From Squalus acanthias (taxonomy: Eukaryota), in contig CM059432.1 of assembly GCA_030390025.1 (NCBI GenBank), positions 74,712,001 to 74,776,000 on the forward strand: a DNA stretch of 64,000 nucleotides, given 5' to 3'. The notes beneath the pieces are model-generated. The model searched no databases. It had not been told where the DNA came from and was given only the letters and a program-made list of their open reading frames with translations. A program made the translations under genes and the position numbers. Below, piece after piece: positions 1-64,000 of this stretch (position 1 is the stretch's first letter; the number at the start of each line of letters is the position of its first letter).

Positions 1-3000
1 GAATCAACACAAAGGATCAATAGAAGCGATCATTTCAAGTGATCAGTACAAGGGATCAATACAAGGGATCTATACAAGTGATCAATAGTAGGGATCAATA
101 CAAGACAGAAATAGAAGGGATCAATACAAGGGATCTATACAAGTGATCAATAGAAGGGATCAATGCAAGGGATCAATACAAGGGATCAATACAAGGGTTG
201 AATACAAGAGTCAATACAAGGGATCAATACAAGGGATCTGTACAAGGGGATCAATACAAGGAATCAATACAATGGATCAATAGACGCGATCAATGGAAGG
301 GATCAATACAAGGGATCAATACAAGGGATCAATAGCAGGAGTCAATACAAGGGATCAATACAAGGGATCAATACAAGGAATCAATAGAAGGGATCAATAC
401 AAGGAATCAATACAAGGCACAAATAGAAGGGATCAATACAAGGGATCTGTACAAGGGGATCAATACAAGGAATCAATACAACGGATCAATAGAAGGGATC
501 AATAGAAGGGATCAATAGAAGTGATCAATACAAGGGATCAATACAAGGGATCAATAGCAGGGATCAATACAAGGGATCAATACAAGGGATCAATACAAGG
601 AATCAATAGAAGGGATCAATATAAGGAATCAATACGAGGCACAAATAGAAGGGATCAATATAAATGATCAATAGAACAGATCAATACAAGGGATTAATAG
701 AAGGGACCAATACAAGGGATCAGTACAAGGGGATCAATACATTGAATCAATACAATGGATCAATAGAAGGGATCAATAGAAGGGATCAATAGAAGGGCTT
801 AATACAAGGGATCAGTACAAGGGATCAATAAAAGGGATCAATAGAAGGGATCAATACAAGGGATCAATACAAGTGACTAATAGAAGGGATCAATACAAGT
901 GATCAATTGAAGGGAGCAACAGAATGGATCAGTACAAGGGTTCAATACAAGGGAGCAATAGAAGGGATCAATACAAGGGATCAATAGCAGGGATCAATAC
1001 AAGGGATCACTACAAGGGATCAGTACAAGGGATCAATAAAAGGGATCAATAGAAGGGATCAATACAAGGGATCAATACAAGGGACTAATAGAAGGGATCC
1101 ATACAAGTGATCAATTGAAGGGAGCAACAGAATGGATCAGTACAAGGTTTCAATACAAGTGATCAATAGAAGGGATCAATACAAGGGATCATTACTTGCT
1201 ATCAATACAAGGGATCAGTACAAGCGATCCATACATAGCATCAATACAAGGGATCAGGAAATGGCTTCAATATAAGGGATCAATAGAAGAGATCAATAGA
1301 AGGAATCAATACAAAGGCTCAAAACAAGAGATCAATACAAGGATTCAGTACAAGGGATCAATAAAAGGGATCAATACAAGAGACAAAATGAAGGGATCAA
1401 TAAATGGCATCAATAAAATGAATTAATACAAGGGATCAATACAAGGAATCAATACAATGGAGAAATAGAAGTGATCAAGAGAAGGGATCAATAGACGGGA
1501 TCAATAGAAGGGATCAATACAAGGGATCACTACAAGGGATCAATAGAAGGGACTAATACCAGGGATTAATAGAAGGGATCTATACAAGGGATCAATACAA
1601 GGGATCACTGCAAGGGATCAATACAAGGGATCAATACAAGGTGATCAATACTAGGGATCAATACAAGGGATCAATACAATGGTTCAGTACAAGGGTTCAA
1701 TACAAGGGTTCAATACAAGGGATCATTGCAAGGGCTCAATACAAGGGATCAATGCAAGGGATCAATAGAAGGGATCAATACAAGTGATCAATAAAAGGGA
1801 TCAATAGAAGGGATCAATACAAGGGATCATTACTTGCAATCAATACAAGGGATCAGTACAAGCGATCCATACATGGCATCAATACAAGGGATCAGGAAAT
1901 GGCTTCAATATAAGGGATCAATAGAAGAGATCAATACAAGGGATCAATACAAGGGAACAATACAAGGGATTAGTACAAGGGATCAATAGAAGGAATCAAT
2001 ACAAAGGCTCAAAACAAGAGATCAATACAAGGGTTCAGTACAAGGGATCAATAAAAGGGATCAATACAAGAGACAAAATTAAGGGATCAATAAATGGCAT
2101 CAATAAAATGAATTAATACAAGGGATCAATACAAGGAATCAATACAATGGAGAAAGAGAAGTGATCAAGAGAAGGGATCAATAGAAGGGATCAATAGAAG
2201 GGATCAACACAAGGGATCACTACAAGGGATCAATAGAAGGGACTAATACCAGGGATTAATAGAAGGGATCTATACAAGGGATCAATACAAGGGATCAATG
2301 GAAGGGAGCAATAGAAGGGATCAATACAAGGGATCAATACAAGGGATCAATACAAGGAATCAATACAAAGGATCAATAGAAGCGATCAATACAAGGGATC
2401 TATACAAGTGATCAATAGAAGGGATCAATACAAGGGATCAATACAAGGGATCAATACAAGGGATCAATAGAAGTGATCAGTTTAAGAGATCAGTACAAGG
2501 GATCAATAGAAGGGATTAATACAAGGGAGCAATACAAGGGATCAATACAAGGGAACAATACAAGGGATCAGTACAAGGGATCAATACAAGGGATCAGTAC
2601 AAGTGATCGATACAAGGAATCAATAGAAGGGATCAATAGAAGGGATCAATAGAAGGGATCAATAGAGGGGATCAATGCAAGGGATCAACAGAAGGGATCA
2701 ATACAAGGGATCAATACAAGGGATCAACAGAAGGGATCAATAAAAGTGATCAATACAAGGGATTAATAGAAGGGACTAACATAAGGGATTAATAGAAGAT
2801 ATCTATACAAGGGATCAATACAAGGGATCAATACAAGGGATCTATACAAGGGATCAATACAAGGGATCAATAAAAGGAATCAATAAAATGGATCAATACA
2901 TGGAATCAATACAACAGATCAATAGAAGTGATCAATACAAGGGAGCAATACAAGGGACCAATAGAAGGGACTAATAGAAGGGATCAATACAAGTGTTTAA

Positions 3001-3549
3001 TACAAGTGATCAAGAGAAGGGATCAATACAAGTGATCAGGACAGGGGATCAGGACAAGTGATCAGGACAAGTGATCAGGACAAGGGATCAATACAAGGGA
3101 TCAATACAATGGATCAGTACAAGGGATCAGTACAAGTGATCAATGCAAGGGATCAATAGAAGTGATCAATAGAAGGGATCAATACAAGGGATCAATAAAA
3201 GGGATCAATAGAAGGGATCAATACAAGGGATCAATACAAGAGACTAATAGAAGGGATCAATACAAGGGATCAATAGAAGGGATCAATACAAGGGATCATT
3301 ACTTGCAATCAATACAAGGGATCAGTACATGCGATCCATACATGGCATCAATACAAGGGATCAGGAAATGGCTTCAATATAAGGGATCAATAGAAGAGAT
3401 CAATACAAGGGATCAATACAAGGGAACAATACAAGGGATTAGTACAAGGGATCAGCACAAGACATCAATACAAGGGATCAATACAAGGGATCAATACAAG
3501 GGATCAATAGAAGGAATCAATACAAAGGCTCAAAACAAGAGATCAATAC

Positions 3550-3641
3550 GGGGATAGGGTGGGATATGTGTCGATGCAGGCTCGATGGGCCGAAATGGCC
3601 TCTACCTGCACTGTGGGAATTCTGTATGCTGTATTCTGTGT
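3550..3641 (+). mobile_element. 5'-truncated retroposon 3' end (HE1-like SINE / CR1-type 3' tail), copy 1
   Basis: Non-satellite 92 bp with the CR1-type 3' stem-loop motif GCAGGCTCGATGGGCCGAAATGGCCT (TGCAGG 3575-3580 pairs with CCTGCA 3605-3610) and a 7-mer tail ATTCTGT/ATGCTGT/ATTCTGT. Flanked by AATAC direct repeats (3545-3549, 3642-3646); empty-site paralogues at ~2024 and ~5723 carry a single AATAC. HE1 assignment is by recalled resemblance, not a database search. Confidence 0.8.
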
Positions 3642-6600
3642 AATACAAGGGTTCAGTACAAGGGATCAATAAAAGGGATCAATACAAGAGACAAAATGAA
3701 GGGATCAATAAATGGCATCAATAAAATGAATTAATACAAGGGATCAATACAAGGAATCAATACAATGGAGAAATAGAAGTGATCAAGAGAAGGGATCAAT
3801 AGAAGGGATCAATACAACGGATCACTACAAGGGATCAATAGAAGGGACTAATACCAGGGGTTAATAGAAGGGATCAATACAAGGGATCAATACAAGGGAT
3901 CAATGGAAGGGAGCAATAGCAGGGATCAATACAAGGGATCACTAAAAGGGATCAGTATAAGTGGTCAATACAAGGGATCTATACAAGGAATCAATACAAG
4001 GGATCAATACAAGGGATCAATACAAGGAATCAACACAAAGGATCAATAGAAGCGATCATTTCAAGTGATCAGTACAAGGGATCAATACAAGGGATCTATA
4101 CAAGTGATCAATAGAAGGGATCAATACAAGACAGAAATAGAAGGGATCAATACAAGGGTTGAATACAAGAGTCAATACAAGGGATCAATACAAGGGATCT
4201 GTACAAGGGGATCAATACAAGGAATCAATACAATGGATCAATAGACGGGATCAATGGTAGGGATCAATACAAGGGATCAATACAAGGGATCAATAATAGG
4301 AATCAATACAAGGGATCAATACAAGGGATCAATAACAGGGATCAATACAAGGGATCAATACAAGGGATCAATACAAGGAATCAATAGAAGGGATCAATAT
4401 AAGGAATCAATACAAGGCACAAATAGAAGGGATCAATATAAATGATCAATAGAACAGATCAATACAAGGGAGTAATAGAAGGGACCAATACAAGGGATCA
4501 GTACAAGGGGATCAATACAGGGAATCAATACAATGGATCAATAGAAGGGATCAATAGAAGGGATCAATAGAAGGGCTTAATACAAGGGATCAATACAAGG
4601 GATCAACAGAAGGGATCAATACAAGTGATCAGTACAAGGGATTAATAGAAGGGACTAATATAAGGGATTAATAGAAGGGATCAATACAAGGGATCAATAA
4701 AAGGAATCAATAAAATGGATCAATACATGGAATCAATACAAGTGATCAATAGAAGTGATCAGTTCAAGGGATCAGTACAAGGGATCAATACAAGGGATTA
4801 ATAGAAGGGATCAATACAAGGGATCACTACAAAGGATCAGTACAAGGGATCAATAAAAGTGATCAATAGAAGGGATCAATACAAGGGATCAATACAAGTG
4901 ACTAATAGAAGGGATCAATACAAGTGATCAATTGAAGGGAGCAACAGAATGGATCAGTACAAGGGTTCAATACAAGGGAGCAATAGAAGGGATCAATACA
5001 AGGGATCAATAGCAGGGATCAATACAAGGGATCACTACAAGGGATCAGTACAAGGGATCAATAAAAGGGATCAATAGAAGGGATCAATACAAGGGATCAA
5101 TACAAGGGACTAATAGAAGGGACCAATACAAGTGATCAATTGAAGGGAGCAACAGAATGGATCAGTACAAGGGTTCAATACAAGTGATCAATAGAAGGGA
5201 TCAATACAAGGGATCATTACTTGCTATCAATACAAGGGATCAGTACAAGCGATCCATACATAGCATCAATACAAGGGATCAGGAAATGGCTTCAATATAA
5301 GGGATCAATAGAAGAGATCAATAGAAGGAATCAATACAAAGGCTCAAAACAAGAGATCAATACAAGGATTCAGTACAAGGGATCAATAAAAGGGATCAAT
5401 ACAAGAGACAAAATGAAGGGATCAATAAATGGCATCAATAAAATGAATTAATACAAGGGATCAATACAAGGAATCAATACAATGGAGAAATAGAAGTGAT
5501 CAAGAGAAGTGATCAATAGACGGGATCAATAGAAGTGATCAATACAAGGGATCACTACAAGGGATCAATAGAAGGGACTAATACCAGGGATTAATAGAAG
5601 GGATCTATACAAGGGATCAATAGAAGAGATCAATACAAGGGATCACTACAAGGGAACAATACAAGGGATTAGTACAAGGGATCAATAGAAGGAATCAATA
5701 CAAAGGCTCAAAACAAGAGATCAATACAAGGGTTCAGTACAAGGGATCAATAAAAGGGATCAATACAGGAGACAAAATTAAGGGATCAATAAATGGCATC
5801 AATAAAATGAATTAATACAAGGGATCAATACAAGGAATCAATACAATGGAGAAAGAGAAGTGATGAAGAGAAGGGATCAATAGAAGGGATCAATAGAAGG
5901 GATCAATACAAGGGATCACTACAAGGGATCAATAGAAGGGACTAATACCAGGGATTAATAGAAGGGATCTATACAAGGGATCAATACAAGGGATCAATGG
6001 AAGGGAGCAATAGAAGGGATCAATACAAGGGATCAATACAAGCGATCAATACAAGGAATCAATACAAAGGATCAATAGAAGCGATCAATACAAGGGATCT
6101 ATACAAGCGATCAATAGAAGGGATCAATACAAGGGATCAATACAAGGGATCAATAGAAGTGATTAGTTCAAGGGATCAGTACAAGGGATCAATAGAAGGG
6201 ATTAATACAAGGGAGCAATACAAGGGATCAATACAAGGGAACAATACAAGGGATCAGTACAAGGGATCAATACAAGGGATCAGTACAAGTGATCGATACA
6301 AGGAATCAATACAACGGATCAATAGAAGGGATCAATAGAAGGGATCAATAGAGGGGATCAATGCAAGGGATCAACAGAAGGGATCAATACAAGGGATCAA
6401 TACAAGGGATCAACAGAAGGGATCAATTAAAGTGATCAATACAAGGGATTAATAGAAGGGACTAACATAAGGGATTAATAGAAAATATCTATACAAGGGA
6501 TCAATACAAGGGATCAATACAAGGGATCTATACAAGGGATCAATACAAGGGATCAATAAAAGGAATCAATAAAATGGATCAATACATGGAATCAATACAA

Positions 6601-7209
6601 CAGATCAATAGAAGTGATCAATACAAGGGAGAAATACAAGGGACCAATAGAAGTGACTAATAGAAGGGATCAATACAAGTGTTTAATACAAGTGATCAAG
6701 AGAAGGGATCAATACAAGTGATCAGGACAGGGGATCAGGACAAGTGATCAGGACAAGGGATCAATACAAGGGATGAATACAAGGGATCAATACAATGGAT
6801 CAGTACAAGGGATCAGTACAAGTGATCAATGCAAGGGATCAATAGAAGTGATCAATAGAAGGGATCAATACAAGGGATCAATAAAAGGGATCAATAGAAG
6901 GGATCAATACAAGGGATCAATACAAGAGACTAATAGAAGAGATCAATACAAGGGATCAATAGAAGGGATCAATACAAGGGATCATTACTTGCAATCAATA
7001 CAAGGGATCAGTACAAGCGATCCATACATGGCATCAATACAAGGGATCAGGAAATGGCTTCAATACAAGGGATCAATACAAGGGAACAATACAAGGGATT
7101 AGTACAAGGGATCAGCACAAGACATCAATACAAGGGATCAATACAAGGGATCAATACAAGGGATCAATAGAAGGAATCAATACAAAGGCTCAAAACAAGA
7201 GATCAATAT

Positions 7210-7301
7210 GGGGATAGGGTGGGATATGTGTCGGTGCAGGCTCGATGGGCCGAAATGGCCTCTACCTGCACTGTGGGAAATCTGTGTGCTGTATTCTGTG
7301 T
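7210..7301 (+). mobile_element. 5'-truncated retroposon 3' end (HE1-like SINE / CR1-type 3' tail), copy 2
   Basis: Same insert as 3550-3641 with the same junctions, 3660 bp downstream; 3 substitutions inside the insert and 1 in the left TSD (AATAT). Confidence 0.8.
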
Positions 7302-10300
7302 AATACAAGGGTTCAGTACAAGGGATCAATAAAAGGGATCAATACAAGAGACAAAATGAAGGGATCAATAAATGGCATCAGTAAAATGAATTAATACAAG
7401 GGATCAATACAAGGAATCAATACAATGGAGAAATAGAAGTGATCAAGAGAAGGGATCAATAGAAGGGATCAATAGAAGGGATCAATACAACGGATCACTA
7501 CAAGGGATCAATAGAAGGGACTAATACCAGGGATTAATAGAAGGGATCAATACAAGGAATCAATACAAGGGATCAATGGAAGGGAGCAATAGAAGGGATC
7601 AATACAAGGGATCAATAAAAGGGATCAGTATAAGTGGTCAATATAAGGGATCTATACAAGGAATCAATACAAGGGATCAATACAAGGGATCAATACAAGG
7701 AATCAACACAAAGGATCAATAGAAGCGATCATTTCAAGTGATCAGTACAAGGGATCAATACAAGGGATCTATACAAGTGATCAATAGAAGGGATCAATAC
7801 AAGACAGAAATAGAAGGGATCAATACAAGGGATCTATACAAGTGATCAATAGAAGGGATCAATGCAAGGGATCAATACAAGGGATCAACACAAGGGTTGA
7901 ATACAAGAGTCAATACAAGGGATCAATACAAGGGATCTGTACATGGGGATCAATACAAGGAATCAATACAATGGATCAATAGACGGGATCAATGGAAGGG
8001 ATCAATACAAGGGATCAATACAAGGGATCAATAGCAGGAATCAATACAAGGGATCAATACAAGGGATCAATACAAGGAATCAATAGAAGGGATCAATACA
8101 AGGAATCAATACAAGGCACAAATAGAAGGGATCAATACAAGGGATCTGTACAAGGGGATCAATACAAGGAATCAATACAACAGATCAATAGAAGGGATCA
8201 ATAGAAGGGATTAATAGAAGTGATCAATACAAGGGATCAATACAAGGGATCAATAGCAGGGATCAATACAAGGGATCAATACAAGGGATCAATACAAGGA
8301 ATCAATAGAAGGGATCAATATAAGGAATCAATACAAGGCACAAATAGAAGGGATCAATATAAATGATCAATAGAACAGATCAATACAAGGGATTAATAGA
8401 AGGGACCAATACAAGGGATCAGTACAAGGGGATCAATACAAGGAATCAATACAATGGATCAATAGAAGGGATCAATAGAAGGATCAATAGAAGGGCTTAA
8501 TACAAGGGATCAATACAAGGGATCAACAGAAGGGATCAATGCAAGTGATCAGTACAAGGGATTAATAGAAGGGACTAATATAAGGGATTAATAGAAGGGA
8601 TCAATACAAGGGATCAATAAAAGGAATCAATACAAGTGATCAATAGAAGTGATCAGTTCAAGGGATCAGTACAAGGGATCAATACAAGGGATTAACAGAA
8701 GGGATCAATACAAGGGATCAATACAAGGGATCAATACAAGGAATCAACACAAAGGATCAATAGAAGCGATCATTTCAAGTGATCAGTACAAGGGATCAAT
8801 ACAAGGGATCTATACAAGTGAACAATAGAAGGGATCAATACAAGACAGAAATAGAAGGGATCAATACAAGGGATCTATACAAGTGATCAATAGAAGGGAT
8901 CAATGCAAGGGATCAATACAAGGGATCAACACAAGGGTTGAATACAAGAGTCAATACAAGGGATCAATACAAGGGATCTGTACAAGGGGATCAATACAAG
9001 GAATCAATACAATGGATCAATAGACGGGATCAATGGAAGGGATCAATACAAGGGATCAATACAAGGGATCAATAGCAGGAATCAATACAAGGGATCAATA
9101 CAAGGGATCAATAGAAGCGATCATTTCAAGTGATCAGTACAAGGGATCAATACAAGGGATCTATACAAGTGAACAATAGAAGGGATCAATACAAGACAGA
9201 AATAGAAGGGATCAATACAAGGGATCTATACAAGTGATCAATAGAAGGGTTGAATACAAGAGTCAATACAAGGGATCAATACAAGGGATCTGTACAAGGG
9301 GATCAATACAAGGAATCAATACAATGGATCATTAGACGGGATCAATGGAAGGGATCAATACAAGGGATCAATACAAGGGATCAATACAAGGGATCAATAC
9401 AAGGAATCAACACAAAGGATCAATAGAAGCGATCATTTCAAGTGATCAGTACAAGGGATCAATACAAGGCACAAATAGAAGGGATCAATACAAGGGATCA
9501 ATACAAGGAATCAATAGAAGGGATCAATATAAGGAATCAATACAAGGCACAAATAGATGGGATCAATATAAATGATCAATAGAACAGATCAATACAAGGG
9601 ATTAATAGAAGGGACCAATACAAGGGATCAGTACAAGGGGATCAATACAAGGAATCAATACAATGGATCAATAGAAGGGATCAATAGAAGGGATCAATAG
9701 AAGGGCTTAATACAAGGGATCAATACAAGGGATCAACAGAAGGGATCAATGCAAGTGATCAGTACAAGGGATTAATAGAAGGGACTAATATAAGGGATTA
9801 ATAGAAGGGATCAATACAAGGGATCAATAAAAGGAATCAATAAAATGGATTAATACATGGAATCAATACAAGTGATCAATAGAAGTGATCAGTTCAAGGG
9901 ATCAGTACAAGGGATCAATACAAGGGATTAATAGAAGGGATCAATACAAGGGCTCAATACAAGGGACTAATAGAAGGGATCCATACAAGTGATCAATTGA
10001 AGGGAGCAACAGAATGGATCAGTACAAGGGTTCAATACAAGTGATCAATAGAAGGGATCAATACAAGGGATCATTACTTGCTATCAATACAAGGGATCAG
10101 TACAATCGATCCATACATAGCATCAATACAAGGGATCAGGAAATGGCTTCAATATAAGGGATCAATAGAAGAGATCAATAGAAGGAATCAATACAAAGGC
10201 TCAAAACAAGAGATCAATACAAGGATTCAGTACAAGGGATCAATAAAAGGGATCAATACAAGAGACAAAATGAAGGGATCAATAAATGGCATCAATAAAA

Positions 10301-13300
10301 TGAATTAATACAAGGGATCAATACAAGGAATCAATACAATGGAGAAATAGAAGTGATCAAGAGAAGGGATCAATAGACGGGATCAATAGAAGTGATCAAT
10401 ACAAGGGATCACTACAAGGGATCAATAGAAGTGATCAATACAAGGGATCACTACAAGGGATCAATAGAAGGGACTAATACCAGGGATTAATAGAAGGGAT
10501 CTATACAAGGGATCAATACAAGGGATCAATGGAAGGGAGCAATAGAAGGGATCAATACAAGGGATCAATAAAAGGGATCAGTATAAGTGGTCAATACAAG
10601 GGATCTATACAAGGAATCAATACAAAGGATCAGTAGAAGCGATCATTTCAAGGGATCAGTACAAGGGATCAATACAAGGGATCTATACAAGTGATCAATA
10701 GAAGGGATCAATACAAGGAATCAATACAAGACAGAAATAGAAGGGATCAATACAAGGGATCTATACAAGTGATCAATAGAAGGGATCAATGCAAGGGATC
10801 AATACAAGACAGAAATAGAAGCGATCAACACAAGGGATCAATACAAGGGATCAATAGAAGGGAGCAATAGAAGAGATCGATACAAGGGGTCAATACAAGG
10901 GATCAATACAAGGGAACAATACAAGGGATCAGTACAAGGGATCAATACGAGGGATTAATAGAAAGGATCAATACAAGGAATCAATACAAAGGATCAATAG
11001 AAGTGATCAATTCAAGGGATCAGTACAAGGGATCAATACAAGGGCACAATAGAAGGGATCAATACAAGGGATCAATACAAGGGATCAGTACAAGTATTCA
11101 ATACAATTGTTCAGTGCAAGGAATCAATACAAGGGATCAGTACAAGGGATCAACAAAAGAGATCAATAGAAGGGAGCAATAAAAGAGATCAAATGAAGGG
11201 ATCAATAGAACAGATCAATACAAGGGATTCATAGAAGGGATCAATACAAGGGATCATTAGAAGGGATCAATACAAGGGATCAATACAAGGGATCAATAGA
11301 AGTGATCAGTTCAAGGGATCAGTACAAGGGATCAATAGAAGGGATTAGTACAAGGGCGCAATACAAGGGATCAATACAAGGGAGCAATACAAGGGATCAG
11401 TACAAGTGATCGATACAAGGAATCAATACAATGGATCAATAGAAGGGATCAACAGAAGGGATCAATACAAGGGATCAACAGAAGGGATCAATAAAAGTGA
11501 TAAATACAAGGGATTAATAGAAGGGACTAATATAAGGGATTAATAGAAGGGATCTATACAAGGGATCAATACAAGGGATCAATACAAGGGATCTATACAA
11601 GGGATCAATACAAGGGATCAATAAAAGGAATCAATAAAATGGATCAATACATGGAATCAATACAACAGATCAATAGAAGTGATCAATACAAGGGAGCAAT
11701 ACAAGGGACCAATAGAAGGGACTAATAGAAGGGATCAATACAAGTGTTTAATACAAGTGATCAAGAGAAGGGATCAATACAAGTGATCAGGACAGGGGAT
11801 CAGGACAAGTGATCAGGACAAGGGATCAATACAAGGGATGAATACAAGGGATCAATACAAAGGATCAATAGAAGGGATCAGTACAAGGGATCAGTGCAAG
11901 AGATCAATGCAAGGGATCAATAGAAGAGATCAGTAGAAGGGATTAATACAAAGGATCAATACAAGAGATCAATACAAAGGATCAATACAAGGGATAATTA
12001 AATGGCATCAATACAATGAATTATTACATGCGGTCAATACAAGGGATCAAAGAAGGGATCCACAGAAGGGATCAATATTAGGGATCACTACAAGGGATCT
12101 GTACAAGGGTACAGAACAAGGAATCAGTACATGGCATCCATACAAGGGATCAGGACATAGCATCAATATAAGGGATCAATAGAGGGGATCAATACAAGTG
12201 ATCAGGACAGGGGACCAGGACAAGGGATCAATATAAGGGCTCAGAAGAAGGGATCAATACAAGGGATCAGTACAATGGATCAATTCATGTGATCAGAAGA
12301 AGGGATCAATACAAGGGATCAGTACAATGGATCAATTCAAGTGATTACTACAAGGGATCAATACAAGGGATCAATACAAGGGATCAATACCATGGATCAG
12401 TACAAGGGACCAGGACAAGGGATCAATACATGGGATCAGGAGAAGAGATCAGGACAAGGGATCAATACAAGGGATGAGTAAAAGTGTCAGTACAAGAGAT
12501 CAATGCAAGGGATCAATACAAGGGATCAATAGCAGGGATCAATAGAAGGGAGCAAAAGAAGGGATCAATACAATGAATCAATACAAGGATCAATAGAAGT
12601 GATCAATACAAGGAATTAATACAAGGGATCAAATGAAGGGATCAATACAAGGGATCAGTACAAGGGGATCAACCGTATGGATCAATACAAGTATCAATAC
12701 AAGGGATTAACACAAGGGATCAATATCAGGGATCAATACAAGGGATCAGTACAAGGGATCAGTTCAAGAGATCAATGGAAGTGATCAGTACAAGGGATCA
12801 ATACAAGGGATTAATACAATCAATCAGTACAAGGGATCAATACAAGGGATCAATACAAGGGATTAATACAAAGGACCAGTACAGGAGATCAATAGAATGG
12901 ATCAATACAAGGGATCAGGACACAAGAGCAATGCAAGTGATCAATACGAGGGATCAATACAAGGGATCAATATCAGGGATCAATACAAGGGATCAATACA
13001 AGGGATCAATAAATGGCATCAATACAAGGAATTAATAGAAGGGATCAATACAAGGGATCAATAGCAGGGATAATTACAAGGGATCAATACAAGGGATCAA
13101 TAGAAAGGTTCAATACAAGGAATTAATAGAAGGGATCAATACAAGGGATCAGTACAAGGGGATCAATAAATGAATCCATACAACGGATCAATAGAAGGGA
13201 TCAATAGAAGGGATCAATGGAAGGGCTCAGTACAAGGGATCAATACAAGGGATCAACAGAAGGGATCAATACAAGTGATCATTACAAGGGATTAATAGAA

Positions 13301-14076
13301 CGGACTAATATAAGGGATTAATAGACGGGATCAATGCAAGGTACCAATACAAGGAATCAATAGAAGGGATCAATACAAGGGATCAATACAAGGAATCAAT
13401 ACAAGGGCCCAATAGAAGGGATGAATATAAAGGATCAATACAAGGGACCAATAGAAGGGACTAATAGAAGGGATCAATACAAGTGTTCAAACAAGGGATC
13501 AAGAGAAGGGATCAAAACAAGAGATCAGGACAGGGGAGCAGGACAAGGGATCAGGACAAGGGATCAATACAAGGGATCAATAGAAGGGATCAATACAAAG
13601 GATCAGTAAAAGGGATCAATACAAGTGATCAATACAAGGGATCAACAGAAGGGATCAATACAAGGGATCAATACAAGGAATCAGTACAAGGGATCAGTAC
13701 AAGGGATCAGGACCAGGGATCAATATAAGGGATCAATAAAAGGAATAAATACAAGGGATCAGTACAAAGGATCAGGACAAGGGAACAATACAAGGGATCA
13801 GAAGAAGGGATCAATACAAGAGATCAGTACAATGGATCAATTCAAGTGATCAATAAAAGTGATCAATACAAGGGATCAATACAAGGGAACAATAAAATGG
13901 ATCATTACAAGGGATCAGGACAAGAGATCAGGACAAGGGATCAGGACAAGGGATCAATACAAGGGATCAATAGAAGGGATCAATACAAAGGATCAGTAAA
14001 AGGGATCAATACAAGTGATCAATACAAGGGATCAACAGAAGGGATCAATACAAGGGATCAATACAAGGGATCAGTA

Positions 14077-14228
14077 CCACAGAGGCGGCGGACCTGGGTG
14101 GAGCAACAGCGGCGAGGCGGCGGCGGTAAAAGGCGGCAGCGACCAGGTAGGCCCACAGAGGCGGCGGACCTGGGTGGAGCAACAGCGGCAAGGCGGCGGC
14201 GGTAAAAGGCGGCAGCGACCAGGTAGGC
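14077..14228 (+). repeat. Two 76-bp GC/CpG-rich tandem monomers at the LINE 5' end
   Basis: CCACAGAGGCGGCGGACC...GACCAGGTAGGC at 14077-14152 and 14153-14228, differing at one base (GGCGAGG vs GGCAAGG). Confidence 0.95.
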
Positions 14229-14274
14229 TTTCACCAAGCCGAGAGCAGGAGAGAGGTAAAAAAATAATCGAAGT

Positions 14275-14315
14275 GTGACGTCACCAGAAAGCAGGTAAGT
14301 GATTGGTTGGTGAGT
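14275..14315 (+). promoter_or_regulatory. Motif cluster in LINE 5' UTR: CRE/ATF palindrome, consensus 5' splice sites, inverted CCAAT
   Basis: GTGACGTCAC at 14275-14284 (contains TGACGTCA), CAG|GTAAGT at 14292-14300, ATTGG at 14302-14306, G|GTGAGT at 14309-14315. Function is inferred from motif match only. Confidence 0.5.
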
Positions 14316-14444
14316 ATTTCTCTTTTTTTAATACAAAACTTCAATTCCATAGTTTATAGTTTCTCGGGTATCTGTATTGTAGCGGAGACTGCTGGCATAA
14401 ATTAACTGAAGGGTAAATAATAAATTTTTAATTAATTACATAGA

Positions 14445-15379
14445 ATGGGAGAGCAGGTGATGTGTTACTGCTGCAATATGTGGGAGCTGGTGGACACCAT
14501 TGATGTTGACGGTGAACGCATTTGCAGTAAGTGTTGGCTGCTCGAGGAACTCCGGCTCCGTGTTGATGAGCTGGACACATCAGGGATGGGGAGAGTTACC
14601 TGGACTCCGTGTTTCAGGAGGTAGTCACACCAATTAGAGTAACTAATTCAGAAGTAGCCCGTGGTCAGGGACAGGAAGGTGTGACTACGAGTGAGGCAGG
14701 TACAGGGATCCAGGAGGTAGTGTTGGAGGAGCCGCAGCCCTTGCTCTTGTCCAACAGGTTCGAGGCTCTTACTCCCTGTGTGGATAGGAGCGGGGACTGC
14801 AGGGAGGATGAGCAACCTGGCCACAGCACCGTGGTAAGGGGGGCCATTCAAGTGGGGGGAGTAAAAAGAAATGTTGTAGTGGTAGGGGATAGTATCATTA
14901 GGGGGATAGATAGGGTTCTTTGCAGCCAAGAGCGAGAGTCCCGAAGGCTGTGTTGCCTGCCCGGTGCCAGGGTTAAGGACATCTCCTCTGGGCTGGAGAG
15001 AAACTTGGAGTGGGAGGGGGAGGATCCAGTTGTCGTGGTCCATGTTGGTACCAATGACATAGATAGGACAAGGAAAGAGGTTCTGCTGAGGGAGTTTGAG
15101 CAGCTAGGGGCCAAATTAAAAAGCAGAACCTCGAGGGTAATAATCTCTGGATTACTACCTGAGCCACGAGCAAATTTGGCTAGGGTAAATAAAATCAGGG
15201 AGTTGAATGCGTGGCTCAAAGACTGGTGTGGGAAAAATGGGTTTTGCTTCTTGGGACACTGGCACCAGTACCGGGGCAGGAGAGAGCTGTTCCGTTGGGA
15301 CGGACTTCACTTGGCCAGTGCTGGGACTGGTGTCCTGGCGAATCGAATAACTAGGGCTGTAGAGAGGGCTTTAAACTAA
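14445..15379 (+). pseudogene. CR1 ORF1 (zinc finger + leucine zipper + SGNH/GDSL esterase domain), disrupted by a frameshift near 14574
   Basis: ATG 14445 (AGAATGG context) reads MGEQVMCYCCNMWELVDTIDVDGERICSKCWLLEELRLRVDEL, then stops at TAG 14622-14624 (59 aa). The -1 frame is open from 14570 (HIRDGESYLDSVFQEVVTP...) to TAA 15377-15379 and has GDSII, VHVGTND and DGLH (SGNH blocks I, III, V). Confidence 0.9.
15370..15376 (+). promoter_or_regulatory. Candidate -1 ribosomal frameshift slippery heptamer U_UUA_AAC at the ORF1/ORF2 junction
   Basis: T TTA AAC in ORF1 phase directly before the TAA stop; the -1 frame is the ORF2 frame and has no stop from 15355 to ATG 15418. Confidence 0.55.
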
Positions 15380-15417
15380 TTAGTGGGGGGGAGGTTTCAA
15401 GAGAGCAAAAAATAAAA

Positions 15418-18369
15418 ATGACAACAGAGAGGGTCATAGACATAGGTAGCAGTAGGGGAATCACAAATCAGAGCGTGGCAGGAAGGGACAGAGTGTGTGG
15501 AGTAAAAGGTAAAGTGGTAAAAAGTGAAAAAGCAGGAACTAAGTGCCACAAAACATATTTGAAAGTTCTCTATCTGAATGCACGTAGCATTCGTAACAAA
15601 ATAGACGAGTTAATGGCACAAATAACTACATATGGTTATGATATTGTGGCCATTACAGAAACATGGCTGCAGGGTGACAATGCCTGGGAATTAAACATAC
15701 CAGGTTATTTAACGATCAGGAAGGACAGGCAGGAAGGAAGGGGAGGTGGGGTGGCTATGTTAATAAAGGAAGGAATCACTGTAATACAGAGTAATGATAT
15801 TGGGTCAAAAAATCATGATAATGAAACAGTTTGGGTGGAGATAAGGAATAATAAGGGGAAAAAAACACTAGTGGGCGTAGTCTATAGGCCTCCGAACAGT
15901 TGCAACTCTGTTGGACGGAGTATCAATCAGGAAATAGTTGAGGCATGTAATAAGGGAACATCTATAATTATGGGGGATTTTAACTATCATATTAATTGGA
16001 CAAATCAAATGGGGCAGGGCTGCCTTGAGGATGAGTTCATTGAGTGTATTAGGGATGGGTTTCTTGAGCAGTATGTAACTGAACCGACCAGGGGGCAAGC
16101 AACCTTAGATCTGGTCCTGTGTAACGAGACAGGATTAATTAAAAATGTCCTAGTAAAGGATCCCCTTGGAATGAGTGACCATAACATGGTTGAATTCCAT
16201 ATTCAATTAGAGGGTGAGAAGGTTGGATCTCAAACAAGCGTGCTAAGCTTGAATAAAGGAGACTATGAAGGTATGCGAGCGGAATTGAGTAGAGTGGATT
16301 GGGAAAATAGATTAAAGGGTAAGACGACACATGATCAGTGGTGTACATTCAAGGAGTTATTTTACAACTTCCAAAAAATATATATTCCACTGAAAAGAAA
16401 AGGGTGTAAAAGAAAGGACAGTCATCCGTGGCTAAGTAAAGAAATTAAGGATAGTATTCGACTAAAAACAAGGGCATATAAGGTAGCGAAATCTAGTGGG
16501 AGGACAGAGGATTGGGAAAACTTTAAAAGGCAGCAAAAAATAACAAAAAGATTGATTAAGAAAGGGAAGATAGATTATGAAAGTAAATTAGCAAAAAATA
16601 TAAAAACAGATAGTAAGAGTTTTTATAGTTATATAAAAAGAAAAAGGGTGGCTAAAGTAAATGTTGGTCCCTTAGAGGATGAGACCGGGAAATTAATGGT
16701 GGGAAATATGGAGATGGCAAAAACACTGAATGAATATTTTGTATCAGTCTTTACAGTAGAGGACACTAAGAATATCCCAACACAGGACAAACAGGGGGCT
16801 ATAGGGGGAGAGGAGCTAAACACGATCAAAATCACTAAGGAAGTGGTACTCGGTAAAATAATGGGACTCAAGGCGGATAAATCACCTGGACCTGATGGCT
16901 TACATCCTAGAGTCTTGAAGGAAGTGGCGGTAGGGATTGTAGATGCATTGGTAATAATTTTTCAAAACTCCCTGGATTCCGCTAAGGTCCCGGCAGACTG
17001 GAAAACTGCTAATGTAACACCCTTATTTAAAAAGGGCAGTAGACAGAAGGCTGGTAACTATAGACCGGTTAGCCTAACATCTGTGGTAGGTAAAATTTTG
17101 GAGTCCATTATTAAGGAAACAGTAACAGGACATTTGGATAATCATAATTTAATAGGACAAAGTCAGCATGGTTTTACGAAGGGGAAGTCATGTTTGACAA
17201 ATTTGCTGGAGTTCTTTGAGGAAGTAACATATAGAGTGGATAAAGGGAAACCAGTGGACGTAGTGTATTTAGACTTCCAAAAGGCATTTGACAAGGTGCC
17301 ACACAAAAGATTATTGCTTAAGGTAAAAAATCATGGGATTGGGGGTAATATTCTGGCATGGATAGAGGATTGGCTATCTAACAGAAAGCAAAGAGTTGGG
17401 ATAAATGGTTCATTCTCAGACTGGCAATCAGTAACTAGTGGTGTTCCACAGGGGTCAGTGCTGGGTCCCCAACTCTTTACAATCTATATTAACGATTTGG
17501 AGGAAGGGACCAAGTGTAACATATCAAAATTTGCAGATGATACGAAGATGGGAGGGAAAGTAGTGAGTGAGGAGGACATAAAAAACCTGCAAGGGGACAT
17601 AGACAGGCTAAGTAAGTGGGCAGAGATTTGGCAGATGGAATACAACACTGGAAAGTGTGAGGTGATGCACTTTGGCAGGAAAAATCCTAGAGCAATTTAT
17701 TATCTTAATGGCAAGAAACTGGAGAGTACTGAAGTGCAAAGGGATCTGGGGGTCCTGGTGCACGAAACTCAAAAGGTTAGTATGCAGGTGCAGCAAGTGA
17801 TTAAGAAGGCAAATGGAATGTTGGCTTTCATTGCTAGGGGGATAGAATATAAAAATAGGGAGGTATTGCTTCAGTTGTACAAGGTATTGGTGAGACCGCA
17901 CCTGGAATACTGCATACAGTTTTGGTGTCCTTACTTAAGGAAAGACATCCTTGCTCTCGAGGCAGTGCAAAAAAGGTTCACTCGGTTAATCCCGGGGATG
18001 AGGGGGTGGTCATATGAGGAGAGGTTGGGTAGATTGGGACTCTACTCATTGGAGTTCAGAAGAATGAGAGGCGATCTTATTGAAACATATAAGATTGTGA
18101 AGGGGTTGGATCGGGTGGATGCGGGGAGGATGTTCCCGATGACGGGTGAGACTAGAACTAGGGGACATAGTCTTAGAATAAGGGGCTGCTCTTTCAAAAC
18201 TGAGATGAGGAGGAACTACTTCACTCAGAGGGTGGTAGGTCCATGGAATATGCTGCCACAAAAAGCTGTAGAAGCTACATCATTAAATAAATTTAAAACA
18301 GAAATAGACAGTTTCCTAGAAGTAAAGGGCATTAAGGGTTACGGGGAGCGGGCAGGAATTTGGACATGA
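15418..18369 (+). CDS. CR1 ORF2: apurinic-like endonuclease + reverse transcriptase, 983 aa, intact
   Basis: APE motifs LYLNARS, ITETW, VYRPP, MGDFN, LDLVL, SDH; RT motifs PGPDG, NYRPVSLTS, QHGF, LDFQKAFDKV, GVPQGSVLGP, FADD; CR1-type C-terminus RPHLEYCIQFW...RTRGH. No internal stops. Confidence 0.98.
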   Translation: MTTERVIDIGSSRGITNQSVAGRDRVCGVKGKVVKSEKAGTKCHKTYLKVLYLNARSIRNKIDELMAQITTYGYDIVAITETWLQGDNAWELNIPGYLTIRKDRQEGRGGGVAMLIKEGITVIQSNDIGSKNHDNETVWVEIRNNKGKKTLVGVVYRPPNSCNSVGRSINQEIVEACNKGTSIIMGDFNYHINWTNQMGQGCLEDEFIECIRDGFLEQYVTEPTRGQATLDLVLCNETGLIKNVLVKDPLGMSDHNMVEFHIQLEGEKVGSQTSVLSLNKGDYEGMRAELSRVDWENRLKGKTTHDQWCTFKELFYNFQKIYIPLKRKGCKRKDSHPWLSKEIKDSIRLKTRAYKVAKSSGRTEDWENFKRQQKITKRLIKKGKIDYESKLAKNIKTDSKSFYSYIKRKRVAKVNVGPLEDETGKLMVGNMEMAKTLNEYFVSVFTVEDTKNIPTQDKQGAIGGEELNTIKITKEVVLGKIMGLKADKSPGPDGLHPRVLKEVAVGIVDALVIIFQNSLDSAKVPADWKTANVTPLFKKGSRQKAGNYRPVSLTSVVGKILESIIKETVTGHLDNHNLIGQSQHGFTKGKSCLTNLLEFFEEVTYRVDKGKPVDVVYLDFQKAFDKVPHKRLLLKVKNHGIGGNILAWIEDWLSNRKQRVGINGSFSDWQSVTSGVPQGSVLGPQLFTIYINDLEEGTKCNISKFADDTKMGGKVVSEEDIKNLQGDIDRLSKWAEIWQMEYNTGKCEVMHFGRKNPRAIYYLNGKKLESTEVQRDLGVLVHETQKVSMQVQQVIKKANGMLAFIARGIEYKNREVLLQLYKVLVRPHLEYCIQFWCPYLRKDILALEAVQKRFTRLIPGMRGWSYEERLGRLGLYSLEFRRMRGDLIETYKIVKGLDRVDAGRMFPMTGETRTRGHSLRIRGCSFKTEMRRNYFTQRVVGPWNMLPQKAVEATSLNKFKTEIDSFLEVKGIKGYGERAGIWT

Positions 18370-18511
18370 GTCTAGGTTCGGATCGGTCATGGCCCTGTGG
18401 GTAGTGGAGCGGGCCCAGGGACCGTGTAGCCTGATTCTGCTCCTATTTCGTGTGTGCAATTCTGTTAGATGCAGGAGATGGTTCTGTGATAGTAGATAGT
18501 AGATTGGCGGT

Positions 18512-18611
18512 TAGGATCAGATCAGCCATGATCTTATTGAATGGCGGAGCAGGCTCGAGGGGCCGATTGGCCTACTCCTGCTCCTATTTCTTATGTTCTT
18601 ATGTTCTTATG
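18512..18611 (+). other. CR1 3'-terminal recognition domain: stem-loops plus (TTCTTATG)3 tail
   Basis: GCCAT 18525-18529 pairs with ATGGC 18541-18545; GGAGCAGG 18546-18553 pairs with CCTGCTCC 18577-18584; three exact 8-mers at 18588-18611. Confidence 0.9.
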
Positions 18612-21600
18612 ACAAGGGATCAATACAAGGGATCAATACAAGTGATCAATACAAGGGATCAATAGAAGGGAACAATACAAGGGATCAATAAAAGGAATCA
18701 ATACAAGGGATCAATAAAAGGAATCAATACAAGGGATCAATAAAGGGGATTAGTGCAAGGGGATCAATACAAGTGATCAGTACAAGGGGATCAATACAAG
18801 GAATCAATACAACAGATCAATAGAAGGGATCAACAGAAGGGATCAATAGAATGGATCAATACAAGGGAGCAATACTAGGGATCAATAGAAGGGATCAATA
18901 CAGGGGATCTACACAAGGGATCAATAGAAGTGCTCAATACAAGGGAGCAATAGAAGGGATCAATACAAGGGATCAATAGAAGGGATCAATACAAAGGATT
19001 AATATAAGGGATTAATACAAGGGATCAGTACAAGGGATCAATACAGTTAATCAGTACAAGGGATTAATACAAGGGATCAATACAAGGGACCAAATGAAGG
19101 GATCAATAGAAGGGATCATTACAAGGGATCAATAGAAGGGATCAATACAAGGTATTAATAAAAGGGACTAATATAAGGGATCAGTACAAATCGATCAATG
19201 AAAGGAAACAATACAACAGATAAATATAAGGGATCAATACAAGTGATCAATAGAAGGGATCAATACAAGGGATCAATAAAAGGAATCAATACAAGGGAAC
19301 AGTACAAGGGATCAATACAAAGGACTAATAGAATGGATCAATACAAGGATCAATAAAATGGATCAGTACAAGGGGATCAATACAATTGATCAGTACAAGG
19401 GATCAATACAAGGGACCAGTACAAGGGATCAATACAAGGGATCAGTACAAGGGGATCAATACAAGGAATCAACACAACAGATCAACAGAAGGGATCAATA
19501 CAGGGATCAATACAAGGGATCAATAAAAGGGGTCAATAAAAGGGATCAGTACAAGGGGATCAATACAAACAAATCAATACAACAGATCAATAGAAGGGAT
19601 CAACAGAAGTGAGCAATAGAAGGGATCAATAGAAGGGATCAATACAAGGGATCAATAAAAGGGATCAGTACAAGTGATCAGGACAAGGGATAAATACAAG
19701 GGATCAATACAATGGATTAGTACAAGGGATCAGTACAAGGGATCAATAAAAGGGATCAATTCAAGGGATCAATACAAGGGAACAATAAAAGGGATCAATA
19801 GAAGGGATCAATACAAGGAATCAATAAAAGGAATCAATACAAGGGATCAGTACAAGGGATCAGTACAAAGGACTAATAGAATGGATCAATACAAGGAATC
19901 AATGCAAGGGACCAGTACAAGGGATCAATATAAGGGATCAGTACAAGGGGATCAATACAAGGGATCTATACAAGGGATCAATAGAAGGGATCAACAGAAG
20001 GGATCAAAAGAAGGGATCAATACAAGGGATCAATACAAGGGATCAATACAAGGGATCAATACAAAGGATCAATACAAGAATCAATACCAGGGATCAATAC
20101 AAGGGATCTGTAAAAGGGGATCAATACAGGGAATCAATACAACAGATCAATAGAAGGGATCAATACAAGGGATCAATACAAGGAATCAATAGAAGAGATC
20201 AATACAAGGAATCAATACAAGGCACAAATAGAAGGGATCAATAGCAGGGATAAATACAAGGGATCAATACAAAGGATCAATAGAACAGATCAATACAAGG
20301 GATTAATAGAAGGGATCAATACAAGGGATCAGTACAAGGGGATCAATACAAGGAATCAATACAAGGGATCAATAGAAGGCATCAATAGACGGGCTCAATA
20401 CAAGGGATCAATACAAGGGATCAATACAAGTGATCAACAGAAGGGATCAATACAAGTGATCAATACAAGGGATTAATAGAAGGGACTAATATAAGGGATT
20501 AATAGAAGGGATCAATACAAGGGATCAATACAAGGGATCAATACAAGGGATCTATACAAGGGATCAACACAAGAGATCAATAAAAGGAATCAATAAAATG
20601 GATCAATACATGGAATCAATACAAGTGATCAATAGAAGTGATCAGTTCAAGGGTTCAGTGCAAGGGATCAATACAAGGGATTAATAGAAAGGATCAATAC
20701 AAGGGATCAATACAAGGGAGCAATCCAAGGAATCAGTACAAGGGAACAATACAAGGGAGCAATAGAAGGGATCAATAAAAGGGATCAATAGAAGGGATCA
20801 ATACAAGGGATCAATACAAGGGACTAATAGAAGGGATCAATACAAGTGATCAATTGAAGGGAGCAACAGAATGGATCAGTACAAGGGTTCAATACAAGCG
20901 ATCAATAGAAGGGATCAATACAAGGGATCATTACTTGCTATCAATACAAGGGATCAGTACAAGCGATCAATACAAGGGATCAATACCAGGGTTCAATAGA
21001 AGGAATCAATACAAAGGCTCAAAACATGAGATCAATACAAGGGTTCAGTACAAGGGATAAATAAAATTGACCAATACAAGAGACAAAAAGAAGGGATCAA
21101 TAAATGGCATCAATAAAATGAATTAATACAAGGGATCAATACAATGGAGAAATAGAAGTGATTAATAGAAGGGATCAATAGAAGGGACCAATAGAAGGGA
21201 TCAATACAAGGGATCAATAAAAGGGATCAATACAAGGGATCAATACAAGAATCAATACAAGGGATCAATACAAGGGATCAACAGAAGGGATCAATACAAG
21301 TGATCAATACCACTGATTAATAGAAGGGATCAATAGAATGGATTAATACAAGACAGAAATAGAAGGGATCAATACAAGGGATTAATACAAGGGATCCATA
21401 CAAGAATCAATAGAAGGGATCAATACAGGTGTTCAATACAAGGGTTCCATAGAAGGGATCAAATCCAGAGATCAGGACAGGGGATCAGGACAAGCGTTCA
21501 GGGCAAGGGATCAATACAAGGAATCAATACAAGGGATCAATAGAAGGGATCAATAAAAGGGATCAATGCAATGAATCAATACAAGGAATCAATACAAGCG

Positions 21601-24600
21601 ATCAATAGAAGTGATCAATACAAGGAATCAATAGAAGGGATCAATAGAAGGGATCAATATCAGGGATCAATACAATGAATCAATACAAGGAATCAATACA
21701 AGGGATCAATAGAAGTGATCAATACAAAGAATCAATAGAAGGGATCAATAGAAAGGATCAATATAAGGGATCAAATGAAGGGATCAATAGAAGGGATCAA
21801 GACAAGGGATCAATAGAATGTATAATTACAAGGGATTAATAGAAGGGATCAATACCAGGGATCAGTACAAGGAGATCAATACAAGGAATCAGTACAACGG
21901 ATCAATTGAAGGGATCAATAGAAGGGATCAATAGAAGTGATCAATACAAGGTATCAATACAAGGGATCAATAGCAGGGATCAATAGCAGGGATCAATACA
22001 AGGCATCAATACAAGGGATGAATACAAGGAATCAATAGAAGGGATGAATACAAGGAATCAATACAAAGGATCAATAGAACGGATCAATACAAGGGATTAA
22101 TAGAAGGGATCAATACAACGGATCAGTACAAGGGGATCAATACAAGGAATCAATACAACGGATCAATAGAAGGGATCAATAGAAGGGATCAATAGAAGGG
22201 CTCAATACAAGGGATCAATACAAGGGATCAACAGAAGAGATCAATACAAGGGATTAATAGAAGGGACTAATATAAGGGATTAATAGAAGGGATCTATACA
22301 AGGGATCAAAACAAGGGATCTATACAAGGGATCAATACAAGGGATCAATAAAAGGAATCAATAAAATGGATCAATACATGGAATCAATACATGGGATCAA
22401 TAGAAGTGATCAATACAAGGGAGCAATACAATGGACCAATAGAAGGGACTAATGGAAGGGATCAATACAAGTGTTCAATACAAGTGATCATGAGAAGGAA
22501 TCAATACAAGTGATCAGGACAGGGGATCAGGACAAGGGATCAATACAAAGGATCAATACAAGGGATCAGTACAAGGGATCAGTGCAAGAGATCAATGCAA
22601 GGGATCAATAGAAGTGATCAATAGAAGGGATTAATACAAAGGATCAATACAAGAGATCAATACAAAGGATCAATACAAGGGATAATTAAATGGCATCAAT
22701 ACAATGAATTATTACATGTGGTCAATACAAGGGATCAAAAGAAGGGATCCACAGAAGGGATCAATATTAGGGATCACTACAAGGGATCTGTACAAGGGTA
22801 CAGAACAAGGGATCAGTACATGGCATCCATACAAGGGATCAATAGAGGGGATCAATACAAGTGATCAATACAAGGGATTAATAGAAGGGACTAATATAAG
22901 GGATTAATAGAAGGGTTCTATACAAGGGATCAAAACAAGGGATCTATACAAGGGATCAATACAAGGGATCAATAAAAGGAATCAATAAAATGGATCAATA
23001 CATGGAATCAATACAAGGGATCAATAGAAGTGATCAATACAAGGGATCAATACAAGGGACCAATAGAAGGGACTAATAGAAGGGATCAATACAAGTGTTC
23101 AATACAAGTGATCAATACAGGGGATCAGGACAAGGGATCAGGACAAGAGATCAGGACAAGGGATCAATACAAGGGATAAATACAAGGGATCAATACAAAG
23201 GATCAATACAAGGGATCAGTACAAGGGATCAGTGCAAGAGATCAATGCAAGGGATCAATAGAAGTGATCAATAGAAGGGATTAATACAAAGGATCAATAC
23301 AAGGGATAATTAAATGGCATCAATACAATGAATTATTACATGCGGTCAATACAAGGGATCAAAAGAAGGGATCCACAGAAGGGATCAATATTAGGGATCA
23401 CTACAAGGGATCTGCACAAGGGTACAGAACAAGGGATCAGTACATGGCATCCATACAAGGGATCAATAGAGGGGATCAATACAAGTGATCAGGACAGGGG
23501 ACCAGAACAAGGGATCAATACAAGGGATCAACACCATGGATCAGTACAAGGGACCAGGACAAGGGATCAATACATGGGACCAGGACAAGAGATCAGGACA
23601 AGGGATCAATACAAGGGATCAGTAAAAGGGCTCAATACAAGGGATCAATACAAGGGATCAACAGAAGGGATCAATACAAGTGATCAATACAAGGGATTAA
23701 TAGAAGGGACTAATATAAGGGATTAATAGAAGGGATCTATACAAGGGATCAAAACAAGGGATCTATACAAGGGATCAATACAAGGGATCAATAAAAGGAA
23801 TCAATAAAATGTATCAATACATGGAATCAATACATGGGATCAATAGAAGTGATCAATACAAGGGATCAATACAAGGGACCAATAGAAGGGACTAATAGAA
23901 GGGAGCAATACAAGTGTTCAATACAAGTGATCATGAGAAGGGATCAATACAAGTGATCAGGACAGGGGATCAGGACAAGGGATCAGGACAAGGGATCAAT
24001 ACAAGGGATGAATACATGGGATCAATACAAAGGATCAATACAAGGGATCAGTACAAGGGATCAGTCCAAGAGATCAATGCAAGGGATCAATAGAAGTGAT
24101 CAATAGAAGGGATTAATACAAAGGATCAATACAAGAGATCAATACAAAGGATCAATACAAGGGATAATTAAATGGCATCAATACAATGAATTATTACATG
24201 CGATCAATAGAAGGGATCAAAAGAAGGGATCCACAGAAGGGATCAATATTAGGGATCACTACAAGAGATCTGTACAAGGGTACAGAACAAGGGATCAGTA
24301 CATGGCATCCATACAAGGGATCAATAGAGGGGATCAATACAAGTGATCAGGACAGGGGACCAGAACAAGGGATCAATACAAGGGATCAGAAGAAGGGATC
24401 AATACAAGGGATCAATACCATGGATCAGTACAAGGGACCAGGACAAGGGATCAATACAAGGGATCAGTAAAAGGGATCAATACAAGTGATCAATACAAGG
24501 GATCAACAGAGGGGATCAATACAAGGGACCAGTAAAAGGGTCAGTACAAGAGATCAATGCAAGGGATCAATACAAGGGATCAATAGATGGGATCAATACT

Positions 24601-27600
24601 AGGGAGAAATAGAAGGGATCAATACAAGGGATCAATAGCAGGGATCAATACAAGGGAGCAAAAGAAGGGATCAATACAATGAATCAATACAAGGAATCAA
24701 TACAAGGGATCAATAGAAGGGATCAATAGAAGGGATCAATACTAGGGAGAAATAGAAGGGATCAATACAAGGGATCAATAGCAGGGATCAATACAAGGGA
24801 GCAAAAGAAGGGATCAATACAATGAATCAATACAAGGAATCAATACAAGGGATCAATAGAAGGGATCAATAGAAGGGATCAATACTAGGGAGAAATAGAA
24901 GGGATCAATACAAGGGATCAATAGCAGGGATCAATAGAAGGGATCAATATTAGGGAGAAATAGCAGGGATCAATACAAGGGAGCAAAAGAAGGGATCAAT
25001 ACAATGAATCAATACAAGGAATTAATACAAGGGATCAATAGAAGGGATCAAATGAAGGGATCAATACAAGGGATCAGGACAAGGGATCAATACAAGGGAT
25101 CAGTACAAGGGGTTCAATAAAAGGAATCAATGCAATGGATCAATAGAAGGGATCAATAGAAGGGATCAATAGAAGGGCTCAATACAAGTATCAATACAAG
25201 GGATCAACACAAGGGATCAATATCAGGGATCAATACAAGGGATCAATACAAGGGATCAGTACAAGGGATCAGTTCAAGAGATCAATGCAAGGGATCAGTA
25301 CAAGGGATCAGTTGAAGAGATGAATTGCAAGTGATCAATAGAAGGGATCAATACAAGGGATCAATACAATCAATCAGTACAAGGGATCAATACAAGGGAT
25401 CAATACAAGGGATTAATACAAAGGATCACTACAGGAGATCAATAGAATGGATCAATACAAGGGATCAGGACACGAGAGCAATGCAAGTGATCAATACGAG
25501 GGATCAATACAAGGGATCAATATCAGGGATCAATAAAAGGGATCAATACAAGGGATCAATAAATGGCATCAATACAAGGAATCAATACAAGACACAAATA
25601 GAAGGGATCAATACAAGGAATTAATAGAAGGGATCAATACAAGGGATCAGCACAAGGGGATCAATAAAAGGAATCCATACAACGGATCAATAGAAGGGAT
25701 CAATAGAAGGGATCAATAGAAGGGCTCAGTACAAGGGATCAATACAAGGGATCAACAGAAGGGATCCATACAAGTGATCATTACAAGGGATTAATAGAAT
25801 GGACTAATATAAGGGATTAATAGACGGGAGCAATACAAGGTATCAATACAAGGGATCAATACAAGGAATCAATACAAGGGCCCAATAGAAGGGATGAATA
25901 TAAAGGATCAATACAAGGGACCAATAGAAGGGACTAATAGAAGGGATCAATACAAGTGTTCAATACAAGGGATCAAGAGAAAGGATCAATACAAGAGATC
26001 AGGACAGGGGAACAAGACAAGGGATCAGGACAAGGGATCAATACAAGGGATCAATACAGAGGATCAAAACAAGAAATCAATATAAGGGATCAGTACAAAA
26101 GATCAATACAAAGGATCAATAGAAGTGATCAATACAAGGGATCAACAGAAGGGATCAATACAAGGGATCAATACAAGGGATCAGTACAAGGGATCAGTAC
26201 AAGGGATCAGGACCAGGGATCAATATAAGGGATCAATGAAAGGAATAAATACAAGGGATCAGTACAAAGGATAAGGACAAGGGAACAATACAAGGGATCA
26301 GAAGAAGGGATCAATACAAGAGATCAGTACAATGGATCAATTCAAGTGATCAATAAAAGTGATCAATACAAGGGATCAATACAAGGGAACAATAAAAGGG
26401 ATCAGTACAAGAAATCAGGACAAGAGATCAGGACAAGGGATCAGGACAAGGGATCAATACAAGGGATCAATACAAGGGATCATTAGAAGGGATCAATACA
26501 AGGGATCAATAAAATGAATCAATACAAGGGATCAATAAAAGGAATCAATACAAGGGATTAGTACAAGGGATCAATACAAAGGACTAATAGAATGGATCAA
26601 TACAAGGGATCAATAAAAGGGATCAGTACAAGGGGATCAATACAAGGAATCAATACAATAGATCAATACAAGGGATCAACAGAAGGGATCAATAGAAGGG
26701 GTCAATAGAATGGATCAATAGAAGGGATCAATACAAGGGATCAATAGAAGGGATCAATACAAGGAATCTATACAAGGGATCAATAGAAGTGATCAATACA
26801 AGGGAGCAATAGAAGGGATCAATACAAGGGTTCAATAGAAGGGATCAATACAAAGGATTAATAGAAGGGATTAATACAAGGGATCAATACAAGGGACCAA
26901 ATGAAGGGATCAATAGAAGGGATCATTACAAGGTATTAATAGAAGGGACCAATATAAGGGATCAGTACATGTGGATCAATGAAAGGAAACAATACAACAG
27001 ATAAATATAAGGGATCAATACAAGTGATCAATAGACGGGATCAATACAAGGGATCAATAAAAGGAATCAATACAAGGGATCAGTACAAGGGATCAATACA
27101 AAGGACTAATAGAATGGATCAATACAAGGGATCAATAAAACAGATCAGTACAAGGGGATCAATACAATTGATCAGTACAAGGGATCAATACAAGGGACCA
27201 GTAAAAGGGACCAATACAAGGGATCAGTACAAGGGGATCAATACAAGGAATCAACACAACAGATCAATAGAAGGGATCAATAGAAGGGATCAATACAAGG
27301 GATCCACAGAAGGGATCAATACAAGGGATCAATACAAGGGATCAGTACAAGGGATCAGTACAAGGGATCAATAAAAGGGATCAGTAGGAATCAATAAAAG
27401 GAATCAATACAAGGGATCAGTACAAGGTGATCAATACAAGGAATCAATACAACAGATCAATAGAAGGGATCAACAGAAGGGATCAATAGATGGGATCAAT
27501 ACAAGGGATCAATAGAAGGGATCAATACAATGGGATCAACAGAAGGGATCAATACAAGGGATCAACAGCCGGGATCAGTACAAGGGATCAGTACAAGGGA

Positions 27601-30600
27601 TCAATAAAAGGGATCAGTACAAGGGATCAGTACAAGGGCTCAATACAAGGAATCAATAAAAGGAATCAATACAAGGGATCAGTACAAGGGATCAATACGA
27701 AGGACTAATAGAATGGATCAATACAAGGGATCAATAAAAGGGATCAGTACAAGGGGATCAATACAAAGAATCAATACAACAGATCAATAGAAGGGATCAA
27801 TAAAAGGGATCAATACAAGAGATCAATAGAAGGGATCAATACAAGGGATCAATACAAGGGACCAGTACAAGGGATCAATACAAGGGATCAATAGAAGGGA
27901 TCAATACAAAGTATTAATAGAAGGGATCAAAATAAGGGATCAGTACAAGTGAATCAATGAAAGGAAACAATACAACCGGTAAATATAAGGGATCAATAGA
28001 AGGGATCAATAAAAGGGATCAGTTCAAGGGGATCAATACAATTGATCAGTACAAGGGATCAATACAAGGGACCAGTACAAGGGATCAATACAAGGGATCA
28101 GTACAAGGGCATCAATACAAGGATCAATACAACAGATCAATAGAAGGGATCAACAGAAGTGATCAATAGAAGGGATCAATAGAAGGGATCAATAGAAGGG
28201 ATCAATACAAGGGATCAATAGAAGGGATTAATACAAGGGATCTATACAAGGGATCAATAGAAGGGATCAATAGTAGGGATCAATAGAAGGGATCAATACA
28301 AAGGATTAATAGAAGGGATTAATATAAGGGATCAATACAAGGGAACACATGAAGTGATCAATACAAGGTATTAATAGAAGGGACCAATATAAGGGATCAG
28401 TACAAGGGATCAGTACAATTAATCAATACAAGTGTTCAATACAAGGGATCAAGAGAAAGGATCAATACAAGAGATCAGGACAGGGGAACAAGACAAGGGA
28501 TCAGGACAAGGGATCAATACAAGGGATCAATACAGAGGATCAAAACAAGAAATCAATATAAGGGATCAGTACAAAAGATCAATACAAAGGATCAATAGAA
28601 GTGATCAATACAAGGGATCAACAGAAGGGATCAATACAAGGGATCAATACAAGGGATCAGTACAAGGGATCAGTACAAGGGATCAGGACCAGGGATCAAT
28701 ATAAGGGATCAATGAAAGGAATAAATACAAGGGATCAGTACAAAGGATAAGGACAAGGGAACAATACAAGGGATCAGAAGAAGGGATCAATACAAGAGAT
28801 CAGTACAATGGATCAATTCAAGTGATCAATAAAAGTGATCAATACAAGGGATCAATACAAGGGAACAATAAAAGGGATCAGTACAAGAAATCAGGACAAG
28901 AGATCAGGACAAGGGATCAGGACAAGGGATCAATACAAGGGATCAATACAAGGGATCATTAGAAGGGATCAATACAAGGGATCAATAAAATGAATCAATA
29001 CAAGGGATCAATAAAAGGAATCAATACAAGGGATTAGTACAAGGGATCAATACAAAGGACTAATAGAATGGATCAATACAAGGGATCAATAAAAGGGATC
29101 AGTACAAGGGGATCAATACAAGGAATCAATACAACAGATCAATACAAGGGATCAACAGAAGGGATCAATAGAAGGGGTCAATAGAATGGATCAATAGAAG
29201 GGATCAATACAAGGGATCAATAGAAGGGATCAATACAAGGAATCTATACAAGGGATCAATAGAAGTGATCAATACAAGGGAGCAATAGAAGGGATCAATA
29301 CAAGGGTTCAATAGAAGGGATCAATACAAAGGATTAATAGAAGGAATTAATACAAGGGATCAATACAAGGGACCAAATGAAGGGATCAATAGAAGGGATC
29401 ATTACAAGGGATCAATAGAAGGGATCATTACAAGGTATTAATAGAAGGGACCAATATAAGGGATCAGTACAAGTGGATCAATGAAAGGAAACAATACAAC
29501 AGATAAATATAAGGGATCAATACAAGTGATCAATAGACGGGATCAATACAAGGGATCAATAAAAGGAATCAATACAAGGGATCAGTACAAGGGATCAATA
29601 CAAAGGACTAATAGAATGGATCAATACAAGGGATCAATAAAACGGATCAGTACAAGGGGATCAATACAATTGATCAGTACAAGGGATCAATACAAGGGAC
29701 CAGTAAAAGGGACCAATACAAGGGATCAGTACAAGGGGATCAATACAAGGAATCAACACAACAGACCAATAGAAGGGATCAATACAAGGGATCCACAGAA
29801 GGGATCAATACAAGGGATCAATAGAAGGGATCAGTACAAGGGATCAGTACAAGGGATCAATAAAAGGGATCAGTACAAGGGATCAGTACAAGGGATCAGT
29901 ACAAGGGATCAGTACAAGGGATCAATAAAAGGGATCAGTACAAGGGATCAGTACAAGGGATCAATACAAGGAATCAATAAAAGGAATCAATACAAGGGAT
30001 CAGTACAAGGGGATCAATACAAGGAATCAATACAACAGATCAATAGAAGGGATCAACAGAAGGGATCAATAGATGGGATCAATACAAGGGATCAATAGAA
30101 GGGATCAATACAATGGGATCAACAGAAGGGATCAATACAAGGGATCAACAGCTGGGATCAGTACAAGGGATCAGTACAAGGGATCAATAAAAGGGATCAG
30201 TACAAGGGATCAGTACAAGGGCTCAATACAAGGAATCAATAAAAGGAATCAATACAAGGGATCAGTACAAGGGATCAATACGAAGGACTAATAGAATGGA
30301 TCAATACAAGGGATCAATAAAAGGGATCAGTACAAGGGGATCAATACAAAGAATCAGGACAGATCAATAGACAAGTACAAGGGATCAATAAAAGGGATCA
30401 GTACAAGGGGATCAATACAAAGAATCAATACAACAGATCAATAGAAGGGATCAATAAAAGGGATCAATACAAGAGATCAATAGAAGGGATCAATACAAGG
30501 GATCAATACAAGGGACCAGTACAAGGGATCAATACAAGGGATCAATAGAAGGGATCAATACAAAGGATTACTAGAAAGGATTAATACAAGGGATCAGTAC

Positions 30601-33600
30601 AAGGGATCAGTACAATTAATCAGTACAAGCGATTAATACAAGGGATCAATACAATGGATCAATAGAAGGGATCAATACAAAGTATTAATAGAAGGGATCA
30701 AAATAAGGGATCAGTACAAGTGAATCAATGAAAGGAAACAATACAACCGGTAAATATAAGGGATCAATAGAAGGGATCAATAAAAGGGATCAGTTCAAGG
30801 GGAACAATACAATTGATCAGTACAAGGGATCAATACAAGGGACCAGTACAAGGGATCAATACAAGGGACCAGTAAAAGGGTCAGTACAAGAGATCAATGC
30901 AAGGGATCAATACAAGGGATCAATAGATGGGATCAATACTAGGGAGAAATAGAAGGGATCAATACAAGGGATCAATAGCAGGGATCAATACAAGGGAGCA
31001 AAAGAAGGGATCAATACAATGAATCAATACAAGGAATCAATACAAGGGATCAATAGAAGGGATCAATAGAAGGGATCAATACTAGGGAGAAATAGAAGGG
31101 ATCAATACAAGGGATCAATAGCAGGGATCAATAGAAGGGATCAATATTAGGGAGAAATAGCAGGGATCAATACAAGGGAGCAAAAGAAGGGATCAATACA
31201 ATGAATCAATACAAGGAATTAATACAAGGGATCAATAGAAGGGATCAAATGAAGGGATCAATACAAGGGATCAGGACAAGGGATCAATACAAGGGATCAG
31301 TACAAGGGGTTCAATAAAAGGAATCAATGCAATGGATCAATAGAAGGGATCAACACAAGGGATCAATATCAGGGATCAATACAAGGGATCAATACAAGGG
31401 ATCAGTACAAGGGATCAGTTCAAGAGATCAATGCAAGGGATCAGTACAAGGGATCAGTTGAAGAGATGAATTGCAAGTGATCAATAGAAGGGATCAATAC
31501 AAGGGATCAATACAATCAATCAGTACAAGGGATCAATACAAGGGATCAATACAAGGGATTAATACAAAGGATCACTACAGGAGATCAATAGAATGGATCA
31601 ATACAAGGGATCAGGACACGAGAGCAATGCAAGTGATCAATACGAGGGATCAATACAAGGGATCAATATCAGGGATCAATAAAAGGGATCAATACAAGGG
31701 ATCAATAAATGGCATCAATACAAAGAATCAATACAAGACACAAATAGAAGGGATCAATACAAGGAATTAATAGAAGGGATCAATACAAGGGATCAGCACA
31801 AGGGGATCAATAAAAGGAATCCATACAACGGATCAATAGAAGGGATCAATAGAAGGGATCAATAGAAGGGCTCAGTACAAGGGATCAATACAAGGGATCA
31901 ACAGAAGGGATCCATACAAGTGATCATTACAAGGGATTAATAGAATGGACTAATATAAGGGATTAATAGACGGGAGCAATACAAGGTATCAATACAAGGG
32001 ATCAATACAAGGAATCAATACAAGGGCCCAATAGAAGGGATGAATATAAAGGATCAATACAAGGGACCAATAGAAGGGACTAATAGAAGGGATCAATACA
32101 AGTGTTCAATACAAGGGATCAAGAGAAAGGATCACTACAAGAGATCAGGACAGGGGAAAGACAAGGGATCAGGACAAGGGATCAATACAAGGGATCAACA
32201 GAGGATCAAAACAAGAAATCAATATAAGGGATCAGTACAAAAGATCAATACAAAGGATCAATAGAAGTGATCAATACAAGGGATCAACAGAAGGGATCAA
32301 TACAAGGGATCAATACAAGGGATCAGTACAAGGGATCAGTACAAGGGATCAGGACCAGGGATCAATATAAGGGATCAATGAAAGGAATAAATACAAGGGA
32401 TCAGTACAAAGGATAAGGACAAGGGAACAATACAAGGGATCAGAAGAAGGGATCAATACAAGAGATCAGTACAATGGATCAATTCAAGTGATCAATAAAA
32501 GTGATCAATACAAGGGATCAATACAAGGGAACAATAAAAGGGATCAGTACAAGAAATCAGGACAAGAGATCAGGACAAGGGATCAGGACAAGGGATCAAT
32601 ACAAGGGATCAATACAAGGGATCATTAGAAGGGATCAATACAAGGGATCAATAAAATGAATCAATACAAGGGATCAATAAAAGGAATCAATACAAGGGAT
32701 TAGTACAAGGGATCAATACAAAGGACTAATAGAATGGATCAATACAAGGGATCAATAAAAGGGATCAGTACAAGGGGATCAATACAAGGAATCAATACAA
32801 TAGATCAATACAAGGGATCAACAGAAGGGATCAATAGAAGGGGTCAATAGAATGGATCAATAGAAGGGATCAATACAAGGGATCAATAGAAGGGATCAAT
32901 ACAAGGAATCTATACAAGGGATCAATAGAAGTGATCAATACAAGGGAGCAATAGAAGGGATCAATACAAGGGTTCAATAGAAGGGATCAATACAAAGGAT
33001 TAATAGAAGGGATTAATACAAGGGATCAATACAAGGGACCAAATGAAGGGATCAATAGAAGGGATCATTACAAGGGATCAATAGAAGGGATCATTACAAG
33101 GTATTAATAGAAGGGACCAATATAAGGGATCAGTACAAGTGGATCAATGAAAGGAAACAATTCAACAGATAAATATAAGGGATCAATACAAGTGATCAAT
33201 AGACGGGATCAATACAAGGGATCAATAAAAGGAATCAATACAAGGGATCAGTACAATGGATCAATACAAAGGACTAATAGAATGGATCAATATAAGGGAT
33301 CAATAAAACGGATCAGTACAAGGGGATCAATACAATTGATCAGTACAAGGGATCAATACAAGGGACCAGTAAAAGGGACAATACAAGGGATCAGTACAAG
33401 GGGATCAATACAAGGAATCAACACAACAGATCAATAGAAGGGATCAATAGAAGGGATCAATACAAGGGATCAATAGAAGGGATCAGTACAAGGGATCAGT
33501 ACAAGGGATCAATACAAGGAATCAATAAAAGGAATCAATACAAGGGATCAGTACAAGGTGATCAATACAAGGAATCAATACAACAGATCAATAGAAGGGA

Positions 33601-36600
33601 TCAACAGAAGGGATCAATAGATGGGATCAATACAAGGGATCAATAGAAGGGATCAATACAATGGGATCAACAGAAGGGATCAATACAAGGGATCAACAGC
33701 CGGGATCAGTACAAGGGATCAGTACAAGGGATCAATAAAAGGGATCAGTACAAGGGATCAGTACAAGGGCTCAATACAAGGAATCAATAAAAGGAATCAA
33801 TACAAGGGATCAGTACAAGGGATCAATACGAAGGACTAATAGAATGGATCAATACAAGGGATCAATAAAAGGGATCAGTACAAGGGGATCAATACAAAGA
33901 ATCAATACAACAGATCAATAGAAGGGATCAATAAAAGGGATCAATACAAGAGATCAATAGAAGGGATCAATACAAGGGATCAATACAAGGGACCAGTACA
34001 AGGGATCAATACAAGGGATCAATAGAAGGGATCAATATAAAGTATTAATAGAAGGGATCAAAATAAGGGATCAGTACAAGTGAATCAATGAAAGGAAACA
34101 ATACAACCGGTAAATATAAGGGATCAATAGAAGGGATCAATAAAAGGGATCAGTTCAAGGGGATCAATACAATTGATCAGTACAAGGGATCAATACAAGG
34201 GACCAGTACAAGGGATCAATACAAGGGATCAGTACAAGGGCATCAATACAAGGATCAATACAACAGATCAACAGAAGTGATCAATAGAAGGGATCAATAG
34301 AAGGGATCAATAGAAGGGATCAATACAAGGGATCAATAGAAGGGATTAATACAAGGGATCTATACAAGGGATCAATAGAAGGGATCAATAGTAGGGATCA
34401 ATAGAAGGGATCAATACAAAGGATTAATAGAAGGGATTAATATAAGGGATCAATACAAGGGAACACATGAAGTGATCAATACAAGGTATTAATAGAAGGG
34501 ACCAATATAAGGGATCAGTACAAGGGATCAGTACAATTAATCAATACAAGTGTTCAATACAAGGGATCAAGAGAAAGGATCAATACAAGAGATCAGGACA
34601 GGGGAACAAGACAAGGGATCAGGACAAGGGATCAATACAAGGGATCAATACAGAGGATCAAAACAAGAAATCAATATAAGGGATCAGTACAAAAGATCAA
34701 TACAAAGGATCAATAGAAGTGATCAATACAAGGGATCAACAGAAGGGATCAATACAAGGGATCAATACAAGGGATCAGTACAAGGGATCAGTACAAGGGA
34801 TCAGGACCAGGGATCAATATAAGGGATCAATGAAAGGAATAAATACAAGGGATCAGTACAAAGGATAAGGACAAGGGAACAATACAAGGGATCAGAAGAA
34901 GGGATCAATACAAGAGATCAGTACAATGGATCAATTCAAGTGATCAATAAAAGTGATCAATACAAGGGATCAATACAAGGGAACAATAAAAGGGATCAGT
35001 ACAAGAAATCAGGACAAGAGATCAGGACAAGGGATCAGGACAAGGGATCAATACAAGGGATCAATACAAGGGATCATTAGAAGGGATCAATACAAGGGAT
35101 CAATAAAATGAATCAATACAAGGGATCAATAAAAGGAATCAATACAAGGGATTAGTACAAGGGATCAATACAAAGGACTAATAGAATGGATCAATACAAG
35201 GGATCAATAAAAGGGATCAGTACAAGGGGATCAATACAAGGAATCAATACAATAGATCAATACAAGGGATCAACAGAAGGGATCAATAGAAGGGGTCAAT
35301 AGAATGGATCAATAGAAGGGATCAATACAAGGGATCAATAGAAGGGATCAATACAAGGAATCTATACAAGGGATCAATAGAAGTGATCAATACAAGGGAG
35401 CAATAGAAGGGATCAATACAAGGGTTCAATAGAAGGGATCAATACAAAGGATTAATAGAAGGGATTAATACAAGGGATCAATACAAGGGACCAAATGAAG
35501 GGATCAATAGAAGGGATCATTACAAGGGATCAATAGAAGGGATCATTACAAGGTATTAATAGAAGGGACCAATATAAGGGATCAGTACAAGTGGATCAAT
35601 GAAAGGAAACAATACAACAGATAAATATAAGGGATCAATACAAGTGATCAATAGACGGGATCAATACAAGGGATCAATAAAAGGAATCAATACAAGGGAT
35701 CAGTACAAGGGATCAATACAAAGGACTAATAGAATGGATCAATACAAGGGATCAATAAAACGGACCAATACAAGGGGATCAATACAATTGATCAGTACAA
35801 GGGATCAATACAAGGGACCAGTAAAAGGGACCAATACAAGGGATCAGTACAAGGGGATCAATACAAGGAATCAACACAACAGATCAATAGAAGGGATCAA
35901 TAGAAGGGATCAATACAAGGGATCCACAGAAGGGATCAATACAAGGGATCAATAGAAGGGATCAGTACAAGGGATCAGTACAAGGGATCAATACAAGGAA
36001 TCAATAAAAGGAATCAATACAAGGGATCAGTACAAGGTGATCAATACAAGGAATCAATACAACAGATCAATAGAAGGGATCAACAGAAGGGATCAATAGA
36101 TGGGATCAATACAAGGGATCAATAGAAGGGATCAATACAATGGGATCAACAGAAGGGATCAATACAAGGGATCAACAGCCGGGATCAGTACAAGGGATCA
36201 GTACAAGGGATCAATAAAAGGGATCAGTACAAGGGATCAGTACAAGGGCTCAATACAAGGAATCAATAAAAGGAATCAATACAAGGGATCAGTACAAGGG
36301 ATCAATACGAAGGACTAATAGAATGGATCAATACAAGGGATCAATAAAAGGGATCAGTAACAAGGGGATCAATACAAAGAATCAATACAACAGATCAATA
36401 GAAGGGATCAATAAAAGGGATCAATACAAGAGATCAATAGAAGGGATCAATACAAGGGATCAATACAAGGGACCAATACAAGGGATCAATACAAGGGATC
36501 AATAGAAGGGATCAATACAAAGGATTACTAGAAAGGATTAATACAAGGGATCAGTACAAGGGATCAGTACAATTAATCAGTACAAGGGATTAATACAAGG

Positions 36601-39600
36601 GATCAATACAAGGGATCAATAGAAGGGATCAATACAAAGTATTAATAGAAGGGATCAAAATAAGGGATCAGTACAAGTGAATCAATGAAAGGAAACAATA
36701 CAACCGGTAAATATAAGGGATCAATAGAAGGGATCAATAAAAGGGATCAGTTCAAGGGGAACAATACAATTGATCAGTACAAGGGATCAATACGAGGGAC
36801 CAGTACAAGGGATCAATACAAGGGATCAGTACAAGGGCATCAATACAAGGATCAATACAACAGATCAATAGAAGGGATCAACAGAAGTGATCAATAGAAG
36901 GGATCAATAGAAGGGATCAATAGAAGGGATCAATACAAGGGATCAATAGAAGGGATTAATACAAGGGATCTATACAAGGGATCAATAGAAGGGATCAATA
37001 GTAGGGATCAATAGAAGGGATCAATACAAAGGATTAATAGAAGGGATTAATATAAGGGATCAATACAAGGGAACACATGAAGTGATCAATACAAGGTATT
37101 AATAGAAGGGACCAATATAAGGGATCAGTACAAGGGATCAGTACAATTAATCAATACAAGTGTTCAATACAAGGGATCAAGAGAAAGAATCAATACAAGA
37201 GATCAGGACAGGGGAACAAGACAAGGGATCAGGACAAGGGATCAATACAAGGGATCAATACAGAGGATCAAAACAAGAAATCAATATAAGGGATCAGTAC
37301 AAAAGATCAATACAAAGGATCAATAGAAGTGATCAATGCAAGGGATCAACAGAAGGGATCAATACAAGGGATCAATACAAGGGATCAGTACAAGGGATCA
37401 GTACAAGGGATCAGGACCAGGGATCAATATAAGGGATCAATGAAAGGAATAAATACAAGGGATCAGTACAAAGGATAAGGACAAGGGAACAATACAAGGG
37501 ATCAGAAGAAGGGATCAATACAAGAGATCAGTACAATGGATCAATTCAAGTGATCAATAAAAGTGATCAATACAAGGGATCAATACAAGGGAACAATAAA
37601 AGGGATCAGTACAAGAAATCAGGACAAGAGATCAGGACAAGGGATCAGGACAAGGGATCAATACAAAGGATCAATACAAGGGATCATTAGAAGGGATCAA
37701 TACAAGGGATCAATAAAATGAATCAATACAAGGGATCAATAAAAGGAATCAATACAAGGGATTAGTACAAGGGATCAATACAAAGGACTAATAGAATGGA
37801 TCAATACAAGGGATCAATAAAAGGGATCAGTACAAGGGGATCAATACAAGGAATCAATACAACAGATCAATACAAGGGATCAACAGAAGGGATCAATAGA
37901 AGGGGTCAATAGAATGGATCAATAGAAGGGATCAATACAAGGGATCAATAGAAGGGGTCAATACAAGGAATCTATACAAGGGATCAATAGAAGTGATCAA
38001 TACAAGGGAGCAATAGAAGGGATCAATACAAGGGTTCAATAGAAGGGATCAATACAAAGGATTAATAGAAGGGATTAATACAAGGGGTCAATACAAGGGA
38101 CCAAATGAAGGGATCAATAGAAGGGATCATTACAAGGGATCAATAGAAGGGATCATTACAAGGTATTAATAGAAGGGACCAATATAAGGGATCAGTACAA
38201 GTGGATCAATGAAAGGAAACAATACAACAGATAAATATAAGGGATCAATACAAGTGATCAATAGACGGGATCAATACAAGGGATCAATAAAAGGAATCAA
38301 TACAAGGGATCAGTACAAGGGATCAATACAAAGGACTAATAGAATGGATCAATACAAGGGATCAATAAAACGGATCAGTACAAGGGGATCAATACAATTG
38401 ATCAGTACAAGGGATCAATACAAGGGACCAGTAAAAGGGACCAATACAAGGGATCAGTACAAGGGGATCAATACAAGGAATCAACACAACAGACCAATAG
38501 AAGGGATCAATAGAAGGGATCAATACAAGGGATCCACAGAAGGGATCAATACAAGGGATCAATAGAAGGGATCAGTACAAGGGATCAGTACAAGGGATCA
38601 ATAAAAGGGATCAGTACAAGGGATCAGTACAAGGGATCAGTACAAGGGATCAGTACAAGGGATCAATAAAAGGGATCAGTACAAGGGATCAGTACAAGGG
38701 ATCAATACAAGGAATCAATAAAAGGAATCAATACAAGGGATCAGTACAAGGGGATCAATACAAGGAATCAATACAACAGATCAATAGAAGGGATCAACAG
38801 AAGGGATCAATAGATGGGATCAATACAAGGGATCAATAGAAGGGATCAATACAATGGGATCAACAGAAGGGATCAATACAAGGGATCAACAGCCGGGATC
38901 AGTACAAGGGATCAGTACAAGGGATCAATAAAAGGAATCAGTACAAGGGATCAGTACAAGGGCTCAATACAAGGAATCAATAAAAGGAATCAATACAAGG
39001 GATCAGTACAGGGGATCAATACGAAGGACTAATAGAATGGATCAATACAAGGGATCAATAAAAGGGATCAGTACAAGGGGATCAATACAAAGAATCAATA
39101 CAACAGATCAATAGAAGGGATCAATAAAAGGGATCAATACAAGAGATCAATAGAAGGGATCAATACAAGGGATCAATACAAGGGACCAGTACAAGGGACC
39201 AATACAAGGGATCAGTACAATGGGATCAATACAAGGAATCAACACAACAGATCAATAGAAGGGATCAATAGAAGGGATCAATACAAGGGATCCACAGAAG
39301 GGATCAATACAAGGGATCAATAGAAGGGATCAGTACAAGGGATCAGTACAAGGGATCAATAAAAGGGATCAGTACAAGGGATCAGTACAAGGGATCAATA
39401 CAAGGAATCAATAAAAGGAATCAATACAAGGGATCAGTACAAGGGGATCAATACAAGGAATCAATACAACAGATCAATAGAAGGGATCAACATAAGGGAT
39501 CAATAGATGGGATCAATACAAGGGATCAATACAATGGGATCAACAGAAGGGATCAATACAAGGGATCAACAGCCAGGATCAGTACAAGGGATCAGTACAA

Positions 39601-42600
39601 GGGATCAATAAAAGGGATCAGTACAAGGGATCAGTACAAGGGCTCAATACAAGGAATCAATACAAGGGATCAGTACAAGGGATCAATACGAAGGACTAAT
39701 AGAATGGATCAATACAAGGGATCAATAAAAGGGATCAGTACAAGGGGATCAATACAAAGAATCAATACAACAGATCAATAGAAGGGATCAATAAAAGGGA
39801 TCAATACAAGAGATCAATAGAAGGGATCAATACAAGGGATCAATACAAGGGACCAGTACAAGGGATCAATACAAGGGATCAATAGAAGGGATCAATACAA
39901 AGGATTACTAGAAAGGATTAATACAAGGGATCAGTACAAGGGATCAGTACAATTAATCAGTACAATGGATTAATACAAGGGATCAATACAATGGATCAAT
40001 AGAAGGGATCAATACAAAGTATTAATAGAAGGGATCAAAATAAGGGATCAGTACAAGTGAATCAATGAAAGGAAACAATACAACCGGTAAATATAAGGGA
40101 TCAATAGAAGGGATCAATAAAAGGGATCAGTTCAAGGGGATCAATACAATTGATCAGTACAAGGGATCAATACAAGGGACCAGTACAAGGGATCAATACA
40201 AGGGATCAGTACAAGGGCATCAATACAAGGATCAATACAACAGATCAATAGAAGGGATCAACAGAAGTGATCAATAGAAGGGATCAATAGAAGGGATCAA
40301 TAGAAGGGATCAATACAAGGGATCAATAGAAGGGATTAATACAAGGGATCTATACAAGGGATCAATAGAAGGGATCAATAGTAGGGATCAATAGAAGGGA
40401 TCAATACAAAGGATTAATAGAAGGGATTAATATAAGGGATTAGTACAAGTGATCAATACAATTAATCAGTACAAGGGATTAATACAAGTGATCAATACAA
40501 GGGAACACATGAAGTAATCAATACAAGGTATTAATAGAAGGGACCAATATAAGGGATCAGTACAAGTGGATCAATGAAAGGAAACAATACGACGGATAAA
40601 TATAAGGGATTTATAGAAGGGATCAATACAAGGGATCAATAGTAAAGGATCAATAGAAGGGATCAATACAAGGGATCAATACAAGGGATCAGTACAAGGG
40701 ATCAGTACAAGGGATCAATAAAAGGGATCAGTACAAGCGATCAGTACAAGGGATCAATACAAGGAATCAATAAAAGGAATCAATACAAGGGATCAGTACA
40801 AGGGATCAATACGAAGGACTAATAGAATGGATCAATACAAGGGATCAATAAAATGGATCAGTACAAGGGGATCAATACAAAGAATCAATACAACAGATCA
40901 ATAGAAGCGATCAATAGAAGGGATCAATACAAGAGATCAATAGAAGGGATCAATACAAGGGATCAGTACAAGGGATCAGTACAATTAATCAGTACAAGGG
41001 ATTAATACAAGGGATCAATACAATGGATCAATAGAAGGGATCAATACAAAGTATTAATAGAAGGGATCAAAATAAGGGATCAGTACAAGTGAATCAATGA
41101 AAGGAAACAATACAACCTGATAAATATAAGGGATTAATACAAGGGATCAGTACAAGGGATCAGTAAAAGTGATCAATACTAGCAATCAGTACAAGGGATC
41201 AATATATGTGATCAATATAAGGGATCAATACAAGGGATCAGTACAAGTGGATCAGTACAAGGGATTAGTACAAGATATCAGAACAAGGGATCAATACAAC
41301 AGATCAATACAACGGATTAATAGAAGGGATCAATAGAAGGGATCAGTACAAGGGATCAGTACAAGGAGATCAGTACAAGGGATCAGTAAAAGGGATCAAT
41401 ACCAGCGATCAGTACAAGGGATCAATAGAAGGGATCAATACAAGGGATCAATACAATGGATCAATACAATGGATCAATACAAGGGATTAATACAAGGGAT
41501 TAGTTCAAGGGATCAATACTAGGGATCATTGGAAGGGACCAATACAAGGGATCCATACGAGTGATCAATATAAGGGATCAGGACAAAGGATCATTACAAG
41601 AGATCAATAGAATGGATCAATACATGGGATCAGGAAATGGGATGAGGACAATGGATCAGGACAGTGGGTCAATAGAAGGGATCAATTCAAGGGTCCAGTT
41701 CAACGGATCAATACAAGCGTTCAGTACAAGAGATCAATAGAAGTGATCAATGCAAGGGATCAATAAAAGGGACCAATACAAGCGATCAATACAAGTGATC
41801 AATACAAGAGATCAGTACAAGGGATCAATAGAATGGATCAATAAAAGGAATCAATAGAAGGGATAAATACAAGGCATCAATCTAAGGGATCAATACAAGG
41901 GATCAGTACAAGGGATCAGTACCAGGGATCAGTAAAAGGGATCAATACTAGCGATCAGTACAAGAGATCAATACAAGGGATCAATATAAGGGATCAATAC
42001 AAGGGATCAGTACAAGGGATCAGTAAAAGGGATCAATACTAGTGATCAGTACAACGGAGCAATACAAGGGATCAATATAAGGGATCAATACTAGGGATCA
42101 GTACAAGGGGATCAATACAAGGGATCAGTACAAGGGGATCTGTACAAGGGATCAGTACAAGGGACCAGTACAAGGGGATCTGTACAAGACATCAGTACAA
42201 TATATCAGAACAAGGGATCAATACAAGGGTTCAATAGAAGGGACAAATATAAGGGATCAATATGAGTGATCAATACGAGGGATCCATACAAGGGATCAAT
42301 AGAATGGATAAATACAAGGGATCAGGACAGGGCATGAGGACAATGGATCAGGACAGTGGATCAATACAAGGGATCAATACAAGGGTTCAGTACAAGGGAT
42401 CAATACAAGGGATCAATAGAAGGGATAAATACAAGGGATCAGGACAAAGGATGAATACAAGGGATCAATAAAATGGATGTATACAAGGGATCAGGACAGG
42501 GGATCAGGACAGGGGATAAGAACAAGGGATCAATACAATGGATTAATAGAAGGGATCAATACAAGTGATCAGTACAAGGGATCAGTTCAAGGGACTAATA

Positions 42601-45600
42601 CAAGGGATCAATACAAGGGATCAATCTAAGGGATCAATACAAGGGATCAGTACAAGTGAATCAGTACAAGGAATCAGTAAAAGGGATCAATACTAGCAAT
42701 CAGTACAAGGGAGCAATACAAGGGATCAATATAAGGGATCAGTACAAGGGATCAGTACAATGGGATCAGTACAAGGGCTCAGTGAAAGGGATCAATATTA
42801 GCGATCAGTACAAGGGATCAATACAAGGGATCAATATAAGGGATCAATACAAGAGATCAGTACAAGGGGATCAGTACAAGGGATCAGTACAAAGGGATCA
42901 GTACAAGGGATCAGTACAAGGGATCAGTACAAGGGGATCTGTACAAGACATCAGTACAATATATCAGAACAAGGGATCAATACAAGGGATCAATACAAGA
43001 GTTCAATAGAAGGGACAAATATAAGGAATCTATATGAGTGATCAATACGAGGGATCCATACAAGGGATCAATAGAATGGATAAATACAAGGGATCAGGAC
43101 CGGGCATGAGGACAATGGATCAGGACAGTGGATCAATAGAAGGGATCAATACAATGGATCAATAAAAATGGATCAATACAAGTAGTCAGTACAAGGGATC
43201 AGTTCAAGGTACTAATACAAGGTATCAATCTAAGGGATTAATACAGGGGTTCAGTACAAGGGGATCAATACAAGGGATCAGTACAAGGGATCAGGACAAG
43301 GGGATCAATTCAAGGGATCAGTACAAGGGATCAATACAAGGGATCAATAAAAGGGATCAATACGAGGGATCAGTACAAGGGGAGCAATACAAGGGATCAG
43401 TACAAGGGATCAATACAAGGGATCAATAAAAGGGATCAATACAAGGGATCAGGACAGGGGATCAGGACAGAGGATAAGAACAAGGGATCAATACAAGGGA
43501 TCAATAAAAGGGATCAGTACAAGATATCAATACAAGGGATCAATAAAAAGGGATCAATCTAAGGGATCAATACAAGGGATCAGTAGAAGGGGATCAGTAC
43601 AAGGCATCAGTAAAAGGGATCAATACTAGCGATCAGTTCAAGAGATCAATACAAGGGATCAATATAAGGGATCAATACAAGGGATCAGTACAAGGGGATC
43701 AGTACAAGGGATCAGTAAAAGGGATCAATACTAGCAATCAGTACAAGGGATCAATAGAAGGGAACAATTCAAGGGATCAATACAACGGATCAATACAATG
43801 GATCAATAGAAGGGATCAATACAAGGAATCAATACAAGGGATCATTGGAAGGGACCAATATAAGGGATCAATATGAGTGATCAATACAAGGGATCAGGAC
43901 AAATGATCATTACAAGAGATCAATAGAATGGATCAATACATGGGATCAGGACAGGGGATGAGGACAATGGATCAGGACAGTGGATCAATAGAAGGGATAA
44001 ATTCAAGGGTCTAGTTCAACGGATCAATACAAGCATTCAGTACAAGAGATCAATAAAAGTGATCAATACAAGGGATCAATAAAAGGGACCAATACATGCG
44101 ATCAATACAAGGGATCAATACAGGGGATGAGGACAATGGTTCAGGACAGCGGATCAATAGAAGGGATCAATTCAAGGGTCCAGTTCAACGGATCAATACA
44201 AGCGTTCAGTACAAGAGATCAATAGAAGTGATCAATACAAGGGATCAATAAAAGGGACCAATACAAGCGATCAATACAAGTGATCAATACAAAGGATCAG
44301 TGCAAGGGATCAATAGAATGGATCAATACAAGGGATCAATAAAAGGGATGAATACAAGGGATCAGGACAGGGGATAAGAACAAGGGATCAATACAATGGA
44401 TTAATAGAAGGGATCAATACAAGTGATCAGTACAAGGGATCAGTTCAAGGGACTAATACAAGGGATCAATACAAGGGATCAATCTAAGGGATCAATACAA
44501 GGGATCAGTACAAGGGATCAGTACAAGATATCAATATAAGGGATCAATAAAAAGGGATCAATCTAAGGGAACAATACAAGGGATCAGTACAAGTGTATCA
44601 GTACAAGGGATCAGTAAAAGGGATCAATACTAGCGATCAGTACAAGGGATCAATACAAGGGATCAATATAAGGGATCAATACAAGGGATCAGTACAAGGG
44701 ATCAGTACAAGGGGATCTGTACAAGACATCAGTACAATATATCAGAACAAGGGATGAATACAAGGGATCAATACAAGGGTTCAATAGAAGGGACACATAT
44801 AAGGGATCTATATGAGTGATCAATACGAGGGATCCATACAAGGGATCAATAGAATGGATAAATACAGGGATCAGGACAGGGCATGAGGATAATGGATCAG
44901 GACAGTGGATCAATAGAAGGGTTCAATACAAGGGTTCAGTACAAGGGATCAATACAAGGAATCAATAGAAGGGATAAATACAAGGGATCAGGACAGGGGA
45001 TCAGGACAAGGGATCAGGACAAGGGATCAGTACAAGGGATCAATACAAGGGATCAATAAAAGGGATGAATACAAGGGATCAGTACAAGGGATCAGTTCAA
45101 GGGACTAATACAAGGGATCAATACAAGGGATCAATCTAAGGGATCAATACAAGGGATCAGTACAAGGGATCAGTACAAGATATCAATACAAGGGATCAAT
45201 AAAAAGGGATCAATCTAAGGGATCAATACAAGGGATCAGTAGAAGGGGATCAGTACAAGGGATCAATACAAGGAATCAATAGAAGGGATAAATACAAGGG
45301 ATCAGGACAGGGGATCAGGACAAGGGATCAGGACAAGGGATCAGGACAAGGAATCAGTACAAGGGATCAATACAAGGGATCAATAAAAGGGATGAATACA
45401 AGGGATCAGTATAAGGGATCAGTTCAAGGGACTAATACAAGGGATCAATACAAGGGATCAATCTAAGGGATCAATACAAGGGATCAGTACAAGGGATCAG
45501 TACAAGATATCAATACAAGGGATCAATAAAAAGGGATCAATCTAAGGGATCAATACAAGGGATCAGTAGAAGGGGATCAGTACAAGGGATCAGTAAAAGG

Positions 45601-48600
45601 GATCAATACTAGCGATCAGTACAAGAGATCAATACAAGGGATCAATATAAGGGATCAATACAAGGGATCTATACAAGTGGATCAGTACAAGGGATCAGTA
45701 AAAGGGATCAATACTAGCAATCAGTACAAGGGATCAATAGAAGGGAACAATTCAAGGGATCAATACAACGGATCAATACAACGGATCAATAGAAGGGATC
45801 AATACAAGGAATCAATACAAGGGATCATTGGAAGGGACCAATACAAGGGATCAGGACAAAGAATCATTACAAGAGATCAATATGAGTGATCAATTCAAGG
45901 GATCAGGACAAAGGATCAATACAAGAGATCAATAGAATGGATCAATACATGGGATCAGGACAGGGGATGAGGACAATGGATCAGGACAGTGGATCAAAAG
46001 AAGGGATCAATACAAGGGTTCAGTACAAGGGATCAATACAAGGGATCAACAAAATGGATCAATACAAGGGATCAATAGAAGGGAACAATACAAGGGATCA
46101 GGACAAAAGATCAATACAAGGGATCAATACGAGTGATCAATACAAGGGATCAGGACAAAGGATCAATACAAGAGATGAATAGAATGGACCGATACAATGG
46201 ATCAGGACAGCGGAGCAATAGAAGTTTCAATACAAGGGTTCAGTACAAGGGAGCAATACAAGGGATCAATAGAAGGGATAAATACAAGGGACCAGGACAG
46301 GGGATCAGGCCAGGGGATAAGGACAAGGGATCAATACAAGTGATCAATACAATGGATTAATAGACTGGATCAATACAACAGATCAATAGAAGGGATAAAT
46401 ACAAGGGATCAGGACAGGGGATCATGACAATGGATGAGGACAAGGGATCAATGCAAGGGATCAATACAAGGGATCAGTACAAGAGATCAATAGAAATAAT
46501 CAATACAAGGGAGCAGTACAAGGGATTAATAGAAGGAATCAATACAAGGGAACAATACAAGGGATCTGGACAGGGGATCAATACATAGAACAGTACAAGG
46601 GATCAGTACAAGGGATCAATGCAAGTGATCAATAAAAAGGGATCAATACAAGGGATCAGTACAAGGGAGCAATACAGGGGATCAATACAAGAGATCAATA
46701 CAGGGGATCAATACGAGGGATCAATAAAAAGGGATCAATACAAATGATCAGTACAAGGGATCAGTTCAAGGGACTAATACAAGGGATCAATCCAAGGGTT
46801 CAATACAAGGGATCAGTACAAAGGGAACAATGCAATGGATCAATAGAAGGAATCAATACAAGGGATCAATACAAGGTATCATTGGAAGAGAACAATAAAA
46901 GGGATCAATACAAGTAATCAATACATAGGATCAGTACAAGAGATCAATACAAGTGATCAATTGAATGGAAAATACAAGTGATCAGGACAGGGGATGAGGA
47001 CAATGGATCAGGACAGGGATCAATAGTAGTTTCAATACTAGGGTTCAGTACAAGGGATAAATACAAGTAATCAATAGAAGGGATCAATAGAAGGGATAAA
47101 TACAAGGGATCAGGACAGTGGATCAGGACAGGGGATAAGGACAAGGGATCAATACAATGGATTAATAGAAGGGATAAATACAAGGGATAGGAAAGGGGAT
47201 CAGGACAAGGGATCAGGAGAAGGGATCAATACAAGGGATCAATACAATTGATCAGTACAGGAGATCAGGACAAGGGATCAGGACAAGGGATCAATACAAA
47301 GGATCAGTACATGGGATCAATACAAGGGATCAATACAAGAGATCAATACAAGGGATCAATACAAGGAATCAATAAAAAGGGTTCAATACAAGTGATCAGT
47401 ACAAGGGATCAATACAAGGGATTAATTGAAGGGATAAATACAAGTAGCAGGACAGGGGATCAGGACAAGGGATCAGTACAAGGGATTAATTGAAGGGATA
47501 AATACAAGTAGCAGGACAAGGGATCAATACAGGGGAACAACACAAGGGATTAATAGAAGGGATCAATACAAGGGATCAATACAAGGGATCAATAAAAGGG
47601 ATTCATAGAAGGGATAAATACAAGGGATCAGGACAGAGGATCAGGACAAGGGTCAGGACAAGGGATAAATACAAGGGATCAATACAATAGATTAATAGAA
47701 GGGATCAATAGAAGGGATAAATACAAGGGATCAGGAAAGGGGATCAGGACAAGGGATCAGGAGAAGGGATCAATACAAGGGATCAGTACAGGGGATCAAT
47801 ACAAGGGATTAATAGAAGGGATCATTATATGGGATCAGTGCAAGAGATCAATACAGGGGATCAATACAAGGGATCAATACAAGGGATCAATACAATGGAT
47901 CAGTACAGGGGATTAGGACAACGGATCAGTACACGAGATCAATACAAGAGATCAATACAAGGGATCAATACAAGGAATCAATAAAAATGGTTCAATACAA
48001 GTGATCAGTACAAGCGATCAATACAAGGGATCAATAGAACGGATAAATACAAGGGAGCAGGACAGCGTATCAGGACAAGGGATCAGGAGAAGGGATCAAT
48101 ACAAGGGATTAAGACAATGAATTAATAAAAGGATCAATACAAGGGATCAATACAAGGGATCAGTACAAGAGATGAACAGAAAGAATCAATACAAGGGCTC
48201 AGTACAAGGGATCAGTACAAGGGATCAATACAAGTGATCAGTACAAGGGATCAGTTCAAGAGATCAATACAAGGGATCAATAAAAAGGGATCAATACAAG
48301 TGATCAGAACAAGGGATCAATTCAAGGGACTAGTACAAGGGCTCAATCTAAGGGATCAATACAAGGGAGCAGTACAAGGGGATCACTATAACGGATCAAC
48401 AGAAGGGATCAATAAAACGTATCATTAGAAGAGAACAATAAAAGGGATCAGTACAAGTGTTCAATACAAGGGATCAGTACCAGGGATCAAGAAGGGATCA
48501 ATAGAAGGGATGAATACAAGGGATCAGGACAGGGGATCAGGATAGGGGATAAGGACAAGGGATCAATACAATGGATTAATAGAAGGGATCAATACAAGGG

Positions 48601-49901
48601 AACAATAGAAGGGATAAATACAAGGGATCAGGACATGGGATCAGGACAAGGGATCAGGACAAGGGATCAATATAAGGGATTAATAGAAGGGATAAATATA
48701 AGGGATCAGTACAAAGGGATCAGTACAAGGGATCAGTACAAGGGATCAATACAAGGGATCAATAGAAGGGATAAATACAAGGGATCAGGACAGCGGATCA
48801 ATACAAGGGATGAGAACAAGGGATCAATAAAAGTGATCAATATTATGGATAAATACAAGGGATCAGGACAGGTGATCAGAATAGGGGATCAGGAGTAGGG
48901 ATCAACACAAGGGATCAATACAACGGATCAATACAAGGGATCAGTACAAGAGATCAATAGAAAGAATCAATACAAGGGATCGGTACAAGGGATTAATAGA
49001 AGGAATCAATACAAGGGATCAATACAAGGGATCAGGACAGGGGATCAATACAAGGAATCAGAACAAGGGTTCAATACATAGAACAGTACAAGGGACCAGT
49101 AGAAGGGATCAGTACAAGGGATCAATACCAGGGATCAATACAAGGGATCAATAGAAGGGATAAATACAAGGGATCAGGACAGCGGATCAATACAAGGGAT
49201 GAGAACAAGGTATCAATAAAAGTGATCAATAGAATGGATAAATACAAGGGATCAGGACAGGTGATCAGAATAGGGGATCAGGAGTAGGGATCAACACAAG
49301 GGATCAATACAATGGATCAATACAAGGGATCAGTACAAGAGATCAATACATAGAACAGTACAAGGGACCAGTAGAAGGGATCAGTACAAGGGATCAGTTC
49401 AAGGGACTAATACAAGGGATCAATACACGGGATCAGTACAAGGGGATCAATACAACGGATCAATAGAAGGGATTAATACAAGGTATCATTAGAAGAGAAC
49501 AATAAAAGGGATCAATATGAGTTATCAATACAAGGGATCAGTACAAGGGGTCAATACAAGTGATCAATAGAATGCATAAATACAAGGGATCAGGACAGGG
49601 GTTGAGGACAATGGATCAGGACAGCGGATCATTAGACGTTTCAATACAAGGTTTCAGTACAAGGGATCAATAGAAGGGATCAATAGAAGGGATCAATAGA
49701 AGGGATCAATAGAAGGGATCAATAGAAGGGATCAGGACAGGGGATAAGGACAAGAGATCAATACAATGGATTAATAGAAGGGTTCAATACAAAGGATCAA
49801 TAGAAAGGATATATACGAGGGATCAGGACAGGGGATCAGGACAAGGGATCAGGTCAAGGGATCAAGACAAGGGATCAATAAAAAGGGATCAATACAAGTG
49901 A
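18612..49901 (+). repeat. 13-bp tandem satellite, central array with ~0.6-0.9 kb, ~2.5 kb and ~6.1 kb higher-order repeats
   Basis: Same 13-mer in the same orientation; diagnostic variant strings recur (e.g. ATGAAAGGAAACAAT at 26979, 29481, 33147, 35599, 38209). Confidence 0.98.
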
Positions 49902-50645
49902 AAAGGGGAAGTGCAACGAGACCTGGTTGTCCTTGTGCACCAGTCGCTGAAGGTAAGCATTCACGTGCAGCAGGCGGTTAAGAAGGCAAATGGTATGTTG
50001 GCCTTCATAGATAGAGGATTCGAGTACTGGAGCAAGGATGTCTTGCTGCAGTTGTACATGGCCTTGGTGAGACCACATCTTGAGTATTGTGTGCAGTTTT
50101 GGTCGCCTTATCTGAGGAAGGATGTTCTTGCCATGGAGGGAGTGTAGCGAAGGTTCACCAGACTGATATCTGGGATGGCAGGAATGACGTATGAAGAGAG
50201 ATTGGGTCAATTAGGCTTATATTCGCGAGAGTTTAGAAGAATGAGAGGGGATCTCATTGAAACTTATAAAATTCTAACAGGACTGGACAGACTAGATGCA
50301 GGAAGGATGTTCCCGATGGCGGGGGAGTCCAGAACCAGGGGTCACAGTCTAAGGATAAGGGGTAAGCCATTTAGGACGGAGATGAGGAGAAATTTCATCA
50401 TCCAGAGAGTGGTGAACCTGTGGAATTCTCTACCACAGAAGGCAGTTGAGGCCAATTCATTAAATATATTCAAGAAGGAGTTAGATATATTTCTTAAGGC
50501 TAAAGGGATCAAGGGATATGGGGAGAAAGCAGGGACAGGGTACTGAATTTGGATGATCAGCCATGATCTCATTAAATGGCGGATCAAGCTCGAGGGGCTG
50601 AATGGCCTACTCCTTCTCCTATCTTCTATGCTTCTATGTTTCTAT
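49902..50645 (+). mobile_element. 5'-truncated CR1 LINE (~745 bp, ORF2 C-terminus + 3' UTR), different subfamily from 14077-18611
   Basis: Translates as VQRDLVVLVH...RPHLEYCVQFWSP...KGIKGYGEKAGTGY in one frame with a single TAG at 50145-50147 (Q in the full-length copy). 3' UTR GATCAGCCATGATC...GGCCTACTCC and tail CTTCTATG CTTCTATG TTTCTAT. About 21 differences in the first 78 aa versus the full-length ORF2. Confidence 0.96.
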
Positions 50646-53600
50646 CAGTACAAGGGAACAGTTCAAGAGATCAATACAAGGGATCAATAAAAAGGGATTA
50701 TACAAGTGATCAGTACAAGGGATCATTCAAGGGACTAATACAAGTGATCAATCTAAGGGATTAATATAAGGGATCAGTACAAGGGGATCAATATAATGGA
50801 TCAATAGAAGGGATCAATACAAGGGATCAATACAAGGTATCATTAGAAGAGAACACAAAAAGGGAGCAATACGAGTGATCAATACAAGGGATCAGTACAA
50901 GGGATCAAGAAGGGATCAATAAAAAGAACAATTACAAGGGATCAGGACAGGGGATAAGGACAACGGATCAATATAATGGATTAATAGAAGGGATCAATAC
51001 AAGGGACCAGGACAGGGGATCAGGACAAGAGATCAGGACAAGGGATCAATACAAGGGATTAATAGAAGGGATCAATACAAGGGATCAGTACAAGGGATCA
51101 ATTGAAGGGATAAATATAAGGGATCAATTCAAGGGACCAGTACAAGGGATCAATACAGGGGATCAATACAAGGGATCAATAGAAGGGATAAATACAAGTG
51201 ATCAGGACAGAGGATCAGGACAAGGGTCAGGACAAGGGATCAATACAAGGGATAAATAGAAGGGATCAATACAAGGGATCAATACAAGGGATCAATAGAA
51301 GGGATAAATACAAGGGATCAGGAAAGGGGATCAGGACAAGGGATCAGGAGAAGGGATCAATTCAAGGGATCAGTACAGGGGATCAATACAAGGGATTAAT
51401 ACAAGGGATCAGAACAAGGGATCAATACATAGAACAGTACAAGGGATCAATACAAGGAGTTAATAGAAGGGATCATTATAAGGGATCAGTACAAGAGATC
51501 ATTAGAAGGGATCATACAAGGGATCAATACAAGGGATAAATACAAGGGATCAATACAAGGAATCAATAAAAATGGTTCAATACAAGTGATCAGTACAAGC
51601 GATCAATACAAGGGATGAATAGAACGGATAAATACAAGGGAGCAGGACAGGGGATCAGGACAAGGGTTCAGGACAAGGGATCAATACAAGGGATCAAGAC
51701 AATGAATTCATAAAAGGATCAATACAAGGGATCAATACAAGGGATCAGTACAAGGGATCAATAGAAGGAAGCAATGCAAGGGATTAATAGAATGGATCAA
51801 TACAAGGGATCAGTACAAGGAATGAATACAAGGGATCAGGACAGGGGATCAATACAAGGGATGAGAACAAGGGATCAATAAAAGTGATCAATAGAATGGA
51901 TAAACACAAGGGATCAGGACAGGTGATCAAAATAGGGGATCAGGAGTAGGGATCAACACAAGGGATCAAGACAATGGATTAATAGAAGGGATCAGTACAA
52001 GAGATCAATAGAAAGAATCAATACAAGGGATCAGTACAAGGGATTAATAGAAGGAATCAATACAAGGGATCAATACAAGGGATCAGGACAGGGGATCAAT
52101 ACAAGGAATCAGAACAAGGGTTCAATACATAGAACAGTACAAGGGACCAGTACAAGGGATCAGTACAAGGGATCAATACAAGTGATCAGTACAAGGGATC
52201 AGTTCAAGGGACTAATAAAAGGGATCAATAAACTGGATCAGTACAAGGGGATCAATACAACGGATCAATAGAAGGGATCAATACAAGGTATCATTACAAG
52301 AGAACAATAAAAGGGATCAATATGAGAGATCAATACAAGTGATCAGTACAAGCGATCAATACAAGGGATCAATAGAACGGATAAATACAAGGGAGCAAGA
52401 CAGGGGATCAGGACAAGGGTTCAGGACAAGGGATCAATACAAGGGATCAAGACAATGAATTAATAAAAGGATCAATACAAGGGATCAATACAAGGGATCA
52501 GTACAAGGGATCAATAGAAGGAATCAATGCAAGGGATTAATAGAATGGATCAATACAAGGGATCAGTACAAGGAATGAATACAAGGGATCAGGACAGGGG
52601 ATCAATACAAGGGATGAGAACAAGGGATCAATAAAAGTGATCAATAGAATGGATAAACACAAGGGATCAGGACAGGTGATCAAAATAGGGGATCAGGAGT
52701 AGGGATCAACACAAGGGATCAAGACAATGGATTAATAGAAGGGATCAGTACAAGAGATCAATAGAAAGAATCAATACAAGGGATCAGTACAAGGGATTAA
52801 TAGAAGGAATCAATACAAGGGATCAATACAAGGGATCAGGACAGGGGATCAATACAAGGAATCAGAACAAGGGTTCAATACATAGAACAGTACAAGGGAC
52901 CAGTAGAAGGGATCAGTACAAGGGATCAATACAAGTGATCAGTACAAGGGATCAGTTCAAGGGACTAATACAAGGGATCAATACACGGGATCAGTACAAG
53001 GGGATCAATACAACGGATCAATAGAAGGGATCAATACAAGGTATCATTAGAAGAGAACAATAAAAGGGATCAATATGAGAGATCAATACAAGTGATCAGT
53101 ACAAGGGATCAGTTCAAGAGATCAATACAAGGGATCAGGACAGGGGTTGAGGACAATGGATCAGGACAGCGGATCAGGAGAAGTTTTAATACAAGGGTTC
53201 AGTACAAGGGATCAATAGAAGGGATCAATACAAGGGATCAGGACAGGGGATATGGACAAGGGATCAATACAAGGGATCAATAAAATGGATTAATAGAAGG
53301 GATCAATATAAAGGATCAATAGAAGGGATAAATAGAAGGGATCAGAACAGGGGATTAGGACAAGGGATCAGGACAAGGGATCAATACAAGGGATCAGGAC
53401 AAGGGATCAATACAAGGGATCAAGACAAGGGATCAATACAAGAGATCAATAAAAAGGGATCAATACAAGTGATCTGTACAAGGGATCAGTTCAAGAGATC
53501 AATACAAGGGATCAATAAAAAGGGATCAATACAAGTGATCAGTACAAGGGATCAGTTCAAGGGACTAATACAAGGGATCAATCTATGGGATCAATACAAG

Positions 53601-56600
53601 GCATCAGTACAAGGGGATCAACATAACGGGTCAATAGAAGGGATCAATACAAGGGATCAATACAAGGTATCATTAGAAGAGAACAATAAAAGGGATCAAT
53701 ATGAGTGATCAATTCAAGGGATCAGTACAAGGGATCAATAGAAGGGATAAATACAAGGGATCAGGACAGGGGTTCAGGAGAAGGAATCAGGACAAGGGAT
53801 CAATAGAAGGGATAACTACAAGGGATCAATACAAGGGGTCAGTAAAAGGGATCAGTACATGGGATCAATACAAGGGATCAGTACAGGGGATCAATACAAG
53901 GGATAAATACAAGGGATCAATACAAGGAATCAATAAAAATGGTTCAATACAAATGATCAGTACAAGCGATCAATACAAGGGATGAATAGAACGGATAAAT
54001 ACAAGGGAGCAGGACAGGGGATCAGGACAAGGGTTCAGGACAAGGGATCAATACAAGGGATCAAGACAATGAATTAATAAAAGGATCAATACAAGGGATC
54101 AATACAAGGGATCAGTACAAGGGATCAATAGAAGGAATCAATGCAAGGGATTAATAGAATGGATCAATACAAGGGATCAGTACAAGGAATGAATACAAGG
54201 GATCAGGACAGGGGATCAATACAAGGGATGAGAACAAGGGATCAATAAAAGTGATCAATAGAATGGATAAACACAAGGGATCAGGACAGGTGATCAAAAT
54301 AGGGGATCAGGAGTAGGGATCAACACAAGGGATCAAGACAATGGATTAATAGAAGGGATCAGTACAAGAGATCAATAGAAAGAATCAATACAAGGGATCA
54401 GTACAAGGGATTAATAGAAGGAATCAATACAAGGGATCAATACAAGGGATCAGGACAGGGGATCAATACAAGGAATCAGAACAAGGGTTCAATACATAGA
54501 ACAGTACAAGGGACCAGTAGAAGGGATCAGTACAAGGGATCAATACAAGTGATCAGTACAAGGGATCAGTTCAAGGGACAAATACAAGGGATCAATACAC
54601 GGGATCAGTACAAGGGGATCAATACAACGGATCAATAGAAGGGATCAATACAAGGTATCATTAGAAGAGAACAATAAAAGGGATCAATATGAGTGATCAA
54701 TACAAGTGATCAGTACAAGGGATCAGTTCAAGAGATCAATACAAGGGATCAGGACAGGGGTTGAGGACAATGGATCAGGACAGCGGATCAGGAGAAGTTT
54801 TAATACAAGGGTTCAGTACAAGGGATCAAGACAAGGGATCAATACAAGAGATCAATAAAAAGAGATCAATACAAGTGATCTGTACAAGGGATCAGTTCAA
54901 GGGACTAATACAAGGGATCAATACACGGGATCAGTACAAGGGGATCAATACAACGGATCAATAGAAGGGATCAATACAAGGGATCAAGACAAGGGATCAA
55001 TACAAGAGATCAATAAAAAGGGATCAATACAAGTGATCTGTACAAGGGATCAGTTCAAGAGATCAATGCAAGGGATCAATAAAAAGGGATCAATACAAGT
55101 GATCAGTACAAGGGATCAGTTCAAGGGATCAATCTATGGGATCAATACAAGGCATCAGTACAAGGGGATCAACATAACGGGTCAATAGAAGGGATCAATA
55201 CAAGGGATCAATACAAGGTATCATTAGAAGAGAACAATAAAAGGGATCAATATGAGTGATCAATTCAAGGGATCAGTACAAGGGATCAAGAAGGGATCAA
55301 TAGAAGGGATAAATACAAGGGATCAGGACAGGGGTTCAGGAGAAGGAATCAGGACAAGGGATCAATACAAGGGATAACTACAAGGGATCAATACAATGGA
55401 TCAATACAAGGGATCAATACAAGGGATTAATAGAAGGGATAACTACAAGGGATCAATACAAGGGGTCAGTAAAAGGGATCAGTACATGGGATCAATACAA
55501 GGGACCAATACAAGGGATAAATAGAAGGGATCATTATAAGGGATCAGTACAAGAGATCAATACAAGGGATCAATACCAGGGATCAATACAAGGGATCAGT
55601 ACAAGTGATCAATACAAGGGATCAATACCAGGGATCAATACAAGGGATCAATACAAGGGATTAATAGAAGGGATAAATACAAGGGATCAGGACAGGGGAT
55701 CAGGATAAGGGACCAGGACACGGGATCAATACAAGGGATAAATACAATGGATTAATAGAATGGATCAATACAAGCGATCAGTACAAGGGATCAGTTCAAG
55801 GGATTAATAGAAGGAATCAATACAAGGGATCAATACAAGGGATCAGGACAGGGGATCAATACAAGGAATCAGAACAACGGATCAATCCATAGAACAGTAC
55901 AAGGGATCAAAACAAGTTATCAATAAAAGGGATCAGTTCAAGGGACTAATACAAGGGATCAGGACAGGGGATCAATACAAGGGATCAGGACAAGGGATCA
56001 GAATAAGGGATCAGGAGAAGGGATCAATACAAGGGATCAAGACAATGGATTCATAGAAGGGATCAATACCAGTGATCAGTACAAGAGATCAATAGAAAGA
56101 ATCAATACAAGGGATCAGTAGAAGGGAATAATAGAAGGAATCAATACAAGGAATCAATACAAGGGATCAGGACAGGGGATCAATACAAGGGATCAGAACA
56201 AGGGATCAATACATAGAACAGTACAAGGGATCAGTACAAGGGATCAATACAAGTGATCAATACAAGGGATCAATACATGGGATCAATTCAAGGGATCAAT
56301 AAAAAGGGATCAAAATAAGTGATCCAGACAGAGGATTAATACAAGGGATTAATAGAAGGGATAAATAAAAGGGGTCAGTAGAAGGGATTAATAGAAGGAA
56401 TCAATACAAGGGATCAAGACAATGGATTAATAGAAGGGATCAATACAAAGGATCAATAGAAAGGATATATAAATTGGATCAGGACAGGGGATCAGGACAA
56501 GGGATCAGGTCAAGGGATCAAGACAAAGTATCAATACAAGGGATCAGTACAAGGGATCAAGAAGGGATCAATAAAAAGAACAATTACAAGGGATCAGGAC

Positions 56601-59600
56601 AGGGGATAAGGACAAGGGATCAATATAATGGATTAATAGAAGGGATCAATACAAGGGACCAGGACAGGGGATCAGGACAAGAGATCAGGACAAGGGGTCA
56701 ATACAAGGGATCAATAGAAGGGATCAATACAAGGGATCAATACAAGGGATCAATTGAAGGGATCAGTACAAGGGATCAATACAGGGGTTCAATACAAGGG
56801 ATTAATAGAAGGGATAAATACAAGGGATCAATACAAGGGATCAATAGAAGGGATAAATACAAGTGATCAGGACAGAGGATCAGGACAATGGTCAGGACAA
56901 AGGATCAATACAAGGGATCAATAGAAGGGATAAATACAAGGGATCAGGAAAGGGGATCAGGACAAGGGATCAGGAGAAGGGATCAATACAAGGGATCAGT
57001 ACAGGGGATCAATACAAGGGATTAATACAAGGGATCAGAACAAGGGATCAATACATAGAACAGTACAAGGGATCATTACAAGGAATTAATAGAAGGGATC
57101 ATTATAAGGGATCAGTACAAGAGATCATTAGAAGGGATCAATACAAGGGATCAGTACAAGGGATAAATACAAGGGATCAATACAAGGAATCGATAAAAAT
57201 GGTTCAATACAAGTGATCAGTACAAGCGATCAATACAAGGGATCAATAGAATGGATAAATACAAGGGAGCAGGACAGGGGATCAGGACAAGGGTTCAGGA
57301 CAAGGGATCAATACAAGGGATCAAGACAATGAATTAATAAAAGGATCAATACAAGGGATCAATACAAGGGATCAGTACAAGGGATCAATAGAAGGAATCA
57401 ATGCAAGGGATTAATAGAATGGATCAATACAAGGGATCAGTACAAGGAGTGAATACAAGGGATCAGGACAGGGGATCAATACAAGGGATGAGAACAAGGG
57501 ATCAATAAAAGTGATCAATAGAATGGATAAACACAAGGGATCAGGACAGGTGATCAAAATAGGGGATCAGGAGTAGGGATCAACACAAGGGATCAAGACA
57601 ATGGATTAATAGAAGGGATCAGTACAAGAGATCAATAGCAAGAATCAATACAAGGGATCAGTACAAGGGATTAATAGAAGGAATCAATACAAGGGATCAA
57701 TACAAGGGATCAGGACAGGGGATCAATACAAGGGATCAGAACAAGGGATCAATACATAGAACAGTACAACGGATCAGTACAAGGGATCAATACAAGTGAT
57801 CAATACAATGGATCAATACACGGGATCAATACAAGGGATCAATAAAAAGGGATCAAAACAAGTGATCAAGACAGAGGATTAATACAAGGGATTAATAGAA
57901 GGGATAAATAAAAGGGGTCAGTAGAAGGGATTAATAGAAGGAATCAATACAAGGGATCAAGACAATGGATTAATAGAAGGGATCAATACAAAGGATCAAT
58001 AGAAAGGATATATACAAGGGATCAGGACAGGGGATCAGGACAAGGGATCAGGTCAAGGGATCAAGACAAAGGAGCAATACAAGGGATCAGTACAAGGGAT
58101 CAAGAAGGGATCAATAAAAATAACAATTACAAGGGATCAGGACCGGGGATAAGGACAAGGGATCAATATAATGGATTAATAGAAGGGATCAATACAAGGG
58201 ACCAGAACAGGGGATCAGGACAAGAGATCAGGACAAGGGATCAATACAAGGGATCAATACAAGGGATCAATAGAAGGGATCAATACAAGGGATCAATACA
58301 AGGGATCAATTGAAGGGATCAATATAAGGGATCAATACAAGGGATCAATACAAGGGATCAATACAAGGGATCAATTGAAGGGACCAATATAAGGGATCAA
58401 TACAAGGGATCAATACAAGGGATCAATACAATGGATTAATAGAAGGGATCAATATAAAGGATCAATAGAAGGGATAAATAGAAGGGATCAGAACAGGGGA
58501 TTAGGACAAGGGATCAGGACAAGGGATCAATACAAGGGATCAGGACAAGGGATCAATACAAGGGATCAAGACAAGGGATCAATACAAGAGATCAATAAAA
58601 AGGGATCAATACAAGTGATCTGTACAAGGGATCAGTTCAAGAGATCAATACAAGGGATCAATAAAAAGGGATCAATACAAGTGATCAGTACAAGGGATCA
58701 GTTCAAGGGACTAATACAAGGGATCAATCTATGGGATCAATACAAGGGATCAGTACAAGGGGATCAACATAACGGGTCAATAGAAGGGATCAATACAAGG
58801 GATCAATACAAGGTATCATTAGAAGAGAACAATAAAAGGGATCAATATGAGTGATCAATTCAAGGGATCAGTACAAGGGATCAATAGAAGGGATAAATAC
58901 AAGGGATCAGGACAGGGGTTCAGGAGAAGGAATCAGGACAAGGGATCAATAGAAGGGATAACTACAAGGGATCAATACAAGGGGTCAGTAAAAGGGATCA
59001 GTACATGGGATCAATACAAGGGATCAGTACAGGGGATCAATACAAGGGATAAATACAAGGGATCAATACAAGGAATCAATAAAAATGGTTCAATACAAAT
59101 GATCAGTACAAGCGATCAATACAAGGGATCAATAGAACGGATAAATACAAGGGAGCAGGACAGGGGATCAGGACAAGGGTTCAGGACAAGGGATCAATAC
59201 AAGGGATCAAGACAATGAATTAATAAAAGGATCAATACAAGGGATCAATACAAGGGATCAGTACAAGGGATCAATAGAAGGAATCAATGCAAGGGATTAA
59301 TAGAATGGATCAATACAAGGGATCAGTACAAGGAATGAATACAAGGGATCAGGACAGGGGATCAATACAAGGGATGAGAACAAGGGATCAATAAAAGTGA
59401 TCAATAGAATGGATAAACACAAGGGATCAGGACAGGTGATCAAAATAGGGGATCAGGAGTAGGGATCAACACAAGGGATCAAGACAATGGATTAATAGAA
59501 GGGATCAGTACAAGAGATCAATAGAAAGAATCAATACAAGGGATCAGTACAAGGGATTAATAGAAGGAATCAATACAAGGGATCAATACAAGGGATCAGG

Positions 59601-62600
59601 ACAGGGGATCAATACAAGGAATCAGAACAAGGGTTCAATACATAGAACAGTACAAGGGACCAGTAGAAGGGATCAGTACAAGGGATCAATACAAGTGATC
59701 AGTACAAGGGATCAGTTCAAGGGACAAATACAAGGGATCAATACACGGGATCAGTACAAGGGGATCAATACAACGGATCAATAGAAGGGATCAATACAAG
59801 GTATCATTAGAAGAGAACAATAAAAGGGATCAATATGAGTGATCAATACAAGTGATCAGTACAAGGGATCAGTTCAAGAGATCAATACAAGGGATCAGGA
59901 CAGGGGTTGAGGACAATGGATCAGGACAGCGGATCAGGAGAAGTTTTAATACAAGGGTTCAGTACAAGGGATCAATAGAAGGGATCAATACAAGGGATCA
60001 GGACAGGGGATATGGACAAGGGATCAATACAAGGGATCAATAAAATGGATTAATAGAAGGGATCAATATAAAGGATCAATAGAAGGGATAAATAGAAGGG
60101 ATCAGAACAGGGGATTAGGACAAGGGATCAGGACAAGGGATCAATACAAGGGATCAAGACAAGGGATCAATACAAGAGATCAATAAAAAGGGATCAATAC
60201 AAGTGATCTGTACAAGGGATCAGTTCAAGGGACTAATACAAGGGATCAATACACGGGATCAGTACAAGGGGATCAATACAAGGGATCAATAGAAGGGATC
60301 AATACAAGGTATCATTAGAAGAGAACAATAAAAGGGATCAATATGAGTGATCAATACAAGTGATCAGTACAAGGGATCAGTTCAAGAGATCAATACAAGG
60401 GATCAGGACAGGGGTTGAGGACAATGGATCAGGACAGCGGATCAGGAGAAGTTTTAATACAAGGGTTCAGTACAAGGGATCAATAGAAGGGATCAATACA
60501 AGGGATCAGGACAGGGGATATGGACAAGGGATCAATACAAGGGATCAATAAAATGGATTAATAGAAGGGATCAATATAAAGGATCAATAGAAGGGATAAA
60601 TAGAAGGGATCAGAACAGGGGATTAGGACAAGGGATCAGGACAAGGGATCAATACAAGGGATCAGGACAAGGGATCAATACAAGGGATCAAGACAAGGGA
60701 TCAATACAAGAGATCAATAAAAAGGGATCAATACAAGTGATCTGTACAAGGGATCAGTTCAAGAGATCAATACAAGGGATCAATAAAAAGGGATCAATAC
60801 AAGTGATCAGTACAAGGGATCAGTTCAAGGGACTAATACAAGGGATCAATCTATGGGATCAATACAAGGCATCAGTACAAGGGGATCAACATAACGGGTC
60901 AATAGAAGGGATCAATACAAGGGATCAATACAAGGTATCATTAGAAGAGAACAATAAAAGGGATCAATATGAGTGATCAATTCAAGGGATCAGTACAAGG
61001 GATCAAGAAGGGATCAATAGAAGGGATAAATACAAGGGATCAGGACAGGGGTTCAGGAGAAGGAATCAGGACAAGGGATCAATACAAGGGATAACTACAA
61101 GGGATCAATACAATGGATCAATACAAGGGATCAATACAAGGGATTAATAGAAGGGATAACTACAAGGGATCAATACAAGGGGTCAGTAAAAGGGATCAGT
61201 ACATGGGATCAATACAAGGGACCAATACAAGGGATTAATAGAAGGGATCATTATAAGGGATCAGTACAAGAGATCAATACAAGGGATCAATACCAGGGAT
61301 CAATACAAGGGATCAGTACAAGTGATCAATACAAGGGATCAATACCAGGGATCAATACAAGGGATCAATACAAGGGATTAATAGAAGGGATAAATACAAG
61401 GGATCAGGACAGGGGATCAGGATAAGGGACCAGGACACGGGATCAATACAAGGGATAAATACAATGGATTAATAGAATGGATCAATACAAGCGATCAGTA
61501 CAAGGGATCAGTTCAAGGGATTAATAGAAGGAATCAATACAAGGGATCAATACAAGGGATCAGGACAGGGGATCAATACAAGGGATCAGAACAACGGATC
61601 AATCCATAGAACAGTACAAGGGATCAAAACAAGTTATCAATAAAAGGGATCAGTTCAAGGGACTAATACAAGGGATCAGGACAGGGGATCAATACAAGGG
61701 ATCAGGACAAGGGATCAGAATAAGGGATCAGGAGAAGGGATCAATACAAGGGATCAAGACAATGGATTCATAGAAGGGATCAATACCAGTGATCAGTACA
61801 AGAGATCAATAGAAAGAATCAATACAAGGGATCAGTAGAAGGGATTAATAGAAGGAATCAATACAAGGGATCAATACAAGGGATCAGGACAGGGGATCAA
61901 TACAAGGGATCAGAACAAGGGATCAATCCATAGAACAGTACAAGGGATCAAAACAAGTTATCAATAAAAGGGATCAGTTCAAGGGACTAATACAAGGGAT
62001 CAGGACAGGGGATCAATACAAGGGATCAGGACAAGGGATCAGAATAAGGGATCAGGAGAAGGGATCAATACAAGGGATCAAGACAATGGATTCATAGAAG
62101 GGATCAATACCAGTGATCAGTACAAGAGATCAATAGAAAGAATCAATACAAGGGATCAGTAGAAGGGATTAATAGAAGGAATCAATACAAGGGATCAATA
62201 CAAGGGATCAGGACAGGGGATCAATACAAGGGATCAGAACAACGGATCAATCCATAGAACAGTACAAGGGATCAAAACAAGTTATCAATAAAAGGGATCA
62301 GTTCAAGGGACTAATACAAGGGATCAGGACAGGGGATCAATACAAGGGATCAGGACAAGGGATCAGAATAAGGGATCAGGAGAAGGGATCAATACAAGGG
62401 ATCAAGACAATGGATTCATAGAAGGGATCAATACCAGTGATCAGTACAAGAGATCAATAGAAAGAATCAATACAAGGGATCAGTAGAAGGGATTAATAGA
62501 AGGAATCAATACAAGGGATCAATACAAGGGATCAGGACAGGGGATCAATACAAGGGATCAGAACAACGGATCAATCCATAGAACAGTACAAGGGATCAAA

Positions 62601-64000
62601 ACAAGTTATCAATAAAATGGATCCGTTCAAGGGACTAATACAAGGGATCAGGACAGGGGATCAATACAAGGGATCAGGACAAGGGATCAGAATAAGGGAT
62701 CAGGAGAAGGGATCAATACAAGGGATCAAGACAATGGATTAATAGAAGGGATCAATACCAGTGATCAGTACAAGAGATCAATAGAAAGAATCAATACAAG
62801 GGATCAGTAGAAGGGAATAATAGAAGGAATCAATACAAGGAATCAATACAAGGGATCAGGACAGGGGATCAATACAAGGGATCAGGACAAGGGATCAATA
62901 CATAGAACAGTACAAGGGATCAGTACAAGGGATCAATACAAGTGATCAATACAAGGGATCAATACATGGGATCAATTCAAGGGATCAATAAAAAGGGATC
63001 AAAACAAGTGATCAAGACAGAGGATTAATACAAGGGATTAATAGAAGGGATAAATAAAAGGGGTCAGTAGAAGGGATTAGTAGAAGGAATCAATACAAGG
63101 GATCAAGACAATGGATTAATAGAAGGGATCAATACAAAGGATCAATAGAAAGGATATATAAATTGGATCAGGACAGGGGATCAGGACAAGGGATCAGGTC
63201 AAGGGATCAAGACAAAGGATCAATACAAGGGATCAGTACAAGGGATCAAGAAGGGATCAATAAAAAGAACAATTACAAGGGATCAGGACAGGGGATAAGG
63301 ACAAGGGATCAATATAATGGATAAATAGAAGGGATCAATACAAGGGATCAGGACAGGGGATCAGGACAAGGGATCAGGTCAAGGGATCAAGACAAAGGAT
63401 CAATACAAGGGATCAGTACAAGGGATCAAGAAGGGATCAATAAAAAGAACAATTACAAGGGATCAGGACAGGGGATAAGGACAAGGGATCAATATAATGG
63501 ATTAATAGAAGGGATCAATACAAGGGACCAGGACAGGGGATCAGGACAAGAGATCAGGACAAGGGATCAATACAAGGGATCAATAGAAGGGATCAATAGA
63601 AGGGATCAATACAAGGGATCAATACAAGGGATCAATTGAAGGGATCAGTACAAGGGATCAATACAGGGGATCAATACAAGGGATTAATAGAAGGGATAAA
63701 TACAAGGGATCAATACAAGGGATCAATAGAAGGGATAAATACAAGTGATCAGGACAGAGGATCAGGACAAGGGTCAGGACAAGGGATCAATACAAGGGAT
63801 CAATAGAAGGGATAAATACAAGGGATCAGGAAAGGGGATCAGGACAAGGGATCAGGAGAAGGGATCAATACAAGGGATCAGTACAGGGGATCAATACAAG
63901 GGATTAATACAAGGGATCAGAACAAGGGATCAATACATGGAACAGTACAAGGGATCATTACAAGGAATTAATAGAAGGGATCATTATAAGGGATCAGTAC
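50646..64000 (+). repeat. 13-bp tandem satellite, right array enriched in GGGATCAGGACAA/GGGATAAATACAA variants, with multi-kb, 324-bp and 180-bp duplications
   Basis: Same 13-bp period; marker AATCCATAGAACAG at 55884, 61601, 61925, 62249, 62573; near-identical 180-bp repeat at 63181/63361. Confidence 0.98.

Follow-up and report, generated by a model that had tools for sequence, protein, structure and literature searches.

The heptamer U_UUA_AAC is the IBV site and, together with G_GGA_AAC and A_AAA_AAC, is among the most shift-prone mammalian sites (PMC5009743). The arterivirus PRRSV carries out -2/-1 frameshifting in nsp2 that is stimulated by nsp1beta/PCBP and involves no RNA structure; a passage of PMC4937337 gives its spacer as 10 nt, working only at 9 to 11 nt. 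How LINEs translate ORF2 has been described as an important question that is still open (PMC3894237). L1 ORF2 does not depend on its AUG for translation (PMC11485995), and Dictyostelium TRE5-A and TRE3-A both need a -1 frameshift for ORF2, as stated in a passage of a review (PMC5911963).

We analyzed a 64,000-nt stretch of Squalus acanthias DNA (contig CM059432.1, positions 74,712,001 to 74,776,000, hereafter the window), in which an earlier note had pointed to a candidate slip site at the ORF1-ORF2 junction of a LINE. CR1 ranks among the dominant repeats of birds, reptiles, and cartilaginous fish, and to our knowledge few conserved frameshifts are known in vertebrates outside viruses. The element has the following features:

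14077-14228, + strand: 5' end of the element, where the 5' UTR holds a 76-nt unit as two tandem copies
14445-14624, + strand: 5' part of ORF1, ATG at 14445, C-x2-C-x16-C-x2-C finger, put out of frame by a 22-nt deletion at 14573
14570-15379, + strand: remainder of ORF1, ending ...RALN*, with an SGNH/GDSL esterase at about 14882-15325 (PF13472, E 1.2e-10)
15370-15376, + strand: slippery heptamer U_UUA_AAC, the final 7 coding bases of ORF1
15377-15379, + strand: ORF1 stop codon directly 3' of the heptamer; this copy and the own-genome lineages use UAA, distant ones UAG
15387-15391, + strand: conserved G5 at +11 to +15, within G7 15385-15391, a candidate stimulator with an invariant 10-nt spacing
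15377-15558, + strand: linker from slip site to endonuclease, variable, basic, and stop-free in the -1 frame, containing a family-specific ATG at 15418-15420
15355-18369, + strand: ORF2 frame, open here over 1004 codons, APE endonuclease and RT
15559 (first strand) onward, Pfam match about 15577-16182, + strand: APE endonuclease (PF03372, E 4e-13)
about 17035-17685, + strand: RT domain in ORF2 (PF00078, E 3.8e-31)
18546-18611, + strand: 3' end of the element, stem-loop 18546-18584 (hairpin with a modest z of -1.74) and a tandem array of three octamers at 18588-18611

The element combines several CR1-clade traits: an ORF2 with APE endonuclease and RT, an ORF1 with finger and esterase, and a 3' hairpin with octamers. 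CR1-clade LINEs end in a stem-loop followed by tandem octamer repeats, with no poly(A). We use the CR1 label because of this architecture and a by-eye match to a passage of CR1 consensus sequence in the PMC4316615 supplement, where 18 of 43 residues near the ORF2 C terminus agree. A PDB search with the endonuclease region returned no match. That ORF1 is broken upstream in this copy, as had been noted, was evident from a 99.4% identical copy (24 mismatches over 3958 aligned bases), relative to which 22 nt are missing at 14573; the remnant ORF1 frame has no Met. An intact sister copy carries the C-x2-C-x16-C-x2-C finger in its ORF1.

At the junction, ORF1 ends GCT TTA AAC TAA, placing TTTAAAC (15370-15376) in X_XXY_YYZ phase, and ORF2 occupies the -1 frame, which opens after TAG 15352-15354. 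Both points had been read correctly in the earlier note, as had the stop-free continuation after a slip, the -1 frame being LISGGEVSREQKIKM; the predicted transframe peptide across the slip site is ALNLISGGEVSR. The G7 run reported 8 nt downstream does exist at 15385-15391, but only 15387-15391 is conserved, which makes the conserved spacer 10 nt long. TTTAAACTAR-N7-GGGGG was counted once in the window and never in 100 shuffles, which is weak evidence given that the pattern was taken from the finding itself. A single in-phase heptamer likewise says little because this copy has six other in-phase X_XXY_YYZ heptamers in ORF2 and one more in ORF1. The evidence for a slip site is its conservation.

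The module U_UUA_AAC-UAR-N7-GGGGG is present in 16 lineages, ranging from subfamilies in the same genome to invertebrate-like elements with ~30% ORF1 identity. We compared codon choice in 11 lineages (29 to 90% esterase identity) over 28 invariant ORF1 columns, excluding Met and Trp. Conservation at synonymous positions, anticipated for a true slip site, was found: the final Leu is TTA in 11/11 and the Asn is AAC in 11/11, with a single codon in 0/26 of the other invariant columns. The codon preceding TTA is NNT in all 11 lineages, though it encodes six different residues. Codon usage gives 0.022 per lineage for this test. Two points weigh against it: the lineages share ancestry, falling into about four deep groups, and their representatives were picked for intact linkers. 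With another set of rows, one control column (Gly GGA) was uniform too, which counts against the result.

In the own-genome sample, made up of 50 of the 118 matches to a distant query that itself does not end in LN, TTTAAAC is present in 47 copies, and 46 of these 47 have at least 4 G at +11 to +15. The same block is G in 12/12 lineage rows, two of them with one A, and its distance is constant while the lengths upstream and downstream differ. In a contrast set of 28 other esterase ORF ends, none has an X_XXY_YYZ heptamer. L101/L102, an element that has esterase and endonuclease but lacks the heptamer, carries an in-frame AUG just past its stop.

The distances from the stop to the endonuclease (80, 92, 107, 116, 131, 179, 182, 188, and 191 nt) each leave a remainder of 2 on division by 3, the -1 phase thus being kept in all nine spacer lengths. 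Among 122 distinct copies whose ORF1 ends in the heptamer, the endonuclease is in the -1 frame in 88, out of phase in 22, and was not found in 12. The expected openness of the -1 frame was seen in 81 of the 88 in-phase copies, and 7 have a stop. The ATG previously assigned to ORF2 (15418-15420) is present in this copy but is not a general feature, since no AUG precedes the endonuclease in 10/16 lineages, and it appears dispensable. Long open copies have their first Met at codon 167 in family F and at codon 179 in family E, and the endonuclease starts at codon 47.

From these sequence comparisons, we consider it likely that programmed -1 frameshifting at the conserved module yields an ORF1p-ORF2p fusion in CR1. 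With fixed heptamer codons, an open -1 frame, and a dispensable ATG, the frameshift reading first put forward for this locus gains support. A minority of the ribosomes finishing ORF1 would slip one base back, with tRNA-Leu and tRNA-Asn moving from UUA/AAC to UUU/AAA, and continue into ORF2. The product would be an esterase-endonuclease-RT fusion, 1315 aa long in the intact sister copy, made alongside free ORF1p.

The strongest alternative, which we nevertheless regard as unlikely, is termination-reinitiation, in which ribosomes would restart at or near the ORF1 stop in the -1 frame, on an AUG or a non-AUG codon, and yield a separate ORF2p, the module acting as a restart signal. The stop is conserved as strongly as the heptamer, and a restart at the stop itself would likewise require the -1 phase and an open linker. 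Missing AUGs do not by themselves imply frameshifting, because L1 ORF2 is also AUG independent (PMC11485995). An in-frame AUG does precede the endonuclease in 6/16 lineages, including that of the window copy with its ATG at 15418, and such AUG-bearing families may use both modes; these AUGs sit at linker codons 4 and 17 to 20, however, and their frequency does not exceed the 56 to 81% per linker expected by chance. The UAAUG overlap of family G is the SART1 arrangement (PMC3894237), but it occurs in 1/16 lineages and is missing in the closest siblings of that family. Reinitiation also leaves unexplained the exact X_XXY_YYZ fit of the last seven bases, down to the third base of the codon ahead of TTA, and the pattern of LN, GN, and KN tails described below.

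No familiar RNA structure that could stimulate frameshifting is conserved at the junction. The absence of a clear local pseudoknot, already remarked upon in the earlier note, holds for the window copy, whose downstream fold (z = -1.16) was matched by 23/200 shuffles. The pseudoknot or G-quadruplex considered there as a stimulator did not emerge from nested folding, pairing scans, or a G-quadruplex pattern as a conserved feature. Across families, the z values of the downstream fold over 110 nt ranged from -2.1 to +1.6 with none conserved, the three-tier G-quadruplex pattern was present in 2/16 lineages and is thus not conserved, and no canonical stem-loop or pseudoknot was found 5 to 9 nt downstream. 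A C-run ~637 nt upstream was evaluated as a long-range partner of the G-run and rejected, as its good pairing is confined to families B and E, it is missing in families A, C, and D and in distant elements, and it lies within Pro codons of a conserved protein motif. The G-run is neither a pseudoknot arm nor a conserved G-quadruplex; G5 is an unstructured motif and lies at a constant spacing of ~10 nt. A slippery site that lacks a stimulator tends to be weak, which counts against the frameshift reading. Given that none of these RNA structures is conserved, the proposed pause would most likely stem from slow termination at the adjacent stop combined with G5 at the mRNA entry channel, where G5 may perhaps serve as a protein-binding site.

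The distribution of the motif can be followed further in proteins. LN-ending ORF1 proteins have named carriers in a turtle, a snake, a lizard, rays, sharks, and a teleost, the data for turtle, snake, lizard, ray, and teleost being protein only. The tail ends in LN in 32/76 distinct protein tails, and the residue ahead of LN has a U-ending codon in 33/34 cases. Nine further tails have GN or KN in this position, while 29 of the 76, a point against, have none of the three endings. GN and KN tails would fit the heptamers G_GGA_AAC and A_AAA_AAC, a covariation seen at the protein level only: in the hunt for the corresponding DNA, scans of viral contigs gave no relatives, a further search gave LN-type elements only, and fused forms sought in the same hunt were not found. 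We tentatively suggest, with some doubt, that esterase-bearing CR1 elements of vertebrates and invertebrates may share a structure-free -1 signal that gives a Gag-Pol-like fusion, in which the slip site abuts the stop, G5 docks a host or element protein, and distant lineages swap U_UUA_AAC, G_GGA_AAC, and A_AAA_AAC.

It is very improbable that the motif is kept for another reason, be it a need for LN at the C terminus, a site for RNA binding or packaging, or a splicing signal made up of a branch point and 3' splice site. L and N indeed do not vary among 27 aligned ORF1s with identities as low as 24%, but protein selection cannot fix synonymous positions. A CAG ahead of the G-run (CAG|G at +8 to +11) in families B, E, F, G, and H and in invertebrate-like elements, along with donor-like motifs in the 5' UTR, would suit splicing; the CAG is missing at that position in families A, C, and D and in L061, however, and a pyrimidine tract is lacking. 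Contigs aligned across the junction showed no GT..AG joint that enters at it, but contigs cannot show absence and we do not count this as evidence. None of these reasons explains the fixed -1 phase.

Fusion at the nucleic acid level, through polymerase slippage in nearby homopolymers rather than on the ribosome, is scarcely credible: frames of >500 aa do occur in 14/127 family E matches, but they result where a G-run just 5' of the heptamer, which most lineages lack, has changed in length, TTTAAAC is too short for such slippage, and the long-frame copies are scattered on the family E tree (10 changes versus 11.1 for shuffled labels; 32 rows, L186 left out because it lacks the anchor motif; bootstrap not settled), a pattern that independent copy errors would produce. 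The same scatter leaves a naturally fused master lineage in family E unsupported.

Should programmed frameshifting at the module be true, CR1 ORF2p would exist fused to ORF1p, with RT incorporated into ORF1p multimers in the way Gag-Pol enters Gag shells, and the frameshift would set the ORF1p:ORF2p ratio. The annotation of CR1 ORF2 and its expression in assays would change, and CR1 would add a natural -1 signal without RNA structure. If docking on a structure-free motif were also true, this would be a new class of recoding signal present at very high copy number in animal genomes. The 25-nt module makes the question of LINE ORF2 translation directly testable with a reporter.

We found no earlier report of CR1 frameshifting in the literature searched, a search outside which the original CR1 papers fall. 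The known esterase-ORF1 CR1 LINEs have the same finger and SGNH ORF1, APE-RT ORF2, and 3' stem-loop with octamers, and the text of PMC3905857 on these elements never uses the word "frameshift"; "CR1" is absent from the examined 300,000 of the 449,034 characters of PMC5009743. L1 and SART1 share with CR1 a bicistronic LINE RNA and a low ORF2 output, and SART1 shares UAAUG with family G. The L1 ORFs, however, do not overlap, SART1 requires its AUG and a downstream structure, neither of which most CR1 lineages here have, and unlike L1 and SART1 all CR1 lineages here keep a slip site in -1 phase. PRRSV resembles CR1 in having a short motif at a 10-nt spacer without RNA structure, which is an analogy only, since the CR1 motif is G-rich rather than C-rich, the slip site differs, and a CR1 binding protein is hypothetical. 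Coronavirus ORF1a/1b and retroviral gag-pol have an identical heptamer (U_UUA_AAC class) in the same X_XXY_YYZ phase as the CR1 junction, and there too the first protein is abundant and the second frame, which bears the RT, is reached at -1; CR1 differs from them in lacking a conserved downstream pseudoknot or stem-loop, in its immediate zero-frame stop, and in its host, a non-LTR retrotransposon. Dictyostelium TRE5-A and TRE3-A, which are L1-clade APE-type LINEs, set a precedent for a -1 frameshift into ORF2 in another clade and host; the review passage describing them names no slip site or stimulator, whereas the CR1 module is specific and conserved across animals.

The window holds a single full-length LINE, its ORF1 encoding an SGNH esterase and its ORF2 an APE endonuclease and a reverse transcriptase, with the closest named ORF1 relatives coming from rays and sharks. 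The remainder of the window is satellite.

Features of the window (forward strand)
1-14070 and 18612-64000: long satellite of ~13-bp units with strong strand skew
about 14077-18611: the LINE
14276-14283 (within 14276-14315): palindrome TGACGTCA in the 5' UTR
14292-14300 and 14309-14315: two splice-donor-like motifs in the 5' UTR
15355-18369: open ORF2 frame, -1 relative to ORF1
15370-15376: heptamer TTTAAAC
15385-15391: G7 run
15418: ORF2 ATG
18417-18455 and 18558-18596: 3' stem-loop region and its degenerate second copy (77%)
50001-52000: dip in AT skew within the satellite, which may mark another insertion

The LINE seems to carry two 3' ends. A donor-like motif similar to those in the 5' UTR lies directly ahead of the ORF1 ATG in CR1 subfamily B. 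ORF1 ends in GCT TTA AAC TAA, placing the heptamer in X_XXY_YYZ phase with ORF2 in the -1 frame as an earlier note had proposed, and both the G7 run and the ORF2 ATG lie where that note put them. It had also recognized that this copy's ORF1 is broken upstream. Comparison with a near-identical copy shows that 22 nt are missing at 14573, and the remnant has no Met, so this copy would not deliver ribosomes in frame to the site. The frameshift argument applies to the LINE family, not to the window copy.

At the family level, the junction is a real, deeply conserved recoding-type signal. Across 11 lineage representatives and 28 invariant ORF1 columns, single-codon usage is confined to the last two, Leu (TTA) and Asn (AAC), where none of these relatives has another Leu or Asn codon, and the other 26 columns use several, a pattern that argues for selection on nucleotides rather than protein. 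The codon directly before them has T as its third base in every representative and encodes A, V, G, H, Y or C. From codon usage the chance of this codon triple is 0.022 per lineage; counting about four deep groups, and hence three independent repeats, simple arithmetic gives roughly 1e-5. One control column was also uniform in an earlier set of 13 rows, one of them broken. In 33 of 34 proteins, the residue before Leu-Asn is one for which a U-ending codon exists, against a background in which 21% of residues have none.

Within the shark genome, the heptamer and stop are retained in 56 of 60 close-copy loci (56 distinct places). Searching the same genome with more distant ORF1 proteins recovered subfamilies B, C/D and E, with the heptamer and stop in 12/12, 10/12 and 11/12 copies, respectively; the twelfth E copy is an in-frame ORF1-ORF2 fusion that still contains the heptamer. 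To reduce bias, a distant protein not ending in LN was used as query, and 50 of its 118 matches were examined: TTTAAAC was present in 47, at least four G occupied positions +11 to +15 after the heptamer in 46 of these 47, and the remaining three matches were one base off. Families B, E and F (L107, L129 and L153) have a second, overlapping heptamer, G_GGU_UUA, one codon upstream and in the right phase.

Beyond this genome, a metagenome scan returned 44 loci, nine of them CR1-like and extending to the ORF1 end; six end exactly in TTTAAAC TAG and the others are frameshifted, point-mutated and broken, respectively. Among 16 loci from prokaryotic assemblies, the heptamer is followed by TAG in 11 and differs by one base in another, two loci break off before ORF1 is complete, and the remaining two are esterases unrelated to CR1. 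These CR1 loci are host DNA. Their ORF1s share ~30% identity with that of the window and have an annelid protein (P0057) as nearest named relative, so we call the elements invertebrate-like; horizontal transfer is possible. Three assemblies labelled bacterial (G001-G003; L157-L169, L193-L222) hold animal-type CR1 LINEs, with 26 CR1 matches in the 17.8 Mb of G001, which points to contamination by host DNA.

At the protein level, the terminal L and N are invariant across 27 ORF1 proteins. Among the best 150 50%-cluster representatives, LN ends 51 of 99 usable tails, or 32 of 76 once near-duplicates are removed; carriers include Macrochelys, Erythrolamprus, Zootoca and Paramormyrops (for amniotes, at the protein level only). 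The available part of the CR1 consensus supplement of PMC4316615 gave 3' matches only. In a set of database proteins (P0015, P0054, P0057, P0028), gene models titled ribosomal protein S24, hydroxyacid oxidase 2 and mechanosensory protein 2 are largely or partly CR1, and one CR1 ORF1 filed under a flatworm parasite may be host DNA. More distant tails end in GN (eight, seven of them QGN) or SKN (one), and in three further ORF1s a short extension follows a KN that sits at the equivalent position. At this protein level, such tails would fit G_GGA_AAC and A_AAA_AAC, which, with U_UUA_AAC, are among the most shift-prone sites on mammalian ribosomes in the portion of PMC5009743 consulted. LN, GN and KN are all absent from 29 of the 76 tails. 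None of 28 other esterase ORF ends, a set including near-duplicates and non-LINE genes, has a slippery heptamer. One esterase-endonuclease LINE (L101/L102) has no slip site and an in-frame AUG 6 nt past the ORF1 stop, likely a reinitiation-type junction; that of L079, a copy with little downstream DNA, resembles it.

On sequence grounds, the most likely mechanism at the CR1 junction is -1 frameshifting, which we consider probable. The ORF1 stop lies at nine different distances from the first endonuclease strand, 80 to 191 nt, every one 2 mod 3. The -1 linker is stop-free in ten representatives, which were selected as intact, and the other two frames carry 0-10 stops. Whether the -1 frame stays open and the ORF2 ATG is dispensable, points raised in the earlier note, can both be answered in its favor. 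Distinct copies whose ORF1 ends in the heptamer number 122: the endonuclease follows in the -1 frame in 88, with the frame open in 81 of these, another 22 lie in a different phase, which decay would produce, and in 12 the endonuclease was not found. An in-frame AUG ahead of the endonuclease domain is missing in 10 of 16 lineages, the AUGs of the other six do not exceed chance expectation, and families F and E have their first Met only ~120-130 residues inside the ~200-residue domain. Reading through the site gives FKL in one database protein and YLKL in another, both from copies fused by accident; the YLKL protein has no Met ahead of the endonuclease.

Ribosome restart at the ORF1 stop, without fusion, is a serious rival, albeit an improbable one: it also predicts an identical ORF2 phase, L1 ORF2 does not require an AUG according to the accessible text of PMC11485995, and family G carries UAAUG, but the exact X_XXY_YYZ form is left unexplained. 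The overlapping UAAUG of family G (L235, L241, L245 and others) is in the ORF2 frame and is missing from close siblings; by eye, the end of ORF1 in this family resembles that of B and the start of ORF2 that of A, so that it is possibly a recombinant that retained the -1 phase. Splicing or another RNA element behind the motif fits some families only and is very unlikely. Polymerase slippage as the source of fusion is scarcely credible, again fitting some families only. In family E, ORF1 and ORF2 share one frame in 14 of 127 matches, reaching 1290 aa (e.g., L131, L156, L173-L185, L188); these fusions arise by length changes of the G-run directly upstream of the heptamer and, being scattered on the tree, are likely independent slippage errors.

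Downstream of the site, the RNA is rich in purines and its predicted folds do not outdo those of shuffled sequences, in agreement with the earlier remark that no local pseudoknot was clear, and no long-range pairing partner or G-quadruplex is common to the lineages. What they have in common is a stop at +1 to +3 and G at +11 to +15. Since this G-run spans only one full -1 codon (Gly), with variable neighbors (Q/G/K before, G/V/D/E after), the constraint looks to be at the nucleotide level.

A full-text literature search that covered parts of PMC3905857, PMC6609765, PMC2881922, PMC10275272 and PMC3894237, with chicken CR1 ORF work and Repbase outside its scope, found nothing tying CR1 to ribosomal frameshifting, and "CR1" is absent from the excerpted frameshifting text of PMC5009743; an earlier mention in print of a CR1 ORF overlap or frameshift is quite possible. 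Among other retroelements, TRE5-A and TRE3-A require a -1 frameshift, as stated in the available section of PMC5911963. The CR1 site would work like a viral -1 frameshift site, yet canonical sites are expected to have a downstream structure and none is conserved at this one. Its nearest parallel is the arterivirus PRRSV, whose signal, as described in the part of PMC4937337 consulted, is an unstructured C-rich motif with a 10-nt spacer, bound by a protein complex. By analogy, we hypothesize that the CR1 G5 could work like this protein-binding motif.
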